Below, piece by piece: positions 1 to 64,000 of a stretch of 64,000 bases of DNA. The stretch lies in the NCBI GenBank assembly GCA_964270895.1, contig OZ185438.1, one strand, 5' to 3'. The notes below the pieces were generated by a model. That model did no database searches. It was not told the DNA's origin and worked only from the letters and a program-made list of their open reading frames with translations. The stretch comes from Podarcis filfolensis (Eukaryota). Position 1 is the stretch's first letter; every line of letters begins with the position of its first letter. A program made the translations under genes and the position numbers.

Positions 1-3000
1 TTTTTATATGTCACCTGAAGTTTTTTAAGTCTGGATACTATTTAAATATTTTCAAAATTTGTTCATACTGTACTTGGTGCACTCTGCCCTGCCCAAACCT
101 TCCATTCCTACTGTAGTACTATACTGCCGTTCATTCGTAATCTCATACTTGTCTCAGTGCCACCAGTTCAGGTAAAGACCATTTTCAGTACCATTGTCTG
201 CTGTTTTTTCCATCTCACATATCGTAACTAATGTTGGTTCTTCATGGTTTCACTGGGATTCATAAACCTTTCCTAATTCAGCTCTCCTTTTATTGTTTTC
301 TTCTTCCAGAAGTGCCCTTTAAGATGTGATCAAAACAATTTTATTTTACTGTAAATTTTCTATGTTTCAAGCCTCTATGGTTGGTTTTCTGCTGCTTTGT
401 CGGTTTAGATGGCAAGGTTCTCCATGCATGGAGCTGTTTGTTCATTATTTGTTTACACTGTATATGGTACAGTAAAGTTATGCCTCTTAAGAGTACTTCA
501 AGAACAAAAAATGGATGACAGAAACATTGAATGTATCTTCAATTTTTTAACTTTTGCCTTTCCCCACTGTATTTTGCAGACAGTAAGCTCTTTAGGGCAG
601 AGCCAAGTGGTATCAATTTCCTGGCAAAACATGTTATTTGGGGATTCTGTAAAGTATTGAGTTGTAATGGTTCACTGCTTATGTAAACTATTTTTGACAC
701 CTATCATTGAAAAATGTTTCATGAGCTAAATTTGTGTAAGCTACTTAAATGTCTGCAATAATGATTGCTATAAAAGTGTGAATGGGTGTCTTCAAACCTT
801 GCTATGATTATCATGGGTATTCAGCAGTTTTGAAGGGTCTTCCAGATTTTTGTATGTAGGAAAATGTAAGCAGAACAGCTGGGTAACCCAATTTCCTATA
901 GAACTTTTGAGTTATCTGAAAGTTATTTATCATCTATATAAAAAGCAGGGAACAAGGGCTGCATTTCCATGTAGGGAAACCTTCTTGGGGCCCAGGCCTA
1001 TGGTGGGCCGAGCAATGGATGTGACTCTTAACTTTTGTTCAGTAGGCTACATTCCAGCCACACAAATGCCACAGGTTTCTGTGCGCATGTACATGCATCT
1101 ATCCATCATTGTAAGAAGAAAGCAAGATTATTATCACAGTTCAATAATACAGTCAAGCTAGGCAACAGCACTCAAGGAAAATGTGATGCACAAATGGTGA
1201 GGGTTGCAGTCTGGGGTGAGGTCTGAGGGCAGGATAAAGAAGTCGGGGGGGGGGGATCCCATTCATCCTCTGGGCCTGAAATTTCTCACCACTGATCCCC
1301 ATTTCTTACTGTTGCCAACTGGAAATAATGATAACAACAGAAGATATGGTAAATGAATTACAATAATTCATGTTAAAAGAAGGCACAGGCAACAAAGACA
1401 AGTAAAACCTCTTCAGCTAAGGTATAGGCAATATGAGCTCTAGAAGGATGGAAATAAGGAACAAAGTGAAGTAAAAAATTTTTGCCAACTTTTTATTGTG
1501 AGTGGTTTTTAGGAACCAAATGGTTGAACTATAGGCGATAAAAACAAGATAGAAAGGATGGAAGAGTAGGCAGGAAATGAGCTGGCTGCTTATTTTTTAA
1601 TGAATACATTTCAGCTTTTATCCCTTTTATATTTGAGGGCTCTAAGGCTTAATTGCTACTGACATTGTTGGGATGTTAGGCATTATTAATTTAGTGCACC
1701 ATTTGTCATATCAAAGAATATATGTCTTTGGATAGCCTTGCACAATTGCATGCTACTAGGGATATACTGTGATCGGTGATAAATGTATGAGGAAGTTGTA
1801 TACCATGTGCAAAGCCTGAGGTAAGGTATAGCTTGCAGAATTTTAAGACACAGGCAAGAAAATAGCTGTAGTGGTTAAGAAGCATCAAGATTCATTCATA
1901 TGATCAATTTGCAGTTTTTTATCCAGATGGGTTGGTTTGTAGGAGGAGGGTAGAGATTTTACATCACTGGTTTAATTACTATCACTGGTGTGTGTTTCTG
2001 TGATCTAGATTCTCAAAATATGAATTGGACTTGTTTAACTAACACTTGTTTAACCTGTCAGGGATCATTATGTCACTTTTGCCTGGATTCAGCATTGATC
2101 AGCAACTCTATATTTAGTTTTTGGTGTCAACTGTAGGGCTGGAATCTTGATAGAAAAGAAAAGAAAAGTCAGAAGTGCATTTTTATCATTGTGCTGATAA
2201 AACCTAATTTGGCATTCCTGAACAATTAAATTCCCGAGTTCAAACAGCAAGACACAAACTTGAACAGAAAGAGAAAGAGAACAGGATGGACTTGTGGGCA
2301 CTTTTCAGGAAAGGCAGGGAAATACCAAGTAACCAATCACCACCATTCTTAAACTTCATAGCTAAGTACCAATAGAAATACAGTGGCAGGTTTTACAGGT
2401 AACACCACTAATATCATATAATCAATTGTATCAGTGGCCATTGAGAAACATATTAGGATTAACCTCTCTAGAATGCTATGTAACAAATTTTTTACGGCAT
2501 AGGTTTATGAATGAACCAGACATCATTCTTACTGTACAATCATGATGATTTGTGATCATGATAGTATCAAGGTGCTTATATGAATGACACTTTCAATACT
2601 GGTTGTGCCTGAAAATATTTTAGGGCAAATGTACTGCTTCATTTCTAATCACTATATGCCCATAGCTTCCTGCTGAAATCCTTTCCCCCCACAATTTTTT
2701 TGGTTTATTGCTGTTCTGATTTTGTTGTGCTGTAGCACAAGATTGCCCCTTGCCCAGCGGTAATAATATGGTAACATTGGAAAGCATTGCAAAGTAATGA
2801 ATAAAGCAGAATGTATATGAACTGTCCAGTATAAATCCACCACTGATACATTAGTATTGCATCAATGGCATGTTGCAGAATATACCTGCATAAAGGGTCA
2901 TTCTAGAGGGGCCCCAAGTTCCTTTTATCAAATGCATGCAGTGCTATCCTCAGTTGATATATGCATATGGATACAGCGGGGGGAATGTAAATAGTTAGAA

Positions 3001-6000
3001 GCAAATAACATGCAAAATGTACAAACTGTGACAATTATGTTAAAAGTTTAAATATATGTATAATAAACATAGAGACCTTTCGCAAAGCAGTACTGATTAT
3101 AACATCCAGACATTGCTAAGTTAATTTGCAATTTTTTGACTGTTTCTAATATGTGATAAGAGAAAGATTAGTGTTGGTATAACAATGTTGTTTAGACAAG
3201 ACAGAGTTGTTCTCAGACTTGTAAACAACATCTGAGTTTAGTAAATCTCAGTTTTTGATCCATACAGTATCTAAGAAGCCAATCAAAAAGTTCCTTAAAC
3301 TAAATCATGCAGGTTACATATTCTCTTTGTAATGTTACTCAAAAGTTTTTTTTACAGAGAGATTAACTGGATTATCTCCTATCAGAACATGATAAGTGCC
3401 TCAAAATCTTGGGGATTTATATTACTGAAAGATGCACATTAAAACCCCTTATTCACACTCAGAAGGTGTTCCTGTTTTAAGTATGTCAGAGATAAATACT
3501 CTGTTCAAGTATAAACCCTGAACACCACTGTGTAGTATGTGGAACAAGTGTTTGGCAATTGTATTATATAGAACAGTTGCCATAGCTTATTTATTTGGTG
3601 ATACCTTGCCACCTCATGAAGCATCTTCTAGAAGTCTGCTCATGGGGTGCTCCTGCCATTAGAAGCAGTACAGAAGCTAGGGGCCGCAGGAGTAAAGTGA
3701 TAGCAGCAAAAAATCCTGCACCATTCCCTACTCCAATGGAAGCCTCTGCTGAATCTGTTTCTTCAATGGACATAAGGAGTTACTGTGTTGAACACTAATG
3801 AATATCCAAGCTATTGTCTTTATTTCATTAAATGACTGTTAGAAAAAAGGTAGTCTAAACATAGTTACATCTTATATCCTATTTGTCTGAATAACGCAAT
3901 TTGTTTTGAAGCTTTTTCTTTTAATATTTAGAAATAAAATAAATCTCTGTACTTTAAGGAAGATCTTCTGCAGCGCATCCTCCCACCTGTGCCTTTTCTG
4001 CTGTGAATGCTTTAGGTGTTCTGTCTCCCTAGAGTGGACTAATTTGCTTGACATTTCTCATCCTTGCATATTTATGCCCTTATTATCTTCAGAGTAATGA
4101 CATAAAATTGTCTGTGGCTACGTACCTGAAAAGGGGTATGTGTTTTATGTCATGACTATGAAAATTGAGACATGTACTATCTTCAGCTATGCTGAACTAA
4201 CTTGTTTTTTGAGTTCTGGATTTTCCTTGCTTTACGTGTACTGTTTCAGAAAACTATCAGCGGCCAAATGTCTATTTTTTGTTGTTTTTTTAAGTAAAAG
4301 CACGAAATTTGTTTTGGGACACAGGCTACTTAAAGGTAATCTAGCAGCTCTTTATTGGTGCTAGTTATAACTTGATATTTTTACATTAAAAGGATAACAA
4401 ATTGCTGTTCATTAGTGCTGGTCCCTTATGCAAAGCAGGCTGACAAGACTCTAAAGCTCCATATAGTTATAAAGTACTATGGCTCCCCTTGCCCCATTCA
4501 AGCCACCAGAGGTCAGACGGTGTACAGATTTGGAGGAAGAATAAAAGAAAAAAGACAAGTTGAAGTAACAGTATCAACGTAATACTGCTGGAAAAAGACT
4601 CTGTTTTCTTGAGTTTAGCATTTGATACAAGGCTGGATCAAAGCTGTAGTAGCACCTAAAATGTACTGCCTGAGGTGGACCCTCATTGCCATATTAAGGC
4701 TAAGCCCTGCCTTGCCATGATAATAGAATGCTTTCAGTAATAGTAGCAAAATCAATTTCATCCTGCAGAGAGGTTTGCCTCTGCTGTAAAATCTGTAAAG
4801 GTTCTAGAATGTATATTGCATTTTACTGTCATTTCAATTCCATAAAGAAACCAGTGGTTAGATATGGCATGCTTGTGTTGTACTCTGAACACAATTTATC
4901 CTCTCTGCTGTTCAGTGTCCGTGAAGTTACTCTGTAGGAAATTTACCTTTGTCTTTGATGCTGTTAGTAGATGGCATAGAAAAATTACATTTGCAGCCCA
5001 TCATCACTTCATGGATTAAAGCTTTCAGGCTCTGTAAGGTCTTGAATATCTTTTTTTTAAAAACAGGGGAGCTATTTCTGTGAATTCTTCTGGCTCCTCA
5101 TTGTAAATGATAAAGGGTAATCTTTCAGATATGTACTCTGCAATGGAAGTAGAACAGCCATTATTCCCCTCCCCCCCCCCCATCTTATTCTGCACACTGC
5201 CTTGAGTGTTTCTTGAGACAGAGAATCACAGGTCAGGGTCCCTCCTTTTTTTCTTGAGCAAGTGGCACACCCAAAATGTCAAGCAAATGAGCAAATTATT
5301 TCATCATAAAGACCCAGTTGTAGGCAGGCCCACAAACAGGAAACCATCCAAATCATACACAGTGTCAAAAAAATGCAGTTCACCTCCTCAGAGCCTACTC
5401 CAAAAACACGCTGAAATGCTCAAAGGTGGAAAATGAAATTTAACACCACATGGGTAATGCTCAATCCACATAAAATGTCCCCTCAAAGGAAAAACCCAGC
5501 AAATCAAATTCTTCCAGATGGACTAGGAGAAGGTGAAAGATTGACTTAATGCCACATTTACACATCAATGTACGCCTGCCGTAGTGCTGAACCATACAGA
5601 CAGCACTGTTGAAGGAGTCATAATACGCTGTGCAAAGCTGGTCAGGAATAGCATCATTTACTGACCAGCCTCTGGGAATCAACCTAAATTCCTCAGGAGA
5701 TTTTTTGGGGACAGTGCCTAAAGGAGGCGTTTAGAAGGATTCAGGAGGGCATTGGCCTGCTCCAATTAGCTTTCTATAACTAAAATAAAACAAGATTTCA
5801 TTACTAAATGCAGTGGTCTAATAATGTGAATATGTAGAAGACCATTAAAACTATTGCCCTCATCTAGAAAATATCATATGGGTTGTTGTAAAAGTGGAAG
5901 AGGATCAACTAAAATATGCTTTGGTAGTATCCTGGGGCATGTAGTCTACATTGTGTGATACAAGATGGAAAGATAGTACACTAGAGGAATTTAGCTTCTC

Positions 6001-7175
6001 CCAGCAACTATTTAATTCAACTTGACTAGAACATTTTTGAATGTGATGATCCATAAAGCACCTTAGATGTAGGTTAGTATTCAACCAGTGTTATAACACA
6101 TATAAACATTCCCTAGGTCATAAAAATATAGCTCATGTGTTCCATAGAGGCCTCAGTTCATGTACTATTTCTAAAACTAGGCATATTTTATTTATCTTTG
6201 TGATCCGTATTAATCAGCAAGTATGAATTGGTTATATACAAATTCTATATATAGTTCTTTGATCAAAATACATTCCTTCCTTTGCAGAATAATACTTTTA
6301 CTTTATTTGTAGATCTAGTGGGTAAATAGAAGGCTCACAGGTTCTGCAGTTCTGCAGTTTCGCTGAATTGCTTTTATAGTTTTCAGTTGTTTTTAAATTC
6401 TCGACTATATAGTCACTATTTCAGTATCTCAGAATTACAATGTGCCTTTTAAAATATTGGATTTTAAACAATATGAGTTTATACTATTTATGTTACTGAG
6501 AAATACATGTAGTGATGTTTTGGTCAGCTGAGCTGGTTTCTAATTATTAAAATTTTGGCATCTCAAATCACTTAGAATATCGATGGCATTGTAGTCTCCC
6601 CTGTGACACCCCCCCCCCCAGATTTTACAGTTCACTATTTAAATCTGTATGCACTTTTCACAGGATGTGCTTTGATTCAATACTACCCTGGATTTGCCAT
6701 TTTCAAGGGATTGTGTTTAGTGTTTATAATGGAGTGCCTATGGATTCTACTTATAAAATGGACACTTTCTCTGGTTATCTTCATATTATAACCTTACACT
6801 TGAGAACAGTGAATATGAAATTGTTCCTACCTTAAATAGCGCCACTGACATATAGTTCATTTCAGTTTTGCCATGTGGATTGGGATTTTCCCCCCATGTC
6901 ACTACAATATTTTTGCAGTGCTATGAAGACACCTCTCAATCCACATTGTGAACCATTGCATACAAATGAGTTGCACCTAGAGACATCTGCCACATCAAAT
7001 AAAAGGAGTTTACATGTATTTTCTTCTGATAGAAACACTTGGTATTCCAGTGGCATGTGTTAGTGGTATTACTCAAATGCTGTTAGAGCGATGTTAGATG
7101 GGTGAGACGTTTATATTGGATGGCAGTAGTTTGCAAGAACTTTACAATTTTTTTCCCATGATGTCTTTTTCTTAG

Positions 7176-7277
<102 letters not shown>

Positions 7278-7995
7278 TAAATCTAAATTTTGGATTATGA
7301 TTCCCCTTTTGCTTGCCTACGTGTGTATTAACTGCAAAGGATCAAGAGCATGTTTGGGGAAGGAAGGGGTGCACGTGGGAGAAGAGCTTGAAACAGCTTG
7401 GGCTAGAGTTGTGAGAAAGTTAGCTTCAGTAATGCATATAAACTGGACTTTGTTCAAGGGAGGAAAAAGTGTATCACCGCCATACCTTGTCGTGAATTAA
7501 AGGAAATTTGTCTTAATTTGCATAGGATTTTGTGCTGTAGTTTGCTGTGGTGCAGTAAACACATTTCCTATCTAATAATGTTTTTGGTTTTTTTATTGGA
7601 AATCAAATAATATTAAAAGCTGATAAGTTAGTATCTCATCTAAGCAGCACACACACTCCTTCATGTCTTCTTTGTTTATAAAAATAGATGTAATGTCACC
7701 AGACTCGAACTCATTGTACCAACTAATGAGAGTTTGAGAAAGGATAGTCTCTCTTGCAGACATTCACCTCTAGCCATTTTCAGACTTATGCTTATTCATT
7801 TGTATGAGAAGTATTCTCTAGGTTCCTTTAAAGGACAGAAGCCACCTTCTTATGAAGGAAACTCAAACAGCTGAAAATATCTGAAAACAGAATTTCCAAT
7901 GACATTCTTAAATCAACCATAGAATTCTTCTTCCCACCAGAAGTGAAGTTAAACTTCAAGTCACCAATAGTAGTGTTTGTACATTGTTTACTATA

Positions 7996-8221
7996 CAGTG
8001 GTACCTCATGTTAAGAACTTAATTAGTTATGGAGGTCCGTTTTTAACCTGAAACTGTTCTTAACCTGAAGCACCACTTTAGCTAATGGGGCCTCCCGCTG
8101 CTGCCGCACCGCTGCTGTGCAATTTCTGTTCTCATCCTGAAGCAAAGTTCTTAACCCCAGGTACTATTTCTGGGTTAGAGGAGTCTGTAACCTGAAGTGT
8201 CTGTAACCCGAGGTACCACTG
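7996..8221. mobile_element. Tc1/mariner (Tigger/pogo-like) MITE
   Basis: TIRs CAGTGGTACCTC...GAGGTACCACTG, flanked by TA (7994-7995 and 8222-8223). No ORF. Homologous to 51118-51359. Confidence 0.88.
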
Positions 8222-9069
8222 TAGTTGGAAAGCTCCTGCCACTACAGTTTCCCACAGGAAAACACGTGAGGGTTTCCAACAGGTGTTCTACTGTGGGTTA
8301 GAGGCACAGCCCACCACCGAAATGCTGCAACGCTTTGCATTCCTGGTACTTAATGTGCATGTCAGTAAACTAGTAACACACTCCATCCTGTGTCAGTTTG
8401 GCATGCATGCTCACACAATTGCCTTGCTTCTCTATAGTAAAAACTTCATTGAAACTGCCTTGATTGAAGCTTCTGTTGGGATGAAAGTCACATCACAGTG
8501 ACTAACAAGATCCTCTGATCAGTCCCTTTATCTAATCAACATGACTAATCACAGTGATAGGTCTGAGTTCTTGCAAATTTAGTTGAGGCTATAAGTGAGT
8601 TACTAATGTGTGTGGAGCAGAACAATATGAACAATTACAGCCTTCCATAGTTCTGCTGAAGCAGTTTCCATTGTCAAACTGAATAATAATAATATGGTTA
8701 AACTGAATAATCTCCCATATGTGTAAACATAATTTATTTGAACTGTGACCGGTATCAATATAATAGTAATACTGTCCATGTATTGCTCTCAACATAATTT
8801 GTCATTTAATAAAACATCTGCACAGATATTGATAATACATTTTTAGAACGAGTCCATAGATTGATGCTGTTGGTGGTATTTAATATTTAGTGCTCTTAGA
8901 GCAAAATAATTGAAAAAAATCCATAATATATAGTACTACTTGCCTTGTTTTATAAATATTAAAAGCATTTATTCCATAAGGGCTAAGTTATATTTGGAGG
9001 AAATGTAAAGTGGTTTCTAGTTTGCCTTAATAGATATCATTACACTGCAGTCTAATTAAATTCAATGTG

Positions 9070-9740
9070 ATTATTCTGCTTAGAGCTTCTTCAAGAGCAG
9101 CCCCACATTCAGCCCATTGCAGTAGTTTAAGTAGGAGGTCGCTTGAGCATGGACAACTGGAACCAGACTATTCTAGTCCAGGAACAACTGTAGATGGCAG
9201 TTTATCCTAAAATGGGCATAATTCTCCTGGCCACAGAAGCCACTTGAGACCCCAGTGGCAAGCTGGGATTCACGTGCCAAACCACTTGCACCATGAGGCT
9301 TTCCTCCCTCTCCCTTTCCATTATCGGCTCCAGGATGGTGGTGGTGGTGAGAACCCTCAGAACGGTGTGCAGAGGCAGGGGAGGGAATTGTTCTATCTGG
9401 TACTCTGATATACTTGAACAGATGGAACATTTATAATATTGTGACATTGAATTCTGCTCCATTAGTACTTCCAGTACTCAAAATTTCTTTTTGAGGGAGA
9501 GCGCAGTCCCTCCCAGACCCGATGATGTACCTAATTCCCAGACACAGGAACCACCTACCGTAGCACCTCCTTCTTAACAGTATTCAACCTCAGTTTACTG
9601 GCTCCCATCCAGCTCTTCACTGCTTTCAGACACCGATCCAACACCTTCACAGCCTGTCCTGATTCAGACGGAATAGATAAAGCTGCATGTTATCGGCATA
9701 CAAATGGTACTTTCCCCACATCCCTGCATGACAGCTCCCA
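9070..9740 (-). mobile_element. L2 LINE RT fragment (decayed)
   Basis: The - strand gives YHLYADNMQLYL (YADD-like motif, about 9670-9710) and LNYCNGLNVGLLLK (about 9095-9135). Boundaries approximate. Confidence 0.65.
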
Positions 9741-12099
9741 GTGGTGGGTGAATAAAAATCTAAAAAACAACACATCCATAAAAATAGGTGAAGCAGATCC
9801 TACCTCATGGCCAAGAAGGGAGAATTAGAGATTCGACAGTGGTTTTCTAAAATCCCTGGATCCAGGGAGGGCTTTTTCAAGAGATGCCTTTCCATAAGCC
9901 CTTTCCAGGAAGTGGGGATAACTCCCTTCTATAAAGAAACAACCACTCCCTGCATCAATCGAGTCAGTCCACTCCTACCATATTTTATTAGCCTTGATGG
10001 GCAAGGATCGAGACGGCATATAGTCACCCTCACTTTCAGGCTCCTACCCATGTCATCAGGCTGCAACAACTGAAACTGATCACACAAACTGAAACTAAAC
10101 CATGATCCTGGGATCTCCAGTGGGACTAGAATAAGCGTGACTACAGTGTGCTGTATTGGCAAAATAATAGCCAATGTATGTTACTAGATTTTAAGATCAG
10201 TTGTAATATTGTGAAGCATTCAAACAACTTGAATCTAGTGGTGGTAATCTCACTAGAGGGTTTGAGCGTTGCAAACGACATAGATCATAACAGTGTCCAG
10301 CCTTACATTTAGTTTTTGCTGTGTGTGGCATGTGCCATTTTAGAAGATGTATCCCACTTCTTTCTCACACAGGTTGTAATGCCTCTTCTTTGATGCTTTA
10401 CTTGCATGCATAATTTGAAAATAAAAAGTGTCTTGTTTGTTCAGAACTACTGGTTTTACTCAGTGCAGATTGAGTAAAACTTGTACAAAAAATGGACTAA
10501 GTTTTCTCTAACTGTGTGATATCCCCACCATTTTTAGAAGTTAGAACCCTACCGCATGCTTTAGTCCCGTTCATTTCAATTCGTCATGGGAATGCTTCAT
10601 TTTCTCTGGATTTTGATCTGAATCCTTCCGAGTCAGTCCATCCTGAGTTTAAGCTGCATTGATTTAAAATGTTTAACTTTTGCCCAGTTGCTATCCACAG
10701 TGTTTTATATTATCACTGCATTTTTAGAAATCTTCCAACTTCCAGAGGACAGAAGTAGGAATTGATATAAATGCCTTCTGATCATAGTACTTAAATTGAA
10801 CTCCTGGTGTTCTGGATTTTCTGTAGTGAAGAGAAATGAGTGTCTGTGTTTACTTGCACTGGAAAATGATTTATTAAACTTCAGGGGAAAATATATTATG
10901 TGATTATCTTAAAAACTATTGCAGTTAGGTGAGAATTTGGGACATTTTGTGTATTCCATGGATCACCACTCTTTGTGCCCTTGCACATAGAGCACCTTTG
11001 TCCAGTGGCACAGCAGACCTGGAGCAGCAAGGGAGGAGTCAACTTCTCATGGCACCCTTGAAAGATCCCATGGTTCTCATGAGGGGCTGATCCGCTGAGT
11101 GCTTAAAAGCCTCAACTGCACAGCAGTCAGGGTCATTATCTTGTAGAAGAGTTTTGTTTTTAAGTCACTGAATGTTCTACATGAGTGGTTTTCAGACTTA
11201 CCACATTCAGGGAACTATTTCTGTGTTAATTTATGAGCCCAAGGATCTTTGTAAAATTCCTGTTGTTTTGAATGATTCAGGATGCATGTTCTAGGGAACA
11301 CTTTCCGTACTCATGGGTGCCCTCTATATCGGACCTGAATTAAGAGTGCACCAGGACTTTCAACACCCATAAACACACACCATGCAGTCTAAGGAAAGAT
11401 CAGTAATGGCAGAGAAGCTGTTTTGGGGGCATCTTGTCAGAATAGTTGAACACTACCCTGCTTGGATCACAAAACCCTTCTAGAGATTTTGTGAGTACTC
11501 AGTGGACACACAAAACTCAGTGTGTTTGTATTTCCTCTCCTTGTCTTGCAGCCCCCCTCAAGGAAAACGAGGGGGGTTGTATCTGGTGGCAATAGGGAGT
11601 ACTGCCCCCATCCATTCATCTTGAGGAAAAAGCTACATGAAGTGTGCCTCTCTGGCTTGAAGTAATGCTGCATGTCTCATTTATACCTGGGAAAGGGAGG
11701 CTTGTAGTCCAACCCACGATTCCTCAGTGAGGAATAACACTGAGTTATTTGATCCAGATTATGTCCTCTTCTAGACGTTTAAGGCTCACTGAGGAAGTCT
11801 GGTGTTGTCCCATCACAAGTTCAAAACACCCAGTACACTCAAAGGGCCTTAGAGCACTCCCATATTATTGCCATAGTAGCTCACTGAGCTGTCGTCTGTG
11901 CAAATAACTTGTTCCAATTGAAGCCTTCTATATGTTGCCAGGACTGTAGCGTTGAAAAAGAGAAATATTTAACTTCCTAGAAAACATAAATACAGTATAG
12001 AGAACTAACACAGAGTGCATAGCTTAATAATCTTGCTTTTGCGAAAGGAGAGATGATAGCCAGTAAGGATTGTATTCTTTATCATCTCTTTTATTTTAA

Positions 12100-12201
<102 letters not shown>

Positions 12202-15200
12202 TGAAGATGATGGTGTATCAGCAACACATGTTAAAATGTGTTGTTTTCCTGGTTTTAGTAGCTTTTGCATGAGAGATTTTAAAAAGACTCTGTAATTTTT
12301 ATGTATTCTAAAAAATAAGTAGTGTGGAAGCGAAATGTGTGTAAGACTACCAGTTTCTCATAATATTTACTAATAGCAAATTTAGGTGGTTGAATGCCTA
12401 TTGGTTTGGAAACAAAGCAGAGCCACAAAAAATAAGGTAGTGGTTTCTTCATACTTAATGGCCTGCATAGATACACAGAAGCGTAAATTAAAGGCTAGGG
12501 TTGTAAATAGCCCTCTCAAGGATCTGTGAGCTTCAAAAACATACAGAATGTTGAAGTCTCAGCCGAGTGAGTGAAGTGGGAAGAAGAGGGAATTAATCTG
12601 ATCCTTATCCTGGATTAGGGGTGGGGTGGATGAATCCCATAAAAAATTATAAAATGCTAACGTTTGCGGCTGAGAGCCATCCCATCTCTTACTACGTTGC
12701 TCAGTGGGTTGTCCATTTGCTTTTCTCACCCCTTGAAACTCATTCTCCATGAGGCCTGAGCAAGACTACAGGACTCCTATTTCAGCTGGCTGGAATGCTA
12801 AACAAGAAACCTGTGTATCAAACAGGTATCTCTCTGGAGTTAACACAGGTTAAACCATTTCCTCTCTCTTTTGGTCATTTACACATTGCTTTAGTATAGC
12901 ATGAGTTCAATACATTTACTCACATTTAATATTCTGTAATTTAGAATATTTTATTCTGAAGTGCCTTATTTATTTATATTCACATAATTTTAAACTGCAC
13001 TTTAATATGAAAATATCACAAGGCAGTATAAGAACTGAAAAGACAGTGTTACACTAAAAATAATTAAAACATCAAACACATTAGTAAGAGCTTAGGTTGA
13101 AAGTGTGTCTGAAGAGAGTTTTTAGAAGACATCTAAAAACAAGATATGACTCCTGCTAAGCCTCTATTGACAAGGAGGTCCAAAGGGCATAGTCTGCCAC
13201 ATAAAAAGCTTGACACTTGTTAAAGGCCAGCCCAACCTAAGGGGCATGGAGGCTTACCAAATGTGCCCCATCGGAACACAACAATGATCAAGACAGATCA
13301 TAATTACAGTAAAACTGTACTGGGAAAGTAATATTTGTAGGAATTGCTATCCTTAAGAGTAGGACAGCCATAGGACAGCTTTCATAGCTACACAGGCTGG
13401 GCAATTTTTGTTGGGTTCACGGTTGGGAATGGAAGGATTAAGCACTCTTCCCATGCACTGTGGTCCCCTTCCTGTCTGTTAATTTCCCTCCCCCCCCCAT
13501 GTGTCACATGTAATTTTTTCCTGTAGGGATTTCTTTACACAGTCTAAATGGTGTGCAAAAACCTAGATTAGGAAGGGTATGGGATAGATTCTGGGATTGT
13601 CACTCATTGCACCCCAATTGGCAATATGAGAAAGACTGTGCTGCTGTTTGGGATGGAGAGCACCTCTCTTGATGAGAAGTAGAGTATCAGATGGACATTA
13701 GTTGTGGGGGAAAATTTCCCTGATTGCTTCTATATGACCTGTTTATTGAGCATTCTATTCTGATTTGTTTGTGGGAAGGTTTAAAACATCACATCAAGCA
13801 ATTGTTACTCCATACTTTCCAGTTTATTTAACCATCACTTTGCTTACTGCAAAAAGTCTGACTTGCGGGGCTGGGGCATAGGTTTGCCATAAAGTGATTG
13901 AATCCCACCTGCACAATAGCAACTGTCTTGAAGTGCCCTCTTTATGAGAAGCTGTTAGTAGGAGGATTCCTCCTGAAGGTGAGAAAGGCAAGTGAAATAT
14001 GTTTCAAGTGGTCTTTGAACTTTTCTCTGGCCATTTCTATGTCCAGTCTGCTGAGTCAAGTTGAGATTCAACTCTATGGGAAATTGCACTGGTAGGATAT
14101 ACATGCCACAGCAGTGTGAGAAATTCTGTCTTAACAAGTTGGAGACTAATACTTTAATTCTTTACAAAGAGAGTTGGGCAAGCTCATTTAGATAACATTG
14201 CAGGAATGTAAGGTACCTGTCTTTAACATCTAATGTAAAGAACATTGGATTGGCTATGAATGCTGTGAACTTAACTATAGTTATCTATTAAGGGATGTAA
14301 AATCCAAATAGGTAAACTTGTGAAGCTAATTAGGCATAGTTTTTCTTACCATTCTGCAAGGTTGATGTTCAGTGTTTTGCAGAACATATCAAAACTGAGG
14401 AAAACAACACCAAAAATCAGTTATGTCTGGCAAAGGAGTATAGCCAGGACACACAACAAAGGAGTCACAGCTGCACTTTTTGAAGGACAAAGCCTGTTAG
14501 CCCACAGGACTAGAGAAGCAGGCTGGAAAGAAGAGGTGCATGTTTGGGCCCCACCAACACCAAGCTCACCTTTTGCATGCCTGGTATTAACTTTCATGTT
14601 AGATGCAAAAGTGGAGAAGCTTACAGGTCTAAGCCCCACACCCACACTACACATTCCCTAAAGCAGCTTCCAGGTACTCAACAACAGCTACCAGTCTACA
14701 GATTCAACCGGGACTAGATTGTCTGACTAGTCCTAGCTCTGTGAAACAGCGTATGTGTCAAATGTAGGACGTGTTCTATGAAGAACATAGGAAGTCCTTA
14801 AGCTGTTGGCCCAAGTAGTACAATAGCTCTCCAGGGTTTCTTGCAAGGTTCTCTCTCCCAGCCCTACCTGGAGATGCCAAGGATATACTGTACCTCCGAG
14901 TTATGGCCCACTAGAAAAGCTGGGAGAAAGTCTCCCACATTGCACACGCGAAAGCATATGCAGTCCCCAAGGACCAAACTAGATGTATATTAAATGCCTA
15001 TTTGCACTTACATGTACAACCCTTTCTTTCCCTGATGTGGTCTGACAAGATATTGCTCCTTTGAAGCTGTTATTTACATCTGGAGAAAGCCCTCTATTGG
15101 GTATTGCTTCAGAGTTGATTTAGTAAGCAGCAGCTGCCTCAGGGCTATGCTTATTTGTGCTCTTTATAGTATTGGGAGAGGGGAATGTCTTTAAGGCTGT

Positions 15201-15725
15201 TGGGAGGACTGCAACAAGACCCAAGAGTGATAGTAATGGTCGGTAGCTGCAACATGTAGTCTGTAGAGGTTGGTGAGCATCAATGAGAGAGAGCTGCCAC
15301 CTATGTACTCATCCGTGTTCCTCCTTGAAATACTTCCTGTGTTGGGGAGGTTGGGAGAGACTCATCACTAAAACTACAATTGTTCCTACGCTGTAGGGAG
15401 CAGTAGTATAAAACTTTGCTCAGCGTCTGTTTGTTCTGCTCCATGTGACCAGACTGTTCTCCTGAAATGCAAAAGGGTACATTAGGTTTTGAGTAGCCAT
15501 ACAATTATTGAAGAGGAGTGCCTGGCATTTATCAATTTTCGAAGGCTGATAACCTTTAGCCAATCCCCTTTCTGAAGAATGCATGTTTTTGGTGACCTGT
15601 GTGGAAACATTGCTGCTGGCTGATGAGTCAGGAAGCATTGATTATGCCACACAATTTAACTAAATTATTGTTGACAATATTTGAGACATGGGGAGATATA
15701 TGCTGCAGTCACAATCAGATAAATA

Positions 15726-15984
15726 CCGTATTTTTTGCTCTATAAGACTCACTTTTTCCCTCCTAAAAAGTAAGGGGGAATGTGTGTGCGTCTTATGGAG
15801 CGAATGCAGGCTGCACAGCTATCCCAGAAGCCAGAACAGCAAGAGGAATTGCTGCTTTCACTGCGCAGCGATCACTCTTGCTGTTCTGGCTCCTGAGATT
15901 CAGAATATTTTTTTTCTTGTTTTCCTCCTCTAAAAACTAGGTGCGTCTTGTGGTCTGGTGCGTCTTATAGAGCGAGAAATACGG
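15726..15984. mobile_element. Tc1/mariner-type (Tc2/pogo-like) MITE with CCGTATTT termini and an internal hairpin
   Basis: TA-CCGTATTTTTTGCTCTATAAGAC...GTCTTATAGAGCGAGAAATACGG-TA. Internal imperfect inverted repeat at 15821-15899. Confidence 0.88.
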
Positions 15985-16904
15985 TAGTTTCTCTCTTCCC
16001 ACCACCTTTGCTTATCTATGTGGGATGTATTCTTGTATCCTCAGCTGGCGTAATAGAGCAGAAGTTCCTGCTGTGGAAGGGAGATGATCCTGCAGCAGAG
16101 TACTTGTAAGGGGTCTGAGATAAGTAGCATTAATAGTGTGTTCTTCCTCTGTTTGTTCTGAAACCAGGCTGTTTGTATAAAGTGTAATATTTTATCATAG
16201 AGCCAATCACCAAAGTTCCCTCCAAGGGTATATGACATGAGGCTAGATGTGATACCAAGTGTCTGGTCATCTGAGCTGTGGAATCTGTTTTTAAGGATTT
16301 ATATTATGTTGTGGATTTGTTATGATTGAGTGCAGAGTTGGTTGCAATTCTATACACTATTGTGATGGTGTGGACAAAGCAGAAGGAAGTGAGGGGGCAA
16401 TATATTTTGGCTCTGCCTTGCTCTCAGTAGAAGTTTTGCTTTGCTTCTTTGACTTGCACCATCTCTGTCACTAACATAACATTATGCCAACATGTAAGGG
16501 CAGGAGCAGGTCTGAGCGATTCAGACTTAGAATACTTCTCCCTCCACCTACCTTGTATATAGCCCATTTCCAGCCCCCAAGCTAGTACAATTCAAGCAGT
16601 ACTGGGGAGAAGCTGCTGTAGCACCGAGTCCCTGCAGTAGTATTAACTTGAAGATCCATTGGCCAGGAGGCTAATAGGCCCCTAAGTCAGTGCTCTTGTT
16701 TATAATGGCAGTGAGATTATTCTTACAATAAATCCTTCTTGTTTTGCTGCCAAGGGAATGATATCAGTTTAGATACAAATGCTAAGGATTAATTCCAATG
16801 TCAATTTTGCACTACAAATAGTTTGATACCTTGTATAGCTGTACTATAGGTTTTCGGAATTGCACACAATTGCAAACTGTGCATCAGTTTGTATATGCTG
16901 AATA

Positions 16905-17137
16905 TGGCGTAATGGTTGAGAGCGTAAGCTTTCAGTTGGAAGTTTCCAGTTTAGTCTTCAGCTCTGTTATTAACTCACTTGGTATTCCTAAGTGAGCCTC
17001 TATCTCAGCTATCCTTATCTGTTACATCAGGATAATACTAATGGCTTGCCTTCAGTGTTTTCTGAGGATCACTGACAATGTATGTGAACCACTTGTGTAG
17101 CACTTAGGAAAAGTGCAGTGTAAAACGCTTATCATTA
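16905..17137 (+). mobile_element. Ancient MIR-like (CORE) SINE remnant
   Basis: tggcgtaatggttgagagc head, then tctcag..tccttatctgt..caggataatactaatggcttgccttcagtgttttctgaggatc core-like block. Confidence 0.55.
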
Positions 17138-18780
17138 GTTCTGAATATTGGTTCTGCCTAAAAACTATGGATGAATTAGCTAGTTGATTCTTGTTAGCTT
17201 GCAAGAGGTCATAGTAGATATTTGCTTTTTTTCTTGCAGTTCCAGATATGCAGTTGAATGAATTGGAAGATTTTATACACTTGAATTAGTTAAAGTTCTG
17301 CCTAATTATAAAATAATTTCCATGTAATACATAGCTAAGATATATTCTGTCAATTGTGTATAATTTAGTTTAATGCAGTAATAGTATGCAACAATACAAA
17401 AATTAGTTTTTCTGCTTATTACTATGAATTAATGATGGTGTGGCAGTGCAAACAACCTCCAAGTATACAAATTAATATTAGAAAATTTATGAATCTCGCA
17501 TTGATTATGCTGTAACAATGTTATAGCTAATTCAGACTTCAGTTTACTATGAAACAATGCAATCTGCAGCAACAACAGTTGAAGAAACAGTCATCAAAAT
17601 ATTTGCTGAACTCAGTGGACTTTAGGCTACAATCTGTATTTGCTGGAACATTTCCTGCCTGCCCTTATTAAATTAAATAAAACTGCATACATTGCATGTT
17701 GGATTGTTCACTGATCACCCTTTTGTTCAACCAAGTAAAACAACTGAAGGTGAGATCCAACTAAGTCATTCTCAGAGTAGACCGATGAAAAGCAAAGGAC
17801 TTAAGATACTTAACACTTATTACAGTGGATTGATTAGTCTGAGGATGACTAATGTTGGATATCATCCTGAATTCGGATGGGGAACTCCAGGCCTGGGGAC
17901 TGAATGTGGTCCTCCAGGCCTCTTTTCTGATACCAAAAGGTGCCATGAGCCATAAGTCACATTTCTAATTAAAATACGTTGTTTTAAAAAATAAAGAAGT
18001 TCCTAGAGGAAAAACATGGTAGCATGAACTGTTGCAGAATACATTCTGATAGGTTCATAAGGAATTGCAGTTCCTTCAAGGAGTTCAGAACTAGGATACA
18101 CGGAGTTATCCATTTTTTTGTAACTTTAGAGTCCCTTTCCACCTTTGTTTTCACTCTTCCCCAGCAACTTGTTTTGTCCATACTGATACAAAATACTTTG
18201 TTTCCTAGTCCCACTAAAATGGCTATTTTTGTAGTCCAATTACTCAAGGGTCTTATTGCTCAAAGGGAATTTCCATTAGAGGTCTTCCTGCACGGAACAA
18301 ACTAGGCCTAGTTGTAGATGTAAGCCTAGTCTTGTAAAGGAATAAACCATGACAGCTCTAGATATGAATGATCACAGTTCAGAAAAAGCAGAATCATCCA
18401 TTCTTTTGTGCCAAGTTCAAGGAGAAGCGCCAGTGTGTGAGGGTGATTTGAGGGGGCGGGGAGCAGTGGTTGCACATGTGATATCAGGATGTTGGGAGTA
18501 TCTGTGCGTGGAACTGAATGTGGCAGCTGCATGGCTACACGGCTCCTCCTCCGCCTCTTCCTGGTGCTGCCACTGGCGGAAGGTTGCTTAAGCCCTTCTT
18601 CCTGTCCCTGGCAGCAGGAGGAGAAGGAGCTGGCCACTGGAGCATTGCGCTTCGCCTCTGTGTTTTTTTGGACATGGGAGGCAGGCCCCCATCCCCAAAA
18701 TATTCAGGGGCTTAGCCCCCAGGAGCTGGGGGTGGGGACTAAGTTCAAGTAACCTTAGTTTATAGATACCTGTTACTATA

Positions 18781-18811
18781 GCGCGCGCACACACACACAC
18801 ACACACACACA
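18781..18811. repeat. (GC)4 followed by a (CA)n microsatellite
   Basis: gcgcgcgcacacacac... seen directly. Confidence 0.95.
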
Positions 18812-21800
18812 GTGTTCTCTCATCCCATCTTAGTAAACAGTTTGATTCTTTCAGTGCAGGTGGTACTGGTACAAGGGAAAGAACAGTATAAAATAATTAA
18901 TACTGAACAGATGGGTGACCTAGTCATCCTTGCATCATTATCATTATTATGAAATTTACATTCTGTCTCAGAGGTCCACTTAGTTATTATAGTGAAGAAT
19001 GTAATTCTCCACTAGCTCAGCAGCTCAGGGCAGTCTGTAATGACTTGTACTAAAACAGAAAGGTGGGTATGTTGGTCTGTAAGAAAAACAAACAAAAACC
19101 CACAGTTGACAACGCAGTTGGTTAGTAGGACTAACCAAAACATCACAAAATTGAGGCAAGCTTTCAAGCTCTCCAGCACTCTTCTTTAGGCAAAATGCCT
19201 ACACAAAGTGCAGAGTGTTAGCAGGAGGAAAAATAAAATCAAAATGTCCAAAATTTAGGATGAATGTTGTAGCTTGTTTTGCCTAGTTACCAGGGAGTAA
19301 CTATAGGTTACAATGTATCAAAACAAAACAACTAGTTCTACATCTCCATCGATGCTTTCTATTTAGTGCTTTTCAAACAGCAGTCTTATATAAACCACTT
19401 TTGAAACTAGGGTGTTTTCAGAGTAGTTTGTGATGAAGCATTGTATTCTGCCACCCTCAGAAAGATAACATTCCTCCTGAATAAGCGCAAGCCATTTTGA
19501 GGAATTAAATACTGGCTATATTTCAAAAGCCTACTTCAGTCCCATAAGACCAGTAGATCCTAGAAGCGGTGTGCCTCTCCTCTCCCCAATTTCTTCTTTG
19601 AACAGTTAAGCCCACTTTGTATCACAGTTTTTGAATATATATTCTATTTAAAAATAAGTTACAATCGCTTGTGGGGGAAAGAAAATACATCACAGGTTTT
19701 AAGTATATTTGGGCTAATTTTGAGGGTCTTTGAATCTGGCCCATTATTGCCTGGGCTATGACCAGAACATTTTTTAAATGGGGATTCATTTATTTTATAA
19801 AAATTGCTGCTCTCCATTTCCCCTTTCACTAGGCCCTCAAACAGAACATCTGATCCCTAAGTGATTAAAGTTAACCCTGTTTAAAAAATTTACAAGTGAT
19901 TTGAAGACATGGTCTGAAGGCTTAATCATAATCATAAGCCTAAGCATAATCATCTGAAAGTGAAAGCTATTGATAGGATTTCCAAGTAAAGAAGTTTAGG
20001 ATGTTAAGTGTATAAATACAGGGGGCTTTGTAAAAGGAAAACAATTATATGATTATTAAAATAGCTATTATACTTTCAGAATTAAGTTATTGATCAGTTT
20101 AAAGTTATGATTCATATACAAGGCTCTTCCGACTCCAAGCATTTTTCACAATCATGCCTAAGAGAAGGACTTGGAATCTGTGACTCTCTTCACCCTAAAC
20201 TTCTGTGTCTCTGTCATTCCAGGCTCTGCCTCTTATCAACTGTAACGTGAGTAATGCATCCTGAGTCAGAGGTAACACCCACCTACTACTTGACAGAGTC
20301 AAACATTTGGGTCAGTAAAGCTTCCAGCTTAAAAGGACCTTTTGCTATTAGAGTATATTCACAAAATTGCATTTTAATGTTGTAAATTAAGTAAGTTTTG
20401 AGTACTCCTTTTAATTTTTAAAATCAGGTGCTTTTTATGAAACCTTTAAAATGAGAGCCTTACTCATATGAAGTCTTCAAGAAATACATGCTTCAGGGCT
20501 TTATGATTAACACACACTCCTGTTACTTCAGTTCACATAATTTAGCAGCACTTTTGCAAATAAATAAATAAAAATTTATATTAATTATACTGTGTTTAAA
20601 AGCTCTCCATCCATTCTTAAAAGTATTGCTTTTGAGCATTATTAAATTACATTAAATAGACCATAATACAAAAATAGATTGCACCTAGAGCTTCGGAAAA
20701 ATTGTCTTTGGCTGCAATCTTCTATAAACTTACAGAGGAGTAGTCTCATTCAACTCAATGAGGCTTACTTCTGAGTCAGCACATATATGGCTACATTGTT
20801 GTTATTTGTTTGGTTCCATATTTTAACAACTACAGAGATATCTAAAGAGTTACGTTTTGCATTGTACATTAAAATTTTAATTTTAGAAACAGCATAAATA
20901 CAATGTAGGGCGTTCTTATAGTGGATAATGTATTGACTTCATTTTTTATTTACATAAATGTGGACAGGGTAAGCAGTGATTTAAACATTATATGTCTCTT
21001 TTAATTAGCTACCAAAATTTTATGCAGTCTACTCCGCTGTCTATCATAATCAGAATAGAGAACATTGTATTTTGGCTAAGAATGTGCTTATAACTAAGAC
21101 TAAATGAAGGAGTTTGTCAGAAACGAATCTTTCACTGAAGAAAAACTAGAAAATCTTATCAGCAATTCCATGTTCCTTTCTAGACAATTTATTATTAGAT
21201 ATTTCTGATGACACACCTTTTGCTATCTAAAATATGCTCAGTCTGTCTTTTCAAAAATAGTCGTTTAATTTATTATGCTTTTGTGAAAATTTTTATGAAA
21301 AAACTATGTAAAAAACAAATCAGCCATCTTTGGTCAAAAGGTCTACTACATGTCTGCCACTGCCATTGTTACATTAATAGTGTAAAAGGGAAATTTGAAT
21401 GGCACAGTTCATTGGGAAAAGATTAAGTTCATGTTTGTGTGTATGTGTGTATAGATTAAGATTCTTGCACACCTTTAATCTGTTGTGGGCTAAAGATTGG
21501 GCAGGCAGTGAAGAGGTACAGGGTCAAGGTTAGGAGTAGAGAAACAAGAAGCCCTAGATGGAAAGCTCTGTAAAATATCTGGAATGCTGGGGTATTATAC
21601 AGATTCTGAATGCTTGTGTAGAAAAACCTCTCTATCAGCAAGTTTTAAAAGAAGATTTAAATACCCACAAGATACTATGATTTGAGAGAAGCCTTGATTT
21701 CTTGGCAACGTTTCAAGATTTGGACAATAAGTCAGGTTTTTAAAGAGGCAGATCCCCTAACTGCTATATGGCTCCTTTTCCATCTTCGGCTTGCTCAGTG

Positions 21801-22244
21801 ACATACACTATGTAAATGGGAGCCAAGGAACCATCTTCAAATGCTGGAAGAAGCTGTCAACTGCAAAAATAGGGTCTAGTTTCCGGTCCTCATATTTTTA
21901 ACTGAGCCCATGCATGGATCCTGCAAGATGGTGATTTTACTGCTACTTTATCTGAAGTGGATTCTGTAACTTCTAGCTCAGATTTAGCATACTTCTTGGC
22001 TCATTGGCAAGGGTGTTTCCTTGCCCCCCTGCAGAAAGAATAAATCTAGATTAAATAGAAGAAATGTGGGCTGACATTTTGATGCTGAAGATGTCATATG
22101 GACAGTTCCCAAAAACATACATGCATCAGAAACATCAATCATGCAGTAATCTCCCATGTGGAACCACCCTTTGACTGACATAGTCATGCAAATCAACAAA
22201 TGAAGTTAGGTAGTTTTTCAGGGAAAGACTATAGGTCACATTAG

Positions 22245-22365
22245 AGAACACATATTTGCAATCCAAAGTTTCAAGGTTCAATCCCTGGGAATATCAGTTA
22301 AAGGACGTTGCCTGGGCTTGGACTAGACGACCCTTGGAAACCCTTCCAATTCTACAATTCTTTTG
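22245..22365 (+). mobile_element. Degenerate tRNA-head SINE with CR1-type tail
   Basis: B-box-like caaggttcaatccctgg followed by ggactagacgaccc...cccttccaattctacaattct. Boundaries approximate. Confidence 0.55.
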
Positions 22366-23574
22366 TTTTATTACCTTCCTGCCACTCTCCCCCCCCCCCC
22401 CCGCCATAGTAAGCAGCAGGAAATCCACTGCTGGGAGGTGAGGCATGTGTTGCTATCTCCTCAATGACTGTTCCTGCAAATGAGGAGTGGAATTTTTATA
22501 ATTGGATTGGATACAAACCTGTTATTGCATGAATGGAAAGGTTCCTTCCATTTTCACAGGGAGTGAGGATCCAGTGAACTCCTCCACTTCCTTCTGCAGC
22601 TCTGAGCTTCACTTTGCACACTGTTCTGGGCTGAAGAGAGGAGGCAAAAATCACTACCCACTGTCAGTAGAGTTGTGCTGAGCTGAGCACAAGTCATAAT
22701 GTAACCCAGCAAAATGTTTAAGCCAATTCAGTCCACTATGGACTTTAAATAACAAAAGGTTAAAATAGATAGCCTTTAGTTAACAGACTCTGGCAGATTT
22801 AGCATACTGATTGAGGCCTGCATGCATGGGTGTTCCTTGCTCTATGTCATATTAATAACGCTTTCTAAACAATAAGCACTTAAGCATCTAGGAGGTATAT
22901 GAGGTAACTGAAAAATAGATAACCCTTATTTAGATAATTCCTGTTTACAGCCTTATAGTATATGGGCAGGATTCATATACGAAAGTTAATTTCCCCTGAA
23001 ACATTAGCATCATGTAGATGCTGAGCCAAAGGATGAAAAGAAAGGCGGGGGGAGCTTGGAAAAACATGAGGGAAAAGGCTTAACTTTTTGTTTCTGTTTT
23101 AAAGGAAGCAGTTTGTATAGTTATGCTGTGTAATTTCTTTGTAAAATGTTGTAGTAGAAATCAGAAAGGTATGAGAAAAGACTAAGAAGAGAGCCTGAGC
23201 AAAGAAATGTGCTTCAAATAAAATGAGAAATCACTGTGAGGTCATAAGAGCGCATCATTCGTAGTAGAGAATGGAAAGCCTGTTTATCAGCTAGACACTA
23301 TTCAAAGTGCAACGTAATAGTATCTTGATGTATTTATTGACTTAAATATTACAGTATTTGGCATCAGGCATATTAACAAACCAACCTGTTTACGTGCTGT
23401 TCTGTCACTTTCTTCAAAGAGTACCCACACTAAAGATAGCGCAGAGTATAGTGATTTGGTACAACCACCCTTGAGATTGCATGTAAATAACCCTATTTTA
23501 GGGAATGTGTATATACTCCAGATGATGATTACACATTGCACTATCTTGTACTTACTGCAGTTGCAGTTGCAAAA

Positions 23575-23690
23575 ATAAGGTTGAAAGCATGTTGGTTGTG
23601 GGTTTGAGTCCCACTTTGGGCAAAAGAATCCTGCTTTACAGGGGGTTGGACTAAATGACCCCCTGGGTCTCTTCCAACTCAATGATTCCA
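23575..23690 (+). mobile_element. Degenerate Squam3-like SINE
   Basis: gggtttgagtcccactttgggcaaaagaatcctgc...ggactaaatgacc...cttccaactcaatgattc parallels the 48.1-kb copy. Boundaries approximate. Confidence 0.65.
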
Positions 23691-23961
23691 AGTTAGTAAA
23701 GCCTATTGAAATCTCTGAAGCCAAGAGAGTAGAAGCTGAGAAGGATTCCCTGTGATCAGGGACAGGGTTCTAGACCCTAGTACTTCTTTGCTGGGATGGG
23801 GAGCCTTATCGGCCTGAGGGTTACCTTTTTTATGGGCAAGCTTCTGGGGGCCTCATGCCCGTAGCAGGGAGGCAAGAGACAAAAGGGGATGGAGCAGCAG
23901 ATATGACTCTTTCTTTTGTATAGTAAGCTACATTTCAAGTACTGTACACAGAAATGAGAGG

Positions 23962-23964
<3 letters not shown>

Positions 23965-23995
<31 letters not shown>
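23965..23995. repeat. (AC)n microsatellite
   Basis: Seen directly. Confidence 0.95.
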
Positions 23996-23997
<2 letters not shown>

Positions 23998-25456
23998 TCA
24001 GGCAAAAGTACTTGAGAAGGATGCCGAGCAGGTCTCATGGTTTAGCCTGGGGGCTAAACCAAAGATCTAGGAGGAACACATTCAGTCTCCTCATCTGAAG
24101 TTCTTCATCCCTGCCCCACATGAAGCAGAATCCTTTATGCAAAAGAAGCAAATAGTAACCAATTTGTATAATTTAAATATGTGGCATAATTCCTTCTGGA
24201 CCCCAAATTTGGTTCATATTGTTGCAGAATTTTTGATGGTTTTATTTTCCAGACTGAATACATGCAGTCTGCTTAGTCCACTGCATAATTCTGTGAATAT
24301 AGTTAATATAATAGTTCTCATTAAATTATGAAAGAAGAATAATGCAAATTAGTGCCAGACTATAAGAAATATTTGTTGAATATCATTAAGAAAAATGTTG
24401 AAGGATCGTCTGAGATGGAGATGCAGTTTCATGTCAGGATATAGTTTTCAATTTATTCTTACAATATACTGTTTAGGTTAGGTTCCTAGTACTTTTACCA
24501 TTATATATCTGCAATAAATGTATTGCAGCTAAATAATTTTATATAAAATTCACTTTTGATTGGATGCTTTTTTTCATTGTGTTGGAATGGAAACATCCAG
24601 TAATCAGCATTTGGGCATCTTGCTTATATGAATTGTTCAAAGGTATTTGGAGTTTAAGGGACAAGCTTCACTTGTTGTTGCTATGTCATTTGCTAAACAA
24701 TAACAAAATTGTTCTGTGTACAAGTACACAAGCACACATTCTAGTCACCACGGGGATCCCACAGAACGTGGTGTCCTTGTGATGAATGATCCTTGCCATG
24801 GCCATAATAATTGCTGTATTGATTTCTGCCATCACATTGAATTTCCATGCCTCTGCTTTCATTTTTCTGGCCATTGACTGTGGGTGTCTAGAAGTTATTT
24901 CATCTTCATTGTGGTAGACACACAAATGGGTTGGAGAAGGGAGGAACATTCACTGACTGGTCTGCTACACATTCAAAATTTCTCCCATTTTGGAGAACAA
25001 GTTAGATAAGCTATCTGTATTTATTTCAAATTCTCACATTGTTCTCAGTATATGAGCATTGCTTACCTATTGTGACTGAGAGGATTAGTTCTCAGAGGAT
25101 AAGGAAGTGAAATAGATGCCTTTTATATACTGCAGTCTATTATTCATTTAACATAATGGTTTAGGAGACAGCAGCAGCAGCATCTCATTCCCCTAGCCTG
25201 ATGTTGTTGGATAAAAGTAACAGCTAACAGTTAAGTTGCTCTGTACATATGATAGTACCAACTGTTTAAACCTTTTTGTTCATTTTCTAAAGCTAAGGAT
25301 TTGGTTGCATTAATTAGGAAAAGCCTTCCTAAATGTTTTGTGTCTATTCGCTGTGCACCAATTTTATCACTAAACCAGAAGTGTAGGACGCTTGCCCTTG
25401 AAAAATCAAGTATCTTCACCAGAGCTGGAATGTAATTAGACTAACATAGCAAATTT

Positions 25457-25682
25457 AAAACAAAAATTTTTTTTTCCTTCCAGTAGCACCTTAAAGACCA
25501 ACTAAGTTAGTTCTTGGTATGAGCTTTCGTGTGCATGCACACTTCTTCAGATACACACGAAATGAGCATGCACACGAAAGCTCATACCAAGAACTAACTT
25601 AGTTGGTCTTTAAGGTGCTACTGGAAGGAATTTTTTTTTTTTTGTTTTGACTATGGCAGACCAACATGGCTACCTATCTGTA
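25457..25682. mobile_element. Penelope-like element (PLE) terminal remnant: inverted terminal repeats plus a short unique tail
   Basis: 65-bp perfect inverted repeat (25474-25538 / 25566-25630) containing a minimal hammerhead motif, a known hallmark of PLE pseudo-LTRs. The PLE assignment, and treating ctatggcagaccaacatggctacc as its tail, rest on my recollection of squamate PLEs. Confidence 0.7.
25517..25554 (-). ncRNA. Minimal type I hammerhead ribozyme motif
   Basis: The - strand reads GUAU-CUGAAGA-A-GUGUGCAUGCACAC-GAAA-GCUC-AUAC: helix I GUAU/AUAC, CUGANGA box, helix II hairpin, GAAA box, loop-less palindromic helix III (AGCU) and a CUC cleavage triplet. Confidence 0.72.
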
Positions 25683-26894
25683 ATAGCAAATTTAGTCACT
25701 CTGCCACTGGTGTGGAAGGATTGCTATACCTGGTAGATGGTAGGTGACAGATGGGAACTAGCAGAATACAAGCATCTTAGGATATATGTACTGAAGGGGT
25801 CAGAAGAACATCCAGTGCCAGAACTATTAACTGCTTCAGGTGATAATATAGGCCAGTTAAAAACATTAGTTCTGTCATATGTGCGTAATATGCCATCATG
25901 AAGGTAGTGCCATGACTTCTGTAACTGCATTTCCACACTTCAATGCTAATATATCCGACACACATCTTGATCTTGAATAATTGACATTTATGTTTGTAGT
26001 TACTGATGCTCATTGAAATTTTTGGAGCCATTTAGAATTGCACTGCTAAAGCATGAAGCATTTATAGTATACTTTGGTTTTATGATGCACTCAAGACCAG
26101 ATTGTGGGGTGTTTTTGCTTTTGTTGTCTTACGACCCGTCCATACTTGCACTTGTCCTGTGTGTAGAAAGCACAGGTCTGAGAGGTCTTCTAATCAGTGC
26201 ATAGGCACTGGTCTAGAGTTTTCCCCTTGCTCCCCTCCTTTCCCAGGAAAAAAGCTCTTTAGCTTTAAATCAGAACAAATGGCAATCCACAAAAAACCCA
26301 ATTGCTGTTTGCCCCAACTGAGCACTAAAGAGCAGTATTCCCCAGGGGAAAGCAGCGGAAGAAGAGGAAGTCTGGATAAGCCCTTAATTTTTGATCAGTC
26401 TGAAAGAACAATTTTTTTATAATTAATTTTATAATGGCACAACACATGAAGTATGGGGGAGAGGGATAGTAGCATGCTTGATTGTAGAAAATAATAAAGT
26501 ATGAAATATGTAGCTAAAATAATGCTAGTATTTTTTAAACTGTAGGGCAGTGTCCTTTAAAGTCCTTTAAATGCATAAGCTTCTTTTATGTTTTGATCTT
26601 CCAGTGTTCAACTGTAACTAGTTTCAAACAAATTATTAAAGGATCACATAAAAATTAAAAGAAGCGCCCAAACAAGCTTAGCAGCAGAGCAGCAGCAGCA
26701 GTGTACAGTATTCATTATTTAGGCTTAAATGGCACATAACCTACTTTATTGCATCCTGATAATACTGATTTTTAGATGGCATGGTTCAGTGATGTAAACT
26801 GTGACATTTTAAAAAAATTAATCTTCTAAAACTTTGTTGATTTTACTAATCTTATTAAAAAGGGAAGATTACACTGTGAATATTGTACCTCAAT

Positions 26895-27090
26895 NNNNNN
26901 NNNNNNNNNNNNNNNNNNNNNNNNNNNNNNNNNNNNNNNNNNNNNNNNNNNNNNNNNNNNNNNNNNNNNNNNNNNNNNNNNNNNNNNNNNNNNNNNNNNN
27001 NNNNNNNNNNNNNNNNNNNNNNNNNNNNNNNNNNNNNNNNNNNNNNNNNNNNNNNNNNNNNNNNNNNNNNNNNNNNNNNNNNNNNNNNNN
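26895..27090. other. Assembly gap (196 N)
   Basis: Run of N seen directly in the sequence. Confidence 0.99.
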
Positions 27091-27370
27091 ATCATACACC
27101 ATCATTTTAGCTATAGATTATCTCAATGCTGCTTTATTGTGCCTCATCTCAGCAGCATATGTGGATTTAGTCTTGTATGCTTTGACAATGGTTTTTGACA
27201 TGATCTTTGCACATTTATTCTCTAGAGTTCAGTTAACATTAAATCCCAAGCTTGCAAAATTTAGACAATCTTGTATTCCTCAGTTGCATATATCTGCTCT
27301 ATTTCACAAAACTTTAGATATGCTTTCCACCCTATATAATGTTTATAGGTTACTATGCAACATTAAACAG

Positions 27371-27609
27371 GAGAGCCAGTGTGGTGTAGTGGTTAAGAGC
27401 GGTGGACTTGTAATCTGGTGAACCAGGTTCGCTTCCCCGCTCCTCCGCATGCAGCTGCTGGATGACCTTGGGCTAGTCACACTTCTCTGAAGTCTCTCAG
27501 CCTCACTCACCTCACAGAGTGTTTGTTGTGGGGGAGGAAGGGAAAGGAGAATGTTAGCCGCTTGAGACTCCCTAGGGTAGTGATAAAGCGGGATATCAAA
27601 TCCAAATCC
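27371..27609 (+). mobile_element. tRNA-derived squamate SINE (Squam2-like)
   Basis: A-box-like GTGGTGTAGTGGTTAAGAGC head, B-box-like GGTTCGCTTCCC, L2-like tail ending ATATCAAATCC. Possible AAACAG TSD (27365-27370 / 27610-27615). Confidence 0.8.
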
Positions 27610-30600
27610 AAACAGTTTGTTACAGTATGAGGTCCTGATTTAATAAAAATAAAAAATTGAATAGACTGATTTAACCACATTGTTAAATCCTACATTCTCC
27701 ATCTCTAGACTCCCACCCCACCAGTTCAAATGTATATAAGCAAGAGACACACCTACAGAGTAGATGAAGAAAGTGGTAGAGCCCTGATTCGTTGTTGCTG
27801 GGAAAGAAACAGTGGATAGAGGTTCCATGCCAGGAGCCTCAAGGTCTTCCTTCCTCTACCCATAATTAGACACAGAGCAAGGGGGTAGGGGTGAGGAGTG
27901 TGTGGCAAAAGAACCTGAGTTGGAACTCAGTAAAGCGCAGCCAAAGTAAGAAGCTTTTCAGGGTCCTTTGGGCAGTGCAGCCAGGTGGATGTCAATGTAA
28001 CTCTCACAGATGTGGAAATGTAATTTCCTGCCTTGGTTAGGTTTCTTTCACTTTCCAGACAAGTAAATAACAATTAGTATTCTTCACATATTGGTTTCAG
28101 CCCCAGACAGGATTGTACCTCCCTTTGTCTATTCTGCTGACAAAGAGAGGGAAAGGTGGGTACACTTAATGAATGCCATCTCTGTGAATGTTACTGAATG
28201 CCCTGCCTGCCTGCCTCTTCTGCTGTGCTCTTATTTGTTAAGGAAGACTGGAATCATGTAATAAAATAGGAATGATGGCAATAAAGGAAAGTAAAAATAT
28301 ATAAAGGAAAGGGAAATAAATATAAATCTTCATATCAAACCATAAACCATCATAGATTGCTGTTTGGTTGCCTGCTAAACATATTGTCAGTATATCATAG
28401 GAGTGGCTTAGAACACAAAATATGATTAGAATTTACAAACACTGTCTTAAGCCCATCTATATTCAGCTATATTTAACATACGTACAGGTCACATCCCTGC
28501 ATAATTTTGCTCAGGTAAATAGTTCCAAAGGGTAATATCCAACGTTAGTCATACTCAAGACTAGATCCATTGAAATCCATAGATTTAAGTATATTGGGTT
28601 ATATCCAATGCTAGTCCTACTCAGAGTAGACACATAATGTTGGTCCATTAATTTCAGTTGGTCTGCTTTCAGTATACCTTAGTTGAATATAGTATTTTGC
28701 TGACCTGCTTTTTAACTGATTCTTTTTTCTTATTTTAAGTTAAACCCTAACTCTGTATTTTTGTTTCATTGTAAAACATTTGTTATGATAAACTGGACTT
28801 CTATACAATTTAATTAACAATTGAAGATATAAAGGCTTGTTGCTTTTTCTAAACTAAAATATTGATCTTTTGATTAATATGTCACTTAAAATATGTATAC
28901 TCAAAACCCTTTCCTTTCCAAATGACACTAAGGAACACTGTTTTCCTTCTTGGGTACATTCCAGAACAGTTACAGTGTTCCTGTTTAAAACAAAAAGCAA
29001 GATGTGGAAGAACTCTAAAGGAGCTTTTAAAATGTTTTTATAAATGTATATTTATTAATACAGATATAGGCATAAAGCTAAAACTCTAGAATTCATTTTG
29101 CAGGTTGGGGGTGGGATCACAGTCTCAATAATTGTAAAACATAAATCTTACATGACTAACAAAACTCTGTTTGCTGATCATGATAGTTCAAAATTTGATA
29201 GATCTAAGATGTTATTCAAATCTGAAAATGCAACTTCAATTGGAGATCCTATTTTATAGGTTTGTAAAATATTTGTTCTCATTTTTATGTTCTGATCTGA
29301 ACTTTTACCCAAAAGAGGTTCTTTACTTTCAGTGAGCTCCTATATGTACAAGTTAGAACATTAGTAAAGAAAACTGATGGGAAATTAACAAAACCCTCTG
29401 TAAACATGGAATTTTTAACTGTATAATATACATCAGTAGCTTTTAGTCTTAATTTTCATGAAAGGTTAGCAACTTGCCTTCTTAAGACTGATACACTTTT
29501 ATTTCTGTAAATATGCCCTTGCATATTTATGCTTACACCTTGTACCTTTGCATTAATGTAATGTGTAATATTATAGCATGATGTATTAAATATGTTCCTT
29601 ATGTAAAAAGTATGCTTATTTTGCAAGATACGGTTTGCATAATGAAAAGTTGAATATGCGTTACACTTCTGAAACACATAGGACAAATGCTTGTTCCAAA
29701 TGATCTGGAGAACATCCCTACACTTTCAGATAAGCATAACTTTATACTAACAGGGGTGCCATTTCCATAGTCATATTGCAGCCATTATGGTAAATGTGCT
29801 GCATTTGAATAGTTGAGAGATATTCTCACAAGTTCACAGAATGGGTCTGCTTCCCCATTTGTAAAACATGAGTATGTTTCTATGACCAGTAGCAACTTTT
29901 AAAATACCACCAAGAGGGAGATGATGTTCTTTAGCAGATTGCATTGCAAATCCTCATGCACTGGACATTAGATAAGGCAGCTTTGGGGGGGGGGGGGAAA
30001 TGGGGGTGCGGGGAGAAGAGAGACACCAGGCTAAAGCAGATACAGAGGACATGTCTCGAAATACCAAAGCCCCCCTTTCCCATGCGCCAGCCTGATAATC
30101 ATTTAAAATTAGTAATGGTTTTAAAGTTCTTTTACCAGTACCAGACAATTTGATTATAAGCAGAATTTACTTGAACGTGTCATTCCCAAACTTTGGAATG
30201 TGGGGATTCCCACAAGAACACAAAGTTATTTTGCATTGTTTTCAGTGCATTCTAAGGGATAGTGAAATGGTGCTTAATTTATCAAGTTAAGATAATATAG
30301 GTAATATAGTACATGAATTATATCGAAAACTGTGACTCACCTAGTGATTCACTCTTCTTTTATAGCATCCTGCTTTTAAACACTTTTAATGAGTGAAGTA
30401 AATAATTTTTACTGTTTATTCCACCCAACAGTCATTTATGCGGAATGTGGAAATTCAGTCTTGGGATTTATTATTCAGAATATGGCTGTGATCCTTTTCA
30501 GAAGGTAAATCCCATTGAACATAGTGGGACTTCCTTCTGAGTAGACGTACATAACATAGCACCATAACTGTGACTAGTCTTTGATTTCATTGCAGCATGC

Positions 30601-32719
30601 TATTAGTGGTTAGACACAGAAAGTACTATGGTCTCAAAGCAATCCTAAACATAATTAATTGGAATTTGTTTTTTTAAAATCAGTGGGACTTGCAAGTAAA
30701 TATAGTTATACTGTATTTGGACTGTAAATTAGTAGCCAAATATTTTTTCTGGAACAATCCAGAGTATTATCGTTATATTACTGTTCCTTAGTGTTTTGCT
30801 GATGCATGTTCTTAAATTGTCTTTCAAGTTTAAAATATTCATTGCAATGTTTTACAAAATTTAAAAACTGAAATTTCAGGATTTATACATGATTTTTAGA
30901 TTTCTCCCCTATGTTCCTTAGAGGGATCATCATTTGACCATACCCTTTGTATTGTTTTGGTAATCATAACTTCTATTTAGTTTTTATTTAACAGAGCATT
31001 GAAATAAGCATATTATTTTTCTCAAAGCTACTGGCTTAAAATTATCTGAGTTTTTTTTGAAAATATGTTTCTTTCATTTCCAGGTTTTAAATATACATTT
31101 TTATCACCCTCTTTTTGTGATATTTGTTTCATTTCCCAATCTTGTTATTTCCCTTTTTGGATGGAGTGGGGATGGAATGATGTTCTCTTTTGGTAGTTTC
31201 CAATAATGTAAATGATGTCACACAAAGCTAAGTACTAGTAAACTTTAATCAAAGATGGGTTTGCTGCTGGGGAACCTACTATTCTGCCTTCTGGAAAATA
31301 CTCCTTTTAAAAAGTGCTTTGGACTAATTTAGTAATCTATATAATGTTGTTTCAACAGATAATGAAGCCTGGAAAAAAATATAAGATCCCTGAATATTAA
31401 TTCTGTGTATAAGGTTTCCATTTATGTAAGTGAACATTGGTGTAGTTCTAAATAGACAAATATATTTTTCAATGTTTATCCATAATTATCCCTTTGATTC
31501 TAACCTATAATTTGTCCCTATAGTCATACAACATTTCATGTTTAGAAGTTTTAAAATTATTCTGTGACTGTCATGTTTGGCTGAGGTTCTGCTGTTAATT
31601 CCATATGAGCAATCTGATACTTTAAATGATTTTTGCTAAATGAAACGTTTCTCTGCTGTGCTGTTTCCCTTGAAGAAATACAATCTTTATCACTAAAGGG
31701 TCACACATTCTGTATATTTTTTGTTGTTACTCCCATTTGATTTTTGCTAGTTAATATATATATTTTTAAGCACAGAAACTTTCTTGTCTGATGGACAGGA
31801 CAGTCCTATGATCTCACTGTTCCTCATAGCCACTGCACTAGGGCTATTACCAGGGCTAAAGTTGTGCTCAATTAGCACAGCCAATAGCCATATAAACAAA
31901 AGGAAAGTTTCCTTTACCGGGGGTTGCAGGAACTATGAAGCAGGCAAGGAGACCACGTGGGTGCAAGTGGTGGAAAACCACATGTGAATCTGAACAAACA
32001 CAAATAAAAATTTGTTATCAAGCCTATGGTGGTGGCATCTACTTCTCTATTACCACCCAACTGAGGAGTTCCATCCATTGGTTCAGGAGCTTACCTGGTT
32101 CATTAAAGCAATATGAGGCTACCTAGGATCTAGTCTTCTTTTGCTGTATGGTTTTGAATTGTTGAAACCAAAGGATATGGACAGGTATTTAGATACGTAG
32201 GCCTTAAGCATAACCACATATCCCTTGCTCTTCTTGGCCTGTAACATCTAGCAGAAAGAAATTGGCTAAGTCCAGGAGGTAGTGAATACCTCTTTGTGGA
32301 ATGTGGAGATGGGAGTGGGTGTGGGTTTTCACCAAAACTGAATGCCATGGTTCTATAACATGCTCCTTGGACCCAAAATTGGAACAACTATAACAAGTCC
32401 AGTGACCAAGTCCAGTGACCAAGATGCTTGCCTGGACCTGAACAGTGGTAACTGCATAACAGTGTTTGATGAGGACTGGTTTTGGTAATATATTTTTTTG
32501 CCAGCATATTGGATGACCTCTGCAAAGCAGGGTTGACCCTTATCCATACTGGCTTGTTACAGCTAGCTGTAGGGAGTTGACTGGGTGAGTCCAGCAAGTG
32601 ACTGATACTTCACTGGAGCAGGCCAGGTGTCACATGCCTTGAAGAATGTGGTGGTGTACTCCTTACTTACCTGGACTCAAAAATATTAAAGCAACTATCA
32701 CCCAGTGTCAAATATCCCT

Positions 32720-33640
32720 TTTTTGACACCTCTGGGAGTCATCATCAGGAGATTTGAGGTGCAGTACCATCAATATGCAGCTCTCTTTTCCATCTGAAAT
32801 GGGACGCGGGTGGCGCTGTGGTCTAAACCACAGAGCCTAGGGCTTGCCGATCAGAAGGTCGGTGGTTTGAATCCCCATGACTGGGTGAGCTCCTGTTGCT
32901 GGGTCCCTGCTCTTGCCAACCTAGCAGTTCGAAAGCATGTCAAAGTGCAAGTAGATAAATAGGTACTGCCCCAGTGGGAAGGTAAACAGCATTTCTGTGC
33001 GCTGCTCTGGTTTAGCCAGCATGTGGTCATGCTGGCCACATGACCCGGAAGCTGTACGCCGGATCCTTCGGCCAGTAAAGTGAGATGAGCGCCACAACCC
33101 CAGAGTCATCTGCGACTGGACCTAATGGTTGGGAGTCCCTTTACCTTTTTATTCCATCTGAATCAGGAGAGATAGCTGAGATATTTGACTGATAACTGGA
33201 GGTGGTGATGGATTGGATGTGAGACAATAAAATGAAGCTGAATCTTGAAAAGGGGTTTCATGTGTGAGTGGTGGGGAGGCAGTCTGATATGGATGGGGTT
33301 GCACGCCTCTGGAAGGAGCAGGTTTGCAGCTTGGGTGTTCCTGGTGCTCAGGGGGCCTTGGTAACTGGAGCCCCTTTTTCTGCTTTGGCTGGTTTACCAG
33401 CTATGGCCGTTTTGGACAGAGATGACTTGGCCCATGCACTCCATACTCTGTTAACTTCCAAATTGGATTATTGCAATGTGATTTATGTGAGGCTGCCTTT
33501 GAAGACAAGTCAGAAATTTCAATTGGTCCAAAATGCAGTGGACAGATTACTGGATGGGTTCTGTTTAGATCTTGTGTGACCTCTGTTTTAAAATAGCTGC
33601 ACTGGTTACCAATCTGTTTCCAGACCAATTCAAAGTGCTT
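32720..33640 (+). mobile_element. L2 LINE reverse-transcriptase fragment, interrupted by the Sauria SINE
   Basis: Decayed translation PLGVIIRRFEVQYHQYA... and ORF 33268..33579 LTSKLDYCNVIYVRLPLKTSQKFQLVQNAVDRLL. The LDYCN motif is typical of L2 ORF2. Confidence 0.8.
32801..33151 (+). mobile_element. Sauria SINE (Squam1/POM-type), near full length
   Basis: Starts GGGACGCGGGTGGCGCTGTGGTCTAAACC and ends ...CCCTTTACCTTT. Flanked by an 11-bp TSD, TTCCATCTGAA (32788-32798 and 33152-33162). Confidence 0.9.
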
Positions 33641-36600
33641 ACATGTTCCCCAGCGCTGCAGTGGGGCAAGACATTCCATTCATTGGTGTTTTGAGTGCTC
33701 TGTGTATCTCAGGGAAAGTGAAAGATAAAGGGTGTTGGGGAGTCCTACTTCATTGTTTGTGCTCCTGCTCCATTGCTTATTCATGCAGGGTGGAGTGACT
33801 TCTCCTTGCATCTCTAGTTGTAGCAAGTGTTAGCAGTGCACCCTTCTCATTTTGTTGTAAGTCTTGGCTGTTTGTGCAAAGGGGACTTTTACCGCAAAAG
33901 TCTCACTGGGTGTCTATAGGTTCAGTGCCCCAGGATGCTCCAGATGTGTAAACATATCAAGTGTCAATGTATGTTCATAGAGAGACTTATAAGCCATCCC
34001 CCCATTTCCAACAGATTATAATTCAAGGATGCTGTTGGACCTTTTATGTGTAAAACTCATGATTTTATGTGTAAAACTCGTGATTACAAGGAAGCTTGTG
34101 AAGCTTTAATGTTTGAATGGATCACTTCAAGCTTTTTTCAAGTTAAAATGTTTACATAAAGTTTGCATTAAATCAATGTAGATTCATAATAAATTACACG
34201 TGATGCCATTTAACCAGTACCATGAATTAGAAAATTATTTGGTTTATAGCTAGCTGAAATAATTGTTGCTTCCACGTGTTTAAGTTGTTTTTATGTGTTT
34301 AGTTCATGTGTTTTGCAAACATAACTCAAATTATTGGGTATTTCTATAGCCAAGTTTCCTGCATATTAGGACAGGTCAAACTTTCTTCCTGTGAGTCAGC
34401 CAAGATAACACAGACAAAGGCTATTTCTCACAGCTTAGCAAGGGAATTTGAGCCATGAGCTAATTTGCAGCTACTGGGGGGGGGGGCTTGTCTCCCCAGA
34501 ATCTCACAGGGCTTCTGCATATCAAATGGCTGGGTGAGATCGAGGGGGACGGGCACTGGGCCTTCTTAAAGGGCCAGTTGCCCTCAGACTCAGCCTTTCT
34601 CCTTTTGGGGCTGAATTTTCCAACTCTCACTGCCTCAGTTTTAGAGTCTCCCAGTGAGGCGTGAGTGGTTGCTGGTTTACAGGGCCAGAAAGGAATTTTA
34701 CTTTTAACCACAGTGGGCCTTCCATTGAAAGGTTTCCATTTTTCTCTCAGTGGATAGCAGGTGTTTGTGAGGTGTCTTCTACAAATCTATTAGTTACAAC
34801 TTGAGCAGAAATGGCATTGGGTAGGATCTGAACATAATGGTCTTTAGGAGGTGCACCAGCTCCTGGCTCGAGCATGGGTGGGGCTGGGGCTGGGGCTGGT
34901 GTCACACATCTCGGGTTACCAGCAGGATTCCAGCTGCAAGTTGTGCAGCGTGCTGGGTCAACTTCCAAGGAATTCCCTAGTAGGTGTTCTGGGATGGTGT
35001 TTTCAGATCAGAAATCTTCCAGGATGACAGACCCTGACCCAATGCCATGCCAACCCTGCTTACCTCACTGTGGTCAATAAAGGTTCCAGCCTATTTTCAC
35101 CCACTCCTGTGTCCTGGTCATTATTCACTCTACCTGGCCTAGGGAGGGCCATCACAATGTGCCTGGCATGCAACTGTATCTTCACTGTTATTAAAATAAA
35201 AATTGAGAACTTGCTGGCTGCCTTAGGAGATGCAAATAGAATGAACATGATAGGGAACAACTCTACTCTGCAGCATTTATTCAAATTCAAATAAAGCAAA
35301 ACCTGTGAGGAGGAGGACTCTGCAAGACATTCAGGTGCCACATGTTCACCCAATCAAGGCCCATACCAGAATTTGAAGCTATGGGAGACCATGCAATTTT
35401 CCTAGCAATTGTTTCTCAGTCTGTATATGTTATACAATTGCTGTATTTTAGCAACAAATTGTATTTGTATATAATTTTGCTCCTGACATTTCAATGCTCC
35501 CTTTTTCACACACAGTGGAGTATCTTTGTTTTCATCTTACCATGAGTCTTTAGGACTCTTGCTGCTATTAAAAATCTATGTACATCCAGCTGTGTGCTAG
35601 CAGCTATGGTGAGGATATGCAATTGTGAAATCTGTGTTTTACTGTTTGAAAACTCCTGGCTGTAATATAAATGCTAGTAGACATGAGCCAGTCTTTCTGC
35701 CTGAAGGCTGAGAAACATACCTAAACAGTTGCACTTCCTCTCAAACACAACCCATGGTGGGGAGAGCAAACCATCCTTGAGGGAGATGTGATGCTGCACT
35801 GCATAGACAAGGTTGCTGGGTTGCTGTGACAGTCAGATTGAGTGTAATCTAGTAATCACTGTATAGTTTCTGACCCACTTCCTTTATATCTTGTACAAAA
35901 ATATACTAGACATAATTTTTTTAATGTTAATTTTTGAGTGCATTCGGAAATATTTCTACTCAAAAGTAAATTCAGCTAAATTCAATGGGACTCTCTCCCA
36001 GGTAAGTGTGCATAGGACTGCAGCCTCTGGACCTTTTTTAAAAAATAAAATGAAAATGAAAACCATTGAAATCTGAATTACGGTACTATTTGTGATTTAA
36101 TAAATTAAAACTACATAAAATTAGTGTTTCTTAATTGCGTGATTGAAATTTTACAAAATCTGAACTATAAAGTGTGTAACATGTCATGCCATTTTCTAGG
36201 AATGCCTGGGAAGGTTAAAAATTGAGAAGGTTATATTACTCAGAAAATTGTACTCTACAAAATGGAACACCTTGTTGGAATTCACCTGTTCATGCAACAT
36301 TGAGCTCATATTTACAATGTCAGCTACTAGTTTTGTTTCCATCTTGAATATCGCCTTAATAACAAAAATGACTCTGTTATTTAAATTAATAGTTAAGTGC
36401 ATCTGAAGAATAAGATGGCAGTAACTATGAAAAGAACCATCTGATTGAAATTGGCTTGTTTGTTAATGTGAACCTTTTGAAGAACGTATAACTTGAACAT
36501 ATTTTGGAATTCCATATGTTGGAAAATGGTGCTCAGGCAGCTTCTTGTCAGATAATAATCTTCTTTCATTAGTGCATCACTACTTTGGAATGTTCATATC

Positions 36601-38187
36601 TTAATTTAGAAGCAGTGGCAACTGAGGAACCCCACGGCTTGCAAACACTGACGCTAACTTTATAATTTCTGTTATGGAATGTTGAAGCCACCTTTGGCTG
36701 TCATAATGAATTGAGCATGGCACATTTCAGTCTACATTTAAATGATAATGGGGGAGCCTTATTCATGAAGATTCAAAAGGTTGCTAACCAAGATTATTAA
36801 AATCTAGAAATCAAATAACATGTGGGTTTTTTTCTGCTAGCACCTTTGAAGTGATGCTATCAACCTGAACCACAGCAGGACAGCCATAAACTGCCATTCT
36901 GTAATTATTGAAAATGACTTCTGAATGAGAAACAGTGTTTATGCTTGCCTCAATTTTTCAGTGGTGATTATCTATTTGCTAATGCTGTGCCTTTCAGTCA
37001 AGATTATTGGGATTCAAGAGATGTTTTGCTGCTTATAGTAGACATTTTTCACTCCTGCTTGTAAAATTGAAGCTTTGCTACTCTGTGTATTGTTTTGGAT
37101 CCAGAATAATGTCTTCTATTTTAGTAGGTATTCCAAACATCTTTCTCTTTAGGTCAGATTTCCAGAATTGAGAGGGAGCTCTTATTTCTCCTTCAGATTT
37201 TGAATCTATGTCCATTTTTAATGTTCATGTTGATGTATATCTATTCCATTTTTGTGTGTGTCTTTCCATCACATTACATCTCACTGTACTACCAAGCATA
37301 TCTTGCTGGATTTTGCAGACCTCATATTTCAGTCTCTGTACCCTACAAAGGTGTCATGATTAGTATTTACAGTAAAGTACCAGTTCCCTGTCACAATTTA
37401 TTCATTTTTCTTCTTACAAAGGATTATCTACTATGCCCTCTATCCCTGAAACCCCAAAATGAAATATTTGTGCCCTGCTACACTGCTATAGGTTAAACAC
37501 TACGTGATTGCTATTCTAGATGCAAGTCCTAAGTTGTGTTTAAATGCATTGGTTACCAGAAAAATCACAAAACAAGTCCATTGTTTGGCAGACATAAAAA
37601 TGTATCTGCTTACTTTTAATATTCCAGTTAAAATAAAAGCAAATTAACTATCCTGGAAATTAGAGTTATTACATGCTATGACAGCTAGAAGTGGGTGGAC
37701 TCCCCCCCCCCCAGCAAGTACTATAGCTAAACAAGGACATAGGGTTTAAAATGTGGTCTTAACTAAAAAAGTGTGTTTTAAGGAACACCCCTTGGTAAAA
37801 ACATTGAAGAACATTGTTTATATGACTTCTGTGAAGCTAGGGACCAAAACATGTAACATTGGGAATATATCCAGAAAGAGATCTTTCAGCTCTGTCTGTG
37901 TGATGCATTTTATATTAAACTCTAGGAAAATGATTTGTCTATGTTGTAGCTTAGGAAATTTGCAATATGTAGGCACCTAGTAGTTGGGGAAAGGGGTGGA
38001 TTGAAACAATCCTTGTAGTGTCACCAGCATATATTCCCTGGATGACATGGAATACTTTTATCCATGCAACTCACAAAGAGGTCAGCTATGCAAACATTGC
38101 ATTTTCTGGTGCATAAACATTTAGATTTAAATTACTGTGATAATGAAAACATGAAAGTGATTCAGTGATAATCACGTATGCATTTAA

Positions 38188-38346
<159 letters not shown>

Positions 38347-39249
38347 TGAATTGTCATCGTCGATCTTCCTGATAATTTGAAATCGCTCTCATAACAAAGT
38401 GAAACTACATCCTTTTTTGGGAAGCGGGGGGGGGGGGAGGTGTGAAATTGCAAACTTTTGCTACCAGATTGCAAACTTGGCAATATAAAGAGGAGATCCA
38501 CAAACCAAGATCCACAGACCAGCTGTCACCCACCCATAGACCTGGCAGTCTGTGTGTGATTCATATAGCCTTTACAGGGAAAGTTACTGATGGAAGAACA
38601 AATCTCACCCATTTTCAGTGACATTGTTTCCTGTCCTTACAGTTTTTTTGGGGGGGAATACCATACCAAAAATGGAGTTTCAGAGACTCAAAGGAGTATA
38701 GCAATATTTCCTTGGTACTGGATACTCAAATTGTTCATGTTAGTTTTGAATAGATTTCTCATATAGTTTAGAATTCTGCCACTTCATTTTGTACAAATTA
38801 TAGCAGCTATTGTTTGCAGGCCAAGGTGCCAGGCCTCTTCTGCCCCTGACCCTCCAAGTAAAATAAAGGACACCATAGAATGGCTTTTTGGATGGAAACA
38901 GGCCACAACTTTTTGAATACAGATGAAAAAGGTTTGGCTTAGGCTTGAGGCTTAGGCATTACTTCTGGCCCATCTGCCAGAAGTGACGCCAGGTCAATCC
39001 AGCCACGGGGGTTCCTAAGTCTTACATCAAATAGGGGGAGCCCCACAGGAATCACTGTCTGGGGGAGTGCTATCAGTCCTGGCCCCCAACTGGACATAAT
39101 AATGATGATAATAAGGACATAAGCAACTCCCCCCGGATCCCTTTAACAGCATGCCCTAGCATTAAAGGGGCAAGTGGAGACCACAACCATTCCTCCATCC
39201 AAGACTAAGACTGTCCCAATGCTTAACTAAGTTGTGACAATTGCCATGA

Positions 39250-39747
<498 letters not shown>

Positions 39748-41817
39748 TAGCCAAGAGCCAGCACAGTCATTTGGCCTTAACAGTCAACATGAGGCTCATG
39801 CTATGAGCCTCAGCCTACTTTGCAGATCAGCTTCTTCACCTCCTCTTTTCTTTCCTGATTCTTCTCCCATCCCTTCTGTTCCATACATACACATGCCCAC
39901 TTTTCTATTTTGATTTTGGTTTTTGGTCCCCTTGATTATTTCGTACAGAGTGTTTTTTTATACTTGTTCATAATTTTCATGCAAATACCATGTACACAAA
40001 GGCCTCTCTCCTGGGTTTACATGGTGCTCTTCAGACTGCATTCGCATCAGTATTCACCCCTGAACTTCACTAACTGCCTCAAAACATGCAGGTTCATTTG
40101 CTGCTTCCATGACTAATTGTCATTGATAAAATACTGTTTCAGTGTATTTGCGGCTTTTTAAAGACACCTGTGCTAGTACTGTGTCTGTGCTAATTAACTT
40201 CATAGCTCATTCTGCACTATGCAAATAATGATAAATACTGATTTATTTTAGTCCTGAACTTCCACAGATGGTGAATCTTTTTGCTGTTATCTCTTCATTG
40301 TGTTTATTGTTTTATAAAGCTTTAGCTTCTCCTTTTCCTTCTTCTTCTGCCCGCTCCCCTCCCCTCTCTGGCTGTCAGATTCTTAACTTGCTGTTTATGA
40401 GCCTACCATAGATTTAAAATCATTGTTTAAGGTTTCACTGTGTAATATTAAAGTCTAACTTGTGTGGACAATTTTCTTGGCTGAAAATGTCATGCTACAT
40501 AAATCCTGAATCTGTCTGAAAAGTGTTTGAGCCTTGGTTTAGCTCTATAAATTACCCTTTCAGACTTCTCTTTCCTTGAATGATACTATTTTATCTATAT
40601 AGCTGTTATTTAAGTAAAAGCTTTGTTTCATTGTTTTTTCCATTTTCAGTGCACCACAATTTAAGCTTCAATTCTGAAATGGCAAAACTGAAAGCAAAAT
40701 CACTTTTTAATTCACTTGACTTTTAAATGTGACTCCTTTAAGTCTAGAGCACAGATAATTAGATTGAAGGAATACTACAATATCTGATAATCTGTCAGTT
40801 TTTACCTGGAACACACATAAAGAATTGTGGCAGCTGTTATTTACAGTTTTCACAACAATAAAGCTAATATGGTCCTTTAGCTTTATAAAAAGCTGGAAGT
40901 CTTTTCTTATTTGCACAGAAAGTTTTGTATTAATTTTAAATCCAGATACAAATTTAAAAATAAAATTGCTGCCAGACTGAAAAGAAAATAAGTTTTGAGG
41001 TCATATTTATATAACCTAAAATGTACATTACTCTCCCATCTTATTCCTGATTACTTTAAATCTTGGCTATCTCTTTGCTTTCCACTTGCATCTTAGAAGG
41101 TCAGCCCTGCTTCTTTCAAATTGTTGCCTGTTGTATCATCAGTTCTATAAACTTATGTTCCCACATGAGGCCTAGGGATAGGCTAATTGATATAAAGAAT
41201 ATCAGCAGTTCTTTTTGAAGACACCATGTTTGCTTAAATACTGGTTCTTGTGCATATAGACCTCACATGGACATAGAGGCTAATACAGTAACCATATGTA
41301 TACAGTCTCCGTCATATTGTATGTCTGTCCACAGAATCTCACATACAATTGTTCAGTCTTACAGACTGAATTAGGGCTTTCCTAAGTTATAGATAGTGTT
41401 GGTGATCAATTCTTCAGCCTTTTTAAACATGATATTCCGCAGTAATTTTTCCAGGACATTGGGTTACTCCTTTAAGAATGCCATTTTGTATCTAATTTAT
41501 TGCTGGAAAAGACACAATCTTTTGCTTTCATTGGAGAGCTTACACAGTAAATCCTACGGATGTATGCATATGGCAAGTTTTATTGAATGCTAAATCATTT
41601 TATGATTACCCTCATGTAAGTTATTATACTGTGAAGAGTTAGATCAGGTTAACAATATTTTAGAAGAATTCAGATTGATGGGTCTATTTAGAGGGGGAAA
41701 CTTTTTTTTCTTGTATGCACATAGGAAAATAATTCCAAAACCATTAAGTTACAAGAAGCCTACTGATGATAAATTACTTTCGTATCACATGAAGAAAGTG
41801 TAAATACATTAATCTAA

Positions 41818-41970
<153 letters not shown>

Positions 41971-42907
41971 TGACCTCAGACACAAATTGTACATTTAATT
42001 GTGTTTTAAGATACATTTACAGAAATTATTGAATATATTTATAGAAGTTATTAAAATGTAAATTGTCCTTATTATTCCAGATCATTCTACACAATGCAGG
42101 TTATGTGGTTAATGTTTGAGGATTCTTGTTGATGGTTCATTACCAGTGTCACAAATTGGCAGTTAAGGACAAATTGCCAACTTCTTCTCAATTTTATAAG
42201 ACCGTGCATGATACTATTGCAATTTGATTCCCAGAGTGAAGCAGCAGGGAAGTAATTGAAACTCAGCCCTAGCTTTTGAGGAATTTCCCCACACATATTT
42301 GAACAACATAATTTAAAATCTTATTATTTCAATGTCAGTGAAATACTCTTGTGAGAATATATGAGATGTTCTAGAATTCATCTTGATAATACATATTCTT
42401 CACATTCGTTTGAGTTCAGTGACACATATTCCAGGTAAGCTTGGACAAGCTTGAAGCCTAAGAGCCCTTGAAGGCAAGGATCATGTCGGCTGCTGGCTGG
42501 CCCTGAATAGAAGGAGGATGCTTAGGTGGGCTGCCAGAAGCCTCCTAATAGAGAGGCTGTAGTGGTGCAATGAGGGGAGAAAAGAAGTTGAAGGTGAGAT
42601 GAGGAGATCAAATCAGATCTACAGCTTCTGTTTACTTCTCTCCTCCTCTAGTTTGCACCTGACTGCATAAAGGCAGTCTGCATTCTCCTGTTTTGGAGAC
42701 CCTTCTTCTTCCTTTTCTTTTTAAAAAGAATACACAGATCTGCAAACATTAGGGCTCCCTTGAGTCCTGAATGGTATACATAAGCACTGACAGTCACCCC
42801 ATGAAGTTAGCAAATAGATGGAGTGATTGTTATAAGGTTCTCTACTGATGGTACTGATGGCTTGCATACAAAAAAAGTATCCTATAGCTTCAGAGTGAGC
42901 TATGATT

Positions 42908-43090
42908 AATAATAATAATAATTTATTATTTATACCCCGCCCATCTGGCTGGGTTCCCCAACCACTCTGGGCGGCTTCCAACAAAACACTAAAATACAAT
43001 AACCTATTAAACATTAAAAGCTTCCCTAAACAGGGCTGCCTTTCGATGTCTTCTAAAAGTTTGGTGGTTATTTTTCTCTTTGACATCCCC
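42908..43090 (-). mobile_element. L2 3' end fragment
   Basis: (AAT)n tail then tttataccccgcccatctggctggg...ctctgggcggctt...cagggctgcctt..gatgtcttctaaa, the reverse of a squamate L2 3' terminus. Confidence 0.7.
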
Positions 43091-43903
43091 CTTTTCCTCA
43101 TGGTTGATGAGAATATAAAGTTATTTTAAAAGTTTGAATGAAAATAAGAAACGTTTTAAAGTAAAACAGAATATACAATATAGTTTCTATGATTCTTCAA
43201 ACATTTTTATTGAATTGTTTGCAGAGCTCGGTTAAGGAACAAAATCAGCTTTCTTTTAACATTGCAGTCAGATTCCCATAGTCTATTCTATAGACAAATA
43301 GGAAGGATTGGTCTGAAAAGTCTGTGTTAAAATGAGTAGCAGCACTGGAGGCATGTAATAGTGGAAGGCATAGAAGTTTGTGGTACACTGGAATACTAGC
43401 ACTCCAAAGTAAGATGCAAGGTTGTGCTGAATTGCTAGAGGTGTTTATTGCAATGTAAGATAAATCTTTTGTTTTATGTGGATTTCAGTTATGTGGTAAA
43501 ATTCTGCATTTTTATGGATAAATAACTAAATAACAGCAGGAAGAGATTATAGAGTGAAGCTAACATATAGCTAACTTTATGTTCTAGCCAAAGCTGCAAG
43601 TGGATTTATCCATAGATAATGAGAGTTAGCACGAGCCAATGATGCAATATAAGTGTTTGTATTAAACAGAAGACAGCTTTCAGAATAGGGTACTCAGTTG
43701 CCCTTTGTAGATGTTCTAAACTACTGAGCCCTAATATTGTGTAATATTGTGATAAAACAATAACACCAATACATACACTGTGCACCATTATTTACTGGAT
43801 TTTATGGTATTAAACATAGAATCTCAGCATTATTGTGTCTTTCAGTCCAATGAAAGACAGGTTTGAAGGCAGGTTGTCCTGATTTCAGCAAAATATGTCC
43901 TGA

Positions 43904-44191
<288 letters not shown>

Positions 44192-45669
44192 TAGTTCACA
44201 CTATGTTGATGCTGTTGTTGAGTGACTGACACATGACCATTGGTTGTTTTTTTAATTTTTGGTAAGAAATGAAGCAAAGAAGCCTGGCAGTTAAGTGTAA
44301 TTTGCCCTTCAGTTGTATTAAATGATGAGGATAAGAAGCTGGAGGTCATTGCTATATACACCTTCTTTTTTGCAAATTCAATTAGATAAAAATAGAATTA
44401 AAATGTAAATCGTGCAGTCATATTCATATGATCCCTGTTGTTTTCATAACTACTGTGGAAAGATTAGAAAATATAGTCACCAATTTTATTTTGAATTGAA
44501 AATAATGAATTTAGGTAACCACTCAAAAAATAACTATTAAAAGACCATTAAAATCCTGCAAAGTGAGGGGAAAGCCAATACTTCCCCACCCCCAGTGCTC
44601 TCTTACCCTTTTTTTTTAGTGAACTAGCAAATGGATTTAAAGACATCCAGTCTTTGTGGGACTTTGTGTTTCTGGCTGTGTCCCAGTTTCTGTTGTCATT
44701 GAGTGTTGTCAAAGCAGATGATTCTCCACTGAGCCCAATTTAAAACCAATGACCTGCTTTTATTCCAGCAAACTCATTTTATTGCTTCCCTTGAAGCCTG
44801 GGTGACTGAAATAACTTAAAGTATTATAGGAACCCAATTCATGGTACATGTGAGTTAACAGAATCCCTAGGGCCTGTGGATATTCTTGTATTTTATTTTC
44901 ATAATGAATTGATTCATGTACAGTTGTGGGGAATTTTCTCATATGATAAATTTATTGTCATATATTTTAATAATACAGAACAAATCTATGGACTGTCATC
45001 AGAGTCATCCAGGATGATCCAGGATATATGAACAAAAATTGCTTTTTCTTTTTGTGACATCTGTTTGCCTATATGCACAAAGCAAAGCAAGATAAATGGT
45101 TTTGCGTATCTTAATCAATTGCATCCATTTAAGACATGGATTTCATTTTTTGTTTTGGATGTGATGGCTGTCTTTCTTGGAGCTTAGTTAAATGTTTTGC
45201 AACAAGGAAACAGCTGCTTCATAAAATAATTTGTATTAGTGCTATCTTTAAAAATAGAAATTATCTACTTAAGATTTTTTTTATTGATAGTCTAAGCTAT
45301 TATAAATTTTCCTGTAAATACAAAATTTGATACAAACAATTTTTGCTATTTCGGTCTTTAAAAGTAATGAAATTAAATAGGAGGTGATCCTTGTTTATTT
45401 TCCTGAATTGTACACATCAATCAAACAAGAGTCTGTATCGAAGCACTGAAGCCAGGAGTATAAAGAAAGGCAAGGGGGACCTATGCAGGAGCACACCTCG
45501 TTAACAATATATTTGACTGATATTATGTCTAAAGTCTGGCAGATAGGGCCCATGCTGCTATAATCGTTCTGTTTTTAATTATTTTAACTGCTCTTAATTT
45601 GTGGGGGGTTGTTTTTTGGGTGGTTTGTTTTTACTGAGGGAGGGCAGGGGAGGAGCTGGAGAGGGCATC

Positions 45670-46228
45670 CCAATCATAGTGGTTCAGGGTAGGGAGAGAT
45701 ATGGTGTGGGAGGTGGGGAAGGCAGGGTAAGGGGCACATAGCACAGGCAATTAGTGACTGTGCCATGTGCCAGCCCCTCCTCAAACCTGAACAATTGCAG
45801 TTGTCCAACCAGCCAGCCCTTGAGTCTGCAGCTGCTGTTGCTGAATACCAGGTTAGCTCTAAATAACAGCTCACTCACCAATGAGTTGATTATGGATGAT
45901 GAGACCGATCTGTATCACTTTATCTGTGTCACTGAGACCCGGGTGAGTGAGCAGGGTGGAGTTGGTCTCACTCACCTGTGCTCATTTGGGTACTCTCCCT
46001 CTCTTGGGCGACGTTCTTGAGCTTATGGTCTTGGAGGGATCTAATTTTCTAGATCCATCTCAGTTGGTAAGAGCATTCTTCTTCTCCCAGACCTTTGATT
46101 AATTACAGCCTTTTAACCTGGGTTTTTCTTTCTTTTATTATGTTATGTGTTTTATATTATCAGCTGCCCTGTGATCCTCAAGTGAAGGGCAGTATAGAAA
46201 ATGAATGAATGAATGAATGAATGAATGA
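45670..46228 (+). mobile_element. Internally deleted L2: APE endonuclease N-terminus joined to an ORF2 end and 3' tail
   Basis: ORF 45754..46020 LLLLNTRLALNNSSLTNELIMDDETDLYHFICVTETRV resembles the APE N-terminal N...ETW motif. It is followed by ttcttctcccagacctttga, ctgccctgtgatcctc..gaagggcagtatagaaa and an (AATG)n tail. Confidence 0.65.
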
Positions 46229-46501
46229 CTTGAAGGGACAGGGCATAAACAACTCGGAATTTCAAAGTCCATTAACATGAAACTGTTGAAATCTGGTGAT
46301 AATGCTATCATCAAATTGTCCTATTGAACTATTAGTCTCTAGTCTTTTGAATTAACATGGCTAGGTAGACATACCCGAACCTTCTCACAATTGCCATTAC
46401 TTTCCGTTTAGTTAAAGAGGAAAGTTCACAGAGATAATTGTCATCTTCTACTGTATACTTTTGAAGAATTAACAAAGAGGATTGATTAGACTTGGAAGTT
46501 G

Positions 46502-46503
<2 letters not shown>

Positions 46504-46533
<30 letters not shown>
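46504..46533. repeat. (GT)n microsatellite
   Basis: Seen directly. Confidence 0.95.
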
Positions 46534-46535
<2 letters not shown>

Positions 46536-47312
46536 CAGCATACACATGGGAAATTGTATGCTTTTTCATAATTGGACTAGAAATGCCTTGTTAACTTGTT
46601 GATGGAGCATTGGTGCTCCTCAGTCCATGAAGTGAAAGCATCTATTAGAGCAGCAAACACTGAAAGGTCAAAAGAGCTCTTTCTTTAATATTGGGCCAAT
46701 GGAGTTCTTCTATTCAGTAAACATGCTTTTGATGTAATGATTTGTCATATTGAACAAAACCAGTAATTGTAGAACTATTGAAAATGCAGCAAAACAGATT
46801 TTAAGAAGGTGTTTTAAGTTCTTGAAACTTGTTATCATCCATTGCTGCATATGCTGCTTGATATTTCCACTTTTCCAGTTTCTTGAAGTCCTGATAGTAA
46901 TATCTCCAACATACCTTGGCTGTCCATCCCACCCCACCCCACTGCTTTCATTGAAAAATGCAATACCTTTGCAATTCCTTTCAGTTGTTATGAGCTCTTT
47001 TCCCATAGCCACAAGTATGCTATATTCATAGAGAAAAATACTGAAAAATGCCTATCACAACCATCAGCCAAGGTCTTGACTTTCTGTGCCAGTTATGCTT
47101 TCTGAGCTCAACTGTGTCTGTAGGTTTCACAGATAACATTGTTTGGTGGTGCCATTGAGCTACTCAGGGAAAGCAGAGGTGGGAATAGGGTTTTGTGTAG
47201 CAGATGTTTTCAAGGACAGTCTGAGTGGGTTAATAATGTCCAAAAAACAAAAAACAAAAAAACAAAGGTAATTCATCCCAGTCCATATCAGGTGCCCTAT
47301 GCCTGCAATTTA

Positions 47313-47594
47313 CCATATTTTTTGCTCTATAAGATGCACCCAACCATGAGATGCACCTAGTTTTTAGAGGAGGAAAACAAGAAAAAAAATACTCCGAATC
47401 AAATGTTGTTGAAGAGGCTTTGCGCGGCTATCCCTGAAGGCAGAACAGCAAGAGGGATTGCTGTACAGCAATCCCTCTTGCTGTTCTGGTGTTGGTGATA
47501 GCTGCGCAGCCTGCATTCGCTCCATAAGACGCACACTCATTTCCCCTTACTTTTTAGGAGGGAAAAAGTGTGTCTTATAGAGCGAAAAATACGG
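47313..47594. mobile_element. CCGTATTT-type MITE, same family as 15726-15984 in opposite orientation
   Basis: TA-CCATATTTTTTGCTCTATAAGATGCAC...GTCTTATAGAGCGAAAAATACGG-TA. The subterminal blocks are reverse complements of the 15.7-kb copy. Confidence 0.88.
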
Positions 47595-47892
47595 TAGTTT
47601 AAAAAGAAATCAATCACACAATTACTAACTGGGCAAATCAAAACTTGCTAATTATTCTGTTTTGATAAATCTGACCCTGGTCAAAACAACCTCCACCTCA
47701 ATTGTTAGGGAAAAGTAAATTAACTGCAGGGCCAAGTACACTTATCAGCCATTCCATAACGTATTCCATCTGAATAGAGCTTACAGGACACAGTTTAAGA
47801 GAACTTCTAGTCTAAGGTTTGTGTTGTTGTACATGAAGTACTGTGGTGCAATTGGCACACATTAACTAAACTGTTGTGTGTGTTTTCCTTAG

Positions 47893-47941
47893 ACATTTCA
47901 ACAATCCTCTCTACAGCATAAGTCTAAAAAGAAGAATAAAG
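47893..47941 (+). CDS. CNKSR2: CNKSR2 coding exon (exon 14 equivalent): TFQQSSLQHKSKKKNK(G)
   Basis: ttttccttag|ACATTT acceptor and AAG|gtaaat donor. 49 nt, phase 0/1. Confidence 0.95.
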
Positions 47942-48098
47942 GTAAATATTATGTAAAACAGTTTTCACCTTATAGGTCTGGTGAAAAATCAAACATAACT
48001 TTATACTGTGTAAACATTTTTGTCTGCATATATTTTAAACATGGCAATTCTAAAGCAGACACACTCCAATTTTCTAACAGTTAATGCTGCTATGTTCT

Positions 48099-48242
48099 GC
48101 TGGGATAGCTCAGTTGGTAGAGCATGAGTCTTTTAATCTCAGGATCTTGGGTTCAAGCCCCACATTGGGCAAAAGATTCCTGCATTGCATGGTTTGGACT
48201 AGATGACCCTCATGGTCCCTTCCAAATGCTATGATTCTATGA
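48099..48242 (+). mobile_element. tRNA-Lys-derived SINE with CR1 tail (Squam3-like)
   Basis: Head GGATAGCTCAGTTGGTAGAGCATGAGTCTTTTAATCTCAGG...GGTTCAAGCCC resembles tRNA-Lys(UUU). Tail GGACTAGATGACCCT...CCCTTCC...ATGATTCTATG is a CR1 3' end. Confidence 0.85.
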
Positions 48243-48366
48243 AACATTCATAATTTTCTCAGCGCATGTTGCCATTTCCTCCAATGGTCTTAATGACCTT
48301 AAGCCAGGGCATCTCCTATGAGAATTGTATGACCTTAACTAGGCCTTAACTCTGTTTTCCATCGGT

Positions 48367-48502
48367 CAGGCATAGGCAAACTCAGCCCTCCAGATGTTTT
48401 GAGACTACAATTCCCACCATCCCTGACCACTGGTCCTGTTAGCTAGGGATGATGGGAGTTGTAGTTCCAAAACATCTGGAGGGCCAAGTTTGCCTATGCC
48501 TG
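48367..48502. mobile_element. Short palindromic MITE, hAT-like termini
   Basis: CAGGCATAGGCAAACT...AGTTTGCCTATGCCTG termini, with nested inverted repeats (ccctccagatgttttg / caaaacatctggaggg). No clear 8-bp TSD. Confidence 0.75.
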
Positions 48503-48663
48503 ATCTAAGTAGTAGACTATGCTTTAGTCATAGCTACTTATTAGAATGGATGGAGAGAAGTTCCATCCCAAAAGAAACCTGAACCACAACAATGCATTCC
48601 AGCTCAGGACAGAAGTATTATATGGATACATGAATCATCTCTGACATCATCATGTTCTTCTAA

Positions 48664-48846
<183 letters not shown>

Positions 48847-50630
48847 TGACATGTTTGGTGTTCTTCTTCCAGATGGATGTGACTGCACTGAACAATATAG
48901 TCCAAAAACATGATATATGCATGTGGTGAAGAACCATATATAACTGCCCAAACTTGATTTGGTCATTACATGTGTAGGGTTTTGTTTTTGACTGTCTGTT
49001 TGTACTGGAGAGACAAACTACCTTTAATATTGGCTTTTCCCTTCGGCAGTGGAAACAAAAAGTGCAGTTCTGACACTGTGCACAGCTCTCTCCTGTCCAT
49101 GTTTTAAATTAGTGATTCCAAGAGCCATGCTACATATTGGTAACATAGGTTTTCTTCTTCTTCATTAAAACAAAGATAGCCTGGATACACTAAACATTCA
49201 CCACGCAGAAAAATTATATCAGCAGATGCTATGGCCCTGATTCAGAAGCCATACAATTTCAGGAGTTCCCCATATAAATGAAATGCTTCAGATACCAGCA
49301 TCCCATTACATACTCAATTTCTTTCTCATACAGTATAATGTGAATCCTACACTTACCTTGGATTCAGTATCAGTATTGTATGTCTCAGTCTCTGACATTG
49401 ATTGGTGGAACTGGTTTGATGGTGTGGAATGTAAAGCTGTGCAAGAGCTAAATAGTTTGTAGTGTATCTTTTGTGAGGGAATTGAGTATTGTTTGTTTGA
49501 CTGGAATTAGAACTCCACATGGGACAAAACTTAGGATGGAGGAAGATGTCACAAGAAACAGGCAATATAATGATTCCTGGAGGATGAAGAAAAGATGTAA
49601 AGAAAGCAGTTGACTGAGAAAGAAGAATCTGATAGAAATGTAGGTGAAAAGTGAGGCTTCAGTAAAAGAGCTAAGGAGGTAGAAAATTGAGACAAGAAGG
49701 AATTAATGAGAGCTCCGAAGAGCTCTTAGCAGTTAAGATGAGAAGTGAGAAGGAGGGGGGAGTGTTAGGATGTTGATTAAGATACAGGATGACTAACTGA
49801 ATTAAGACAAATTTGGGAGTGACCTAAGATCCTGAGGAAACTCTGGGTCATGGAGATACGTAGTTGAAAGAAGGAGGAAAATTAGGATCAGGGCAAAAGT
49901 ATACATAGAACCGGCAAGCACATGTGATTGAGCAGTATTGGCAGAAGGGCTGGGAAAAGGCAAGGAATAGAATAAAGGGGATACAGAAATGCTAGATCTG
50001 AAGTGTAGATGCTAGCAATAGAATTCTGGCAATTGTTGCTTTGGTTGCTATTGCAAAGTTCTGCTTTTGCAACCCCAAGGAAACAGTGAGGAAGAGACAG
50101 CAAGATAACAGTAACAAGAGTAGGCAACTAAATTTCCACATTTTTGGCCCAGTTCAAATGTAACAATTTTTACTCTGTGTACTCACACATTTGTTCATTC
50201 TTGCTAGGCTGTAGTTTGGCTTAGCATTTTGTACGAACCAGACCATTGTTTTAAACTAACCAGCCAGTTCTTTCAGCTGCAGACTTCTAGTGGATCCAGA
50301 TTGCATTGTGCGTCTAATACTAAGTTCTATCTTAAAAATTGCATGTTTAAGTTAATTGTGTATGCTTCTACTGTCTAAGTTATGTGAATTGCCCCAAAAG
50401 AGAAATGGTTGAAGACTTGGTTTAAGTTGTTCTTTAAATTAATTATTTTTAAAGTGATGTTTTCACCTTTCTGGCAAGATGCTTCCATTAATTTTTGTGG
50501 AAGTTTTAATGAAGCAATAAATCAGAAATTGTTATATTGTGACAAGAGATAGTTTAGTATGCTTGTATTTGTTTTCTTTTTGATTGGCTTCTGGTTTTGC
50601 TCTTGTTCTTTAATCTGTTCATCTTCATAG

Positions 50631-50704
50631 GATGAAAAAGCAGAGGGATTCATCAGTCTGCCAGAGTTTAAAATTGATAGAGCTAGTGAATGTCGCAAGA
50701 AGTA
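50631..50704 (+). CDS. CNKSR2: CNKSR2 coding exon (exon 16 equivalent), PH domain: DEKAEGFISLPEFKIDRASECRKK(Y)
   Basis: atcttcatag|GATGAA acceptor and GTA|gtaagt donor. 74 nt, phase 0/2. Confidence 0.96.
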
Positions 50705-51117
50705 GTAAGTACTAGAACAATATTCAAAAATAGTTAAAACTGTAAACGTTGAAACAAACATAATTTTGATAAAATGTTCCATTATTGATGCCTTTGTCTG
50801 GTAGTATTTATCTTTGTGGAAATTCAATCACTACTGCTACTGCTAATTAATATATATTATCATTTGCTACTTTAGATACTCACCAAGTTCATTCCTGGTA
50901 TTTAGGAATAGGTGTTTAGGAATGGCTGCTCACCCCCTTCTCAGGTAGACTGTGGTTGCAGACCTCACTTCCATCCACCATCCCTAGCAGCTAAGGCCCA
51001 GTGTGTCTTGGCAGCCCTTAGGGGAATTCCCCAGCCAGCAGAATAAAGGAGCAGGGATTCCTTGCCAAAATGCTAGCTTTGAATCGGCCAATAGGAGGCC
51101 CTGCCAGATGGGCAGTA

Positions 51118-51359
51118 GAGTGGTACCTTGGGTTACAAATGCTTCGGGTTACAAACGCTTCAGGTTACAGACTCCGCTAACCCGGAAGTAGTACCTCAGG
51201 TTAAGAACTTTACCTCAGGATGAGAACAGAAATCATGCAGTGGTGGTGCAGCAGCAGTGGGAGGCCCCATTAGCTAAAGTGGTACCTCAGGTTAAGAATG
51301 GTTTCAGGTTAAGAACAGACCTCCAGAACGAATTAAGTTCTTAACCAGAGGTACCACTG
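51118..51359. mobile_element. Tc1/mariner (Tigger/pogo-like) MITE, same family as 7996-8221 in opposite orientation
   Basis: TA-(G)AGTGGTACCTTGGGTTAC...GAGGTACCACTG-TA. The interior is the reverse complement of the 8-kb copy (gaggccccattagctaaagtgg, ttaagaac motifs). Confidence 0.88.
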
Positions 51360-52134
51360 TACATTGCTAGCTGGCTGGGCGTTGGCTGTGGGCTATGCCT
51401 GGTCACCCAGCAATACATAGGACATAAATTTTTTTTGTTGATGTTCTTGGTTACTGTTTTTGAGGCTTGGATAGTTCACCTTTACTTTTAACTGATTATA
51501 TTTTCATAATACATTTTAATTCTTAATATGTGATAAAGCAAAATTCACTTTTTCTAAACTAATGTTGACTTCAATTTGGAAAAAAATATATAAGATAATT
51601 AATAGTAGAATACACAAGAATGTCATTTGGGCATCCAGCCAAATCTTTCACAAAGCTGTAACTTGGTATGGATGCCAACCTTTATGTGCAGTTCAGTGCC
51701 TGTTTAGATTAATAGTGGATTGTGCCAGTGTAATACCCTGCGGTCTAGAATGTAGATCTGATGTTTCAAATGTTGACAGTAATGCTTTTTATAGTTGGTT
51801 GAGAGGGAAAGGACCTATGAAGTACCTCATTACTGTGAATAACTTCATGATTACAAGTTCAACAGCTTGGCAGAAATTAAGACACATTTGCTTTTTCTGT
51901 TCAACTATTGAGTTTTAAAGTTGAAAGTAAAGCCAGAAACACTGTAGTATGAAAAATCATAGGGACTTCCTGTGAAGTATAATTTGGCTAAATGATATTA
52001 TATCCAGAAACTTTTATGATATATTTGCCTACTAAATACAAGTGCCCCAGTAAATAAACTGCTTCATATTTATCAAAAGTATACTCAGTCAAGATAGTGT
52101 TTAACTTGACACCATGTTCAGATAGATTTAATTA

Positions 52135-52217
52135 GGGTGTAATCCTATCCACACTTACATAGGATTAAATACAACTCAGTGGAGCTTACCTCCACATAGA
52201 CATACATAGGATTACAT
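52135..52217. repeat. Short palindromic interspersed repeat (..TGTAATCCTAT...ATAGGATTACA..)
   Basis: Terminal inverted arms tgtaatcctat / ataggattaca. Related decayed copies lie near 20715-20800, 30483-30560 and 35960-36025. Confidence 0.55.
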
Positions 52218-52350
52218 GCTTACTGTATCTTTTCACACAAGTATATCCCAAAATGTGTATAAAGTGCAAATGTTCTTGATTTCAGAGTAGAATTGAAACA
52301 TATACAAAATATAGATGATATACAGTGTGCCCAAAAAGTAGGTATACAGT

Positions 52351-52372
52351 CAATCAATCAATCAATCAATCA
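52351..52372. repeat. (CAAT)n microsatellite
   Basis: caatcaatcaatcaatcaatca seen directly. Confidence 0.9.
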
Positions 52373-52504
52373 AGGATTATTTTTCTTTACTGATACTGAT
52401 GAATGATGAGAACTTGAGTCAAGGACAAAGAAAGTGGATTCTAAAGCAGTATACCTACTTTTGGGCCAGCCTTTTAATACTGAAAAATAATGTTGTATAC
52501 TTAA

Positions 52505-52651
<147 letters not shown>

Positions 52652-52780
52652 TGAGTATTTTTGGTATTTTTATAGTATTCACCACTTTCTTTTATCAGTC
52701 CAAAAGGCCAATGAAAAATTTATTCCCTGAATGTGAGTAATAGAAGAGAAATATATTTTTAAAATTGTTTTAATTGGTAT

Positions 52781-52972
52781 GTGTGGTGAAGTGGTTAGAG
52801 TGTTGGGAGTTCAGGGTTCAAATCCCCACTCAGTCATGAAACTTAGCGCTTAGGCAAGTCACAGTCTCTCAGCCCAACCTACGTCACAGGGTTGTTGTAA
52901 GGATAAACTTTGGAGGAAGAGAGCCATGTATGCCACCTTGAGCTCGTTGGAGGAATGGTGGGATATAAATGT
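52781..52972 (+). mobile_element. Older MIR-like/L2-tailed SINE
   Basis: gtgtggtgaagtggttagagtgttgg...gggttcaaatccccactcag...ggcaagtcac...tctcagcc...cacagggttgttgtaaggataaa...ggtgggatataaat. Confidence 0.7.
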
Positions 52973-53173
52973 TATATCCCCAAATGTGAAGTATACAATG
53001 AGGGGATAACATTGGAGAGGAGCTAGTGGAGGGTAAAAGGTGGCTTTTGCTAGGATTTTGGGAAGTGAGTGGATTTGGCAAAGGAGAAGGGGTGACTTTG
53101 GCAATGAGTAATGGGAAGGGTGACTTTGGGGGGAGTAGAGAAAGCTGGTGAGTGAAGCAGTGCATCCGTGTTT

Positions 53174-53195
53174 GTGTGTGTGTGTGTGTGTGTGT
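53174..53195. repeat. (GT)n microsatellite
   Basis: Seen directly. Confidence 0.9.
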
Positions 53196-53905
53196 CACAC
53201 ACACAGTGACACTGATCCAGCAAAGATCAGTTTCTAAGCATGGATTATTTCCTCTGGAAAAACAAGAAGCTGCTATCAGTGTAAACATCTGTTGAATGCT
53301 CTGATTAATTCTCCTGCCTGGTTCTGGTCTTAATCCAGATGAAGTGTTCGATATAGTTAGCCAGTTAAGAGCAATTTAAAAGAGCCCAAACTACCTTCAA
53401 CTATTTTGGAACTTAAATCAATTTCATTTTTATCAAAGTGAAAATATATTAAGACAAATCAGTCCATAGAGGGTACTGTGCCCCAGTTTCAATTTTCTCT
53501 GGCATTTCTTCTTCAAAAATTGCTTACAATTTTTCAGTGTTTCCTGAGTACACTGCATATATATATTTCAAGTACTGGATCACATAAGTGCTTATACACA
53601 CTAATTGTTCATGAAGTACAACTGGCCCATAAATATGTTGTTTTCCGCGATGGGGTTCAGTTAGCATTATTTACAGTGAACATCATAGTATTTATTATTT
53701 CCAAACGTTCAGTCACTCTGGAATGTCTTTTGGGGCTCTGATACACGCATTCATACACATGTAGCTAAACAATTATGTGGGGATAGAATGAACAGCATAA
53801 GCAGTGGCTGTGCTTGAGTGCTAGGAATGCTAGTGAAGACAGGTACACAGAATATTCCTGGCTCTTAAAAAGAACAATTTGTGTACATCAGAGCTCTGAA
53901 GAGTA

Positions 53906-54472
53906 CCGTATTTTTCGCCCTATAGGACGCAATTTCCCCCCTCCAAAAATGAAGGGGAAATGTGTGTGCGTCCTATGGGGCAAATGCAGGCTTTCGCTGA
54001 AGCCTGGAGAGCGAGAGGGGTCGGTGCGCACCGACCCCTCTCGCTCTCCAGGCTTCGCGCAGCTCTCCACAAGCCATGGGAGCCCACGCTGGGCTCCCAC
54101 GGCTTGCGGACAGTTGCCTGCATGCTGAAGCCTGAGTGCGCTGAGCTCAGCGCACCCAGACTTCGCGCAGCTCTCCGCAAAGCGCGGGAGCCCGACGCTG
54201 GGCTCCTGCGGCTTGTGGAGAGTTGCCTGCATGCTGAAGCCTGGGCGCGCTGAGCTCAGTGCGCCCAGGCTTCGAGCTTCACGCAGCTCTCCGCAAGCCG
54301 TGGGAGCCCGACGCCTGGCTCCCACGGCTTGCGGAGAGTTGCCTGTTCTGGGGGGCTGGGGTCGGGGGAAGCTCAGGCCTGGGGGAGGGGAATAATTCCC
54401 CCCATTTATTTCCCCCCCAAAAAACTAGGTGCGCCTTATGGGACGGTGCGTCCTATAGGTCGAAAAATACGG
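53906..54472. mobile_element. CCGTATTT-type MITE (related subfamily) carrying a GC-rich tandem hairpin array
   Basis: TA-CCGTATTTTTCGCCCTATAGGACGCA...TGCGTCCTATAGGTCGAAAAATACGG-TG. It has the same subterminal blocks (ggggaaatgtgtgtgcgtc; aaaactaggtgcg) as the 15.7-kb copy. Confidence 0.87.
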
Positions 54473-56329
54473 TGCATATTAAGGTGAGTGAATGAGTACA
54501 ATATGTTCTAGTGCAGCCGTATCAAACTGCCAACATAGTAGTTGCCAGAACATAGTTTCCAGTAATTAAGAAACTTGTGAAATGATCTAGAGGCACAATG
54601 AGTCTTTGTGACACATAGCTCATATACATTTTTCAAAGGGTACTTAAGTCATTCTTGCAAATTACCATGATTAAATGTCAACTTAACTTCAACCATCAAA
54701 GATTGTACTGTCTCTTAGATATAGAAATTAATTTAAGTTCATTTTAATTCCTTTCTAGAGACAAAATGCCTCCTTGTTTCCATCTTTTTTTAAGAAGTCC
54801 AACATGGGGAAAAAATTCAACTCTTCCTTTGATTTCAAAATAGTGATGGAAGATCTGAGTCTGGGCAGGGCTAAATGTGAGGCAGGACTCTGTCTCAAAC
54901 CTGTTTTCCATGTTGCTGCTTTGCTATGAACTAGCAATAAAAATAGTGCCTATCTAGCTGTGCCAGGAATCACATCTGGGATTAAAGCAATAATCAGGCT
55001 CTCCTGCCAAGATTATGCACCCATTATTTTCACTTGGAAACTATTGGCAGGACTGGCCTGACTGATTAAATAGACCTCTACTGACTCAAAATGTGGAAAT
55101 CATCATAACAGAAGCAACTGATTTTACAGACGGTTTAGTTCTTTTGTTCATACTGCATTATCAGTGGTCCAACACAGGCAACCATCTTAACCAAGTAGTC
55201 TTCTACCCTGATTTTTTTTTTTTTTAAAGACGTAGTATGGAGTTTCTGCCACACTTTCTAATGTGTGGTAAAATTGGGAGCCTTATGAAGTGGCAAATCT
55301 TTGCCCCACCTCCATTTACCCCTTGGTACTATTTGCCATTTGTTTTCACCTATGTAAACACTTTTGACTTTAGAAACATTTATTTAAAATAAATTATGGC
55401 TTCTGACAAGCTGTATCCATTATGCATTTATAAATTGGGGCAGGGGGCTGTGAGAATTCCTGAGCAACACCTGACACTTTCAACTTGCTAGTGTATATAT
55501 AGGAGTTAAGGTCTTCGTTTATGTCTTGGTGGTGGTGTTGGTGATGGTGTTTTCAAATTATTTTTATTAGTTTTCCAAATTACTTTAATTTAATACAATT
55601 TCTTCCTATATGCCTTTGTTAATGGGCAATAAAGTGAGAACCCTTTCACTCTGAAATTTGGCAAGTGTTATTCCTGGTGGTGGGGTAGTAAGTAGAATGC
55701 CTGGAAATTGCATTAAGAAGGACAGATTTTACAGGCAGAATAGCAGCTGGGTCATCTGTTGAAATCAATGGGAAGAAAAAAGAATGATGAAAATACACCC
55801 AGCTTTACCAAGCAGACAGTTCTGTTGGAAGAAATCTAGGGAATTGGAAGTCTGATTTAGCGTAAGGTTAGAAATTTTTTTACTTAAAAGAATTATTTTT
55901 CGTCTCTCTTCCTTCTTGATGCACACAAAGCTTCTCCTACCTCTTTGTTATACTATATGATACATGTGCTTCAAAATTGGAGAGTGAACTTTTTTCCTGC
56001 TGGTATGACAAATAAGGCTTTAAATGAATTGACGAAAACTTTGTAACAGGATTTGATCTTGAGAAATTGGAACAGCAAGAATTCTTCAGCATGATGACGT
56101 ATTTGTGAGCAATACCTAATATATTTGAATACCTTGAAATGTTTCATTTTAAGGACTTCCAGCATCCTTGTTCAAGGTTTTCTATTTGAAACAACATTGT
56201 ATATGTCAAAATAGTTTTACAAGAAAATTCCATCTAACAAGACAGCTGAATGAAACATAGGTCTTACTGCCTTATCTTGTCAAGAAGCTGTAAATATTCG
56301 AATAAAAGACCACATACAAAGTCATGTAA

Positions 56330-56449
<120 letters not shown>

Positions 56450-57229
56450 TAATTATTTTGTTTGCTTGACTTAACCTCCCTACTTAAAGGATATGTATTC
56501 TGTGCTTTATTGCAGAACCCTTATTTTCTTATTTAAGAATATTCCCTCAGTTACCGCAACTGTTGTTCTTATGCAATACTTTATTCGAACACATAGGAAC
56601 TTTAAAAAATATTCAGGGCATGTTTGACTAGAAAAAAGGACCTGTTATATATGTGGTGATGGTTGATGGATCAGGTTTTTTCCCTAAAGCATATTGATTT
56701 TATATATTTAACTTTGGAAAGTCACTAAAGGCTGATTACATTTTTATTTTTTCTAATTCTTTATTAGTCCAAAGTGCGCTTAGCAAATGATACAGAGATA
56801 AAGAAAGGTGTAATAAAACAGTGTCAATTTGTTTAGTAGATAGCACTGTGAGGGAAGGGAGTGAGATAACTGAGGATTCAGCCATACAGCTGCAAGTAAA
56901 ATGTTTTAAGTGTGTTTTAAGTGCAATATACAATATGACACTAGTTGGCAATGGTGAGCCTTATGGAAAATTCACGTATTTTTAAAAAGCTTTTAAAAAA
57001 GCATTTTCAGAACTTTTTTATATCTGTGTAGATTCCACCTGAGAGTGCTCCTGTCTGGAGTGGTTGTTCCTCTAACCAGAAGATTTGGGGTTGACCTGTC
57101 AGACTGCCCTGCAGCCTGCTGGTGTTACTTTTTAATTGCAGGGCAATTCATTGCCATTAATAATTATACATGACAGGACTGGTGTGCCATATATAACTGG
57201 GATCTCAGTGGGTGATTAAACTGGAAGGA

Positions 57230-57438
57230 TTCTATCCTAGTTATGTATTCCAGAAGGAACAATCCTATCAGCTAAGGTGGCCTCAATGGCAAGGAGTGCA
57301 TATTTCCATCTATGGCTGGTTTGGCAGCTATGGTCATTCATGGACCAAGATAGATTGCCACCAGTAACTCATGCTCTAGTGACCTTAGTTCTTGTTTATT
57401 GCAATGTGTTCTATGTGAGGCTGCCTTTGAAAACTGAC
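57230..57438 (+). mobile_element. L2 LINE ORF2 fragment
   Basis: ORF 57277.. MARSAYFHLWLVWQL...VTHALVTLVLVYCNVFYVRLPLKT aligns with the 33.4-kb L2 segment. Confidence 0.75.
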
Positions 57439-57796
57439 CAGAGCATCTCTCATTTGTTGTGCTTGGCTACCTGTTTGCTTTACCAGGAAGCCAAGACCCA
57501 TGGAACAAGCACAGAGAAAATTGTGTACGGAGAACACAAGTATGGATTATCATAGTGCCTACTCTATGCCAGTGATGGTGACAAAACATACTTAGTTCTC
57601 CATCACCATTATATTCTCAAATAGCAGTCCTGTAGAAACTTTGTTAAAGGGATTATTAGAACACAGCTCTAGGATGGTTGTATTAGAACCCTTGAAGGCC
57701 TGCTTTTATTCATTAGAATGAATTATGAGAATGGCTTTTAAAATCCACATTAACATATATCTTCCATTGCTCCCCTTTTCTGATTATGACACATGA

Positions 57797-57976
<180 letters not shown>

Positions 57977-59074
57977 TAATAACTAGCTGCCATTGACCCA
58001 GAGTGAGAATACAGAAATACTTTTTGGGTAGTAGCTCTTACACAACCTGCATCCATTTCAACTGAGTTTGCACTTTGGGGTGAATGATGTTGGAAGTATC
58101 CTGTATAAATGCTTGATGTCAGAGGAATTATGTTTGTATATATTCAGCTTTTTGGTCCTGTATCAAAATATAATGTAAGAATAAATACCCTGAACCACTG
58201 CATAGAACAACAATCATGACAGGTATATAGGATCTTTATTTATACCTTTATTTAGCAGGATCTTACATTTAAAAACATCTTCCAGTTCTCATTAAAACAG
58301 TCAAAATAGTAGAACAGCTGCTTTATTAAAAAGATTTGTTAAGAAATAAGGTCTTTATTAGACTATCCTTCGAGGAACAAATTTAAATCTGTACATTGCA
58401 ATTATAAATTGAAGCTAAGCCAAGGTAAAATACTGGCAGCATTCCTACTTTAACCAACATGAACTAAGTTTCTCACAAAAGCTTATCTTCCTTCAGATAA
58501 GAATAGATTCTGTGCTTCCTTTCAAGTTCTTTGTGTATTAAAAAATAGACTTTTCTATTACGAAACAAGTAGACCATACAAAATATTAATACATAATTGT
58601 ACAAATGGCCAGATAATAAAGGGTATCCTTAATATGCTATCAGATGTGAAGTAATGCTGATGTAAGGAGAGCAAACAATAAGCTTGTATGATAGATGCAT
58701 TTGAGTACACTCTCCAGTAGATAGAGGTGAATTTTTTTCCACACCATCGGAAACCTATTTTTCCAGATCCTCTTAAAATCCTCTTCCCAATTTCAGCTAT
58801 ATTCTTTTGAGGTCTATAGGAAGCAGACTGCATATTTTAAAATGTTTCCTTAAGAACTTTAGTTTTTGAAGGTAGTTCAAGTGCCAGAAGAACATACTAG
58901 TTCCTCCAAAGAAATGCTAAGTTCATTTGGGAAGTCTGGATGTGATTGTGTCATTTTCAAGAAGGAAAGCTTTTTATTTAATCACAAGAGAATAGGTATC
59001 TTAATAGTTAAAGAATCTGTTGAGGTCATATTGAATCCCAATTCTGTCTCCGATGCCACTGGGCCCAAACTTAC

Positions 59075-59843
59075 AAAATGAATTTCAGCAGCAACAAATG
59101 TCATGTTCTACACTTAGGCTGGAGGAATCAGCTGCACAAATATAAGATGGGGGACATCTGACTTGCCAATAGTACATGTGAAAAGGATCTAGGAGTCTTA
59201 GTAGACCACAAGCTTAACATGAGTCAACAGTGTGAGTCAGCAGCAAAAAAACTAGTGCTATTCTAGGCTGTATCAACAGAAGTATAGCGTCCCTATCAAG
59301 GGAAGCAGTAGTCCCATTCTATTCTGCCTTGGTCAGATTATGCCTGAAGTACTGTGTCCAGTTTTGGACACCACAATTTAAAAAGGATATTGACAAGCTG
59401 CAACGTGTTCAAAGGAAGATGACCAAGATAATCAAGGGACTGGAAACCAAGCTTATGAAGAACAGTTGAGGGAATTGTGTATGTTTAGCCTGGTGAAGAG
59501 GAGACTGAGAGGAGATATGATAGCCACATTCAGCTATCTAAAGAGTTGCCATATGGAAGATGGAGCAAGCTTGCTTTTTTCAGCCCCAGAAACTAGGACC
59601 CTAACCAATGGCTTCAAGATACAAGAAAGGAGATTCCAATGAAACACCAGGAGGAACTTTCTGACAGGTAGAGCTATTTGGCAGTGGAATAGGCTCCCAC
59701 AAGAGGTGTCAAGCTCTCCTTCATTGGAGGTTTGTAAACAGAAGTTCAATGACTATCTGTAATGGATGCTTTAGTTGAGTTTCTTGCATTGCAGGGGGAC
59801 GGCTAGATGACCCTTGAGGTCCCTTCCAACTCTATGATTCTAT
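59075..59843 (+). mobile_element. CR1 LINE, 5'-truncated 3' fragment
   Basis: Decayed ORF2 (TCEKDLGVLVDHKLNMSQQC; YCVQFWTPQFKKDIDKL; KRRLRGDMIA) and a CR1 terminus GAGGTCCCTTCCAACTCTATGATTCTA. Confidence 0.9.
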
Positions 59844-61473
59844 AAAATAAGTTGTATTTTCCCATGCTAGCTTTGAAGCTCTGACTTTGCCTAGCTGATT
59901 TTCTTTTTATTTTCAACTATGCTAAAGGAGTAACAGAATAGCGTTGTTTCAAGAGGCATAACTGAAATCATATGAAGTCATCTTTGATCTTACATTAGAA
60001 TTTCCATATCCAGCAAAGAGATTTTTTGCAAGCTATCTTTTCTGTTTGTGCCACCTGTGTGCTGACTGAATGACTGCACTGTGCATGAATGTCAATATGA
60101 GTAGCAAGGCATTTCCTCAGCTACAGTCTCAGTTTCATCCCACTACCACTACACCATTCAGTTTGTGAAGGTGTCAGGGGTGCTATAACACACAGGTGGA
60201 CGGTAAAGTTGATGAATGGTTAATCTCAAATCTTCTGCTGCCGTCTTAACACCCTCCCACTGCACTGCCTACCTCAAAAAATATCATACTCCTTTCTGCA
60301 GTCTACCAAAAGTGTTATGCTTTGGGTGACTGCTGCTGGTTGTTTCAGCAAGACTTAAGCCATGTTAATAAATCTTGCAGCTAGAGACAAAGAAGACTTA
60401 TCTGGATCACCCCAGGAGCACTTTGGAAAAGTGATTTCTTATTCCCTCTATCCAGTGCTTACCTGACCTTACGAAAGGGAAGGGCCACATGACTTCTCTA
60501 CAGCTGCTTTTTCTTCTTGTATATTGCCTCATTGCCAGGTCTTTTCCAGATCTCACCTTGCAACCTGATCCTGATAATCTGTGTGGAAGAGCAAGAGCAT
60601 CTTTCTAGCAGTTGATTCATGAGTAGGGACTATGTATTTCATCACTTTGGAACAATACATTTGTCTCCAAATGCAACAGGGATAGAGAAATTCTTCAATG
60701 GTGCACAAACCAAGTAGCTAACCCAGGCAGTCTTTATCTAAAAAGTAGTCAAGGTGGCTACTCAGCATTTTACCCCTCTGTTCATTTTTGGAAGAGCTTT
60801 CAACAAGATCCTGGTAGAAGATACATAGGTAATATTTGTGACAGCTTCTGGTTTTTCAAACTGAAATAAAACCACCATTTAATTCTGACATTCATATAAT
60901 TTGTAGTGTAGGGACTGACACTCCAGATTTTTGTATGCCACAGTAGATCCCATGAAACTAACAAAAGCACATATGGAGTTCTCTGGATTATTCTTTAAAG
61001 GCTATTCATAAATTCTTATAGCATTCTGTAAATTTCAGTGACTGCATTTTCATAACTTCTTAGGAGCAAGTTTTTTCCTATTCTATGATCTGCAGGGTTT
61101 CGCCTAAAATCAGATTTTAGTACTATTAGCTGTAACTGAACCATTATTTGAATCACTTAGTTTGGTAACACACTGTTTTCTGAATATTGCCTTTATTATT
61201 TAGATTAACCTTGCCTTTCAAATGCATTATGAGGGTGACTTTATCATAAAACAGCAACTCTATTAACTGTGGAATCAAGGGATTCTTAAGTATATTAAAT
61301 AGCTACCTTCATTGTAATAACAGTTGGGAGAATATCAGAGCTGGGCCCAAAGACTGGAGTGGTAAAAAGAACTTGTAATTGTTTGGCTACAAGTATTGCG
61401 AGATACATCTCCTGGGTGTTTATACAAACAGATGTTGCATGCACTATTTCTTTACTGTTTAGAACTTTTATGA

Positions 61474-62139
<666 letters not shown>

Positions 62140-62163
62140 TAATTATATTTAAAATTGATTAGA

Positions 62164-62169
62164 AATAAA
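62164..62169 (+). promoter_or_regulatory. Candidate intronic polyadenylation signal (AATAAA) for a short CNKSR2 isoform
   Basis: AATAAA lies about 20 nt after the in-frame read-through stop (62140-62142) and is followed by U/GU-rich sequence. Confidence 0.45.
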
Positions 62170-64000
62170 TTGCATGTAGAAAAGGGAAATTGTTTAATTG
62201 TGAATATGACTTTTGATCATACCTTTTTTCTGTACATAGTAGAAATAATTAGCTTTTGACACAAAAATTAACTTTTTATGCATGCTAACTTGATAAATCA
62301 AATTTTAGAACAGCTTTATTCGCAGCACAGTTATTCTTCATGTTTATTATCATTTTTTTTCATGGAGGGGTATTTTGCCTATACTAGTGTGCTTCTGTCT
62401 TGGATGCTAGTTTCTTTCACAGGCATGAATTTCTTGTTTTGTGATAAGTGTGTTTGTGTTGTTCTTCAAACTTTGGAAAGAAAATCTTTGATGGTGAATA
62501 TGAAATATTTATTTCTAGTCCTAGGGCTCTTGCATTCTGGAAGGCTCCAATCCTGATAGTTTAAGTTAGGCAGTAGGTGTCTTTCCTAATTCAGTTTGCT
62601 CCTGCCTTCATCGAAAGCAGTCAGGCTGCCATTAAACTCCCATCTCTACTCTGCTGAGACAATATATTTCTTTCTTTGTATGACTTTTCAGTCTGTCCTT
62701 CTGCCTTTTGCCCTACTTGCATTTGGCTTATTTTCTACCTTATGTGGCTCGCTGGTTCACATTTTCTCTACTTTCTCCTAAAAAAACCCCAAACATTTTA
62801 AAAAACATTAGCATCAACACCTTTGCCTCCTCTTTGTCTAGCCTCTTCTCTATCCCCCCCCCCCCCGCTTTTTTCTGGCTCTTTGGTGGAGAGTGGTGAG
62901 AGTGGAATACCAGCCTCTTTAAACACAACTTTAGGTCCAGGTGTGAGTGCTGTATCAGTGTTTCAGAAGTGTCCCTTTAGTGGGAATGACAGCAGACTGC
63001 CTTTCCTCTGCAGTGTCTCGCGATTCCAGCCAGCCAGTAGCCCACAAGGCAACAGAGGCTCCTGACTGGATCTTAAGAGTAGTATTCCATTGCTAGGGTA
63101 AAGTCATCCTCCCCCAGTTAGATTTGACTACAATATTTTGTCCTAGATAGGTCCTAGTTTCTCCTTTGTTGCTGTTATGGATTTCTTGTACAATTAGGCT
63201 GGCCTAAATTCCAACATAGATAGATGCTGATTTATAAAGGCAACATGCAGTGAAAGATTGTTCACTAATACTGCACCATTTTCTACTGCATACTGAAAAC
63301 CCAGTAAACGAATGGGTCTAAAATATAAGCATAATAGCTACTGAGCATACAAGCCAAAACTCAAGTTTCTTGTTACTATGGTTATCAGTATTCTGCTCAT
63401 ATTATTGGCACTTTATTTTACAGTATATGTACATGTCACATATTTTACTGCTCTACTCCTTTGTCATTAATTGGAGCCTCACATTACAAAAGTGGCAGGA
63501 ATTCTTCCTGACATAGAGAGATATGGTTTAAAAACTTGTCCTGCTTAATTTCTGCATCTTAAGATAATGTTAAAGGCACCAGAAAAGAAAAAAAAGTGAT
63601 AAGTGTAGATAGCAATACTTTTTCAAAATGTTAAATGGTTTACTGGGAACATTGCATACTTAACATTTATGAAGCAAAACCTGGTGAACAATAGTTGCCA
63701 CTTCACAGCTTTCGCTCCTATTTTGTTCATTGCCCTGAGCAGGGATAAAATTCAGACTGGCAATATTTTTAAAAAAATAAGTCATAAGGGGAAGTTGATT
63801 GAGGAATACAGGAAGAGAAGTAAACTCTGAGCCTTATATATGTGTTTATATAAAATTATGCTTCTTGTGCTGAGAAGCCATACTGTGAGCCATACTTGTA
63901 ATATGCTAGAAGATGCAAGATACTGTTTTCTGGTGCAACATACAAATTTTTGAAGTAGCGTAAAATAGATTCCTTCATCTCAGAGGGTTTTGAAGATCCT

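Follow-up and report, generated by a model that had tools for sequence, protein, structure and literature searches.

The minus strand of the 64-kb window (the whole stretch of Podarcis filfolensis DNA analysed here, 64 000 nucleotides long) carries at positions 25554–25517 a 38-nt minimal type I hammerhead motif, which can be read directly from the sequence. This motif was very probably inherited as the minimal hammerhead of a short retroelement of the Penelope-like element (PLE) type, which came to rest within a CNKSR2-type gene, in one of its introns, as a dead-on-arrival, inactive insertion. The insertion is non-coding, is around 225 bp long (25458–25682), and lies between 12-nt direct repeats.

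All parts of the motif are on the minus strand, and they follow one another in the order expected of a type I hammerhead. The 5' strand of helix I (GUAU, 25554–25551) is followed by the CUGAAGA box (C3 to A9, 25550–25544), by an unpaired extra A between A9 and position 10.1 (25543), and by helix II (25542–25529), a 14-nt palindrome that forms 5 bp with a CAUG loop and is closed by the pair G10.1–C11.1. Then come GAAA (G12, A13, A14 and A15.1, 25528–25525), GCUC (25524–25521), with U16.1 at 25522 and the cleavage nucleotide C17 at 25521, and finally the 3' strand of helix I (AUAC, 25520–25517). Helix I (GUAU/AUAC) comprises 4 bp and is open-ended, the next position being a U–C mismatch. Helix III has no loop and consists of the palindrome AGCU (A15.1–G15.2–C16.2–U16.1, 25525–25522). 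By standard hammerhead numbering, the predicted scissile bond lies between C17 (25521) and A1.1 (25520). The core of a PLE-type minimal hammerhead is present in full, namely CUGAAGA, GAAA, the U at 25522 and a C17 that is not G, and so are its other features: an open, short helix I, a closed helix II starting with a G–C pair, a base after A9, and no loop 3. The earlier sequence-only reading of this DNA, which had claimed a complete minimal hammerhead here, thus gave the letters exactly.

A structural descriptor of our own was applied to the two strands of the window. It demands CUGANGA, 0–1 extra nucleotide, a hairpin with no fewer than 4 bp, GAAA, palindromic positions 15.2 and 16.2, UH, and a helix I likewise no shorter than 4 bp. 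The only match is the 25554–25517 site, and 300 dinucleotide-preserving shuffles of the window yielded no match. The Rfam hammerhead families (Hammerhead_1, Hammerhead_3, Hammerhead_II, HH9 and HH10) gave no match at their gathering thresholds across the whole window, nor any match even at E ≤ 10 in slices of 301 and 56 nt. The Rfam hammerhead models presuppose a helix III hairpin, and the missing score is therefore what would be expected for a motif that lacks one. It is no argument against the motif, which lies outside the Rfam families as modelled. Of the checks proposed with the sequence-only reading, a descriptor or covariance search, the descriptor half came out in its favour, whereas the Rfam models did not recognize the site.

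Might the motif be a mere coincidence, with short boxes falling together in the AT-rich DNA of an intron? The window contains 40 CUGANGA boxes, and no Rfam hammerhead model matches. The likelihood of such an accident is vanishingly small, however: the shuffled windows contain no match at all, the G10.1–C11.1 pair and the extra base are present although the descriptor does not demand them, and the motif is contained in an insertion that has clear borders and bears a PLE signature. We therefore rejected a chance match, which is effectively refuted by the shuffles together with the alignment of the two arms and the target duplication described below.

The resemblance to known PLE hammerheads extends beyond the core. 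According to Cervera and De la Pena (2014; PMC4209133), minimal hammerheads of metazoan PLEs carry an extra base between positions 9 and 10.1 and a G10.1–C11.1 pair, with palindromic positions 15.2–16.2 and a short helix I; in truncated elements they occur as solitary motifs or as nearby pairs on opposite strands, and similar motifs are present in turtle and snakes. The motif described here is likewise of type I, with the core CUGANGA...GAAA...UH, the base after A9, the G10.1–C11.1 pair, a 4-bp helix I, palindromic 15.2/16.2 positions (AGCU) without a loop 3, and a partner on the opposite strand of a truncated element. A palindrome at 15.2/16.2 without loop 3 implies a dimer for the formation of helix III. 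A difference lies in helix II, a 14-nt palindrome with 5 bp here, in contrast to the 7–8 bp of the Schistosoma families.

The anatomy of the insertion could be resolved by aligning its two halves with each other. At its left border lies the target-site duplication copy ATAGCAAATTTA (25446–25457), which aligns at 12 of 12 positions with the right copy (25683–25694); because the final A is ambiguous, the length of the duplication is 11–12 nt. Direct words of at least 12 nt occur in equivalent flanks at only 0.2% of random placements in the window (p ~0.002). The duplicated target is AT-rich and includes ATT. The left (L) arm, 25458–25565, is an inverted, 5'-truncated copy with its element sense on the minus strand; the complete hammerhead is in this arm, preceded by 15 nt, and the arm terminates at GTTTT, without a tail. 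The right (R) arm, 25566–25682, is a direct copy on the plus strand, 5'-truncated inside the helix II loop, and it retains GAAA-GCUC-AUAC without any CUGANGA box. It passes through the same GTTTT as the L arm and then continues for another 34 nt, forming a 3' extension, or tail, that is found in this arm only (25649–25682, plus strand). The two arms, both 5'-truncated, meet head to head at 25565/25566. They are identical over 65 nt, and they end ~85 nt (L) and ~121 nt (R) past the start of helix II, the R distance being counted from where helix II would start. That the inverted partner, from 25566 onward, has no CUGAAGA box had been pointed out before; the arm alignment agrees and shows the cause to be 5' truncation inside helix II rather than mutation.

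One stretch of the two arms does not correspond. Their A/T linkers differ en bloc, reading A9T5 in the L arm (25458–25473, minus strand) versus A2T13 in the R arm (25631–25648, plus strand) when both are written in element sense. This difference is beyond a model in which both arms were copied from a single template, and it hints at two templates, at slippage of the reverse transcriptase (RT), or at later repair in the palindrome.

These features can be compared with what is known of PLE insertion. The published signature consists of an optional tail of 30–40 bp at one end only, an adjoining inverted, 5'-truncated copy, an AT-rich target and a target duplication (PMC8557442, PMC11167929), and high 5' truncation is also counted among the criteria (PMC8557442). 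A further comparison is with Anolis carolinensis, whose PLE protein, once purified, nicks the two strands of the target and extends each of them, favours AT-rich targets with ATT, and has two internal start sites for reverse transcription, by which the tail is delimited (PMC11167929). In Poseidon_Ac (PAc) these start sites are 111–118 nt into the ORF, which itself starts at helix II (PMC11167929). The insertion in the Podarcis window agrees with this signature throughout: it has an inverted and a direct copy, both 5'-truncated, a 34-nt tail at one end, and an AT-rich target with a 12-nt duplication. It also agrees with Poseidon_Ac in that two reverse-transcription start sites ~30–40 nt apart, at ~110–120 nt past the start of helix II, fit the arm ends seen here, and in that cutting and extension of both strands of an AT-rich target fit the structure of the insertion. 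The hammerhead of Poseidon_Ac has the same layout as well, with CUGAGGA, an extra base, a long helix II, GAAA, a palindromic CG, U and C at the pLTR/ORF junction (PMC11167929). The two differ in that, by eye, no primary-sequence similarity was seen beyond the core, Poseidon_Ac being the only PLE consensus compared, and in that the ORF of Poseidon_Ac starts at helix II, whereas the unit here is short and non-coding with a T-rich linker. The non-coding T-rich sequence that follows the motif, unlike in Poseidon_Ac, points to another PLE lineage or to a non-autonomous derivative.

The presence of both the hammerhead traits and the insertion signature supports the suggestion of the sequence-only reading that this is a lizard PLE hammerhead. 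Every PLE criterion that can be tested on the letters places the locus, as a probable member, among the minimal hammerheads carried by truncated, inverted PLE insertions.

In LINE-1 twin priming, both nicked target strands prime cDNA, and a head-to-head structure between target duplications results. The present insertion differs from this in that there is no poly(A) priming, and its arms start at two defined internal sites of the RNA. A tail delimited by two such sites is specific to PLEs (PMC11167929).

The 157-bp near-perfect palindrome flanked by a direct repeat might also suggest a MITE whose terminal inverted repeats happen to hold hammerhead-like boxes. We regard this as highly improbable. 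The insertion is asymmetric, with the 34-nt extension placed on one side only, between the palindrome and the duplication; the palindrome reaches the centre instead of being confined to two short termini around a core; and the motif bears four independent traits of PLE minimal hammerheads. A target duplication of 12 nt is likewise not typical of the cut-and-paste superfamilies. A MITE was accordingly rejected on the grounds of the asymmetric tail, the 12-nt duplication and a palindrome that extends as far as the centre.

Animals are known to harbour non-LTR retrozymes, short non-coding units that carry type I hammerheads. It has been argued that these derive from PLE pLTRs as non-autonomous elements, and they occur in reptiles but are absent from birds and mammals (PMC7229834, bioRxiv 10.64898/2026.07.22.740005). 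The unit described here is similar in being short, non-coding and equipped with a type I hammerhead. What defines a retrozyme, however, is a tandem of direct repeats from which circular RNAs arise, whereas here there is one complete motif with an inverted, truncated partner. When the region 25440–25720 was compared with the window by BLAST, neither a second copy of the element nor a direct repeat of the unit was found, and a retrozyme locus was rejected because the window contains no tandem direct repeat of the unit.

Degenerate patterns derived from two parts of the element found no match in collections of viral, metagenome and prokaryotic genome contigs, and a Pfam scan of the ten longest ORFs of the window revealed neither an RT nor a GIY-YIG domain. 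The longest ORF near the insertion (26834–27421, 195 amino acids) is an artefact, because it spans a run of 196 N (26895–27090) that represents a gap or masked sequence. Two other places in the window were noted in the course of these searches. At 53814–54495 there are several overlapping ORFs on both strands, consistent with a repeat. At 48099–48171 (plus strand) Rfam reports a tRNA match of 42.6 bits, above the gathering threshold, which is not called by ARAGORN and has several non-canonical pairs in the acceptor stem; a SINE with a tRNA-derived head is its probable source.

The origin of the insertion as a PLE copy can be pictured as a series of steps, inferred from the published mechanism, that would account for the observed anatomy. 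The PLE endonuclease would have nicked both strands of an AT-rich target ~12 nt apart, and each freed 3' end would then have primed reverse transcription on the element RNA. On the top strand, synthesis from the inner start site would have given the L arm without a tail, and on the bottom strand, synthesis from a start 34 nt further downstream would have given the R arm with its tail. Synthesis of both cDNAs presumably broke off early, and the two would have been joined within helix II, at its palindromic GCATGC. A twin-primed, head-to-head palindrome between target duplications would be the outcome, and the anatomy described above is explained by this scenario. At the level of the family, the literature suggests that the hammerhead would serve to process multimeric element RNA, acting weakly and in dimers held together by the AGCU helix III.

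The host gene could be recognized from a plus-strand exon at 39342–39553, within the ORF 39298–39747, that encodes part of a CNK2/3 domain (Pfam PF06663, CNK2_3_dom; E 1.4e-22) and has acceptor-like and donor-like borders. Judged by this domain, the host is a CNKSR2-type gene transcribed on the plus strand. The complete hammerhead is therefore antisense to the host transcript, as the sequence-only reading had it for the CNKSR2 pre-mRNA, and the element, at ~14 kb upstream of the exon, is intronic.

Because the arms are inverted copies of each other, RNA from either strand of the palindrome (25474–25630) would fold into a stem of 65 + 6 bp, with 65 contiguous pairs between 25474–25538 and 25630–25566 and 6 inner pairs. 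The predicted energy of the minus-strand hairpin is −131.5 kcal/mol, compared with −33 ± 4 kcal/mol in shuffled sequences; the 65-bp hairpin noted in the sequence-only reading is thus exact to the pair. What this stem does to the motif depends on how much of it is transcribed. Helices I and II can form in the isolated 38-mer, at −6.0 kcal/mol versus a minimum free energy (MFE) of −6.8 kcal/mol, and thermodynamic folding gives a helix I probability of 0.64–0.76 for an RNA that starts at 25554. With 8 more upstream nucleotides the probability collapses to about 1e-6 to 6e-4, because UUUCGUGUG, directly upstream of the motif (25555–25565, minus strand), pairs with CACACGAAA of helix II and the core at −14.2 kcal/mol. 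This alternative hairpin may be a feature of the family, acting as a built-in switch, or may be junction filler. In the whole palindrome the helix I probability is ~1e-29, which puts strong numbers on the earlier suggestion that the hairpin could mask the motif. Folding during transcription would be no help, since in a minus-strand RNA the complementary arm is transcribed first and the hairpin can close while the motif is still being made. Dimers fare little better in the predictions. The palindromic helix II favours an inactive intermolecular duplex, which at −30.6 kcal/mol for two 38-mers is preferred over the active dimer, and the AGCU/AGCU duplex that would constitute helix III in trans is worth only −2.5 kcal/mol.

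Experiments on related hammerheads bear on the same question. PLE minimal hammerheads did not cleave as monomers and cleaved poorly in vitro even as dimeric constructs (PMC4209133); a review (PMC6765202) describes the same behaviour and credits dimer cleavage to Lunse et al. 2016. The Anolis PLE hammerhead cut only when the protein of the element was added, and no public RNA-seq reads end at its cut site (PMC11167929). An active ribozyme at this locus might be pictured as follows: an antisense RNA of the CNKSR2-type intron would be cut after C25521, with a second RNA of the family or a PLE protein supplying helix III or acting as a chaperone, and antisense RNA or host expression could be affected as a result. 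The complete catalytic core and the ability of the isolated 38-mer to form helices I and II speak for such activity, and the protein-assisted Anolis hammerhead means that masking computed in silico is perhaps not final. Against this stand the near-zero helix I probability in the full palindrome, the early transcription of the complementary arm, the weakness of helix III in trans, the poor cleavage of dimeric constructs and the lack of a tandem partner in the window, so that we hold an active ribozyme at this locus to be very unlikely. The published PLE promoters, moreover, are located in the upstream pLTR region (PMC6765202), and with only 15 nt preserved upstream of the motif, the upstream pLTR is absent from this copy. 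Having no tandem partner and no upstream pLTR, and with any longer minus-strand RNA predicted to fold into the hairpin, the hammerhead of this copy is almost certainly an inactive passenger, as far as can be judged from modelled folding and from the published behaviour of PLE minimal hammerheads.

The hairpin itself is a separate matter. In the sense pre-mRNA of the host, the plus strand of 25474–25630 would form a stem of ~65 bp at −125.7 kcal/mol and so a long intronic double-stranded RNA. Long intronic double-stranded RNA is the type of substrate used by editing or dicing enzymes. It might accordingly be proposed that the hammerhead is irrelevant and that the host is affected by the hairpin, through A-to-I editing, small-RNA processing, or trouble for polymerase or replication. 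The position of the host gene on the plus strand, which would place this stem in its pre-mRNA, fits such a proposal, and Rfam does give matches to microRNA precursors across the hairpin slice (mir-559, mir-3688 and others). These are all below their gathering thresholds, however, the best reaching 60.8 versus 95 bits, and they involve several unrelated microRNA families on both strands, which indicates a generic hairpin; a microRNA precursor was rejected for these reasons. Any effect on the host would also be incidental rather than a selected function. We consider this explanation unlikely as an account of the locus. A broader form of the idea, in which the insertion is not inert because its hairpin is edited or diced in both sense and antisense RNA while the antisense hammerhead is unmasked by a PLE protein and cuts, seems to us distinctly unlikely. 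Were it true, a neuronal scaffold gene would be under regulatory influence from a recent retroelement copy.

The reading that we prefer, an inherited hammerhead in an inactive PLE-type insertion, adds an ordinary copy to a known class: PLE minimal hammerheads, the logic of their dimers, their weak activity and their occurrence in reptiles have been in the literature since 2014. The value of this copy is modest: it records cleanly, in a natural setting, how PLEs insert by the mechanism that was worked out in vitro in 2024, with arm starts 34 nt apart, a one-sided tail, a 12-nt duplication and an AT-rich target. Copies of this kind also put long, perfect hairpins into the introns of host genes.
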